In this document: positions 1-24,114 of the stretch, one piece after another
Numbering within the stretch: the stretch's first letter is position 1
Layout of the letters: each line of letters begins with the position of its first letter
DNA from: Pseudomonadota bacterium
GTDB lineage: Bacteria; Bdellovibrionota; UBA1018; CAIMNF01
Direction of reading: 5' to 3'
NCBI GenBank assembly: GCA_027482725.1
Contig: JAIXVT010000030.1
Coordinates: 1 to 24,114 of the forward strand
Length of the DNA stretch: 24,114 nucleotides
Program-made: the position numbers and the translations under genes
Notes under the pieces: generated by a model
What the model was told of the DNA's origin: nothing
The model's database searches: none
Seen by the model: only the letters and a program-made list of their open reading frames with translations

Positions 1-2
1 CC

Positions 3-476
3 GGAGCGGTGCTCGCATTGTTTCATGATGTTATTTTAGTTGTCGGGGTGTTTATTGTTTCCGGAAAAGAGTTTGATCTTACGGTTCTTGCCGCAATTCT
101 TGCGCTGATCGGATACTCCAATAACGATACGATTATTGTTTTTGACCGTGTTCGAGAAGTGATGAAAGCGAACCCCTCTGTCGCTATCGAGTCGATAGTG
201 AATCAATCGATCAATCAAACCTTGGGTCGAACCCTGATGACCTCGTTATCTACATTTGTGAGCGTTGCAGCGCTTTGGTTGTTTGGAGGTAAGGTGCTTG
301 AGCCTTTTGCCTTTGCGTTGATGGTCGGAATTGTTGTGGGCACCTATTCCTCAATATTTATTGCATCGTCTTTAGTGGTGGCGTTAACTCACTATCAAAA
401 TAAAAAAGATGCTTCGGGCCGAGGTAAAAAGCGGCGTGAAGTCAAGCTTGCTCCAGAAGCCAGCATTGGCATGTAG
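3..476 (+). CDS. secF: Protein translocase subunit SecF, 5'-truncated by the window edge
   Basis: Translation GAVLALFHDV..., LIGYSNNDTIIVFDRVRE, NQTLGRTLMTSLST and GTYSSIFIA match SecF C-terminal TM motifs. The frame is open from position 3. Confidence 0.95.
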   Translation, partial: GAVLALFHDVILVVGVFIVSGKEFDLTVLAAILALIGYSNNDTIIVFDRVREVMKANPSVAIESIVNQSINQTLGRTLMTSLSTFVSVAALWLFGGKVLEPFAFALMVGIVVGTYSSIFIASSLVVALTHYQNKKDASGRGKKRREVKLAPEASIGM

Positions 477-494
477 TCCGTTTTGTGGATTTGA

Positions 495-2300
495 GTGACA
501 AACGTTAATCTTCCCGAGCATTTTGAGTTGAAGAACAGCGATCCCGAGCGTAGCGCTGGTGGAAACGCGGAGTTGGTAACGTTTATCCAGCAAAGCCCGA
601 TTGACCCTCTTGCCGCTAAAATCGCTTGGAAGCGTGGGATTCGGGACCAAGTTGCCTTGAATTCCTTTTTGAATCCATTGCTCGCGGGAATGACGTCCCC
701 TCAACTCATTGAAGACATGGACCTTGCGGTCGAGAGAATCTACCGTGCGATCGAAGGCAATGAGCCTCTGATGGTTTTTTCGGATTACGATGTCGATGGA
801 ACCACGGGGGGCGCTCTACTCCGGCGTTTTTTTCGGGATATCGGGGTGGACACCCAATCACGGCAACCGGATCGATTTCACGAAGGGTACGGTTTAAATC
901 TGAACGCGGTACAAGAGGCGTTAGCGGCTGGGGTCAGGGTTTTGATCACGGTCGACTGTGGGATTACCTCGTTTGCTCCGATCGAAGCCGCACGAGATGC
1001 GGGAATCGATGTCATCATTGTCGATCACCACCAAGTGGATCCTGTGCGGGGAATGCCCCCGGCGCTTGCGATATTGAATCCCCAAAAATCAACCGACACG
1101 AGCGGACTAAAATACCTTTGTGGGTGTGGATTAGCGTTTTACTTTGCGACGGCCATTCGAAAAAAACTGAGGGATTCTGGATATTTTCAAAGAACTTCGG
1201 TGGTGGAGCCTATTCTCCGGGACTACCTCGATGACGTGGTATTGGCAACCGCCGCGGACATGGTGCCACTCGTGGCCGACAACCGAGCACTCGTGTTTCA
1301 CGGGCTCCAAGTTCTCCGTAAAACCAATCGGCCCGGACTCCGCTCCATGATTGAACTTGCAGGACTTAAGCTGGATTCTATTTCTCCAGGGTCACTTGGG
1401 TTTCAGTTGGGGCCCCGAATCAATGCCTCGGGGCGTTTGTCCCATGCGGGTTTGGCCTTGGAGTGCCTAACCACGACCGATGAATCTCGAGGTCGGGAGC
1501 TGGCCCGACACATTGAAGACTTGAATCAAGAACGCATGAGAATTCAGAACCAAATCTGGGACGAAATTCGTAGCTCTCTTTTGACCGAGAGTGGGCCCGA
1601 GAGTGGGTTAGATCGATTTCCTCACGGGATTGTGGTGGCCGATTCCTCTTGGCACGAAGGGGTTGTTGGGATCGTGGCCTCTCGGATCGTCGACTTTTTT
1701 AAAAAACCGGCATGTGTTTTGTTTATCCGGGAAGACGGAACAGCAAAAGGAAGTGTGCGCAGTGCCCGTGGTTTAAACGTATTAGATGCGCTCCGGTCAT
1801 GCGAGGATTTTTTGCTTACCTATGGAGGCCATCATTACGCCGCGGGGCTTTCATTGAAGCAGGAAAATCTGGACGCGTTTTGTGTACGCTGGAATGAAGC
1901 CTTAGGTGTGCAATCCCAGCACTTGCCGCTACAAAAGAAAACGATCATTGATCTTGTCGTTCAATTTTCTGAGCTGTCGCTGCGGGCATTTCGAGATATC
2001 GAACGCTTAGCTCCGTTTGGACCCGGCAATCCCGAGCCCCATTTAGCACTTTTGGCAGTACCTTCGTCGCCACAACTCATCAAGTCGCGGCACCTGAAAT
2101 TCACGCTTTCCGACCCGGCGGACTCTTTTAAGAAAATGGATGCCATTTATTTTAACGGGACTGACGATGACCAGATCTTTACAGGAATAGAGCGCGCTGC
2201 AAAAGAGGGGCGCGCATTGTGGTGGGTTGGTGCTGCGGACATCAATCGGTTTTTAGGTCAGCAAAAATCTACATTTCGAATTAAATCCGTATGTATTTAG
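495..2300 (+). CDS. recJ: Single-stranded-DNA-specific exonuclease RecJ
   Basis: DHH-family motifs DYDVDG, ITVDCG, IVDHH, ADMVPL..DNR and PRINASGRL, plus DHHA1 motifs GSVRS and GGHHYAAG. GTG start. Confidence 0.96.
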   Translation: MTNVNLPEHFELKNSDPERSAGGNAELVTFIQQSPIDPLAAKIAWKRGIRDQVALNSFLNPLLAGMTSPQLIEDMDLAVERIYRAIEGNEPLMVFSDYDVDGTTGGALLRRFFRDIGVDTQSRQPDRFHEGYGLNLNAVQEALAAGVRVLITVDCGITSFAPIEAARDAGIDVIIVDHHQVDPVRGMPPALAILNPQKSTDTSGLKYLCGCGLAFYFATAIRKKLRDSGYFQRTSVVEPILRDYLDDVVLATAADMVPLVADNRALVFHGLQVLRKTNRPGLRSMIELAGLKLDSISPGSLGFQLGPRINASGRLSHAGLALECLTTTDESRGRELARHIEDLNQERMRIQNQIWDEIRSSLLTESGPESGLDRFPHGIVVADSSWHEGVVGIVASRIVDFFKKPACVLFIREDGTAKGSVRSARGLNVLDALRSCEDFLLTYGGHHYAAGLSLKQENLDAFCVRWNEALGVQSQHLPLQKKTIIDLVVQFSELSLRAFRDIERLAPFGPGNPEPHLALLAVPSSPQLIKSRHLKFTLSDPADSFKKMDAIYFNGTDDDQIFTGIERAAKEGRALWWVGAADINRFLGQQKSTFRIKSVCI

Positions 2301-2349
2301 GTGATTAAATTCTAGCCTATTCCGAGATCTGATTTTAGTCTTATCTCCT

Positions 2350-2832
2350 ATGATACTCCCTCTTCTCTTTGCAGTGCTTTTGTCATTGGCGCCATTCACC
2401 CAGACCCAAGCTCAGGCCGTTGCGCCCGTAACAGCAAGCCCTGCGCAAGCCGTTCTCCCGCAAAGTCTTTCTGATTTTGAAAAGCTGGCTAAGGCTAAAA
2501 TGAACGCGATCGTGGATCGAGAAAAGAAAGCCAAACAAGAGATTAAAAAGAAACAACAAGCAGACAAAAAATCTTGGGATGAGGGTGAAAAATCCAGAAG
2601 ACAACAGTTCTTTAAAGACAATTTGAGTGGACCGGATCGCCGTGCTTATGTTCAAGAATACAAAGCCCGTCAGGAGCGATTTGAAATCATGCAGGATGCC
2701 GAGAAAACGGCAACTCGTGAGTACTATGCCGAAGAAAAGTCTGAATTAAAGAAGAAGATCGAAGAAAAAAGGAAGTTAATTAAAAAAGCAATTCAGACCA
2801 AGTCGCCAATTACATCAGACATAGTGCCGTAG
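2350..2832 (+). CDS. Secreted hypothetical protein, highly charged and predicted helical/coiled-coil
   Basis: Hydrophobic N-terminal signal peptide (MILPLLFAVLLSLAPFTQTQA), then a K/E/Q-rich helical body. No family motif recognised. Confidence 0.75.
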   Translation: MILPLLFAVLLSLAPFTQTQAQAVAPVTASPAQAVLPQSLSDFEKLAKAKMNAIVDREKKAKQEIKKKQQADKKSWDEGEKSRRQQFFKDNLSGPDRRAYVQEYKARQERFEIMQDAEKTATREYYAEEKSELKKKIEEKRKLIKKAIQTKSPITSDIVP

Positions 2833-2833
2833 C

Positions 2834-3484
2834 TTAAAAGCCCCGACCTGTTCCCCATAAAATCTTGTGGAGTTGGTATTGAAAGCGAACAGGAGCTCGG
2901 CTTGCGACGATCCAATCTGCAAGGTGTGTCGGATTGACTTGGGGTACACTCGGCGAAAAATAAATGGGATTTTTGATTCCGGATGTTGTGAATTCTTGAA
3001 CTTGTTGGATTGCCCATTCAAAATCCGCATGGTCCGTAATGACAAATTTAATCTCATCCTGCGGTCGCAGGTGGGTTAAGTTTTCCTTGTATTTCCCGCG
3101 ACACATTCCCGATCCCGGAGTTTTTACATCCATAACCACGCGGCACTCTGGGGGCAACCCCTGGATAGAGATTTCTCCATGGGTTTCAATGCTCACGTGG
3201 AACCCCTCGTGGATTAATCGATCAATGAGAGGACGGGCCTGACGCTGGAGTAGGGGCTCGCCCCCCGTGACTAAAACATATTTTGTGGGCTGGGTCTTTG
3301 CTTCTAGAACAAGCTCATCAATGCTTCGACGTGACCCGCCTTTAAAGCTGTAGGTCGTATCGCAGTAAGTGCAACGCAAGTTACAACCCGTTAGACGAAT
3401 GAAAAAATAGGGTATCCCGACGTGGCTGGTTTCGCCTTGAAGGGAATAAAATGTTTCGGTGACCAATACGTCGTGAAATGCCAT
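2834..3484 (-). CDS. queE: 7-carboxy-7-deazaguanine synthase (radical SAM)
   Basis: ETFYSLQGE N-terminus, FIRLTGCNLRCTYCDT (CxxxCxxC), VTGGEPLLQ, D.KTPGSG and C-terminal QYQLHKILWG. Confidence 0.93.
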   Translation of the reverse strand: MAFHDVLVTETFYSLQGETSHVGIPYFFIRLTGCNLRCTYCDTTYSFKGGSRRSIDELVLEAKTQPTKYVLVTGGEPLLQRQARPLIDRLIHEGFHVSIETHGEISIQGLPPECRVVMDVKTPGSGMCRGKYKENLTHLRPQDEIKFVITDHADFEWAIQQVQEFTTSGIKNPIYFSPSVPQVNPTHLADWIVASRAPVRFQYQLHKILWGTGRGF

Positions 3485-3513
3485 GACTCTCTGAGTCTAA
3501 AGGGGTAACCGTG

Positions 3514-3542
3514 GTTCTACAACCGAGCTGAGTCTCAATCAA
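3514..3542 (-). promoter_or_regulatory. Possible weak sigma70-type promoter for queE (TTGATT-N17-TAGAAC)
   Basis: Minus-strand -35 at 3542-3537, 17-nt spacer, -10 at 3519-3514. The -7 position is C rather than the conserved T. Confidence 0.3.
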
Positions 3543-3582
3543 AAAAATAAAACTTCCCCTCGGTTTTTCAACCGAGGGGAAG
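3541..3582 (-). terminator. Intrinsic terminator downstream of the c-di-GMP riboswitch and upstream of queE
   Basis: Minus strand reads CTTCCCCTCGGTT-GAAA-AACCGAGGGGAAG-TTTTATTTTTTT: a perfect 13-bp stem, GNRA loop and long U tract. Confidence 0.92.
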
Positions 3583-3657
3583 AGGAATTGAAGAGGAGGT
3601 CCCTTTGGCTTGGGTTGGTTAGGGGGACCCCCTTTGAAGATTTGGAAGGCTCTTCCT

Positions 3658-3754
3658 CCTTTGGCAGACCAGCCAGCATCTCGGTCATAAATGACCGGGG
3701 AAGCTCTGTGACTTTGCGTGCCGGACTTTCGTCTCGGGTTGCCTTTTTCAAAGG
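3658..3754 (-). ncRNA. c-di-GMP-I (GEMM) riboswitch aptamer
   Basis: Minus strand reads CCTTTG-AAAAA-GGCAAC-CCGAGAC-GAAA-GTCCGG-CACGC-AAAGTCACAGAGC...GCTGGCTGGTCTGC-CAAAGG. It has a 6-bp P1 (CCTTTG/CAAAGG), a GAAA-capped arm and the ACGCAAAG core. Positions equivalent to Vibrio Vc2 G20 (3743), C44 (3718), A47 (3715), G83 (3673) and C92 (3664) are all present at the expected spacing. Confidence 0.9.
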
Positions 3755-3783
3755 GGGGTACGGTGACACCCTCTTCATAACTA

Positions 3784-3792
3784 AGAATATCA
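3784..3792 (-). promoter_or_regulatory. Extended -10 promoter element (TGaTATTCT) for the riboswitch-containing RNA
   Basis: Minus-strand TG-n-TATTCT about 30 nt upstream of aptamer P1. It implies a TSS near 3779-3776. Confidence 0.45.
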
Positions 3793-3857
3793 ACCCCTGG
3801 AAATGAACGAAATGTGTCTGCTCGGACTGGGTAAAATAAGGCAATATAGAACCCATC

Positions 3858-4976
3858 ATGTTGAACAGAGCTTGGACTATAGCTTTACTGATTATGCCCC
3901 TTTGGGGGGGCGTCTCATGGGTCAGTGAGGCTGAACCCCTAAGCGTTAAACTGAAAGAATTGAATAAAGCATTACCCAAGACTAACGCTCGTCAAGTCGT
4001 GATTTATCCACCTGCCGGTAATCTCAAGATCACGGGTTGGGCGCAAGAATCTGTGCAAATCAACAGTACTTTGGTTTACCCGCAGTCGAGCACAGAAAGC
4101 CCGGAGGTCGGATTATCGGTGCTTGAGCTTCCCGAAGCGGTGGAGATGCGTTGGGTTTTGCAACAAGGTATTGATCTGCTTTCAAAGATAAAACTGAAGC
4201 CCGAGATCGGTTCTGCTCACAACACGATAGAGATAAAAATGCCTTCCCATAAATCGTGCGTTGTTTACGGGGGGAGCCTATCTGGAAATGTTGTGATCGA
4301 GCGGCTCCATGCAGGAGTCGAAATCTTGGGAACGAAAAAATCAGTCCGCTTGTACCAGGTAAAATCTTCGCATACTGCCCGTGTGGTGACTCAAGACGGA
4401 AGCATTCAGGTGTTTTCATCTGAAACTCCGTTACATGCAGAAACAAAAAACGGAGGGATTGATCTTACTGATGTTAAATGTAAGGAGTGTACGCTCATTG
4501 CGCCGCAGGGAAAAATTGTCGCCGTTCATATCGATGGCACAGTCCGGATTTCAACACAGGTTTCTGATGTTGCCATTAGTAAAATGCGGGGTAGCCTTGA
4601 GGTGACCGCCGAGTCCGGTAAAGTGGGTGTTGTTGATTTGGATGGAGGATTCCAATTGGAAACCCAGCGAGCTTCGCTTGATCTTGCGTTGGTCAATGTG
4701 ACTCAAGATAGTTTTATCAAGGCCGATCATACGCAGGTTTCCCTCAAGCTCCCCACCCGTTTTTCAGGTCTGATTGATCTAGTGGGTACGATTAAACCGC
4801 CTGTCGTTTTGTTTCCTCACAAACGGATCGAATCTCGCCAAGGAACCGTGTACGGCCCAACCCCACCTGGAGATCGATTTATCGCAATCGGCGCAAAAGA
4901 AACTCCGCTGATTCGCATCATTCATCGGGGGGAAGTAACCCGTATTGACCGGAATACCGCAGAGGGCGGGTTATGA
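3858..4976 (+). CDS. Secreted DUF4097/adhesin-like beta-strand-repeat protein
   Basis: Signal peptide, an N-terminal 'GNLKITGWAQESVQI' segment, and repeated short beta motifs (T..G.I.., S..G.V.., L.T..G.I) typical of DUF4097-type beta-solenoids. Confidence 0.55.
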   Translation: MLNRAWTIALLIMPLWGGVSWVSEAEPLSVKLKELNKALPKTNARQVVIYPPAGNLKITGWAQESVQINSTLVYPQSSTESPEVGLSVLELPEAVEMRWVLQQGIDLLSKIKLKPEIGSAHNTIEIKMPSHKSCVVYGGSLSGNVVIERLHAGVEILGTKKSVRLYQVKSSHTARVVTQDGSIQVFSSETPLHAETKNGGIDLTDVKCKECTLIAPQGKIVAVHIDGTVRISTQVSDVAISKMRGSLEVTAESGKVGVVDLDGGFQLETQRASLDLALVNVTQDSFIKADHTQVSLKLPTRFSGLIDLVGTIKPPVVLFPHKRIESRQGTVYGPTPPGDRFIAIGAKETPLIRIIHRGEVTRIDRNTAEGGL

Positions 4977-5974
4977 GTAAGGGGAAGGTCCTCCTGATCA
5001 GGTTATCGAGTTTTGGAGATATTGTTTTGACCACAGCTGCCATAGAGACCTGTGTTCAAGCAGGATATGATGTGGAATTTGTCACCACCACAGATTTTTC
5101 GTTTGTGCTTCAGGGAGACCCTAGAATAAAAAAACTTTGGTTGTTTGAAAAAAAACAGGGATTAAAAAAGTGGATTTCTCTTGGGAGGCAAATTTTTTCG
5201 TCCGGTGGATATTCCGCTGTTTTTGATCTTCACCGAAATATCCGAACATGGGTATGGAAATCCCTATTCAGAAATCAGTCTTGGAAAAGTATTTCGAAAG
5301 AAAGGCTAAGAACGGGTTTGCTCCTTTTGATGAGGAACAAGCTCCCCACGTCTTGGCGCCCCACGCCTTATCATCAAAGGTTTTCTCACGTTTGTGCCAA
5401 GGCACTTGGCGCACGGCCAGCCCATCCTCATCTGATCAGTGCGGCTGGACATAAATCGAATTTTTATGCCGTGATGCCGTCGTCCAAGTGGCCAACTAAA
5501 GAGTGGGGATATCAGCATTTTTTTGATCTGATTCGTCTGATTCATCACGCTTCTCCTGATCTCGTCCCCTTGATTCTGGGGCGTGGGCCGGACGCTTCGT
5601 CGGTAAAGCTTTATGAACTCCTCCGATCTTCGGGTATTCCTTTTCTAAGTTTGATTGATGAGCCTGATTTTTCGATTCAGAAACGTAAAATTCAAAGTTG
5701 TCGCTTTTTCGTTGGGGTTGACACTGGGTTTGCGCATGTCGCAGAAGCACTAGGTGTTCCTGCGTTTATCGTGTTTGGTCCGACTCAACCCGAGATCGGA
5801 TTTGGCCCATGGAAGACAGAATCTAAGGCAATGAGCTTGAATTTAAGTTGTAGTCCTTGCAGCAAGTCGGGAAGTAAATGCTATCGCTGGTTTGACCGCT
5901 TTGCTTGCATGAAAGATTTAGACCCAAAAACTCTCGTTTCTGAAATTCTGTCGTCACAAGGAAACCCCCGATGA
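4973..5974 (+). CDS. Glycosyltransferase family 9 (ADP-heptose:LPS heptosyltransferase, WaaF/RfaF-like)
   Basis: KVLLIRLSSFGDIV, K.WPTKEW, FVGVDTGFAHVAEALGVPAFIVFGPT and a C-terminal CSPC...C...C segment. Confidence 0.9.
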   Translation: MSKGKVLLIRLSSFGDIVLTTAAIETCVQAGYDVEFVTTTDFSFVLQGDPRIKKLWLFEKKQGLKKWISLGRQIFSSGGYSAVFDLHRNIRTWVWKSLFRNQSWKSISKERLRTGLLLLMRNKLPTSWRPTPYHQRFSHVCAKALGARPAHPHLISAAGHKSNFYAVMPSSKWPTKEWGYQHFFDLIRLIHHASPDLVPLILGRGPDASSVKLYELLRSSGIPFLSLIDEPDFSIQKRKIQSCRFFVGVDTGFAHVAEALGVPAFIVFGPTQPEIGFGPWKTESKAMSLNLSCSPCSKSGSKCYRWFDRFACMKDLDPKTLVSEILSSQGNPR

Positions 5975-7254
5975 TTTTACACCGGTTGTATCTTGTTTTT
6001 TTTGGGGTGCTGGTAAAGTCGAGAAATTTGTTCTCAGGACGGTTCAGAACCCGCTTAGACCTTTGGGGGAACTGGGATTTGGGGGCAAGTCCTGAGCGCA
6101 CCTGTCCCATCCTCTTTCATGCCGCAAGTGTGGGTGAGCTTGAAAAACTTATCCCTATCATGGATCAGATTTGCGAACAGGCCAAAGAACTCCATTTTGG
6201 CATCACGCTCTTTTCTCCTTCTCTGATGTCGGTGTATCAAAAGGGAAACCGGCCTTTTGGTGCGCAGTGTTTATGGGTTGTTTTTAGCCCTCCTGAAAAT
6301 CGTTGGTTAGAGTTTTTTCAGCGGCATCAGGTTAAAAAAATTGTGATTGCTCAATACGAAGCCTGGCCCGGACTTTGGTTGGCCGCGCAAAAGCTTGGAA
6401 TTGAAGTGCTCGTAGTCGACGCTCGTCCGAGAAAATCTCTCCGCCTGATTAAGCGTTGGTTTATGTGGAACAGGTTTCAACTTCCACGCCTGCATTTTTT
6501 TGGTCAAGACTCGTTTAAAGAGTATTTTTTGCAATTTTTTCCCGGGAGTAAATTTTCCCCTCTGATCGATCCGCGTTGGATACGCGTACAGAATCGCATT
6601 CAAAATTCTCAGAGGGGAGAAAAGCGTCCGCGGCTTATAGAAGTGTTGAGGGATTATTTCTCTATCGATGTCCCCAACACCCTCTTGATCGCGAGCGCCT
6701 ATGTCGAGGATCTCCGGTTTCTGTCCCCAGTGCTGGGCTCTTTTGATCGAATTGTCATCGTTCCGCACGAAATTACCCCTGCTTATCTCAAGGCATTTTC
6801 AGAGACGCTGACTCAGTTTTTTGGAAAAAATTGGACCTCTACCTTGGATCCTCGGGGAGCCAGTTCGTCATGCCGGGTTGTCTTTGTTCCTGAAAAGGGA
6901 TTTCTTGTAGAGCTGTTTTCCATTGCACGCATTGTTTGGGTGGGTGGTGGATTCAATAAAGGGGTTCACTCGGTAATAGAGCCCGCTTTGTTTCCCGTTT
7001 TTATTGGGGCGGGACCAAAGAATTCCAATCTTCCGGAGGTGTCTCTCTTGTCGGACATGGGTAGGCTAAAAATTTGTCATCGGCAGGTCGATCTTGAGGC
7101 CTGGATTAAGGATCTTCGCCTCAAGGAGGACAGATCTCATGAACTTAAAAATTCGCAAATAGAGCTTGAAAAACGTTTTTGCTCGGAAAATCTTCGATGG
7201 GTCATCGGCGCTGTAAAAGCGGATCTCATCCAAAAGGATATCAGTTATGAGTGA
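5971..7254 (+). CDS. waaA: 3-deoxy-D-manno-octulosonic acid (Kdo) transferase, divergent
   Basis: FHAASVGE motif, YEAWPG (equivalent to ELWPN/EFWPN) and VGGGF..GVHSVIEPA. Adjacent to a GT9 gene with ATGA overlap. Confidence 0.82.
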   Translation: MILHRLYLVFFGVLVKSRNLFSGRFRTRLDLWGNWDLGASPERTCPILFHAASVGELEKLIPIMDQICEQAKELHFGITLFSPSLMSVYQKGNRPFGAQCLWVVFSPPENRWLEFFQRHQVKKIVIAQYEAWPGLWLAAQKLGIEVLVVDARPRKSLRLIKRWFMWNRFQLPRLHFFGQDSFKEYFLQFFPGSKFSPLIDPRWIRVQNRIQNSQRGEKRPRLIEVLRDYFSIDVPNTLLIASAYVEDLRFLSPVLGSFDRIVIVPHEITPAYLKAFSETLTQFFGKNWTSTLDPRGASSSCRVVFVPEKGFLVELFSIARIVWVGGGFNKGVHSVIEPALFPVFIGAGPKNSNLPEVSLLSDMGRLKICHRQVDLEAWIKDLRLKEDRSHELKNSQIELEKRFCSENLRWVIGAVKADLIQKDISYE

Positions 7255-8428
7255 TCGATCTTCATCCAGTTTGCCACGTTGGGACGCCGTTTTTGTAGGA
7301 TCCTCATTGTTTGGACTTGCAGCTGCCGCGGCACTTGCTCAGACAGGCAAGCGGATTGCCGTGATGGAATCACAAAAGCAATTTCCCCGCACATGCCCGG
7401 TTCCTCTGGGGTTATACCGTGATTTGAGTTGGGGAATGCCTGCACTCGATCTTGACCTCATTACGCCACGCCAACGTTACCGTTTATCGTCGTTGCCCGA
7501 ATTTGATTCCGACACTGAACTGGGTTTTGCGTCGATGGGGCTGGGATACCCTTACAGTTCCGAGTTGAGTTCTTTACTTTGGAATTGGGAATTTGTGGGC
7601 CATGATCCGACTTCACGGGCTCATGGAAACAAATCTGGGTCCACTCCCATGGTAGGCTCGGCTCCGCTTTTGCCCTCTGTATTACTTGGTTCAGATCCGG
7701 GTGTGGTTCGTGAGCATCTGATCGAACGGTTAAAAAATGCGGGAGGGCAGCTTTTTTCCGTATCCGATGGGGTCAGCTTAGTAAGCGATAAATCTCACGC
7801 CGTCTCTTTAGTAACCGCTCATGGGGCGCACTCAGAGCCCGTTCGAGTCATTGCGGGAGTTGATCCCGAATTGTTTTCTGAGCCAAGTGCGCTCTTTTCC
7901 GGATTCCAGATGGGGCGTTCTGTTCCGCGTCCTACGGGATGGTGGTTTACGCTCAGACTCGAGCTTGCTCCCGGATTTAAGCCTGAAGGATCTGCCGGTC
8001 ACTGGGTTTATCAAGACCAGTCGTCCCCTATTGTGCAGGTGGATTGGGCATCGCCAAATACGGTGCGCATTCAGTCCCTCATGCCGTGGTCCGAGTTATC
8101 TCTGGACCGTGGTTATCAGCGCGTTTTTGCCCAGCGGCTTTTTCGGGTATTCACCCAGCTCTGTCCATTTGCGGAGTATGGCCTTAAACAGGCCATGCCT
8201 TCGGTCAATGACCCCAGCTTGGCTGAACAACAGCATCTCGTTGCGCTTTACCCTTTCCGGCATCTGTCGGAAATCCCGAATGAACTCCGCGTCTATGGCG
8301 GGAATTTGGAGTGGGGGAAAAAATCACATAAAAATGCGCCGGTGTTCGTGTTGATGGATCCGCGACTCGGAAGCGCGCTAGGCACCCTCGAAGAAATGTA
8401 TGCTCAGATTAAAACTCTTGTAAATTAA
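7247..8428 (+). CDS. Protein with a degenerate N-terminal dinucleotide-binding (Rossmann) motif, phytoene-dehydrogenase/GDI-like fold suspected
   Basis: WDAVFVGSSLFGLAAAAALAQTGKRIAVME follows the beta-alpha-beta pattern, with GxSxxG in place of GxGxxG. It overlaps the waaA stop codon. Confidence 0.55.
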   Translation: MSDRSSSSLPRWDAVFVGSSLFGLAAAAALAQTGKRIAVMESQKQFPRTCPVPLGLYRDLSWGMPALDLDLITPRQRYRLSSLPEFDSDTELGFASMGLGYPYSSELSSLLWNWEFVGHDPTSRAHGNKSGSTPMVGSAPLLPSVLLGSDPGVVREHLIERLKNAGGQLFSVSDGVSLVSDKSHAVSLVTAHGAHSEPVRVIAGVDPELFSEPSALFSGFQMGRSVPRPTGWWFTLRLELAPGFKPEGSAGHWVYQDQSSPIVQVDWASPNTVRIQSLMPWSELSLDRGYQRVFAQRLFRVFTQLCPFAEYGLKQAMPSVNDPSLAEQQHLVALYPFRHLSEIPNELRVYGGNLEWGKKSHKNAPVFVLMDPRLGSALGTLEEMYAQIKTLVN

Positions 8429-8446
8429 AAAAGTTTTAGATATCTT
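8418..8446 (+). promoter_or_regulatory. Sigma70-type promoter TTGTAA-N17-TATCTT
   Basis: -35 at 8418-8423, exact 17-nt spacer, -10 at 8441-8446, 24 nt before the ATG at 8471. Confidence 0.6.
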
Positions 8447-8470
8447 CCCGCTCAATTTGGGGGGGGATTT

Positions 8471-9241
8471 ATGACGACATCTGGTTTTCGTTTGGGGTGG
8501 TGGGGGTGTGTCTTGCTTTTTTGCTTGGGGCCAAGGGGTGTTGTGGCCTTAGAAGACCCACAGGTATCAACGCTACACGCACAAGGATTGAGCCTGATCG
8601 AAGACGACTCCCCGAGATTTTTTGTTTCTCCTCGATTTGGAATGGCCCGGATTCTTGGGGCGAATACGCTTAATTCCGAGGTAGATTACGGTTTTGGCAT
8701 TTCTGCCGGCATAGAGGTTTGGCGCAATATCGCTCTGGAATTTGCTTACCAACGTGCGCAACTCAACATGGGGTTACCCTTTAACGCTCTGAATTCCTTG
8801 CCGGTCGTCACCAATGCTCCGGGTAACGTCTTTCAGATGGGGCAGAATCAATTTTTTATGGGCGCAAAAGTTCACCTTTTGGATCGATCCTACCGGCTCC
8901 GGCCGGTGGTCGGAGCAGGGGCGGGGTTTTCCCGCTCTGAATTAAACTATCATCCCATGATGCTCTCCGCATTGGGCCAGCCCTCCGTTTATGATCGTGA
9001 CGTCAGAATTGATCAATGGCTGGGCTATGCTTCAGGAGGTCTTGAGCTCCAGATCAGCCCTCATTTTTCAATCTTTGGAGTGTTTCAGTACAACGGCGTT
9101 CTCTCTGGAAAAGTCAATGCGGGACAATCCGTAGATGCGCAAATTGCAGCAAATGCTGATCCCAACAAAACCACACTTGCTAATGGAATTCTACGCGCAG
9201 CAAGTTACGCTGTTAATTTCGGCGTGACCTTGTCGTTTTAA
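8471..9241 (+). CDS. Outer-membrane beta-barrel protein (OmpA-TM/OMP_b-brl-like)
   Basis: Signal peptide, alternating amphipathic strands (FGISAGIEVW, LEFAYQ, YRLRPVVGAGAGF, GLELQI), and a C-terminal BAM signal ending in Phe (YAVNFGVTLSF). Confidence 0.8.
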   Translation: MTTSGFRLGWWGCVLLFCLGPRGVVALEDPQVSTLHAQGLSLIEDDSPRFFVSPRFGMARILGANTLNSEVDYGFGISAGIEVWRNIALEFAYQRAQLNMGLPFNALNSLPVVTNAPGNVFQMGQNQFFMGAKVHLLDRSYRLRPVVGAGAGFSRSELNYHPMMLSALGQPSVYDRDVRIDQWLGYASGGLELQISPHFSIFGVFQYNGVLSGKVNAGQSVDAQIAANADPNKTTLANGILRAASYAVNFGVTLSF

Positions 9242-9264
9242 TTTCTGAGCGATACCCTGAATCC

Positions 9265-11418
9265 ATGAAATCCTTCTCGGTAGAGCATAAAAGCGTCGGT
9301 GGAAAACAAATTGCAGTCGTCACTTTTGACCTTCCGGGTGAAAAGGTGAATAAATTTAATCGCGAAGTCATGGAGGATTTTCAGATCCTCCTCCATACGC
9401 TGCAAAAAGATACGTCCGATGTTGTGGTGATGATTTCTAAAAAATCAGGAATTTTTATTGCGGGTGCGGACATCAAATTAATCCAATCAGCGCAGACCGA
9501 AGCCGAAGCTTTTGAGCTTGCGCGTGCAGGTCAAAATTTACTCACCGCCTGGGAAACGCTGCCCATGCCAACCGTTGTCGCCATTCAGGGGGCGTGTATG
9601 GGAGGGGGCTGCGAACTTGCGCTGGCCAGCTCCGCTATCGTGATGAGCCAGGACGCGACAACCCGCATCGGGCTGCCAGAAACTCTTCTCGGAATTATTC
9701 CTGGAATGGGCGGATGTGTCCGCTTACCTTGGAAGGTGGGGATTGCGCAGGGCTTAGATCTGATTTTGACCGGAAAAACGCTTACCGCCGAAAAAGCCTA
9801 TAAAATCGGACTAGCCGAGGCTTCTCTTCCCGTCGAAAACTTCGTTCAAGAGGCACTGGTATGGGCATCGAACCATGCTGATCTGCTGAAGAAAAAAACA
9901 ATTCTTGCAAAAAAACCTGCGCTCGGGGGAACTGGAGGGTGGATCGGGTCGGTGCTGGAGTCAGGGTTGGCTCGATCCATGATTTTCTCAAAAGCAAAGT
10001 CTAGCGTTCTAGAAAAGACCAAGGGACATTATCCCGCACCCCTAGAGGCGATTGACGTGATTTCTGAAATCGGGACCTGCTACCAAGCGCGATTTTCGGG
10101 CCAAGAGTTACAAGAGGCGCTGGTCCGTGAGGCTCGCGGTTTTGCCAAGATGGCGATGACTCCTGTTTCAAAAAACCTCATCCGTTTGTTTTTTATGACC
10201 GAATCGGTAAAGGGAGCGTTTGAAAAAATGCCCGTTACCCGAGCAGGTGTCCTCGGGGCCGGAGTCATGGGGGGAGGCATTGCCCAACTCTTTGCCGATA
10301 AAAACGTTCCCGTGGTGATGAAGGATATTTCGCCGCAAGCTTTAGAAACAGGAATTCAGTCGGCGCTCGCATTGTTTAAAAAGTCGTTAAAAAAGCGGAA
10401 AATTAACGAACGTCAGTTTCAGCAAAAACTGAATCTTTTGACTCCAACCCTAGACGTCAAGCGCTTGGGCTCGGCTCAGGTTATCGTCGAGGCCGTTGTC
10501 GAAAAGCTAGAGGTTAAACAAGCTGTGCTGAGTGAAATCGAGAACGACGTCCCCGAAACTACCATCTTGGCCTCGAACACGTCTTCTCTTCCTATTACCA
10601 ACATTCAGTCTGCGCTTAAGCGCCCACAAAATTTTTGCGGAATGCATTTTTTCAATCCTGTTCACAAAATGCCACTGGTAGAAGTGATTCGCGGAGAGAA
10701 GTCTTCTGATCGGACCGTCACTCAGGTTTATCAATTAGCAAAACAACTCGGTAAAACGCCCGTCATCGTAAAGGATTCTCCCGGATTTTTGGTGAATCGT
10801 CTCTTGATGCCGTACTTGTCTGAGGCCGCAAGCCTCCTTACCGAAGGGGTGCCCATTCTAGAAATTGATCGCGCTCTTTTAAATTTTGGAATGCCCATGG
10901 GACCGATTGAACTTATTGATGAAGTGGGAATTGATGTCGGCCAAAAAGTGGCCGGAATTCTCAGAGAGGCCTTCGGTGACCGAATGAATGCGCCTCAGCT
11001 TTTTAACGGATTTATTGAAAAAAAACGTCTTGGGAAAAAAACAAGACATGGGTTTTATCGTTATGAAGGTCCAATAGACCGACTTCAGAAAAAGTTTGAT
11101 CCCGAGGTGTACTCGTTTTTGGGGGTTCAGCCCCGCCCTCAATCTGTCGCTCCGGATGTGATTTTGGATCGTTGTCTTTTGGTCATGATCAACGAAGCTG
11201 CGCGTTGTTTAGAGGAAGGCATCGTCCAATCTCCTGATGATGTCGATTTGGCGATGATCATGGGGACAGGATTTCCGCCGTTCCTAGGAGGACTGATGTC
11301 GTATGCCAAGCATCGTGGTTATGGAAGTTGTGTTCAGCGCCTCAAGGAACTGGCATCGCTTTACGGTTCCCGATTCGAGCCCTCATCGGCATTGATTCAG
11401 CTGAGTCAGGGAGTTTGA
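9265..11418 (+). CDS. fadJ: Fatty-acid oxidation complex alpha subunit (enoyl-CoA hydratase / 3-hydroxyacyl-CoA dehydrogenase), FadJ-like
   Basis: FIAGADI, GGGCELALA and GLPETLLGIIPG (both hydratase Glu), GVLGAGVMGGGIA, LASNTSSLPI, GMHFFNPVHKMPLVE and GTGFPPFLGG. Confidence 0.9.
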   Translation: MKSFSVEHKSVGGKQIAVVTFDLPGEKVNKFNREVMEDFQILLHTLQKDTSDVVVMISKKSGIFIAGADIKLIQSAQTEAEAFELARAGQNLLTAWETLPMPTVVAIQGACMGGGCELALASSAIVMSQDATTRIGLPETLLGIIPGMGGCVRLPWKVGIAQGLDLILTGKTLTAEKAYKIGLAEASLPVENFVQEALVWASNHADLLKKKTILAKKPALGGTGGWIGSVLESGLARSMIFSKAKSSVLEKTKGHYPAPLEAIDVISEIGTCYQARFSGQELQEALVREARGFAKMAMTPVSKNLIRLFFMTESVKGAFEKMPVTRAGVLGAGVMGGGIAQLFADKNVPVVMKDISPQALETGIQSALALFKKSLKKRKINERQFQQKLNLLTPTLDVKRLGSAQVIVEAVVEKLEVKQAVLSEIENDVPETTILASNTSSLPITNIQSALKRPQNFCGMHFFNPVHKMPLVEVIRGEKSSDRTVTQVYQLAKQLGKTPVIVKDSPGFLVNRLLMPYLSEAASLLTEGVPILEIDRALLNFGMPMGPIELIDEVGIDVGQKVAGILREAFGDRMNAPQLFNGFIEKKRLGKKTRHGFYRYEGPIDRLQKKFDPEVYSFLGVQPRPQSVAPDVILDRCLLVMINEAARCLEEGIVQSPDDVDLAMIMGTGFPPFLGGLMSYAKHRGYGSCVQRLKELASLYGSRFEPSSALIQLSQGV

Positions 11419-12698
11419 TGTTTTTAAGATTTTTTCGTTCAAGTTTTGTTTCAGATATTGCTCTCCGGTACCTTTGGGCTCAGTCGGGAGTGCGGTTCGT
11501 AAGGCTGAGTATTGCCTTGTCCTGGCTTGGGATTGTCTTTGGTGTAGGGGCCATTTTGGTTGTTTTATCCGTAATGTTGGGCTTTGAACGAGAACTTAAA
11601 AAGAAACTGATTACCAATGATGCCCATGTGATTTTTTTTCCTACTCCTCAGGTCGAAACCTGGGACTCTGGATTTATTCATCCCGCTGTCATTGATCAAG
11701 ATCCACGTTGGATTGCCGTTCGTTCCTCTCCGGCTGTGCAGCAAGTGTCCTTCTCTGTTTCTCGTGAGCTTATTTTGCAATTTGGAAAAAAAACAACGGG
11801 GGTGGTGTTAAAAGGATTTCCTCCGGCTGATTTTGAAGCGTTTGAGTCGAAGATCAGGGATAAGGCCAGCGTTTTTTTGGATCGCGAGGACCGAGATCGG
11901 GGCATTACTGCGCTTCCCGAAGTTTTTGTCGGAGAAGAATTGGCATTGAAATTGGCCCTGATTCCGGGCGATGAGATGACGTTACTCAACCCCATTGATG
12001 TTTCAGGTCCGATGAGTGGTGTTCCTCGATCAAAGGTGTTTCGGTTAGGAGGGGTTTTTAAATCGACTCTTCCCGAGCAAGAGCAGACCTTGGTGGTCAC
12101 TCGGCAACAAACATTTGAATCGTTTGTGAGAAAAAAATCGGTGCTTAGTCAAATTGAAATTCGCCTCAAGCATCCCGAATCGGCACCAAAATGGTCCGGA
12201 CTTTGGCTTAAACAACTTCCCGAATTCCGGGCACAAGATTGGATGAATCAAAACCGGCAATTGTTTGCCTCAATGCAGCTTGAGCGTTTTGCCATGTTTG
12301 TTATTCTTTTGTTTACCGTGTTGATCGCCAGTCTCAACTGTGTTTCGAATCTTTCGTTAATGGTCCGCGAAAAGATGAAAGACATTTCTGTGTTGCGTGC
12401 GATGGGGGCAACTTCAAAGGACATAGACCGGGTGTTCACCTGGATTGGAGTAATTCTGGCTGCGACTGGGGTTGGACTCGGGTCGGTGCTGGCTGCGATT
12501 TTATGCTGGATTTTGTCATCAACTCAATGGATTGAGCTTCCCGATATCTACTACGATCGAAGTTTGCCCGTAAGTATTGAGCCCGCCTATTTTTTAGGAA
12601 TAGGCGTGGTTTCGTTTTTACTGGTCATATTCTGTGCCCGATTTCCCGCAAAAAAAGCCGGACGACTCGGAATCTTGGACGGATTTCGGTTATCGTAG
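11418..12698 (+). CDS. lolE: Lipoprotein-releasing ABC transporter permease LolC/LolE family
   Basis: IALRYL, GIVFGVGAILVVLSVMLGFERELKKKLI, WMNQNRQLFASMQLER, REKMKDISVLRAMGA and LPDIYYDRSLPV. The start is placed at the ATG overlapping the fadJ TGA, not at 11328 as in the ORF track. Confidence 0.88.
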   Translation: MFLRFFRSSFVSDIALRYLWAQSGVRFVRLSIALSWLGIVFGVGAILVVLSVMLGFERELKKKLITNDAHVIFFPTPQVETWDSGFIHPAVIDQDPRWIAVRSSPAVQQVSFSVSRELILQFGKKTTGVVLKGFPPADFEAFESKIRDKASVFLDREDRDRGITALPEVFVGEELALKLALIPGDEMTLLNPIDVSGPMSGVPRSKVFRLGGVFKSTLPEQEQTLVVTRQQTFESFVRKKSVLSQIEIRLKHPESAPKWSGLWLKQLPEFRAQDWMNQNRQLFASMQLERFAMFVILLFTVLIASLNCVSNLSLMVREKMKDISVLRAMGATSKDIDRVFTWIGVILAATGVGLGSVLAAILCWILSSTQWIELPDIYYDRSLPVSIEPAYFLGIGVVSFLLVIFCARFPAKKAGRLGILDGFRLS

Positions 12699-12702
12699 AG
12701 TC

Positions 12703-13353
12703 ATGTTTACCGGAATCATTTCGACCCTCGGGCGCGTCGAGCGCCTCTCGCCCCAGCCCGACACCCAGGGCATTCGTATTTGCGTAAGAATTGCTGACCC
12801 GAGCTTCGCAGATGTCGTCCTAGGGGAGAGCATTGCGCATAATGGGGTTTGCTTAACGGTAGTTCAAAAAACAGGGATTAAAAAAACGGGTTCGGTCTCG
12901 GATCACTTTGTTTTTTCTTACGACTTGGCTCCCGAAACCCTAAGATCAACTGCACTAGATGCGCTCCGCGAAGGAAGCTTGGTGAACATTGAGCGAGCGA
13001 TGAAGCTTGGGGAGAGATTGTCCGGGCACTGGGTTCAAGGGCATGTGGATGGTGTGGGGCACATTCAAGAGATCCTCCCTGAAAACGATTGCTTCACGTT
13101 AAAAGTTTCAATTCCTCGGGAACTTTCCCGATACGTGATTTTAAAAGGTTCGATGACCGTAGACGGGATAAGCCTTACCGTACAAGGATTAAGTGAAAAC
13201 CCAGATCGTCAATGGGTTCAGTTTCAAATTATTCCACATACCTGGGAGGTCACGCGGTTAAAAACGCTCGCCGTTGGTGATCCGGTGAATCTTGAGGTAG
13301 ACTTAGTCGCAAAACACATTGAGCGCCTTATTCATGCCTATCCCAAAACTTAA
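12703..13353 (+). CDS. ribE: Riboflavin synthase alpha chain (called ribC in E. coli)
   Basis: Diagnostic N-terminal MFTGII, GESIAHNGVCLTV, VNIERA, GHWVQGHVDG, GSMTVDGISLT, IIPHT and VNLEVD. The start is set at MFTG. Confidence 0.95.
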   Translation: MFTGIISTLGRVERLSPQPDTQGIRICVRIADPSFADVVLGESIAHNGVCLTVVQKTGIKKTGSVSDHFVFSYDLAPETLRSTALDALREGSLVNIERAMKLGERLSGHWVQGHVDGVGHIQEILPENDCFTLKVSIPRELSRYVILKGSMTVDGISLTVQGLSENPDRQWVQFQIIPHTWEVTRLKTLAVGDPVNLEVDLVAKHIERLIHAYPKT

Positions 13354-14584
13354 CGATGCTGATCTTGATTCCGCTCTTTCCGCACTAAAAAGCGGAGGGA
13401 TGGTCATCCTTGTGGATCACGAGGATCGGGAAAACGAGGGCGACTTGGTTCTGGCCGCAGAATTCGCCACGGCAGAGGCCATAAACTTCATGATTAGGGA
13501 AGCGCGCGGTTTAGTTTGTTTGTCCTTAACTGAAGACCACGCCGATCGTTTGGGCTTAGTTCCTATGGTCGCGCATAATCGTACGCCTCGGAAAACCGCA
13601 TTTACAGTTTCTATCGAAGCGGCGCAAGGAGTGTCGACCGGAATTAGTCCTGCAGATCGTGCTCACACGATTCTTACCGCTATTGATCAAAAAACAACTT
13701 CTTCTGATATTGTGAGCCCGGGGCATGTGTTTCCGCTCCGAGCAGTGAAGGGGGGGGTTCTTGCGCGGGATGGACACACGGAAGGCAGCTTGGAGCTTTG
13801 TCGGCTAGCTGAATTAAAAGAAGCGGCGGTGATCTGTGAAATCGTGAACGATGATGGATCAATGGCTCGCGGGGAAACGTTGATTGCATTTGCGAAAAAA
13901 CACCGTATTCCGATGCTGAGCATGAATCGTCTTATTCGTGCAGCGGTGTTGACTCGGCATTACCTGGAATACTCCCCGAAAACACGCCTCCCTCAGCGTC
14001 GAGGAAACCACGAGGAAACCGGCGGAGTAACACTCGTTGCGGTTCGCAACACTGTGACTCAACAGGAACATGCCGTAATCACCACAGAAGAAGACGCCAG
14101 GGTTGCACCTGTGCCGGTTGTGCCCTGGGTGCGCATCCATTCGGAGTGTCTGACGGGTGATGCGTTGAATAGCGCCCGTTGTGATTGTGGTGACCAGCTC
14201 CACTACGCTTTGGCCCATCTCCAGATTTCCCCCGGGATTGTGATTTATCTCAAGGGGCAAGAAGGACGTGGAATTGGTTTGTTTGAAAAAATTAAGGCGT
14301 ATGAACTGCAAGATCAAGGCAAGGATACCATTGATGCCAACCAAGCCTTAGGTCACCGCGAAGACTTGCGAAGCTATGCCGATGCCGCGCGGATTTTGAT
14401 GGATCAAGGAATCACGACGATTCGACTCATGTCGAATTCTCCGCAAAAAAAACAGGAGCTAGAGCGTTTTGGGATTATCGTCAGCCAAGTGATTCCCATC
14501 CCCGTGCAATCAAGACCGTCAAACGCACGGTATTTAAAAACAAAAAAAGAACGACTTGGGCATTTCATTGGAGACCCCTTATGA
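13334..14584 (+). CDS. ribBA: Bifunctional DHBP synthase / GTP cyclohydrolase II
   Basis: D..DRENEGD, PGHVFPL and R.GHTE (RibB). RIHSECLTGD...S.RCDCG zinc motif, QEGRGIGL, D.R.Y and N.RYL.TK (RibA). Confidence 0.95.
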   Translation: MPIPKLNDADLDSALSALKSGGMVILVDHEDRENEGDLVLAAEFATAEAINFMIREARGLVCLSLTEDHADRLGLVPMVAHNRTPRKTAFTVSIEAAQGVSTGISPADRAHTILTAIDQKTTSSDIVSPGHVFPLRAVKGGVLARDGHTEGSLELCRLAELKEAAVICEIVNDDGSMARGETLIAFAKKHRIPMLSMNRLIRAAVLTRHYLEYSPKTRLPQRRGNHEETGGVTLVAVRNTVTQQEHAVITTEEDARVAPVPVVPWVRIHSECLTGDALNSARCDCGDQLHYALAHLQISPGIVIYLKGQEGRGIGLFEKIKAYELQDQGKDTIDANQALGHREDLRSYADAARILMDQGITTIRLMSNSPQKKQELERFGIIVSQVIPIPVQSRPSNARYLKTKKERLGHFIGDPL

Positions 14585-15018
14585 AATTTGCGATTGTAAA
14601 AAGTTCGTTTAACACCGAGATTGTTGATGGACTACTCAAGGGTGCACAATTGGCGCTCAGTGAGCGTGGTGTGTCTTCTGGAAATATCGAGATTTTTTCT
14701 GCCCCTGGGGCCTATGAACTCCCTCTCATTGCACAAGAATTGGCTAAGACAGCGCGGTACGCTGGAATCATTTGTTTAGGGTGTGTGATCAAAGGAGATA
14801 CCGCCCATTTTGAATTCATTAGCTTGGGTACAACGGTGGGGATTCAACAGGCGTCGTTGGCCACTGCCACTCCGTTGAGCTTTGGAGTGATTACCACCTA
14901 TACGGAGCAGCAGGCGTTGGATCGGTCGCAGCCCAACTCGGAGAACAAGGGGCGTGAGGCGGCACTGGCGTGTTTTGATACAGCCTTGACCTTGACCTCA
15001 ATTCGTACTCTGCGCTAA
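14581..15018 (+). CDS. ribH: 6,7-dimethyl-8-ribityllumazine synthase
   Basis: AIVKSSFN, PGAYELP, CLGCVIKGDTAHFE, FGVITT..EQQA..R and NKGREAA. Confidence 0.95.
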   Translation: MKFAIVKSSFNTEIVDGLLKGAQLALSERGVSSGNIEIFSAPGAYELPLIAQELAKTARYAGIICLGCVIKGDTAHFEFISLGTTVGIQQASLATATPLSFGVITTYTEQQALDRSQPNSENKGREAALACFDTALTLTSIRTLR

Positions 15019-15044
15019 GATCAAGTTTCTGTAATTTTTTGTGT

Positions 15045-15119
15045 TGGCTCGTAGCTCAGCGGTAGAGCACTACCTTGACATGGTAGGGGTCGCTGGTTCG
15101 ATCCCAGTCGAGCCAACCA
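15045..15119 (+). tRNA. tRNA-Val(GAC)
   Basis: Full cloverleaf: acceptor TGGCTCG/CGAGCCA, D arm GCTC/GAGC, anticodon stem CTACC/GGTAG with loop TT-GAC-AT, T loop TTCGATC, discriminator A, encoded CCA. Confidence 0.97.
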
Positions 15120-15172
15120 AATTTAAATAAATAAAATTGATATTTGTTTCATTTTTCGCTAGGGTTCCCTCC

Positions 15173-15922
15173 ATGGCGCTAGCCAAACCGAGCGTGATTT
15201 TCCCCATAATGATTTTTTTGGGAGTGTTTGGAGGGGGTGCGCCAGTTCTCATAAAAGCACAGGCCGGGGTGGAGCAAACGCTGAGGACCGCGCCGAACGA
15301 ATCCGCTCCAGAAACGGGTTCTCGCTTGGTTTGGAGCACGGAGTCCAGCCCTGCCTTGAACCCGCCCGCTCCCACGCGTTTTTTACCCACGGTAGCCCCG
15401 CCCACAGACAATTCCCCTGATGCGGCGATATCTCTAGTGACTCAGCTCGGAAAAATCTGGGACATCATTTTTAAAAATCGTGCACACGCTTCATACGATG
15501 TTCAAACGGTTTCAGCGTTACCCACTGAGGCACGCGGAGCTTGGGACAAGTTGTCGGGATGGGTCGCCACTCGAGATTTTGGATTTGAAAAAGACGTGAG
15601 TTTGTTTGGGGTGAAGTTTGTAAAAGTCCGCTACCGTGTTCAGTTCACTTTTGGGGGGCAATACCAAGGACACGGAAAATATTTGGCCCAAGCCCGAGTC
15701 ATCCCGGAAGAGATTACGGTTTATACCCCCTATCAAATCAATCTCAAGGGTGGAGCAAGTGTGATCAATGTTGGCACACCGGAAGAACCGTTGGCAAAAG
15801 TGAGGATTGACCTATTTTGGAACATTCGTTCCCCAGTGAGTTCGCACACCCAATCGGAGGCTTTCGAAGTCTATGGCGACGGGCGTGCACAAAATCTTAC
15901 AACCCAAGAGTGGGTTTTTTAA
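15173..15922 (+). CDS. Secreted or membrane-anchored hypothetical protein with a Pro/Thr-rich linker and a beta-rich C-terminal domain
   Basis: Hydrophobic N-terminus, low-complexity linker, then a globular beta-rich domain (FTFGGQYQGHGKYL, NVGTPEEPLA, FEVYGDG). The start is uncertain (15137 TTG, 15173 ATG or 15209 ATG). Confidence 0.7.
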   Translation: MALAKPSVIFPIMIFLGVFGGGAPVLIKAQAGVEQTLRTAPNESAPETGSRLVWSTESSPALNPPAPTRFLPTVAPPTDNSPDAAISLVTQLGKIWDIIFKNRAHASYDVQTVSALPTEARGAWDKLSGWVATRDFGFEKDVSLFGVKFVKVRYRVQFTFGGQYQGHGKYLAQARVIPEEITVYTPYQINLKGGASVINVGTPEEPLAKVRIDLFWNIRSPVSSHTQSEAFEVYGDGRAQNLTTQEWVF

Positions 15923-15942
15923 GAGTTGTCTCAGGGATAGAC

Positions 15943-16662
15943 TTAAGCGCCTCGAATCCAAAAATATAACGCAAAAACCCCAGACAAAATGGCCAAAGCC
16001 TCAGCAAGTCCCAGGGCAATTTTTTGTTCGACCACTTGAAGGCGTGGCGTGGTTTTGAGTTGGGTCTGCTCTGGAATTTTTGTCTCAGGAAGTCCAATCA
16101 GAACCCTCTCCCAAATATGGCGCGCTTGCTCCATTAGTGAGCGGCAAGTCGGACAATCACCGATGTGGGTTTGAATCGCCTTATGGTGTTGGGTTTTGGG
16201 ATTAGGGTCAAGAAGACCCTGCATCCAGGGCGCCGACGGGTCGTAGGTGGGACATGCTGGCGCGGGACGGAGTGGAGCAGAGGGAAAAGGCAAGCTTGCG
16301 GACATCTCCTCAAAAACAAAGCGAATACGAATACTCCACGCAAGCGATGCGATCATTGCATCAGGTAATCCAATGGTTCGTGCAATGCGATCATAGGGCC
16401 ACTGAAGTTGGTGCAGAGCAACCAACAGGAACCGTTCTTTAACGGATAACCGGAAAAAAGGGTGCGCTACTTTTGATTGAGGATCTACAGGAATGCCGTC
16501 CAATTGCTCAATCAGGAACCGTGCGGCGCGCTCGACCTTTCGATCTTCAGTCAGGTCCAGCCACGCAACCGAAGCTTTGGCTCGATCGGAATAGGTCTCC
16601 GCTGCCCCATTAGGGGGGGCTACGGCATAGGTCAATTGATCAATGAAAGTATAAGTGTTCAC
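15943..16662 (-). CDS. Sigma70 region-4-like HTH fused to a zinc-binding anti-sigma (ZAS/zf-HC2) motif and a C-terminal TM helix
   Basis: aa 69-115 RLSVKERFLLVAL....WPYDRIARTIGLPDAMIASLAWSIRIRF resembles ECF sigma4. C137 plus H166xxxC170xxC173 forms a ZAS motif. The C-terminus (aa 215-235) is hydrophobic. Confidence 0.65.
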   Translation of the reverse strand: MNTYTFIDQLTYAVAPPNGAAETYSDRAKASVAWLDLTEDRKVERAARFLIEQLDGIPVDPQSKVAHPFFRLSVKERFLLVALHQLQWPYDRIARTIGLPDAMIASLAWSIRIRFVFEEMSASLPFPSAPLRPAPACPTYDPSAPWMQGLLDPNPKTQHHKAIQTHIGDCPTCRSLMEQARHIWERVLIGLPETKIPEQTQLKTTPRLQVVEQKIALGLAEALAILSGVFALYFWIRGA

Positions 16663-16716
16663 TCTTTCAGTTTAGCTCAACTTGACAACTAATAGTCCAA
16701 TGCTGAAAACCTAAAC

Positions 16717-17382
16717 ATGCCCTTTTTTAAGAAACGAACCCGTATCCTTTTTATTTTTACCCTCGCGCTGAGTCAAGCTTCTTTGGGGTTTGCTCAAGAG
16801 CTAAACACCGTTCATGTCGAGCGAAAAAAAGGGAGCAAAACGGTGCTTAATCAACATACCTCCGTGGATTTTTGGCGCCAAAAGTCAGCTCAAGAAGCAT
16901 TCCAAGAGGTTTTGAGCGCTATTGATTCCGCAGAACAGGCCGAAATTGATCTTGTGGTGGTCAAGGGGCGGGATGGGAGTCTGGCCCGGTTTCCACGACA
17001 CCTCATCACCAAAGGGCATGTAAAATTTACGACATGTGAGGGCAGAAGCGTTTGTTTAAAGGGGGTAACGAACCGGGCGCGTATTCCGGTAGAGGCGCTG
17101 GAAGTGAAACGAGTTCAGAAAATTGAACTCTTTAACCACAATGAGGTTTTCCCCGAGGCAAAACTGAAGGATCGGACCAACCCGGCCGCTTCACGTGGAG
17201 AAAAACTTTGGGTGCAAAACTGTTTGTCTTGCCATGGACTCAAGGCTCCCGAATTGCAGTTAAAAAATCTTAAACTCGTCGAGTCTGTGTTTAATCAAAC
17301 TCATCGAAAGTTCAGCGGATTTCGACTCGATTCTTGGGATGTTCGGGGCATTGCGGCTTATTTGGATGCGCTCAAACCGTAG
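16717..17382 (+). CDS. Periplasmic monoheme cytochrome c with an N-terminal SUOX/molybdopterin-oxidoreductase-like domain
   Basis: Signal peptide and a single CLSCH heme motif preceded by RGEKLW. The N-domain has V..KGRDG...FP and VKRVQKIEL, resembling small SUOX-fold domains (inference). Confidence 0.7.
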   Translation: MPFFKKRTRILFIFTLALSQASLGFAQELNTVHVERKKGSKTVLNQHTSVDFWRQKSAQEAFQEVLSAIDSAEQAEIDLVVVKGRDGSLARFPRHLITKGHVKFTTCEGRSVCLKGVTNRARIPVEALEVKRVQKIELFNHNEVFPEAKLKDRTNPAASRGEKLWVQNCLSCHGLKAPELQLKNLKLVESVFNQTHRKFSGFRLDSWDVRGIAAYLDALKP

Positions 17383-17402
17383 GTCGTTTAATTTAATACC
17401 TT

Positions 17403-17822
17403 ATGAACGTTTCCGGATTCCTTCCCGCACTCGAACTCGAGTGCGAAGTGGACTTTTTCGCATGGCACTCTTTACCGGATAATCCGGAGGTGCATCAGCA
17501 TCGATTTTTGCTGGCGGTCCGGATAAAGAAAAAACGCCAAGCGGGCCAAGACCGCCTGCTTCATCTCCCCGAATTTAAAAAAATATTAGAGTCGTGGATC
17601 ACCCCGCTTCAGGACCAAGTGCTTAATCAATGCCGAGCGCTGAGTGCATCGATACATGATCGGCCAACGCTGGAAAATCTGATGACTTACTTCTCGGAGT
17701 TGTGCTCGCAAAACGAACCCTTGGGAAGCTGTTGGGTACAAATTAGGCTTGAGCTTTACGAACCCACTGGGTACTTTTGGGGTCGAATTTTACTGAATCG
17801 TGAAAATGGGGGGCACACTTAA
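17403..17822 (+). CDS. 6-pyruvoyl-tetrahydropterin synthase / QueD superfamily (COG0720) protein, atypical active site
   Basis: F.A.H.L, HxH (HQH), LN, PTLENL and a terminal E follow the T-fold QueD layout. The catalytic Cys and the DH His are absent. Confidence 0.7.
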   Translation: MNVSGFLPALELECEVDFFAWHSLPDNPEVHQHRFLLAVRIKKKRQAGQDRLLHLPEFKKILESWITPLQDQVLNQCRALSASIHDRPTLENLMTYFSELCSQNEPLGSCWVQIRLELYEPTGYFWGRILLNRENGGHT

Positions 17823-18597
17823 ATGATGTTGCAGCCACCACTCTTAGAGTTACGCCATATCCAAAAAGTTTATCCCACAGGTGATCAAGGGGTTGCGCTG
17901 GCTCAGACTTTAAAGTTTGATCGGGGTGAAGTGGTTGGAATTATTGGGCCCTCGGGTTGCGGCAAATCAACACTTCTCCGACTGATTGCGGGATTGTTAG
18001 AGCCTACCGATGGCCATGTTCTTTGGTCAGACGAATCGGCTCAAACTCCAAAAATGAGAATGGTGTTTCAGGATGCCGTTTTACTCCCTTGGCTTACGGT
18101 AAAGCAAAACATTCATTATTCTCATTCTCGGGGAGGAATCAGCGTCGAGGATGATTTTAAGTTTTGGATTCATCAATTAGGGTTGTCGCCCGTTTTAGAT
18201 CAATACCCCCACCAGATTTCAGGGGGGCAGAGAATGAGGGCGAGCTTTGCCCGAGCTATCGGAGATCGACCGGATGTTATTTTTTTAGACGAGCCTTTTG
18301 CGGCCTTAGACGAACCCCTTAGGATTGAAATCGGTTTTCAGTTTTTGAATTACTGCAAAGCCCCCCCTCCTTTTGTTTTTTTTTGTCACTCATTCCATCA
18401 CCGAGGCCCTGACCTTGTGTGACCGCATCTTGGTTCTGAACGGAAGACCGGGGTTTCTTTTGCACGACGAGGCTATTCCTTTTGAACGAGGATCCATTGA
18501 GGTGCGCAATCACCCCGATTTTGGGCGATATTTCAAAAAATTCTTTGACTTGCTCTCGGGGGCGGTAGCGACAGAAAGCGGTGTCGTGCGTGAATAA
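17823..18597 (+). pseudogene. SsuB/TauB-type ABC ATPase split by a one-base frameshift in homopolymers (possible sequencing error)
   Basis: Walker A GPSGCGKS, Q-loop MVFQD, signature ISGGQ, Walker B/D-loop FLDEPFAALD are in 17823-18422. The H-loop FVTHSITEA and the C-terminus are in another frame (18373-18597). C7 (18361-18367) and T9 (18376-18384) tracts lie at the junction. Confidence 0.85.
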
Positions 18598-19345
18598 GTT
18601 TCGACACATTATTTCGCCAGTTTTCGGTGCAGTGCTTCTTTTAGGTTTGCTTGAGGCAGGTGTCCAGCTGGGTTGGATTTCATCCTACTTGATTGCCCCG
18701 CCTTCAGCCATGTTGCGTTACGCTGTGCCCGCATGGCGGGATTGGGGAACGGCGCTTTTTGAAACCTGGACCAATGCAACACTAGGACTCGGATTGAGCG
18801 TTGTGTTTGCGCTTGGGGTGAGTGTTTTGTTTTCTTATCTTCCTTGGGTAGAGCGGATGTTTTTGCCTTTGATGGTTTTTTTTCAGACGGTTCCGATTAT
18901 TGCTATTGCTCCGCTATTGGTCATTTGGTTTGGATATGGACCCAAAACAGTGATTGCTTCTGCGTGGATTGTTTCTTTTTTCCCAGTATTGTCCAACGGT
19001 ATTTTTGGATTTGCTCAAGTTGATCCGAGATCTATAGAACTCTTTCGGCTGATGAACGCAACCCCCACCAAGATTTTTTGGGGTTTACGGTTTCCTCGGT
19101 CGATCCCGTATTGGGTTCAGGGAATTCGCTTGGGTTCTGGTCTTGCGGTTATCGGAGCCATCGTGGGGGAGTTTATCGCGGGTGGTGGGCTTGGGGGGTT
19201 TATCGATTCCGCGCGCAATCAACAGCGCATCGATCAAGTTTTTTTTGCGGTTTTTATCGGCACCTTTTTGGGGCTCTTTTATCTGAAGCTGATTGACGTT
19301 GTGGGGCGAACGTGGTTTAAACGCTACTTCTATCCCAGCGTGTAG
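18581..19345 (+). CDS. ABC transporter permease, SsuC/TauC/ThiX type
   Basis: LIAPPS, FQTVPIIAIAPLLVIWFGYG, FFPVL.N, EAA-like loop and AVIGAIVGEFIAGGGLG. Confidence 0.9.
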   Translation: MSCVNKFRHIISPVFGAVLLLGLLEAGVQLGWISSYLIAPPSAMLRYAVPAWRDWGTALFETWTNATLGLGLSVVFALGVSVLFSYLPWVERMFLPLMVFFQTVPIIAIAPLLVIWFGYGPKTVIASAWIVSFFPVLSNGIFGFAQVDPRSIELFRLMNATPTKIFWGLRFPRSIPYWVQGIRLGSGLAVIGAIVGEFIAGGGLGGFIDSARNQQRIDQVFFAVFIGTFLGLFYLKLIDVVGRTWFKRYFYPSV

Positions 19346-19353
19346 GAGAGAAC

Positions 19354-20307
19354 ATGTCATCTGTAAAATCTGTTTTTTTAGCTTTGTCTGTTTTTTGTGT
19401 GGCGGGATCCGTTTTGGCGGAGCCGCTTGTGCGCGCAAAGCTTGCGCTCAATTGGAAGCCCGAGCCCGAGTTTGGAGGATTTTATCAGGCCCTCTGGGAT
19501 GGGACTTACAAAAAAGAAGGGATAGACCTTGAAATCGTGCCCGGAGGTTCAGGACAACCTGTACCTCAAATGATCGAGTCAGGAACCGTTGACTTTGGTA
19601 TCGTCGCTCAGGATGAGGTTTTAGTAAGCCGTGAGCGTGGAGCGAATCTTGTCGCCATTTGGACGGTTTATCAAAACAATCCTCAGGGATTCATGGCGGC
19701 CGAAAAGCACGGCTTTAAAAGCCTAGGGGATTTGTTGAAATCGTCGCTCAAAATCGCGATTCAGAAAGGGATGCCTTACGCTCTCTATTTACAAAAAAAA
19801 TACGCCATTAAAGAATCTCGCTGGATTCCGTATCTCGGTGGAATTTCCCAGATTTCAGGAATCAGTGGGGATACACAAGCACAACAGTGCTTTGTGACCT
19901 CTGAGCCTGAAATTGCACGGGCAAGTGGAATCCGTGTGAACTCATTTTTGATTTCAGAAAGTGGATACAATCCTTATCTGGCGCTTGTTGCCGTGCGTAA
20001 GGATTTTTTGGAAAAAAAGCGTGACCTTGTACAACGGTTCGTTCGTGCGACTCGCAAGGGTTGGCAAGCGTATTTGTCTGACCCTAAAACGGCAAACCAA
20101 GCGATGGCCAAGATCAATACCAGCCTCAGCACCGAGCGGTTCCAAGTGATTGCAAAGAATCAGGAAATTTTTGTGCGGCCTGATCGCAAGGCAAAAATTG
20201 GAGAAATGGCGGCCTCGCGCTGGGACCAGCTTCAGGCGCAACTCCAAGACGTTGGTGTTTTGCGGACGGCCAAGCCGTCGTCCGAGCTTTTTATTAATTT
20301 TGATTAA
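19354..20307 (+). CDS. ABC substrate-binding protein, NMT1/THI5-like (SsuA/ThiY/RibY class)
   Basis: Signal peptide, LNWKPEPEFGGFYQA...G.YKKEGIDLEI.PGG, and LVQRFVRATRKGW. Confidence 0.88.
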   Translation: MSSVKSVFLALSVFCVAGSVLAEPLVRAKLALNWKPEPEFGGFYQALWDGTYKKEGIDLEIVPGGSGQPVPQMIESGTVDFGIVAQDEVLVSRERGANLVAIWTVYQNNPQGFMAAEKHGFKSLGDLLKSSLKIAIQKGMPYALYLQKKYAIKESRWIPYLGGISQISGISGDTQAQQCFVTSEPEIARASGIRVNSFLISESGYNPYLALVAVRKDFLEKKRDLVQRFVRATRKGWQAYLSDPKTANQAMAKINTSLSTERFQVIAKNQEIFVRPDRKAKIGEMAASRWDQLQAQLQDVGVLRTAKPSSELFINFD

Positions 20308-20437
20308 CCCTCATTATTTTTTCTTGATGTTTGACATTATCCTTTAGACACTGATCAACGAAACTTATTGACGAGAGAGGTCGTAGGTTTCGTAAACGGT
20401 AACTGCCAAGGATTTTGGCTCATCAGGGAGAGAGAAC

Positions 20438-21412
20438 ATGAGGTCACACGTCACGTTAGCGCTTGCGCTAGCTGCCTTTATTTTGGGTACTGCCCAGGCC
20501 GGCACCCCACACCACCATTCACACAACGCTAAAGAACGTTGTGAGTTTATGCCCGAAAACGATCTTCGGATTGAAGTCGGTCAGGAATCACTTTACGGCG
20601 GAATTACCGAAGAAGAGTTTAATCGTGTGATTGATCAAGCTGAAAAGGTCTATGCCCCGATCGTCGCTAAAGCCGGGGGGCGGTTGAAATTTAATCGTCT
20701 CTGGAAAGACGCCACGGTAAACGCCAGTGCGACCCAGCAAGGAAAAACATGGATTGTGAATATGTATGGCGGGTTGGCTCGGCATGAGCTGGTCACCTCA
20801 GATGGGTTTTTAGCTGTAGTTTGTCATGAACTCGGACATCACCTCGGAGGGTTTCCTCAGAAACCGGGAATTATGGGTCCGGGTTGGGCCTCTAACGAGG
20901 GACAGGCGGACTATTTTGCAACCGCAAAATGTATGCGACGGATTCTAGCTCCAGAGGACAATATCTCGGTGGTGAAGCGTGTACGCGTTCCCTCAGAGGT
21001 CGCCAACGGCTGTGCTCAACAGTTCAAAAAAGAAAAAGAGATTGCGCTTTGTGTGCGCAACGCAATGGCCGGACTATCGCTTGCGTCAATGTTAGCAACC
21101 CTACGCAATACCAAAACCCCAAGCTTCACGACACCGGATTTAAATCGGGTTTCTACCACATTTCATGATCACCCTCAGGCTCAGTGCCGCTTGGATACGT
21201 ACTTTCAAGGTGCGCTTTGTACCGCAGATCATCGAATTGATTTTGGAAAAAGTGATCCTATCACGGGCGCCTGTTCTGTAGAAGGCGGGCAAACGATTGG
21301 AGTTCGTCCAACCTGTTGGTACAAGCCTCGGGACTCCCGTCGTCGGCCATTGAGGGTGTTTTCGCCGGATGTGTTAGCGAGTTCATCCCCAGACTCTTCT
21401 GTCCACTGGTAG
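20438..21412 (+). CDS. Secreted Cys-rich zinc metalloprotease-like protein (HExxH, M48-like)
   Basis: Signal peptide, NASA...I.MYGGL, VVCHELGHHLGG and the distal EGQADY. Nine Cys residues. Confidence 0.75.
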   Translation: MRSHVTLALALAAFILGTAQAGTPHHHSHNAKERCEFMPENDLRIEVGQESLYGGITEEEFNRVIDQAEKVYAPIVAKAGGRLKFNRLWKDATVNASATQQGKTWIVNMYGGLARHELVTSDGFLAVVCHELGHHLGGFPQKPGIMGPGWASNEGQADYFATAKCMRRILAPEDNISVVKRVRVPSEVANGCAQQFKKEKEIALCVRNAMAGLSLASMLATLRNTKTPSFTTPDLNRVSTTFHDHPQAQCRLDTYFQGALCTADHRIDFGKSDPITGACSVEGGQTIGVRPTCWYKPRDSRRRPLRVFSPDVLASSSPDSSVHW

Positions 21413-21435
21413 TAAACATCAACAAATAGCATTTC

Positions 21436-21471
21436 AACTCAGGAGAGACCTTCTTTCCTGAGTTTTTTTTT
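21436..21471 (+). terminator. Intrinsic terminator after the metalloprotease gene
   Basis: AACTCAGGAGAGA-CCT-TCTTTCCTGAGTT stem followed by and overlapping a T9 run (21463-21471). Confidence 0.85.
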
Positions 21472-21499
21472 GACCGATGCCCCTGTGTTTCGGCATACT
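21470..21499 (+). promoter_or_regulatory. Probable tRNA-Leu promoter TTGACC-N18-CATACT
   Basis: The -35 overlaps the terminator U tract, and the -10 at 21494-21499 lies 23 nt before the tRNA. Confidence 0.5.
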
Positions 21500-21522
21500 A
21501 ACGGTTCATTCACTATTCATGT

Positions 21523-21607
<85 letters not shown>

Positions 21608-21644
21608 ATTTTTTTTTCAAAATAACTCTCCGCATAAATCTCCG

Positions 21645-21673
21645 TTTACAGGCTGAACGCCGCCCCTTAATCT
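21645..21673 (+). promoter_or_regulatory. Sigma70-type promoter TTTACA-N17-TAATCT for the SEC-C/tex genes
   Basis: Near-consensus hexamers with exact 17-nt spacing, 37 nt upstream of the ATG at 21711. Confidence 0.6.
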
Positions 21674-21710
21674 TGTGGTTTATCGACGAACAACTCGGAG
21701 TTAAGGTGAA

Positions 21711-22214
21711 ATGAATTTAGGTCGAAACGATCCTTGTAATTGCGGAAGTGGAAAAAAATTTAAGCGGTGCCACGGCTTGGAGCCGGCGTTTAAGCCGATC
21801 GAACAACCTCGATCCGAAAGCGCTGGGGATCATGGGGCCGACGGAGGTCCTTCTCCTTTTGCAGGTTTTGATCCGTCTAAGGTGGATTTAAATTGGCTTC
21901 AGGCGTTTAGTGGGGCCATGCAACAACTTCCACGTGGGCAGCTTCAACAGCTCCAAGTATTGATGCAAAAAGCAATGTCAGGAAAAGATGTCGCTCGGGA
22001 GATGGAAGAATTGCAACGTAAGCTCCCAAAATCTTTTCAGGATTTGTTGGCTCAAGGAAATGCGCTTGAAAAACAATTTGAAGAAGCGACTACCCCGGCC
22101 GATTCTACAGAATCAGCCCCACTCACGCTTGAGCAACAGGCTCAGCTTGCACAAATACAAAAAAACAACCAAAAGTCGGGAATTTCCCGTCTTTGGGGAA
22201 AAATCTTTAAGTAA
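21711..22214 (+). CDS. SEC-C motif (zinc-binding) domain protein
   Basis: N-terminal GRNDPCNCGSGKKFKRCHG, followed by a Q/M-rich helical region and a terminal amphipathic SRLWGKIFK. Confidence 0.85.
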   Translation: MNLGRNDPCNCGSGKKFKRCHGLEPAFKPIEQPRSESAGDHGADGGPSPFAGFDPSKVDLNWLQAFSGAMQQLPRGQLQQLQVLMQKAMSGKDVAREMEELQRKLPKSFQDLLAQGNALEKQFEEATTPADSTESAPLTLEQQAQLAQIQKNNQKSGISRLWGKIFK

Positions 22215-22217
22215 ATT

Positions 22218-24114
22218 ATGACCATCAGTTCATTTCATGTGGTGACGTTTGATCAGTGGGCAAAAAAAGAGGGGCTAGATGTCCCAGAGCGCGGGATTGC
22301 GGCCGTTTTAGAGCTTGCGGGTGAAGGGGCAACGGTGCCTTTTATGGCACGCTACCGCAAAGAGCGCACAGGAAATTTAGACGAAGTTCAAATTCAAAAA
22401 GTACTGGATGTTAAAGCATCTTGGGACGAGCTTTTATCCCGTAAAGAGTTCATTTGGGGCGAAATCGAAAGACAGGGCAAGCTCACGGATTCTCTAAAAG
22501 CATTAATTCAAACCAATTTAGACCGCACGGCGCTTGAGGACATCTATCTTCCGTACAAACAAAAACGGAAAACCAAGGCGACCTTGGCCAAAGAAGCCGG
22601 CCTTGAGCCTTTGGCGGATTGGCTTTGGAAAGTGGGTGGGGGAGAAATTACACCGGAACCCGGCCAAACTCCGGAGCTTTGGGCGTTTACGTTTAAAAAC
22701 GAACCCTTGGGGTTCAATGATGGACCGCAAGCACTCCAGGGTGCTGTGGATATTTTGGTTGAGCGCCTCAGTGAAAACCGAGACCTGCGACAAAGTGTTC
22801 GAGAAACCTTTTTTGACCGCGCTTACTTGAAATCACAGAAAGCAGAAAAAGCAAAAAAAGACTCTAAGTTTGAGATGTATTTTGATTTTTCCGAGCGGTT
22901 ACAATCGTTGTTACAGAAAAAAAATTCTCACCGCTATTTGGCTATCCGACGAGGGTGGATCGAAGAAGAACTTTCAATCCAATTTTGCCAAGAATCCAAG
23001 GAAAATTTGGATGAGCTGTTTGTCGGCGATTTTCTAAAAGCCGCAAATGCACACCATGACAGTTCGACGAAATCCTTTTTGGAAAAAGCTGCAAAAACCG
23101 CGTTAAAAGTTCATGTTTTGCCCAGTATAGAGAATGAGGGGCATAAGGCGCTTAAAGATAACGCCGATGAAGCCGCAATTGCGGTGTTTTCAGAAAACGT
23201 GCGTAAAGTATTGCTGTCGTCCCCCTTTGGGCCGCGTTCTGTTTTGGGCATCGATCCTGGAATCCGAACGGGATGTAAAATTGCCTTGATTGACGATTCG
23301 GGAAAGTTCTTGAAAGATGCGGTCGTTTATCTACAAACCGAAGACCAAAAACAACAGGCCAAGCAGCTTTTGACCGCCTTGGTTCAGTCCGGTGTTGTCC
23401 AAGCCATCGCGGTAGGGAACGGCACTGCAGGACGAGAAACCGAACGCTTTGTCCGTGAGATCTTGAAAGAATTGAATTCGGATATTTTGATCGCACTCGT
23501 CGCAGAAACAGGAGCGAGCGTTTATTCGGCCAGCTCTGCCGCACGAGAAGAGTTTCCGGAATTAGATGTGACCGTGCGGGGAGCGATTTCGATTGCGCGT
23601 AGATTTCAAGATCCGTTGGCGGAACTTGTAAAGATTGATCCTAAAAGCGTTGGGGTAGGGCAGTATCAGCACGATGTGTCGCAGACGGCACTAAAACGCG
23701 CGTTGGAGCTTGTTGTGGACATTTGTGTGAACTCCGTTGGGGTCAATGTCAATACCGCAAGTCCCTATCTCTTGGCGCGCGTATCCGGGATTGGTGAGGC
23801 TCTGGCGCGGTCGGTGATTCAGTACCGTAACGACCACGGGATTTTTAAATCGCGAGAAGACCTTAAAAAAGTTCCAAGATTCTCTGAAAAAACATTCGAA
23901 TTGGCGGCGGGGTTTTTGCGTATTCCTGAAAGCGAGAATGTTTTAGATCATACCGGCGTACACCCGGAGAAGTACGGTGTATTGGGCGATCTCGCTCAGG
24001 TTGCGCAAAAGGATATCCGATCATTTGTGGGTTCGGGTGCTCGGGACATAAAGAGAATTCCTGGCGCTAAAGAAAAGCTGGGGGAATTCACTCTCGATGA
24101 CATTATTCGGGAAC
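22218..24114 (+). CDS. tex: Tex family transcription accessory/RNA-binding protein, 3'-truncated by the window edge (absent from the ORF track)
   Basis: My translation from ATG 22218 gives EGATVPFMARYRKERTGNLDE, EDIYLPYKQKRKTKA, LGIDPGIRTGCK, VGNGTAGRET, GASVYSAS, QDPLAELVKIDPKSVGVGQYQHDV and GEFTLDDIIRE. Confidence 0.95.
   Translation, partial: MTISSFHVVTFDQWAKKEGLDVPERGIAAVLELAGEGATVPFMARYRKERTGNLDEVQIQKVLDVKASWDELLSRKEFIWGEIERQGKLTDSLKALIQTNLDRTALEDIYLPYKQKRKTKATLAKEAGLEPLADWLWKVGGGEITPEPGQTPELWAFTFKNEPLGFNDGPQALQGAVDILVERLSENRDLRQSVRETFFDRAYLKSQKAEKAKKDSKFEMYFDFSERLQSLLQKKNSHRYLAIRRGWIEEELSIQFCQESKENLDELFVGDFLKAANAHHDSSTKSFLEKAAKTALKVHVLPSIENEGHKALKDNADEAAIAVFSENVRKVLLSSPFGPRSVLGIDPGIRTGCKIALIDDSGKFLKDAVVYLQTEDQKQQAKQLLTALVQSGVVQAIAVGNGTAGRETERFVREILKELNSDILIALVAETGASVYSASSAAREEFPELDVTVRGAISIARRFQDPLAELVKIDPKSVGVGQYQHDVSQTALKRALELVVDICVNSVGVNVNTASPYLLARVSGIGEALARSVIQYRNDHGIFKSREDLKKVPRFSEKTFELAAGFLRIPESENVLDHTGVHPEKYGVLGDLAQVAQKDIRSFVGSGARDIKRIPGAKEKLGEFTLDDIIRE

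What the first reader, a model, noticed from the sequence alone, without database searches (positions are those of the whole stretch)
3541..3778. Predicted ~230-nt self-contained riboswitch RNA: attenuator of queE or standalone merRNA-like c-di-GMP RNA
Seen in sequence: an extended -10 (3792-3784), the aptamer, about 75 nt of structured spacer with no start codon after the AGGAGG, and a perfect 13-bp terminator. The spacer contains a hairpin AGGGGGTCCC/GGGACCTCCT with a 20-nt A/C-rich loop and a tandem TCCTCTTC repeat (3597-3590 and 3586-3579). The strand AGGAGGAAGAG (3660-3650) overlaps the P1 3' strand. It can pair with the second repeat copy (CTCTTCCCCT, 3584-3575), invading the terminator 5' arm, or with the first copy as a decoy. 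That is the logic of a ligand-OFF attenuator. Established: Bdellovibrio bacteriovorus expresses a standalone c-di-GMP-riboswitch RNA (merRNA) in attack phase. Inference: this locus is either a merRNA-like c-di-GMP sink or store, or a switch. The very strong terminator favours near-constitutive termination.
Basis: partly seen in the sequence, partly recalled or inferred. Interest (0 to 1): 0.8.

Follow-up and report, generated by a model that had tools for sequence, protein, structure and literature searches.

The report
Orphan c-di-GMP-sensing RNA beside queE
This is a real, about 240-nucleotide RNA that carries a c-di-GMP sensor and its own terminator, and comparison with relatives indicates it is a stand-alone two-state RNA related in design to Bdellovibrio's merRNA, not a switch for the neighbouring queE gene.

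Summary
A c-di-GMP-I aptamer (RF01051, 49.8 bits) lies at 3753-3660 (-). A perfect 13-bp terminator with a U run lies at 3582-3541.

Comparison with 55 relatives from 11 families of an uncultured Bdellovibrionota order changes the anatomy:
- A conserved 5' strand UGAAGAGG pairs with CCUCUUCA just before the terminator.
- UUCAAAGGGGG is a 12-bp 'decoy' complement of the P1 5' strand, so the RNA has two states.
- The terminator is untouched in both states in 55 of 55 RNAs.

queE appears to have its own promoter. A TGnTA motif sits 12-18 nt before the start codon in about 80% of loci, which suggests a leaderless mRNA. Four genomes have no queE at the locus, and three of them have no queE found anywhere. 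All four keep the RNA intact, now directly upstream of tRNA-Cys.

Genomes with the aptamer carry one copy in nearly every case. In B. bacteriovorus HD100 that copy is merRNA, which shows the same order of complementary boxes.

Verdict: a stand-alone, merRNA-like bistable c-di-GMP RNA (about 0.6), not a queE attenuator (about 0.2).

The parts
3784..3792 (-). Extended -10-like element TGATATTCT. The putative promoter of the RNA; the start site would fall near 3778-3776.
   Evidence: Read directly from the sequence. Not tested. In relatives, the corresponding position upstream of UGAAGAGG carries an extra 5' hairpin that this window lacks.
3770..3777 (-). S1: the 5' strand UGAAGAGG of the long-range closing helix P0.
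   Evidence: More than 90% conserved in 55 relatives. RNAalifold pairs it with CCUCUUC. 98.4% of cells pair, against 64-77% when the partner is slid by 1-3 columns. One column pair shows a GC-to-AU double change in 3 sequences. Pair probability in the window RNA is 0.98-1.0.
3747..3757 (-). S3: CCCCCUUUGAA, the 5' strand of aptamer stem P1 plus its extension. It has two alternative partners, S4 and S6.
   Evidence: Column counts; duplex energies (-11.2 kcal/mol with S4, -19.0 with S6).
3660..3753 (-). c-di-GMP-I (GEMM-I) aptamer.
   Evidence: RF01051: 49.8 bits, gathering score 35, full-length match 1-87. It has ACGCAAAG where the GGC-variant consensus has ACGCGAAG. RF03167 scores 48.6, below its gathering score of 59.
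3655..3663 (-). S4: CAAAGGAGG, the 3' strand of P1. It is Shine-Dalgarno-like, but no start codon follows.
   Evidence: P1 has a 6-bp core, then a conserved mismatch, then 2 bp.
3628..3638 (-). S6: UUCAAAGGGGG, the 'decoy' P1 3' strand (anti-P1). It overlaps the 5' arm of the spacer hairpin (3633-3624).
   Evidence: Its 12-bp complementarity to S3 is kept in 94.1% of cells over 55 sequences. It forms in the single-sequence minimum-energy fold of about 40 of 55 RNAs. In the window RNA the pair probability is 0.75-0.99 while P1 is 0.0.
3594..3633 (-). Spacer hairpin AGGGGGUCCC / GGGACCUCCU with a 20-nt loop (S6:S8a). It is predicted to form when P1 is closed.
   Evidence: Duplex energy -19.8 kcal/mol. 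It forms in 52 of 55 folds with P1 enforced, against 27 of 55 free folds. Relatives keep the helix with different sequences: GGGAUUU/AAAUCCC, GGAGGCG/CGCCUCC, GGGGUUG/CAACCCC.
3589..3596 (-). S8b: CCUCUUCA, the 3' strand of closing helix P0. This is the first copy of the repeat.
   Evidence: UCUUC is invariant in 55 of 55 sequences. Pairing statistics.
3579..3586 (-). Second TCCTCTTC copy, overlapping the terminator 5' arm. It is specific to this lineage.
   Evidence: Present in the window but not in relatives. It can pair with S1 (-11.5 kcal/mol) or with AGGAGGAAGAG (-13.9 kcal/mol).
3541..3582 (-). Intrinsic terminator: a 13-bp stem, a GAAA loop and the run UUUUAUUUUUUU.
   Evidence: Hairpin energy -24.5 kcal/mol and mid-stem pair probability 1.0. 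The equivalent hairpin varies in sequence, shows many compensatory pairs, and is intact in both states in 55 of 55 RNAs.
3494..3522 (-). Putative promoter of queE itself: TTGTAG (3522-3517), a 17-nt spacer, then TAGACT (3499-3494), ending 9 nt before the ATG. This implies a leaderless or near-leaderless mRNA.
   Evidence: Read from the sequence. A TA dinucleotide starts at -12 to -15 from the start codon 44 times across 54 related loci, and TG at -15 to -18 42 times, against about 0-5 per position elsewhere. queE has no Shine-Dalgarno sequence. Other first genes in the window show the same pattern.
2834..3484 (-). queE, 7-carboxy-7-deazaguanine synthase (radical SAM). A neighbour of the RNA, not part of it.
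   Evidence: TIGR04349: 257.7 bits, E = 7.9e-77, full length. Pfam Radical_SAM.

Best explanation
The locus encodes a stand-alone, non-coding RNA of about 240 nt (roughly 3778 to 3541, minus strand). It is built around a canonical c-di-GMP-I aptamer and ends at its own strong intrinsic terminator.

The RNA has two states.
- Without ligand, the P1 5' strand (CCCCCUUUGAA) pairs with a downstream decoy strand (UUCAAAGGGGG). The 5' end (UGAAGAGGG) pairs with the whole pyrimidine box (GGGACCUCCUCUUCA), which closes the molecule.
- With c-di-GMP bound, P1 forms and the decoy is released. The decoy then folds with the pyrimidine box into the spacer hairpin, and the closing helix is weakened or opened.

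The terminator is unaffected in either state. The output is therefore not read-through into queE. It is the conformation of the RNA itself, and with it the RNA's affinity for c-di-GMP and how readily it releases it.

Inferred: the competing helix costs about 3-5 kcal/mol. That would lower the very tight intrinsic affinity of the aptamer into a physiological range and give a route for ligand release. This is what a buffer or reservoir of the kind proposed for Bdellovibrio merRNA would need. Exposure of the 5' purine strand, or of the Shine-Dalgarno-like strand, could instead serve decay control or action on other RNAs.

queE, 57 nt downstream of the U run, is transcribed from its own promoter as a leaderless mRNA.

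Shown here: the aptamer, the terminator, conservation of the helices and the alternative pairing, the promoter signal at queE, retention of the RNA where queE is missing, and the same box order in merRNA. Inferred: the transcript ends, ligand binding, the buffering role, and abundance.
For: (1) Aptamer: RF01051, 49.8 bits against a gathering score of 35. It carries the canonical A where the GGC variant has G. The genome has at least 2 GGDEF and at least 5 PilZ proteins.

(2) Distribution. 94 of 127 genomes of the class have the aptamer, and all but one of those have exactly one copy. 60 of 60 genomes of family f17 have one copy. The genome G169 has a contig of 3,782,950 bp and its hit at 1073868-1073951 (-) lies inside the published merRNA interval 1,073,741-1,074,185 (PMC3627812).

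(3) Conserved architecture in 55 RNAs from 11 families. P0 pairs in 98.4% of cells and the decoy helix in 94.1% over 12 bp. About 40 of 55 single-sequence minimum-energy folds adopt P0 plus the decoy helix.

(4) Enforcing P1 costs a median of +4.6 kcal/mol (window: +3.3 to +5.2). It switches the pyrimidine box from the 5' leader (45 of 55 down to 13 of 55) to the local hairpin (27 of 55 up to 52 of 55). The terminator is intact in 55 of 55 in both states.

(5) queE has its own promoter signal at a fixed distance from the start codon and has no Shine-Dalgarno sequence.

(6) The ancestral gene order is RNA, queE, tRNA-Cys. In four genomes from four families the RNA is directly followed by tRNA-Cys with all its boxes intact. 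In three of these (92-95% complete) no QueE is found by protein or HMM search. The fourth has only a distant partial radical-SAM match elsewhere.

(7) merRNA shows the same order of complementary boxes: a closing helix (95.6% of cells paired) and a downstream GGAAGGA strand complementary to the stretch just 5' of, and 2 nt into, the P1 5' strand, with a compensatory C:G-to-A:U change.

(8) No coding signature in the spacer. Spacer lengths fall in all three frames, 10/28/11.
Against: - queE lies directly downstream on the same strand in 45 of 55 loci, and within 1.4 kb in 50 of 55. This is the classic layout of a riboswitch leader.
- In family f4 the U run after the hairpin is short (for example CACCAUUUG), so some read-through is likely.
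- The promoter call rests on a positional motif, and many of the hexamers lack the usual final T.
- P0 and the decoy helix are almost invariant, so true covariation is sparse. The support is conservation of complementarity.
- Folding energies are nearest-neighbour predictions. They ignore tertiary contacts and co-transcriptional kinetics.
- Outside the aptamer no sequence motifs shared with merRNA were seen, and this was judged by eye, not by a dedicated similarity search.
- No expression data could be obtained. Abundance, transcript ends and any ligand effect are untested.
Confidence: 0.6

Rival explanations
1. Cis-acting transcription attenuator. The RNA is the 5' leader of queE, and c-di-GMP controls how much transcription passes the terminator. 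In this window, when ligand-bound P1 frees the decoy strand and the spacer hairpin covers the first CCUCUUC copy, either the 5' strand UGAAGAGG or the strand AGGAGGAAGAG could pair with the second copy and open the bottom 4 bp of the terminator.
For: - Tandem, same-strand arrangement with queE in 45 of 55 loci, with only about 25-60 nt between the hairpin and the start codon.
- In four of the five loci with an inserted gene, that ORF lies on the same strand with queE after it, which resembles an operon. In the fifth (L025) the intervening ORF is on the opposite strand.
- The window has a second CCUCUUC copy inside the terminator 5' arm. It is complementary to S1 (-11.5 kcal/mol) and to AGGAGGAAGAG (-13.9 kcal/mol).
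- Weak U runs in family f4.
Against: - The second copy is absent from relatives. No complementarity between any aptamer-linked strand and the terminator arms is conserved.
- The terminator is predicted intact with and without P1 in 55 of 55 RNAs. In the window its pair probability is 1.0.
- queE has no Shine-Dalgarno sequence and has a promoter-like TGnTA at a fixed distance from the start codon, so read-through transcripts would be poorly translated.
- The RNA is retained intact in four genomes where queE is gone from the locus, three of which have no detectable queE anywhere.
- None of 79 close QueE loci in other phyla and lineages has a GEMM-like motif upstream.
Confidence: 0.2
2. Dual role. 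The RNA is an abundant stand-alone RNA, and constitutive (unregulated) leakage through its terminator, or interference from its strong promoter, also sets the expression level of queE and tRNA-Cys downstream.
For: - The deeply conserved order RNA, queE, tRNA-Cys, all on one strand.
- Variable terminator quality between families.
- The merRNA promoter is the strongest native promoter tested in B. bacteriovorus (bioRxiv 10.1101/2025.05.17.654431, read).
Against: There is no direct evidence of read-through. The own-promoter signals in front of queE, and TAnnnT elements in front of tRNA-Cys where queE is lost (sequences), make read-through unnecessary.
Confidence: 0.12
3. A composite preQ1 and c-di-GMP riboswitch. 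A preQ1-I-like pseudoknot at 3773-3741 would overlap the aptamer and link the element functionally to queE.
For: - queE is a typical preQ1-regulated gene (established knowledge).
- The stretch AGAGG...CCCCCU UUGAAAAA loosely resembles the layout of preQ1-I.
Against: - No PreQ1 family match, even at E <= 10, in a 321-nt search or a 701-nt search.
- In relatives the 'loop' is a variable-sequence hairpin, for example GGUCACA../..UGUGACC and GAUCAUUA/UAAUGAUC.
- The A-rich tail belongs to the c-di-GMP-I consensus.
- AGAGG is accounted for by the P0 pairing.
Confidence: 0.02

Closest known systems
merRNA (massively expressed riboswitch RNA) of Bdellovibrio bacteriovorus HD100 (Karunker et al. 2013, PMC3627812)
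   Same: - Same phylum.
- It is the only c-di-GMP-I aptamer in the genome.
- A structured tail of about 120 nt after the aptamer ends in a strong terminator: 127 nt in HD100, about 119 nt here.
- The order of complementary boxes is the same: a 5' purine box, a hairpin, the pyrimidine P1 5' strand, the aptamer, the P1 3' strand, a hairpin, a second purine strand complementary to the P1 5' region, then a pyrimidine box complementary to the 5' purine box, then the terminator.
   Different: - No shared sequence motifs were seen outside the aptamer. Here the boxes are UGAAGAGG / UUCAAAGGGGG / CCUCUUCA; in merRNA they are AAGGAGG / AUGGAAGGA / UUCAUUCCCCUUA.
- merRNA has a 234-nt 5' extension; this RNA has about 25 nt.
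- The gene downstream of merRNA is convergent. Here queE follows on the same strand.
- In merRNA the second purine strand overlaps P1 by only 2 nt. Here it covers all of it.
- merRNA carries an in-frame AUG-to-stop mini-frame. This RNA does not.
- Expression level here is unknown.
Canonical c-di-GMP-I (GEMM-I, RF01051) riboswitches with terminator expression platforms, such as Vc2 of Vibrio cholerae or the Clostridioides difficile flgB leader (own knowledge)
   Same: - The aptamer fold and the conserved core sequences: GGCAA, GAAA tetraloop, ACGCAAAG, UGCC.
- P1 competes with an alternative helix.
- A terminator lies downstream.
   Different: - The alternative helix does not involve the terminator.
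- The terminator appears constitutive.
- The downstream gene seems to have its own promoter, and the RNA persists without the gene.
Riboswitch-containing RNAs that act apart from a downstream ORF: Listeria SreA/SreB (SAM riboswitch RNAs acting on other transcripts) and the B12-riboswitch-controlled non-coding RNAs EutX/Rli55 (own knowledge; cited as background in PMC3627812)
   Same: A ligand-sensing aptamer within a terminated small transcript whose function is not control of a downstream ORF.
   Different: - Those RNAs also, or mainly, arise from genuine cis-regulatory leaders, or they control a sequestering non-coding RNA.
- No trans target or partner is known here.
- The ligand differs.
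c-di-GMP-I-GGC variant (RF03167)
   Same: Several relatives pass its gathering score (69-76 bits against 59). The window scores 48.6. The peripheral sequence is very similar.
   Different: All 55 RNAs have ACGCAAA, not the variant's ACGCGAA. RF01051 bit scores are higher for the same sequences. These RNAs are therefore the canonical type.

Membership tests
c-di-GMP-I riboswitch aptamer (RF01051) | Covariance-model score at or above the curated gathering score, over the full model. | tested here: met
   49.8 bits against 35; model positions 1-87 of 87. It is the lowest score among the 94 class members.
c-di-GMP-I riboswitch aptamer (RF01051) | Conserved core sequence blocks that hold the ligand-contacting nucleotides (GGCAA, ACGCAAAG, UGCC) and a GNRA tetraloop on P2. 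| tested here: met
   All blocks match the consensus in the alignment and are invariant in 55 relatives. The P2 loop is GAAA.
c-di-GMP-I riboswitch aptamer (RF01051) | A tetraloop receptor in P3 (CUAAG...UAUG). | tested here: inconclusive
   The window has CUUCC...GAUG in place of the consensus. Many f4 relatives share CUUCG/CAUG, and most f1 relatives keep CUAAG/UAUG.
c-di-GMP-I riboswitch aptamer (RF01051) | Binds c-di-GMP. | not testable with these tools
   Needs in-line probing or ITC.
merRNA-type orphan riboswitch RNA | Contains the genome's c-di-GMP-I aptamer inside a discrete transcript that ends at its own terminator. | tested here: met
   One RF01051 hit in the genome (75% complete). 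The terminator lies 78 nt after the aptamer. The transcript ends themselves are predicted, not observed.
merRNA-type orphan riboswitch RNA | No downstream ORF under its control. | tested here: inconclusive
   queE follows on the same strand. However, it has its own promoter signal and no Shine-Dalgarno sequence, and the RNA survives loss of queE from the locus in four genomes. In Bdellovibrionaceae the next gene is convergent.
merRNA-type orphan riboswitch RNA | Sequence homology to HD100 merRNA outside the aptamer. | tested here: not met
   The conserved merRNA boxes (AUGGAAGG, UUCAUUCCCCUUA) are absent from the window RNA, and the window's boxes are absent from the HD100 flanks. This was judged by inspecting the sequences and the two separate family alignments. 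No dedicated similarity search was run. Only the order of complementary boxes is shared.
merRNA-type orphan riboswitch RNA | Massive, attack-phase-specific expression. | not testable with these tools
The organism is an uncultured MAG.
Transcription-attenuating riboswitch of queE | Mutually exclusive terminator and antiterminator linked to the aptamer, conserved among relatives. | tested here: not met
   The terminator is intact with and without P1 in 55 of 55 RNAs. The terminator arms vary freely, with no conserved complement in the aptamer-linked strands.
Transcription-attenuating riboswitch of queE | The regulated gene depends on the leader's promoter. | tested here: not met
   TGnTA is enriched at -18 to -12 from the start codon across 54 loci, about 80% of them. 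In the window: TTGTAG-17 nt-TAGACT-9 nt-ATG. This is motif evidence only.
preQ1-I riboswitch (RF00522) | A covariance-model match. | tested here: not met
   No match at E <= 10 in either the 321-nt or the 701-nt search.

The most novel reading that the evidence does not exclude
Bdellovibrionota carry a phylum-wide, single-copy family of orphan c-di-GMP RNAs, of which merRNA is one branch. The defining feature is not gene control. It is a built-in 'decoy P1 strand' plus a closing helix, which make the RNA a two-state c-di-GMP buffer or transducer. The competing helix tunes affinity and drives ligand release, and ligand binding unzips the 5'/3' closing helix to expose a conserved purine strand. 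That would give the first mechanistic handle on what merRNA-type RNAs do.
Probability: 0.4. Interest if true: 0.75.

Novelty: new variant of a known kind. Interest (0 to 1): 0.58.

Why it matters
merRNA is the most abundant non-ribosomal transcript of attack-phase Bdellovibrio. Its function has stayed speculative since 2013, and its authors then found no conservation outside the Bdellovibrio lineage.

This locus shows that an RNA of the same design exists in a deeply branching, uncultured class of the same phylum. It occurs once per genome in all but one of the genomes that have it. It is under strong purifying selection and is kept even where its neighbour gene is lost.

Comparing the two branches isolates what is common to them: the aptamer, a decoy P1 strand, a 5'/3' closing helix and a constitutive terminator. 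That turns the 'c-di-GMP sponge' idea into concrete, testable predictions:
- an affinity shift between the aptamer alone and the full-length RNA;
- ligand-dependent opening of the closing helix.

It is also a caution for annotation. A riboswitch directly upstream of a gene on the same strand is not necessarily that gene's regulator.

Tried and rejected
Expression and transcript ends are untested.
- preQ1 link to queE: no PreQ1 model hit at E <= 10, and the region is a variable hairpin in relatives. Rejected.
- Coding explanation: long ORFs overlap the RNA on both strands (3539-3979 minus, 3588-3806 plus). They are treated as spurious because the spacer varies in length in all three frames and conservation follows RNA pairing.
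- General link between c-di-GMP and queE: none of the 79 best QueE loci outside this order carries a GEMM-like motif. A literature search for 'c-di-GMP riboswitch' with 'queE' gave nothing relevant.
- Conserved antiterminators: I looked for complementarity of S1, S4 or S8b to the terminator arms. There are some lineage-specific matches: the window's second repeat copy, and CCUCUCC in some f4 3' arms. Nothing is conserved.
- CsrA-sponge idea (GGA motifs in loops): considered from the sequences. The GGA count is not above expectation in the window RNA. It was not pursued.
- GGC-variant membership: rejected on the ACGCAAA column. The meaning of 'GGC' rests on my own recollection, because the defining paper was not found in the library.
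- The count of structure pairs was not used, to avoid pasting long dot-bracket strings. Equivalent counts were computed in Python.
- No covariance model of the full RNA was built, because at about 300 positions it exceeds the calibration limit.
Full report

Yes.
- Rfam's c-di-GMP-I model matches 3753-3660 over its full length, at 49.8 bits against a gathering score of 35.
- A 13-bp perfect stem with a GAAA loop at 3582-3553 is followed by UUUUAUUUUUUU to 3541. The hairpin folds at -24.5 kcal/mol.
- The spacer hairpin is AGGGGGUCCC (3633-3624) / GGGACCUCCU (3603-3594), with a 20-nt A/C-rich loop.
- The two TCCTCTTC copies are at 3597-3590 and 3586-3579.
- AGGAGGAAGAG is at 3660-3650.
- The extended -10-like TGATATTCT is at 3792-3784.

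No ATG or GTG follows the AGGAGG. The gene 57 nt beyond the U run is QueE (TIGR04349, 257.7 bits, full length).

The aptamer is the canonical type. It has ACGCAAAG where the 'GGC' variant consensus has ACGCGAAG. RF03167 stays below its own threshold here.

The genome makes and reads c-di-GMP: it has at least 2 GGDEF and at least 5 PilZ proteins.

**2. Where does the window come from, and how common is the element?**

The window lies in a 1.73-Mb metagenome-assembled genome that is 75% complete. It holds a single RF01051 hit.
- In its class, which consists only of such genomes, 94 of 127 species have the aptamer. All but one of those have exactly one copy.
- Across the phylum, one family has it in 60 of 60 genomes, again once each. 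Another family lacks it in 57 of 57.
- One of the single-copy genomes has a contig of 3,782,950 bp. Its hit at 1,073,868-1,073,951 (-) falls inside the published merRNA interval 1,073,741-1,074,185 of B. bacteriovorus HD100 (PMC3627812).

The phylum is therefore Bdellovibrionota, and the phylum's lone c-di-GMP-I aptamer is, in Bdellovibrio, merRNA.

**3. Anatomy from 55 relatives in 11 families**

From 5' to 3' the RNA has:
- a 5' hairpin, which this window lacks;
- UGAAGAGG (S1);
- a hairpin of variable sequence;
- CCCCCUUUGAA (S3, the P1 5' strand);
- the aptamer;
- CAAAGGAGG (S4, the P1 3' strand);
- a variable hairpin;
- UUCAAAGGGGGGUCC (S6);
- a variable loop;
- GGACCCCCUCUUCA (S8);
- a hairpin of variable sequence followed by a U run.

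RNAalifold on its own predicts the long-range helix S1:S8b, here called P0. P0 pairs in 98.4% of cells, against 64-77% when the partner is slid by 1-3 columns. One column pair has a GC-to-AU double change.

S6 is a 12-nt complement of S3 in 94.1% of cells. P1 itself has only a 6-bp core.

The S6:S8a hairpin is kept with quite different sequences in several lineages: GGGAUUU/AAAUCCC, GGAGGCG/CGCCUCC and GGGGUUG/CAACCCC. It is therefore a true helix.

The terminator stems vary freely and show many compensatory pairs.

Only the first TCCTCTTC copy of the window is conserved. The second copy is private to this lineage.

**4. Two states, one terminator**

About 40 of 55 single-sequence minimum-energy folds adopt P0 plus S3:S6, with P1 open. 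In the window RNA these pairs have probability 0.75-1.0, and P1 has 0.0.

Forcing P1, as bound ligand would, has these effects:
- It costs +3.3 to +5.2 kcal/mol in the window. The median over 55 RNAs is +4.6, with a range of 0.1-11.0.
- It moves S8 from the 5' leader (45 of 55 down to 13 of 55) into the local S6:S8a hairpin (27 of 55 up to 52 of 55).
- It leaves the terminator intact in 55 of 55.

The RNA is therefore a genuine switch, but the switch is not wired to the terminator.

It scores -13.9 kcal/mol against -24.5 for the terminator. It has no counterpart in relatives.

**5. Is queE controlled by it?**

Four lines of evidence argue against.

(a) queE has no Shine-Dalgarno sequence. Across 54 loci a TA dinucleotide starts at -12 to -15 from the start codon 44 times, and TG at -15 to -18 42 times. 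Other positions show about 0-5 each. This is the signature of an extended -10 promoter giving a leaderless mRNA. In the window it reads TTGTAG (3522-3517), a 17-nt spacer, TAGACT (3499-3494), 9 nt, then ATG. Other first genes in the window look the same, while internal operon genes have Shine-Dalgarno sequences.

(b) The ancestral gene order is RNA, queE, tRNA-Cys on one strand. In four genomes of four families queE is gone from the locus, and the RNA, with every box intact, sits directly before tRNA-Cys. In three of these, at 92-95% completeness, no QueE is found by protein or HMM search. The fourth has only a distant partial radical-SAM match about 50 kb away on the same contig.

(c) None of the 79 closest QueE loci from other lineages has a GEMM-like motif upstream.

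(d) In Bdellovibrionaceae, and in three of the four loci sampled from other families of the phylum, the gene after the RNA is convergent.

Against this stands the layout itself. queE follows directly in 45 of 55 loci, and within 1.4 kb in 50 of 55. The U runs in family f4 are short, so some read-through is plausible.

**6. Relation to merRNA**

An alignment of 26 Bdellovibrionaceae loci shows their own invariant boxes:
- AAGGAGG;
- UCCUUCCUUUG (the P1 5' strand);
- GCCAAAGG;
- AUGGAAGGA;
- UUCAUUCCCCUUA, followed by a terminator.

AAGGAGG can pair with CCCCUUA just before the terminator (95.6% of cells). GGAAGGA pairs with UCCUUCC, the stretch just 5' of and 2 nt into P1, and shows a C:G-to-A:U compensatory change.

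So the order of complementary elements is the same as here, while the sequences are not. I read this as the same design and probably common descent. By sequence, however, the window RNA is not a member of the merRNA family as originally defined.

**7. How it most likely works**

Shown: an aptamer embedded in a closed, two-state fold with a constitutive terminator. The neighbouring gene looks independent on motif evidence, which has not been confirmed by transcript mapping.

Inferred:
- The RNA is released as a discrete molecule of about 240 nt.
- c-di-GMP binding must pay about 3-5 kcal/mol to displace the decoy strand. This lowers apparent affinity by two to three orders of magnitude from that of a bare GEMM-I aptamer, and offers a strand-displacement route for release. 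Both are properties a buffer or reservoir needs (the merRNA hypothesis of PMC3627812).
- Alternatively, or in addition, the ligand-dependent opening of P0 exposes the 5' purine strand. In this window that strand is the very 5' end, which could couple ligand state to decay or to pairing with other RNAs.

I put the models at about 0.6 for stand-alone, 0.2 for a true attenuator, about 0.12 for a dual role through unregulated read-through or interference, and 0.02 for a preQ1 composite.

**8. Limits**

- The helices are nearly invariant, so the covariation statistics are weak.
- The related genomes are not independent samples.
- Promoter and leaderless calls rest on motifs.
- Energies are nearest-neighbour predictions.

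**9. Earlier notes of this scan**

- Note e1-5289716 (aptamer under spurious ORFs, facing queE) agrees with the findings here.
- Note e1-5289717 (preQ1-I-like pseudoknot at 3741-3773) was tested and is not supported (relatives).

**10. Verdict**

This is a real and strongly conserved RNA. It is a new variant of the merRNA kind of orphan riboswitch RNA, and the queE-attenuator reading is unlikely.

Interest is moderate to high for riboswitch and Bdellovibrio specialists, for two reasons. It extends merRNA-type RNAs across the phylum, and it exposes a shared two-state design that can be tested.

Noticed in passing
L112:3289-3333 (-) (B. bacteriovorus HD100, about 1,073,788-1,073,832) and 25 other Bdellovibrionaceae loci (L113-L114, L119-L121, L164-L183): Inside merRNA, the AUG of the invariant AUGGAAGG is in frame with the UAG/UAA of CCCCUUAG in 21 of 26 species. 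It would give MEG...(M/K/T)DWFHSP*, 14-22 aa. The spacer lengths 31, 34, 37, 40, 43 and 55 nt are all 1 mod 3. A GAGGUG-like Shine-Dalgarno sequence lies 5-8 nt upstream. The conserved parts show no synonymous variation, so RNA-level constraint is also at work. The 2013 paper reported no conserved ORF.
   Followed up: partly
L127, L131, L141, L124, L134, L138, L158, L160, L024, L027, L030, L018 (RNA, queE, tRNA-Cys); L008, L140, L153, L154 (RNA, tRNA-Cys): The order-wide gene order is c-di-GMP RNA, queE, tRNA-Cys(GCA), all on one strand. queE has been lost from this locus in four families. In three of those genomes no QueE is detectable anywhere.
   Followed up: yes
window 3845-3860 (+), 2330-2352 (+), 9245-9267 (+), 16683-16719 (+), 17385-17405 (+): First genes of operons in this window lack a Shine-Dalgarno sequence and have a TAnnnn element 5-9 nt before the ATG. 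An example is TATAGA-ACCCATC-ATG at the DUF4097 gene. Internal operon genes do have Shine-Dalgarno sequences. Leaderless mRNAs appear common in this lineage.
   Followed up: partly
A1 columns 175-181 (P3 loop of the aptamer in relatives); absent at window 3695-3681: The P3 loop of nearly all relatives carries ACCCC(G), which mimics the S8a strand. It changes together with the G-run strand S6: AUCCCC goes with GGGAU in L016 and similar sequences. This suggests a pseudoknot between the P3 loop and S6. The window's P3 loop (AUUUAU) lacks it. The window also lacks the 5' hairpin and has the lowest aptamer score of the class.
   Followed up: partly
L020, L148-L152, L155-L157 (families f2 and f8): These families carry an expanded version of the RNA, with about 250-350 nt between the aptamer and queE. 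It has extra conserved blocks (CCCCCCUCAC...GGGUGG, UUCAAGGGGAAUU...GUCCCCCCAC) before CGUUCUUCA and the terminator.
   Followed up: no
L142-L147 (sister order, family f13): Here the aptamer has different flanks, and no queE is nearby. About 110-130 nt downstream there is a strong Shine-Dalgarno sequence plus an ATG that opens only 2-10 codons.
   Followed up: no
Family f4 hits listed (for example G071:C195:537, G052:C135:348, G105:C2:402, G110:C104:1639): In at least 17 MAGs the aptamer lies either 350-540 nt or about 1,580-1,730 nt from a contig start, always reading away from that end. Something upstream repeatedly breaks assemblies. No rRNA or tRNA fragment was seen at the contig starts of the five such loci that were scanned from base 1 or 50 of the contig.
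   Followed up: partly
window 3535-3528 and 3498-3491 (-): The direct repeat AGACUCAG occurs twice between the terminator and queE. The second copy overlaps the putative -10 element TAGACT. GACUC at 3497-3493 can also pair with GAGUC at 3489-3485, just before the ATG.
   Followed up: no
L122, L125, L127-L129, L132, L133, L139: Rfam's clan competition reports these canonical aptamers (ACGCAAA) as c-di-GMP-I-GGC (RF03167, 69-76 bits against a gathering score of 59), although RF01051 gives higher bit scores for the same sequences. This is a possible source of mis-annotation.
   Followed up: partly

Follow-up and report, generated by a model that had tools for sequence, protein, structure and literature searches.

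Riboswitches that sense c-di-GMP control surface, motility and secreted-protein genes. In the stretch of DNA analysed here (24,114 nucleotides, hereafter the window), an aptamer of this class is found on the minus strand upstream of queE, the probable gene for 7-carboxy-7-deazaguanine synthase. A conserved link between such an RNA and a tRNA-modification enzyme would join second-messenger signalling to translation. The locus thus raises the question of whether the aptamer is genuine, whether its position in front of queE is conserved in related genomes and whether c-di-GMP controls the gene. A full-text literature search yielded no paper linking GEMM or c-di-GMP riboswitches with queE. This is in line with a preliminary description of the locus, which was aware of no established connection of c-di-GMP to queuosine or 7-deazaguanine synthesis.

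Identity of the aptamer

The RF01051 covariance model (c-di-GMP-I, GEMM-I) matches the minus strand at positions 3753-3660 over its full length (model positions 1-87) with a score of 49.8 bits (E = 3.7e-7), which is above the gathering score of 35 bits. This search had been proposed as a check in the preliminary description, and its outcome confirms the assignment. The match is the only one in the genome assembly, a 75%-complete MAG from an uncultured lineage of Bdellovibrionota, with 1.73 Mb in 346 contigs. Including its 6-bp P1, in which CCUUUG (3754-3749) pairs with CAAAGG (3663-3658), the aptamer extends over positions 3658-3754. It comprises P2 with a GAAA loop (3738-3721), the core CACGCAAAG (3720-3712) and P3 (3711-3665), and thereby shows the three-helix junction of P1, P2 with a GNRA tetraloop, and P3.

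Vc2 numbering was mapped onto the window via the Rfam alignment. The contact bases on the minus strand are G 3743 (G20), C 3718 (C44), A 3715 (A47), G 3673 (G83) and C 3664 (C92), so that all five ligand and tertiary positions, as well as the 6-bp P1 and the GAAA tetraloop, are located where they had been placed by inspection of the sequence. Among 69 distinct aptamers of the same order, 20 of the 25 consensus pairs, the outer P1 pairs included, display changes on both sides. Based on the covariance score, the contact bases and the covariation of pairs, we conclude that the aptamer is a bona fide GEMM-I aptamer with canonical c-di-GMP contacts. The preliminary description had predicted c-di-GMP rather than 3',3'-cGAMP as the ligand from G20; A47 and C92 are also of the c-di-GMP type, in support of this prediction. 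Variants of the GEMM-Ib group that are selective for cGAMP carry A20. Two genes with GGDEF domains were found in the window's genome, by which the organism should be able to make c-di-GMP.

In most members of the order the tip loop of P3 reads (U)ACCCCG, which matches exactly the C-run in the 5' strand of P1. The P3 tip of the window differs, and a CCCC at 3702-3699 lies beside the tip hairpin, not inside it.

Two open reading frames extend across the aptamer, one of 146 aa (3539-3979, minus strand) and one of 72 aa (3588-3806, plus strand). If the region were protein-coding and the RNA match coincidental, these open frames, together with short tblastn matches of the 146-aa frame in relatives, would speak for it. 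However, the tblastn matches come in fragments and do not extend beyond the conserved RNA, neither frame matches any family in Pfam or NCBIfam, and at least 120 codons of the longer frame stay open in only 7 of 65 relatives, where the frames are inconsistent. In addition, the base-pair covariation indicates that selection acts on RNA structure. Both frames were rejected as coding sequences on these grounds, as the preliminary description had already regarded them as spurious, and we assign a coding reading of the region next to no probability. The aptamer might instead bind another ligand (3',3'-cGAMP or an unknown one) or be a decaying relic in this genome. With 49.8 bits it is the lowest-scoring copy of its order (50-85 bits in relatives), which we ascribe to the departure of its P3 tip from the conserved ACCCCG loop. 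The variant model RF03167 also scores 48.6 bits, but this value is under its threshold of 59, and the A20 of cGAMP-selective GEMM-Ib is replaced by G20. The Hypr GGDEF of Bdellovibrio produces 3',3'-cGAMP (PMC9140294), which would provide a second candidate ligand. Since G20, A47 and C92 each have the canonical identity for c-di-GMP and the helices and flanking boxes (see below) are all intact, a different ligand or a decaying copy appears improbable.

queE and its genomic context

The gene downstream of the aptamer (3484-2834, minus strand) codes for a protein of 216 aa whose top matches are four QueE models. The match to TIGR04349 reaches 257.7 bits, which is under the cut-off of 300 bits. 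Radical_SAM matches as well, and the protein contains the CxxxCxxC radical-SAM motif (CNLRCTYC). No other queE-like gene is present in the assembly. tgt is present in the same genome, while a search of the MAG, which is 75% complete, yielded no queC; four near-complete relatives possess queC and queD-type PTPS genes at other loci. Because of the QueE matches, the presence of tgt and the occurrence of queC and queD in relatives, the gene is read as the probable QueE of the pathway.

A weak match to the PTPS/QueD family (17445-17717, plus strand, 27.4 bits) is part of another operon of the window and constitutes the only PF01242 match in the genome. Four relatives (G003, G027, G060 and G075) have two or three tgt-like genes each, one of them within a frame that stays open for about 670 aa, which suggests a fused or specialised transglycosylase. 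On the other side of the leader, a divergent DUF4097 gene starts at position 3858. The window also features two tRNA genes on the plus strand, at 15045-15116 (66.2 bits) and 21523-21604 (49.4 bits), the latter with a long variable arm.

Structure of the conserved RNA

Alignments of the relatives' leaders revealed a conserved unit of about 240 nt that is larger than the Rfam match. The preliminary description had covered only the aptamer; the unit has further elements on its 5' and 3' sides. In 5' to 3' order, it consists of a 5' box, a linker hairpin, P1 and the aptamer, hairpin H1, an anti-P1 strand with hairpin H2, a 3' box and an intrinsic terminator, all located on the minus strand.

The 5' box UGAAGAGG (3770-3777) is the 5' strand of a long-range helix enclosing the aptamer domain. 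It is the exact complement of the 3' box CCUCUUCA (3596-3589). The box pair (GAAGAGG/CCUCUUC type) was found in 53 leaders belonging to ten families. GAAGAAG variants, which occur in two separate families, carry the matching CUUCUUC in four of four cases, and an A-C combination was not observed among leaders with boxes. A hairpin of the type GGGU...ACCC (3756-3771) links the 5' box to P1. It is a putative part of the unit, present in P1-locked folds, and an equivalent GGGUU...AACCC hairpin is visible upstream of the aptamer in relatives.

Just 3' of P1, the variable hairpin H1 (GGAAG-AGC-CUUCC, 3644-3656) folds in every modelled state, and relatives have a hairpin of other sequence at this position. 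The following anti-P1 strand CAAAGGGGGU (3627-3636) is G-rich and complementary to the extended P1 5' strand over 9-10 bp, in the window as a 9-bp pairing with 3758-3750. The same strand doubles as the 5' arm of hairpin H2 (3633-3624), and its UCAAAGGGGGG is conserved in families f1, f4, f6, f9, f11 and f12. The 3' arm of H2, GGGACCUCCU (3603-3594), overlaps the 3' box; the sequence GGACCYCCUCUUCA of this arm and box is conserved across the order.

The unit ends with an intrinsic terminator (3541-3582), identified in a terminator scan, which begins 75 nt 3' of P1. It has a 13-bp stem (3582-3570 with 3565-3553), a GAAA-type loop and the tail UUUUAUUUUUUU (3552-3541). queE starts 56 nt 3' of the U-tract. 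A strong GC hairpin followed by a U-run is present at the same position in most relatives.

Additional sequence features were noted in and around the unit. A third copy of ACCCCUUU (3507-3497, minus strand), about 13 nt upstream of the start codon of queE, could be a pairing partner of the G-rich strand once transcripts read through the terminator; conservation of this copy was not seen in relatives. The conserved C-run of P3 could likewise pair with the G-rich strand, in this case as a pseudoknot. In most relatives (e.g. L005, L021 and L025) an extra hairpin precedes the UGAAGAGG box on its 5' side, some 35-75 nt ahead of the aptamer, and its loop reads A(C/U/A)GGA(A/U). Such a hairpin is not evident in positions 3778-3857 of the window. 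GGA is also found within many terminator loops, and the 3' strand of P1 reads AAGGAGG. Judged by their sequence, the loops of the extra hairpin, the GGA of the terminator loops and AAGGAGG resemble CsrA/Rsm-binding motifs. A recurring DNA motif (TTAACG / CGTTA(A/T)) about 30-40 nt upstream of the extra hairpin in relatives may serve the RNA gene as a promoter element or as the site of a regulator. The SD-like CAAAGGAGG was considered as the driver of a small leader ORF and discarded, because no start codon occurs at a consistent spacing in the leaders inspected.

Conservation of the RNA and of its position upstream of queE

GEMM-I is present in 55 of 61 sampled genomes of the order, almost always as a single copy. 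A total of 72 GEMM-I loci were oriented, 65 of which were assessable for queE adjacency. queE is located 123-341 nt downstream of the aptamer (median 166.5) in 54 of these 65 loci, within 1.5 kb behind an inserted gene in five and is absent within 1-3 kb in the remaining six. The gap between terminator and start codon is only 10-60 nt in most relatives. The window's other neighbours are hardly ever found outside its own family, which rules out general synteny as the cause of the adjacency.

Metagenome contigs were searched independently for a generic GEMM-I 5' signature, and of the 83 matches 9 carried both clade boxes. queE was found at the same spacing in all eight loci with both boxes and enough sequence, compared to 0 of 74 GEMM-I loci without both boxes. 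The survey of related genomes suggested in the preliminary description therefore supports a conserved GEMM-queE adjacency, both within the order (54/65) and in the metagenomic loci (8/8). At 80 queE loci of other taxa, no confirmed GEMM-I was detected. Loose regex matches were obtained for four of them, only one of which (L079) is on the queE strand upstream of the gene; it was dismissed due to the lack of an Rfam match. In the sister order, GEMM-I and queE do not share a contig, and the genes that come after the RNA are on the opposite strand.

Deviating arrangements also occur within the order. In G029, G035 and G072, the RNA unit has no queE downstream and the next gene is on the opposite strand; G029 and G072 retain the boxes, whereas G035 has an f2-type leader without boxes. 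The RNA precedes a secreted trypsin-like protease in G028 and signal-peptide proteins of unknown family in G025 (leader without boxes) and G046. An opposite-strand AI-2E transporter gene separates the RNA from queE in G008. No riboswitch was found upstream of queE in G038, G042 and G074, nor at the relocated queE of G072.

Two further loci differ in copy number or gene content. Genome G022 (family f5) harbours three GEMM-I copies (C274:4697-4788, C26:16300-16387 and C84:999-1086), all near contig ends, two of which are identical and without clade boxes. In L163 (G026, family f9), the genes behind the RNA encode, in this order, an unknown secreted protein, QueE and PTPS/QueD, which places two queuosine genes behind one leader.

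Predicted folding states

In unconstrained equilibrium folding, all 29 leaders modelled adopt predominantly the anti-P1 fold, whose advantage in stability over the P1-locked fold is 0.7-9.7 kcal/mol (median 4.4). For the window, the probability of the box helix is 0.86-1.0 in the ligand-free fold and 0-0.13 with P1 locked. The median values for 28 leaders are 0.99 and 0.19, respectively. Upon locking of P1, the probability falls by more than 0.3 in 22 of the 28 leaders and rises in none. These models predict that the RNA alternates between an open, rod-like form and one with the aptamer closed, i.e. that it has a poised two-state fold of the kind used by riboswitches. By our own arithmetic, the median gap of 4.4 kcal/mol is comparable to the stabilisation from about 1 µM ligand at a Kd of about 1 nM, the Kd being taken as quoted in PMC3627812.

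The probability of the terminator stem is approximately 1.0 in all modelled states of the window. In the window and its relatives it amounts to about 0.9-1.0 with P1 either free or locked, so that equilibrium folding reveals no coupling to the aptamer; this comparison covers relatives with a U-rich tail, many f4 hairpins having been missed by the automatic detector. Of the components of an expression platform, the alternative anti-P1 fold and the terminator are both present, with the same terminator probability in both equilibrium states. Two anti-terminator candidates were rejected. Pairing of the 5' box with a second CCUCUUC copy in the terminator arm (3585-3578) has a probability of 0 in all states, and pairing of the P1 3' strand plus GGAAGAG with the 5' arm of the terminator appears in no ensemble, the terminator remaining at about 1.0.

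Possible regulation of queE

The tight and conserved layout of aptamer, terminator and queE on the same strand leads us to infer that queE is almost certainly transcribed through the leader and attenuated by the terminator. The terminator and the start of queE are so close that there is little room for a separate promoter. Our favoured reading, to which we give an even chance, is that the leader of about 240 nt senses c-di-GMP and is the attenuator through which queE is transcribed. Without ligand, the 5' strand of P1 would pair with the downstream CAAAGGGGGU and the boxes would pair on top, yielding a long rod that keeps the aptamer open. Binding of c-di-GMP would close P1, upon which the G-rich strand would form H2 instead and the box helix would dissolve. 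Most transcripts would end at the terminator and give rise to a discrete aptamer-containing RNA, while queE would be made only from read-through. The conformational flip would alter either the fraction of read-through or the stability of the read-through RNA. Since the flip frees a C-rich segment abutting the 5' arm of the terminator in the models, we lean weakly, at slightly better than even, towards more read-through in the presence of c-di-GMP.

The preliminary description had proposed that c-di-GMP controls queE. The aptamer and its conserved adjacency to the gene uphold this proposal in part, as do the secreted proteins, including the trypsin-like protease, that follow the RNA in loci without queE and are typical GEMM-I targets. 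The predicted terminator is insensitive to the state of P1, however, with the same equilibrium probability in both states and an anti-terminator candidate at 0. Likewise, the RNA is kept without queE in six relatives and some relatives have queE without a riboswitch upstream.

These points lead to a reading of the unit as mainly a stand-alone, constitutively terminated c-di-GMP-binding sRNA of the merRNA kind, which would act as a sponge, as a reservoir or in trans. Depending on which of its two folds is adopted, the unit would expose one or the other purine-rich segment (AAGGAGG or GAAGAGG), and queE would live on leaky read-through, with the adjacency being kept by dependency instead of ligand control. 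This would account for a terminator that forms in the equilibrium models whatever the state of the aptamer, for a conserved structure that exceeds the needs of an expression platform, for the single copy per genome in 55 of 61 relatives and for the six loci in which the unit persists without queE. Orphan GEMM-I RNAs with terminators are found in the sister order and in B. bacteriovorus HD100, and with Vc2 there is a precedent for an aptamer that controls the stability of an sRNA and not termination (bioRxiv 10.1101/617340). On the other hand, adjacency to queE is far more conserved than that to any other neighbour, the clade boxes co-occur with queE in 8/8 versus 0/74 loci, the tight and constant spacing is what is classically seen in attenuators and the sequence resembles merRNA only in the aptamer and P1. 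We consider a mainly stand-alone sRNA to be a substantial possibility, though appreciably short of an even chance.

The attenuator and the stand-alone sRNA are not mutually exclusive. Tentatively, and with a probability a little below even, c-di-GMP may gate transcription into queE in this order while the leader, mostly terminated, doubles as an abundant c-di-GMP-binding RNA that is merRNA-like in concept. If c-di-GMP does act on queE, the second-messenger state would set the supply of 7-deazaguanine and hence the queuosine level of tRNAs, providing a direct route from lifestyle signalling to codon-level tuning of translation. The two-state architecture, with its anti-P1 strand and covarying long-range helix, offers concrete mutations for tests of the mechanism.

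Comparison with known systems

The aptamer is a member of RF01051, and its pairing with queE is undescribed in the searchable literature. The riboswitches that usually regulate queuosine genes belong to preQ1 classes I-III. They are found in leaders of queuosine genes, as is the RNA described here, but their ligand is an intermediate of the pathway, whereas the expected ligand in the window is a second messenger. None of the preQ1 families of Rfam yielded a match in 3440-3900 at E <= 10; a preQ1-I-like pseudoknot overlapping the 5' end of the aptamer was discarded for this reason.

The window shares the aptamer fold, the GAAA tetraloop of P2 and G20, A47 and C92 with Vc2 of Vibrio cholerae and Cd1 of Clostridioides difficile. 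As in known c-di-GMP-I riboswitches, a 5' leader is followed by an intrinsic terminator and a gene on the same strand. The target differs, with queE in the window compared to motility, adhesion, secreted-protein or competence genes in known cases. Coupling between aptamer and terminator is absent from the equilibrium models of the window, a further difference from c-di-GMP-I riboswitches of the Vc2/Cd1 type. Most riboswitch transcripts of Vc2 exclude the downstream gene (Pursley and Waters, bioRxiv 10.1101/617340). In the Vc2-terminated sRNAs, the ligand state of GEMM-I sets the abundance of an ncRNA by a route other than classical termination (bioRxiv 10.1101/617340), as may also hold for the window's RNA. 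The Vc2 aptamer forms the 3' end of the sRNA and is not followed by a terminator, whereas a canonical terminator stands 75 nt after P1 in the window.

The merRNA of B. bacteriovorus HD100 is massively expressed and was reported to be without conservation outside Bdellovibrio (Karunker et al. 2013, PMC3627812). The GEMM-I match of HD100 (1,073,868-1,073,951, minus strand) falls within the published coordinates of merRNA (PMC3627812). merRNA and the RNA of the window occur in different classes of the same phylum, as the single GEMM-I of their genome, and share a CCUUUG/CAAAGG P1. In both, the aptamer is part of a longer RNA with an intrinsic terminator at its end, located about 100 nt downstream of the aptamer in merRNA. 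However, merRNA is 445 nt long, has 234 nt before the aptamer and is followed by a gene on the opposite strand. Nowhere in its 445 nt does it carry the GAAGAGG/CCUCUUC boxes of the window's clade, nor does it have the G-rich anti-P1 hairpin; homology was thus not detected outside the aptamer. merRNA is an orphan in that no same-strand gene lies downstream, whereas in the window queE follows 56 nt after the U-tract. The queE of HD100 is located near 35 kb and merRNA near 1.07 Mb, about 1 Mb apart; this distance and the opposite-strand gene downstream rule out that merRNA represents the same locus as the queE leader.

Taken together, single-copy GEMM-I RNAs are widespread in the phylum to which the enigmatic merRNA, thought to be lineage-specific and gene-less, belongs, and in one large order of uncultured Bdellovibrionota such an RNA is tied to queE. 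Unlike in known GEMM-I riboswitches, the aptamer of the window lies inside a conserved long-range helix, is accompanied by a dedicated anti-P1 strand and occurs as a single copy per genome.

Follow-up and report, generated by a model that had tools for sequence, protein, structure and literature searches.

Features of the locus

The window (the whole stretch of 24,114 nt analysed here) comes from a member of Bdellovibrionota placed near Bacteriovoracaceae. On its minus strand, a c-di-GMP-I aptamer is embedded in a larger RNA, which is followed in the same orientation by queE and lies next to a divergent upstream gene. From its first mapped element to the end of its U-tract, this RNA covers window positions 3777-3541 (237 nt). 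The features are listed below by window coordinates.

2834..3484, minus strand: queE, encoding a radical-SAM protein of the 7-carboxy-7-deazaguanine synthase type, 216 aa (TIGR04349, PF04055)
3494..3522, minus strand: putative queE promoter by weak consensus match, TTGTAG and TAGACT separated by 17 nt, the end of the -10 being 9 nt from the ATG
3541..3582, minus strand: intrinsic terminator, 13-bp stem at 3582-3553 (8 GC pairs) and U-tract at 3552-3541
3589..3597, minus strand: element g, (U)CCUCUUCA, 3' strand of helix P0, shortly before the terminator and near-invariant throughout the order
3595..3632, minus strand: d:f hairpin in the centroid fold, 3632-3624 paired with 3603-3595, loop 3623-3604
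3628..3638, minus strand: element d, UUCAAAGGGGG, a competitor that can form an 11-bp helix with element a and thereby excludes P1
3644..3659, minus strand: element c/h, purine-rich and Shine-Dalgarno-like GGAGGAAGAG plus a small hairpin, directly 3' of P1
3660..3753, minus strand: c-di-GMP-I (GEMM-I) aptamer, RF01051, single copy, with orthologous matches in relatives
3746..3758, minus strand: element a, a C-run plus CUUUGAA, holding the P1 5' strand (3754-3749) and also the partner of d (3757-3747)
3769..3777, minus strand: element g', UGAAGAGGG, forming the 5' side of P0, the long-range closing helix, and identified by pairing
3858..4976, plus strand: divergent upstream gene, DUF4097 'toastrack' protein, 372 aa

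Identity of the aptamer

By cmscan against Rfam 15, window positions 3753-3660 of the minus strand match RF01051 (c-di-GMP-I) with 49.8 bits and an E value of 3.7e-7; the gathering score of the family is 35 bits, and the match spans the model from 1 to 87 of 87. It is the only RF01051 match in the source MAG (1.73 Mb). The two open reading frames that overlap it, 3539-3979 on the minus strand (146 aa) and 3588-3806 on the plus strand (72 aa), have no Pfam match. The initial annotation had placed a c-di-GMP-I aptamer on this strand, hidden under spurious reading frames and oriented toward queE, and the covariance model that it named for checking bears this out.

Alignment to the model assigns the ligand contacts G20, A47 and C92 to positions 3743, 3715 and 3664, and the tertiary pair C44-G83 to positions 3718 and 3673, with the expected spacing. 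P1 has 6 bp, formed by 3754-3749 (CCUUUG) and 3663-3658 (CAAAGG), and the GAAA tetraloop occupies 3730-3727; every residue of the map proposed earlier was thus recovered at its position, together with P1 and the loop. A47 is A in every sequence read, and relatives keep the same ligand-contacting and C44-G83 residues. On the other hand, the receptor region in P3 reads CUUC.../...GAUG in the window versus CUAAG.../...UAUG in the Rfam consensus, a variant that is common to several relatives, while other relatives carry the consensus. The orthologous aptamers of relatives score 49-84 bits, most of them above the 49.8 bits of the window, and the non-consensus receptor region may contribute to this lower score.

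Based on these results, the aptamer is real and of the canonical c-di-GMP-I (GEMM-I) type, and it is predicted to bind c-di-GMP, a binding that we infer from the identity of the aptamer. Like the Vc2 riboswitch of Vibrio cholerae (RF01051), it consists of P1 and two hairpins and carries the GAAA loop, G20, A47, C92 and C44-G83. It differs from RF01051 riboswitches in its non-consensus receptor, in being embedded with a closing helix and a P1 competitor, and in being followed by a terminator with no predicted dependence on P1.

Distribution in Bdellovibrionota

The aptamer is found in 38 of the 41 genomes compared (the source MAG and 40 relatives), and 37 of these 38 carry exactly one copy; this recurrence of the same single-copy match excludes chance. 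Nearly all genomes of the window's order have one such aptamer, as does every sampled genome of the Bdellovibrio family; one aptamer is present in 13 of 13 sampled genomes of family f20. The nearest named aptamer-bearing QueE loci belong to a Bacteriovoracaceae MAG, an uncultured Bacteriovorax and an 'Oligoflexia' MAG. Both the source MAG and relatives contain GGDEF genes. Many c-di-GMP-using bacteria carry several GEMM-I copies, placed ahead of motility or adhesion genes; the single copy per genome in the lineage of the window is unlike this arrangement.

A hint of transcription at the locus comes from a freshwater metatranscriptome of a separate study (run X3), in which one contig of 153 nt is 100% identical to the window and covers 3612-3764. 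No other contig falls on the 2.2 kb around the locus, and transcript ends and levels are not readable from this one. The presence of the contig was counted; the lack of cover on queE, on the gene for the DUF4097 protein and on the RNA's 3' part was not taken as evidence. No convincing sigma-70 promoter for the RNA was seen in the promoter scan of the window, and a TAAAAT-like box stands ahead of the 5' hairpin in relatives.

Architecture of the RNA around the aptamer

The 5' and 3' ends of the RNA are joined by the helix P0, UGAAGAGG : CCUCUUCA. Its 5' strand, g', is found in almost all loci of the order, where it precedes the aptamer by about 11-21 nt, and since g' (3777-3769) forms this strand, the transcript start must be located upstream of 3777. 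Over 34 loci, the pairing of g' with CCUCUUCA has a median energy of -15.8 kcal/mol, and a median of 0.5% of shuffles are as good. Compensatory variants support the helix: three loci (L016, L022 and L023) have GAAGAAG:CUUCUUC, and another (L120) has GAAGAAGG:CCUUCUUC. An alternative pairing of element g, in which UCUUCA would contact the purine stretch after P1, has a predicted probability of about zero and was superseded by the upstream partner g'.

A second set of pairings converges on element a. In the window, the a:d helix (3757-3747 with 3638-3628) is predicted at -19.9 kcal/mol versus -11.2 kcal/mol for P1 (a:b). The a:d helix is present in the loci examined, its energies ranging from -12 to -23 kcal/mol, and L020, L022, L023/L026 and L027 show compensatory variants. 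The same G-run on which this helix draws is also used by the d:f hairpin, whose inner stem covaries among the leaders, as read by eye (UCC:GGA, AUUU:AAAU, UUG:CAA, AUCC:GGAU, GCG:CGC and UCUUC:GAAGA); when P1 is forced, the mean probability of the f-d pairing is 0.82. Element c/h, directly 3' of P1, is variable in sequence yet purine-rich across loci, and its first Gs can pair with the C-run and so lengthen P1. A CsrA sponge, suggested by GGA motifs that occur in the platform and in the 5' hairpin loop, was considered; the motifs are not universal across loci, and this candidate was set aside.

The RNA ends in an intrinsic terminator. A strong hairpin occurs at the corresponding relative position in all 33 loci scored, and a clear T-run follows it in 24 of 31 loci. 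The U-tract is weak (CCAUUU...) in several families, which would allow read-through and counts against the reading as a discrete small RNA.

Relationship of the terminator to P1

In the thermodynamic models, which do not reach co-transcriptional kinetics, 26 of 29 free folds and 28 of 29 folds with P1 forced retain an intact terminator. The free and P1-forced states of these 29 leaders differ by 2.7 kcal/mol on average, and the modelled folds show no coupling of P1 formation to terminator formation. The terminator 5' arms are unrelated between lineages, and no antiterminator common to the lineages was found when these arms were compared by eye with the upstream segments in about 33 leaders and 29 leaders were folded with and without forced P1. 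In the window only, GGAAGAG (3656-3650) can pair with the terminator 5' arm CUCUUCC, and judged from its sequence this pairing is a possible local antiterminator candidate, not seen in other lineages. A conserved antiterminator was therefore rejected as a general mechanism, the options being lineage-specific: GGAAGAG:CUCUUCC, and short hairpins between g and the terminator base in some loci.

queE and the gene neighbourhood

The queE product matches TIGR04349 with 257.7 bits, below the equivalog cut-off of 300 bits, and the next best matches are four other QueE models. Its orthologues downstream of the RNA in relatives are 42-57% identical. In the window, queE starts 57 nt past the U-tract. 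The initial annotation had proposed a survey of related genomes for adjacency of the aptamer and queE, and within the order of the window this adjacency is indeed conserved: in 26 of 34 informative loci a co-oriented queE starts 126-223 nt after the aptamer end, and the succession of RNA and queE is found in 10 families. Outside the order, it is not conserved. A co-oriented queE at short spacing is the classical layout of a riboswitch, which counts against reading the RNA as an independent small RNA.

The RNA and the gene also occur apart. The RNA is kept in full where tRNA-Cys comes next (L008 and L112), and likewise ahead of an opposite-strand AI-2E transporter gene (L025), while two genomes of the order (G138 and G038) have queE without the RNA. 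Homologues of the DUF4097 gene occupy the divergent upstream position in 26 loci from 10 families, a synteny about equal to that of queE, and adjacency alone is thus weak evidence for control of queE. The other genes of the pathway, queC, queD-type and tgt, are located elsewhere in these genomes.

Across the order, -10-like hexamers are enriched 4-12 nt before the queE start: such a hexamer has a mean score of 4.1 versus 2.65 in shuffles; it is preceded by TG in 15 of 32 loci (often TGnTAnnn), and TGaTAAAAT precedes queE in one genome without the RNA. The match in the window itself is weak (TAGACT), and the shuffle test at this locus gives 0.23, which is not significant. Going by these motifs, a promoter of its own beside the start codon probably accounts for most transcription of queE, which would then be independent of the RNA. 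A further candidate, in which the pyrimidine-rich element would mask the Shine-Dalgarno of queE, was rejected, as most loci have no clear queE Shine-Dalgarno.

Comparison with merRNA of Bdellovibrio bacteriovorus

In B. bacteriovorus HD100, merRNA has been mapped to 1,073,741-1,074,185 on the minus strand (Karunker et al. 2013, PMC3627812). In a 3.8-Mb single-contig genome of our set (G144), the aptamer lies at 1,073,868-1,073,951 on the minus strand, inside these published coordinates, and queE is at 35 kb, i.e., about 1 Mb from the merRNA-type locus. merRNA was described as an orphan RNA expressed at a massive level during the attack phase from a promoter of extreme strength, was proposed to serve as a c-di-GMP reservoir, and had no reported conservation beyond Bdellovibrio (PMC3627812). 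In the Bdellovibrio-type loci, a terminator and, beyond it, convergent genes come after the RNA, with Mrp/ParA-type, aminotransferase and SLT-LysM genes in the flanks. The DUF4097 protein of the window has no match in these loci, and so common flanks with merRNA could not be demonstrated.

The two RNAs are alike in several respects. Both belong to the same phylum and contain the one GEMM-I aptamer of their genome; both have an intrinsic terminator shortly after the aptamer, at about 120 nt; and both combine a competitor of the P1 5' strand with a conserved pyrimidine-rich element just before the terminator, the a:d-like capture of the P1 5' strand being found in the Bdellovibrio-type RNAs as well. 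Candidate long-range 5'-3' pairings in the Bdellovibrio RNAs came from an unrestricted duplex search with messy outputs and no controls, and are suggestive only. On the other hand, merRNA has about 230 nt 5' of its aptamer and the window RNA apparently only about 25-90 nt, with no counterpart demonstrated; the platforms are not alignable, and the likeness outside the aptamer is one of architecture only. Furthermore, merRNA faces convergent genes with none co-oriented after it, whereas a downstream gene, queE, follows in the window and in most loci of its order. Taken together, this comparison suggests that the window RNA would belong to the merRNA family and represent its Bacteriovoracia side.

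Discussion

With the identity and conservation of the aptamer, its covarying helices, the terminator and the gene contexts established, we consider, with slightly better than even confidence, that the window RNA is a merRNA-type, stand-alone, terminator-ended small RNA that binds c-di-GMP and lies beside queE. It would be made from its own promoter and closed by P0 (g':g), and the intrinsic terminator would end the transcript whatever the ligand state, so that the RNA may accumulate as a discrete small RNA. According to the modelled folds, the core would be able to take up either of two folds whose predicted stabilities are nearly the same. Fold A would contain P1 (a:b), the ligand pocket and the d:f hairpin; in fold B, d would capture the P1 5' strand in the 11-bp helix, and the C-run of f would join a lengthened P0. 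Binding of c-di-GMP would select fold A. The RNA may then serve as a tunable binder that buffers or stores c-di-GMP, as has been proposed for merRNA, or it may switch conformation in response to c-di-GMP and have some output that is not termination. The adjacency of queE and the RNA would represent conserved synteny, possibly with some read-through. The two-state behaviour and the buffering role are inferred.

The initial annotation had suggested that, if the aptamer is functional, c-di-GMP would control tRNA Q-modification or a moonlighting role of QueE. In a cis-acting transcriptional riboswitch, c-di-GMP would decide co-transcriptionally between a stop at 3582-3541 and read-through into queE, and would thereby set 7-deazaguanine and queuosine-tRNA synthesis. 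The order of aptamer, terminator and nearby co-oriented queE fits this, as does the recurrence of this layout in ten families with queE at most 223 nt away in most informative loci; the mutually exclusive a:b and a:d helices resemble an expression platform, some families have weak U-tracts, and the GGAAGAG that follows P1 in the window can reach the terminator 5' arm. Nor is there an obvious Shine-Dalgarno, or a long enough spacer, to require that queE be transcribed separately, and with queC, queD-type and tgt elsewhere, queE would be the single control point of the pathway. However, the terminator is insensitive to P1 in both modelled states and has no antiterminator shared across lineages; the same RNA family is an orphan in Bdellovibrio and other families, and remains unchanged where queE is gone or lies behind an opposite-strand gene. 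Conversely, queE exists without the RNA, a -10-like box adjoins its start, and the divergent upstream gene is equally syntenic. We therefore regard this riboswitch as unlikely: c-di-GMP control of tRNA Q-modification is not the best reading of the locus, and control of queE is possible but unsupported. A coupling that does not depend on the ligand would account for the conserved adjacency without c-di-GMP control, if the strong promoter of the small RNA feeds or disturbs queE through a constitutive terminator leak or transcriptional interference. The conserved order and orientation, the very short gap between terminator and queE, the terminator's insensitivity to the aptamer state in the models and the extreme strength of the promoter in the Bdellovibrio counterpart (PMC3627812) are all in keeping with it; yet plain synteny of the block of DUF4097 gene, RNA and queE explains the adjacency equally, and such coupling appears distinctly improbable.

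The ligand itself might also have changed, the aptamer having drifted to the GGC class, to a cGAMP-type variant or to a guanine-derived metabolite related to the queE pathway. RF03167 (c-di-GMP-I-GGC), with a gathering score of 59, scores the window at 48.6 and two relatives, L017 and L035, at 61.1 and 71.2; the tetraloop-receptor region of the window is non-consensus, and association with a GTP-derived pathway is unusual. The GGC variant, reportedly defined in a PNAS paper of 2017, is marked by a G for A replacement at the intercalating position 47, going by the consensus of the Rfam model. This G of the GGC model (CGCGAA) is A in the window (3715) and in all relatives (CGCAAA), including the two that pass the RF03167 score. 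In addition, position 20 is G rather than the A of cGAMP variants, C92 is C, and the window lies under the RF03167 threshold and over that of RF01051. A drift to another ligand is accordingly very improbable.

Other known systems resemble the proposed stand-alone small RNA in part. preQ1 riboswitches (classes I-III) are the usual RNA regulators of que genes, and like them the window RNA stands in front of a gene of the queuosine pathway; however, no preQ1 family of Rfam matches the region even at E <= 1, the pocket is of the c-di-GMP type, and only queE is adjacent rather than a queCDEF operon. As in Listeria SreA/SreB and Enterococcus/Listeria EutX/Rli55, an aptamer and a terminator would together give a discrete small RNA with a possible function of its own. 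Those RNAs differ from the window RNA in what is established for them, namely ligand-controlled terminators and known trans targets.

A more far-reaching interpretation can be offered only tentatively, and as a whole we hold it to be doubtful. The merRNA family may be a phylum-wide, single-copy, c-di-GMP-operated allosteric RNA with a balanced two-state core (P1 and d:f versus a:d and a lengthened P0), whose output would be something other than termination, either tuned buffering or the ligand-dependent presentation of conserved strands, purine- or pyrimidine-rich, to a partner; in Bacteriovoracia it would also be physically coupled to queE and link c-di-GMP to the supply of queuosine-tRNA.

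c-di-GMP-I riboswitches are textbook cis regulators. To our knowledge, merRNA is the one well-known exception, and it has so far been a peculiarity of one species, with a 'sponge' role that is speculative. The juxtaposition with queE is lineage-specific. The initial annotation knew of no established link between c-di-GMP riboswitches and queuosine, and our literature searches for a c-di-GMP riboswitch with queE, or with Bacteriovorax, likewise returned nothing relevant; if functional, the juxtaposition would be the first link between c-di-GMP and queuosine-tRNA modification found in that search, and if the RNA merely neighbours queE, it adds a new, well-characterised member to a known aptamer class. 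The present results suggest that an RNA of the merRNA kind, one copy per genome, occurs in at least two classes of predatory Bdellovibrionota. Its conserved architecture raises the question of whether the competitor helix tunes how tightly an otherwise near-irreversible ligand is held or how it is released, and whether c-di-GMP may be buffered by the RNA during the switch from attack to growth.

Aptamer and immediate locus

In the Rfam covariance-model scan, window 3753-3660 on the minus strand matches RF01051 (c-di-GMP-I) over the full model at 49.8 bits (E 3.7e-7), above the gathering score of 35 bits. The initial annotation had placed such an aptamer at 3658-3754, and its nucleotide map (G20, C44, A47, G83, C92, P1 and the GAAA loop) agrees exactly with the RF01051 alignment; the two ORFs overlapping the aptamer, which it took to be spurious, lack any family match. 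In a more permissive scan, RF03167 (c-di-GMP-I-GGC) came out on top by E-value, at 48.6 bits, below its threshold of 59 bits. The nucleotide that distinguishes RF03167 (G in CGCGAA) is A in the window and in all relatives, and therefore the ligand pocket is that of canonical c-di-GMP-I. The first three entries below come from the model alignment read against the sequence.

3743, 3718, 3715, 3673 and 3664, minus strand: G20, C44, A47, G83 and C92, respectively
3730-3727, minus strand: GAAA loop
3754-3749 with 3663-3658, minus strand: P1, the basal helix of the aptamer, 6 bp
3582-3541, minus strand: intrinsic terminator between aptamer and queE, 13-bp GC-rich hairpin plus U-tract
3484-2834, minus strand: queE, the next same-strand gene, QueE-type radical-SAM enzyme (TIGR04349, 257.7 bits, below the cut-off of 300 bits)

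The window also holds a housekeeping context of recJ, an LPS-core heptosyltransferase, a Kdo transferase and a FadJ/FadB-type fatty-acid oxidation subunit (495-2300, 4973-7254, 9265-11418), as well as tRNA-Val(GAC) and tRNA-Leu(GAG) (15045-15119, 21523-21607).

Architecture of the larger RNA

By comparing the leaders by eye and with duplex calculations, elements conserved across the order were recognized outside the aptamer. In the window they are as follows.

3777-3769, minus strand: 5' strand of P0, UGAAGAGG, approximately 11-21 nt 5' of the aptamer
3638-3628, minus strand: competitor d, UUCAAAGGGGG, able to pair over 11 bp with the C-run and P1 5' strand (3757-3747)
3632-3624 with 3603-3595, minus strand: d:f hairpin, the G-run of d with the downstream C-run (f), with covariation of the inner stem throughout the order
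3597-3589, minus strand: 3' strand of P0, CCUCUUCA, nearly invariant and, in most loci, separated from the terminator by 0-14 nt

UGAAGAGG is the exact complement of CCUCUUCA, which yields the closing helix P0, often lengthened into adjacent G and C runs. Over 34 loci, the median energy of P0 is -15.8 kcal/mol, a median of 0.5% of shuffles being equally good, and compensatory changes are found as GAAGAAG:CUUCUUC (one subclade of family f1), GAAGAAGG:CCUUCUUC (locus L120) and UUGAAGGA:UUCUUCAA (L020). Between the P0 5' strand and the aptamer, a hairpin (Px), minimal in the window, covaries freely when read by eye (GGUCAC/GUGACC, GAUCAUUA/UAAUGAUC, GGUUGA/UCAACC, GGGUGU/ACACCC). On the 3' side of P1, a purine-rich stretch and a small hairpin precede d. 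Pairing of d with strand a (the C-run plus the 5' strand of P1) has an energy of -19.9 kcal/mol in the window, compared to -11.2 for P1 and its extension, and compensatory a:d variants occur in L020, L022, L023/L026 and L027. The terminator hairpin (3582-3541, minus strand) is the last element of the RNA.

Most relatives carry an extra 5' hairpin with a TAAAAT-like box upstream, and the genus of the window differs at this end. This hairpin lies upstream of UGAAGAGG and is not evident in the window; its loop is often A-N-GGA (ACGGA, AUGGA, AAGGA, UAGGA), resembling CsrA/RsmA binding sites, and AAGAA and AUGAA also occur. In family f1 (genus g2; L009-L014, L013, L021, L028-L031), the d:f loop holds an additional hairpin that the window lacks. 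The loop sequence of this hairpin, YUCACCCC, is complementary both to the G-run and to GGUGAG just 3' of P1, which makes it a possible third competitor strand.

Aptamer, terminator and queE

Across 29 leaders, the terminator is intact in 26 unconstrained folds and in 28 P1-forced folds, and the free and P1-forced states differ by a mean of only 2.7 kcal/mol. In a fold without the P0 5' strand, the mean probability of pairing between the C-run and the G-run is 0.82 with P1 forced and 0.55 with P1 blocked. In these thermodynamic models, beyond whose reach a kinetic mechanism lies, the RNA has a balanced two-state core, and both states leave the terminator untouched. The terminator 5' arms are unrelated between lineages, and no conserved complement to the 5' arm was found when the leaders were read by eye across lineages; a possibility private to the window is pairing of GGAAGAG, 3' of P1, with CUCUUCC of the terminator arm.

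These folds bear on the proposal of the initial annotation that c-di-GMP controls queE through the aptamer: it failed the one platform test run, the terminator being intact in both modelled states. In favor of this proposal is the adjacency of RNA and queE, which is conserved inside the order and is not conserved outside it. Among the 34 loci whose sequence reaches far enough downstream, 26 have a queE start 126-223 nt past the aptamer; in three it starts at 294-551 nt, and in three more it lies 1.0-1.4 kb off, beyond another ORF (in L025, an opposite-strand AI-2E transporter gene). In the remaining two (L008 and L112), a tRNA-Cys gene directly follows the terminator and queE is missing; a search of these two genomes gave nothing but a distant QueE-like gene, 50 kb off, in one and no QueE in the other. 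Such separation of RNA and queE also speaks against control. queE is retained, with no aptamer upstream of it, in two genomes of the order that lack a GEMM-I (c-di-GMP-I aptamer) match, and a comparison of 80 QueE loci reaching into other phyla found the aptamer only at the three Bdellovibrionota loci (17 of the remaining loci were checked against Rfam). Moreover, the divergent upstream DUF4097 gene is as syntenic as queE (homologues in 26 loci, 10 families), and since the whole block of DUF4097 gene, RNA and queE is conserved, the adjacency is weakened as an argument for regulation. Control of queE by c-di-GMP is thus possible and, in our view, unlikely; a ligand-independent coupling of RNA and queE appears less probable still.

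The DUF4097 "toastrack" protein (3858-4976, plus strand) evolves very fast, with approximately 20% identity within the order, and keeps its position beside the RNA, with which its gene has a common short divergent promoter region (approximately 80 nt in the window). Downstream of the RNA and on its strand, tRNA-Cys(GCA) is found in L008 (1250-1325, minus), L112 (1273-1348, minus) and L018 (103-178, minus), and tRNA-Cys, by anticodon reading, in L035 (2371-2443, plus); L033 has a tRNA at the same relative position (2480-2552, plus). The gene order looks like RNA, queE, (gene), tRNA-Cys, and in L008 and L112 the tRNA marks the deletion that took out queE. Because tRNA-Cys is not a queuosine substrate, this neighborhood looks like synteny.

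The remaining queuosine pathway (queC, PTPS/QueD-type genes, tgt) and GGDEF cyclases are encoded at other sites of these genomes, except that no queC turned up in the window MAG itself, which is incomplete. A 139-aa ORF at 17403-17822 (plus strand), approximately 14 kb from queE, has weak PTPS/QueD similarity (Pfam PTPS 27.4 bits; NCBIfam QueD 22.8 bits, far under cut-off), and relatives have two PTPS-type ORFs approximately 20 kb from their RNA copy.

Putative promoter of queE and expression

Most queE genes of the order lack a clear Shine-Dalgarno sequence and have a -10-like hexamer 4-12 nt 5' of the start codon, with a mean best score of 4.1 against 2.65 in shuffles and an extended -10 TG in 15 of 32. 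The hexamer is also present where the RNA does not precede queE (GATAAT in L005, TATGAT in L025, TGaTAAAAT in genome G138). This suggests that queE has its own promoter and that its leader is very short or lacking. The window candidate is weak (TTGTAG, 17 nt, TAGACT; 3522-3494, minus strand). Several operon-first genes of the window (queE, the DUF4097 gene, 2350, 9265, 16717) are without a clear Shine-Dalgarno sequence, and other genes use a GGAGAG type; queE (3494-3499, minus) and the DUF4097 gene (3840-3857, plus) have a TA-rich hexamer 7-9 nt 5' of ATG. These patterns suggest leaderless or near-leaderless mRNAs in the lineage.

The DNA runs and the one RNA run containing the sequence are freshwater metagenomes. 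In the metatranscriptome, from a study other than that of the DNA runs, one 153-nt contig, 100% identical, covers 3612-3764 (the aptamer and part of its flanks), and no other contig was found on the 2.2 kb tested around the locus. The contig documents the RNA in an RNA library; for ends or levels, a single contig is not reliable.

Distribution and probable relation to merRNA

A GEMM-I match is present in 38 of 41 genomes of the order (the window MAG and 40 relatives, 12 families), as a single copy in 37 of the 38; the window MAG (1.73 Mb, 75% complete) has one. The sole multi-copy case seen, G022, has one match of 84 bits and two of an identical 59.5 bits on other contigs. Among publicly named QueE loci that bear the aptamer, the nearest come from a Bacteriovoracaceae MAG, an uncultured Bacteriovorax and an "Oligoflexia" MAG, which places the window organism in Bdellovibrionota near Bacteriovoracaceae. 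In an even sample of the phylum, 43 of 151 genomes have a match, one apiece (13/13 in family f20, 4/11 in f23, 2/2 in a sister family of the same class), and several other families of this sample have none.

In G144, a single-contig f20 genome of 3.8 Mb, the match at 1,073,868-1,073,951 (minus) falls inside the merRNA coordinates of B. bacteriovorus HD100, 1,073,741-1,074,185 (minus) (PMC3627812), and so G144 is in all likelihood HD100 itself or a strain almost identical to it. merRNA was described as a "massively expressed riboswitch RNA", the most abundant transcript of the attack phase, without a conserved downstream ORF, for which a c-di-GMP reservoir role was proposed and conservation outside Bdellovibrio was not found (PMC3627812). 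Bdellovibrio-type loci have convergent genes downstream of the RNA, and queE of G144 is at 35 kb. Similar to the window RNA, Bdellovibrio-type RNAs show capture of the P1 5' strand, with covariation of their own (UCCUUCC:GGAAGGA, UACUUCC:GGAAGUA and others), and they have an invariant pyrimidine-rich element immediately 5' of the terminator, which possibly pairs long-range with the 5' part of the RNA, as judged from messy, uncontrolled duplex-search output. The architecture is therefore common to both lineages, although their platform sequences are not alignable.

The aptamer class and merRNA are already known. In the literature searched, there was no earlier report of a merRNA-type RNA conserved far beyond Bdellovibrio, of one with a defined switch-like architecture and covariation support, or of one fixed beside queE in one order. 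On balance, we lean toward the view that this RNA represents the merRNA family in Bacteriovoracia, as a stand-alone, terminator-ended, structured c-di-GMP-binding sRNA in which the ligand would shift a balanced equilibrium between two folds. Binding of c-di-GMP would move the RNA between a binding-competent fold (P1 and d:f) and a competitor fold (a:d and lengthened P0). Vc2-type aptamers have very high affinity and very slow release. For buffering, the competitor fold could render c-di-GMP binding reversible and open to tuning; another possibility is that it exposes the conserved strands to a partner.
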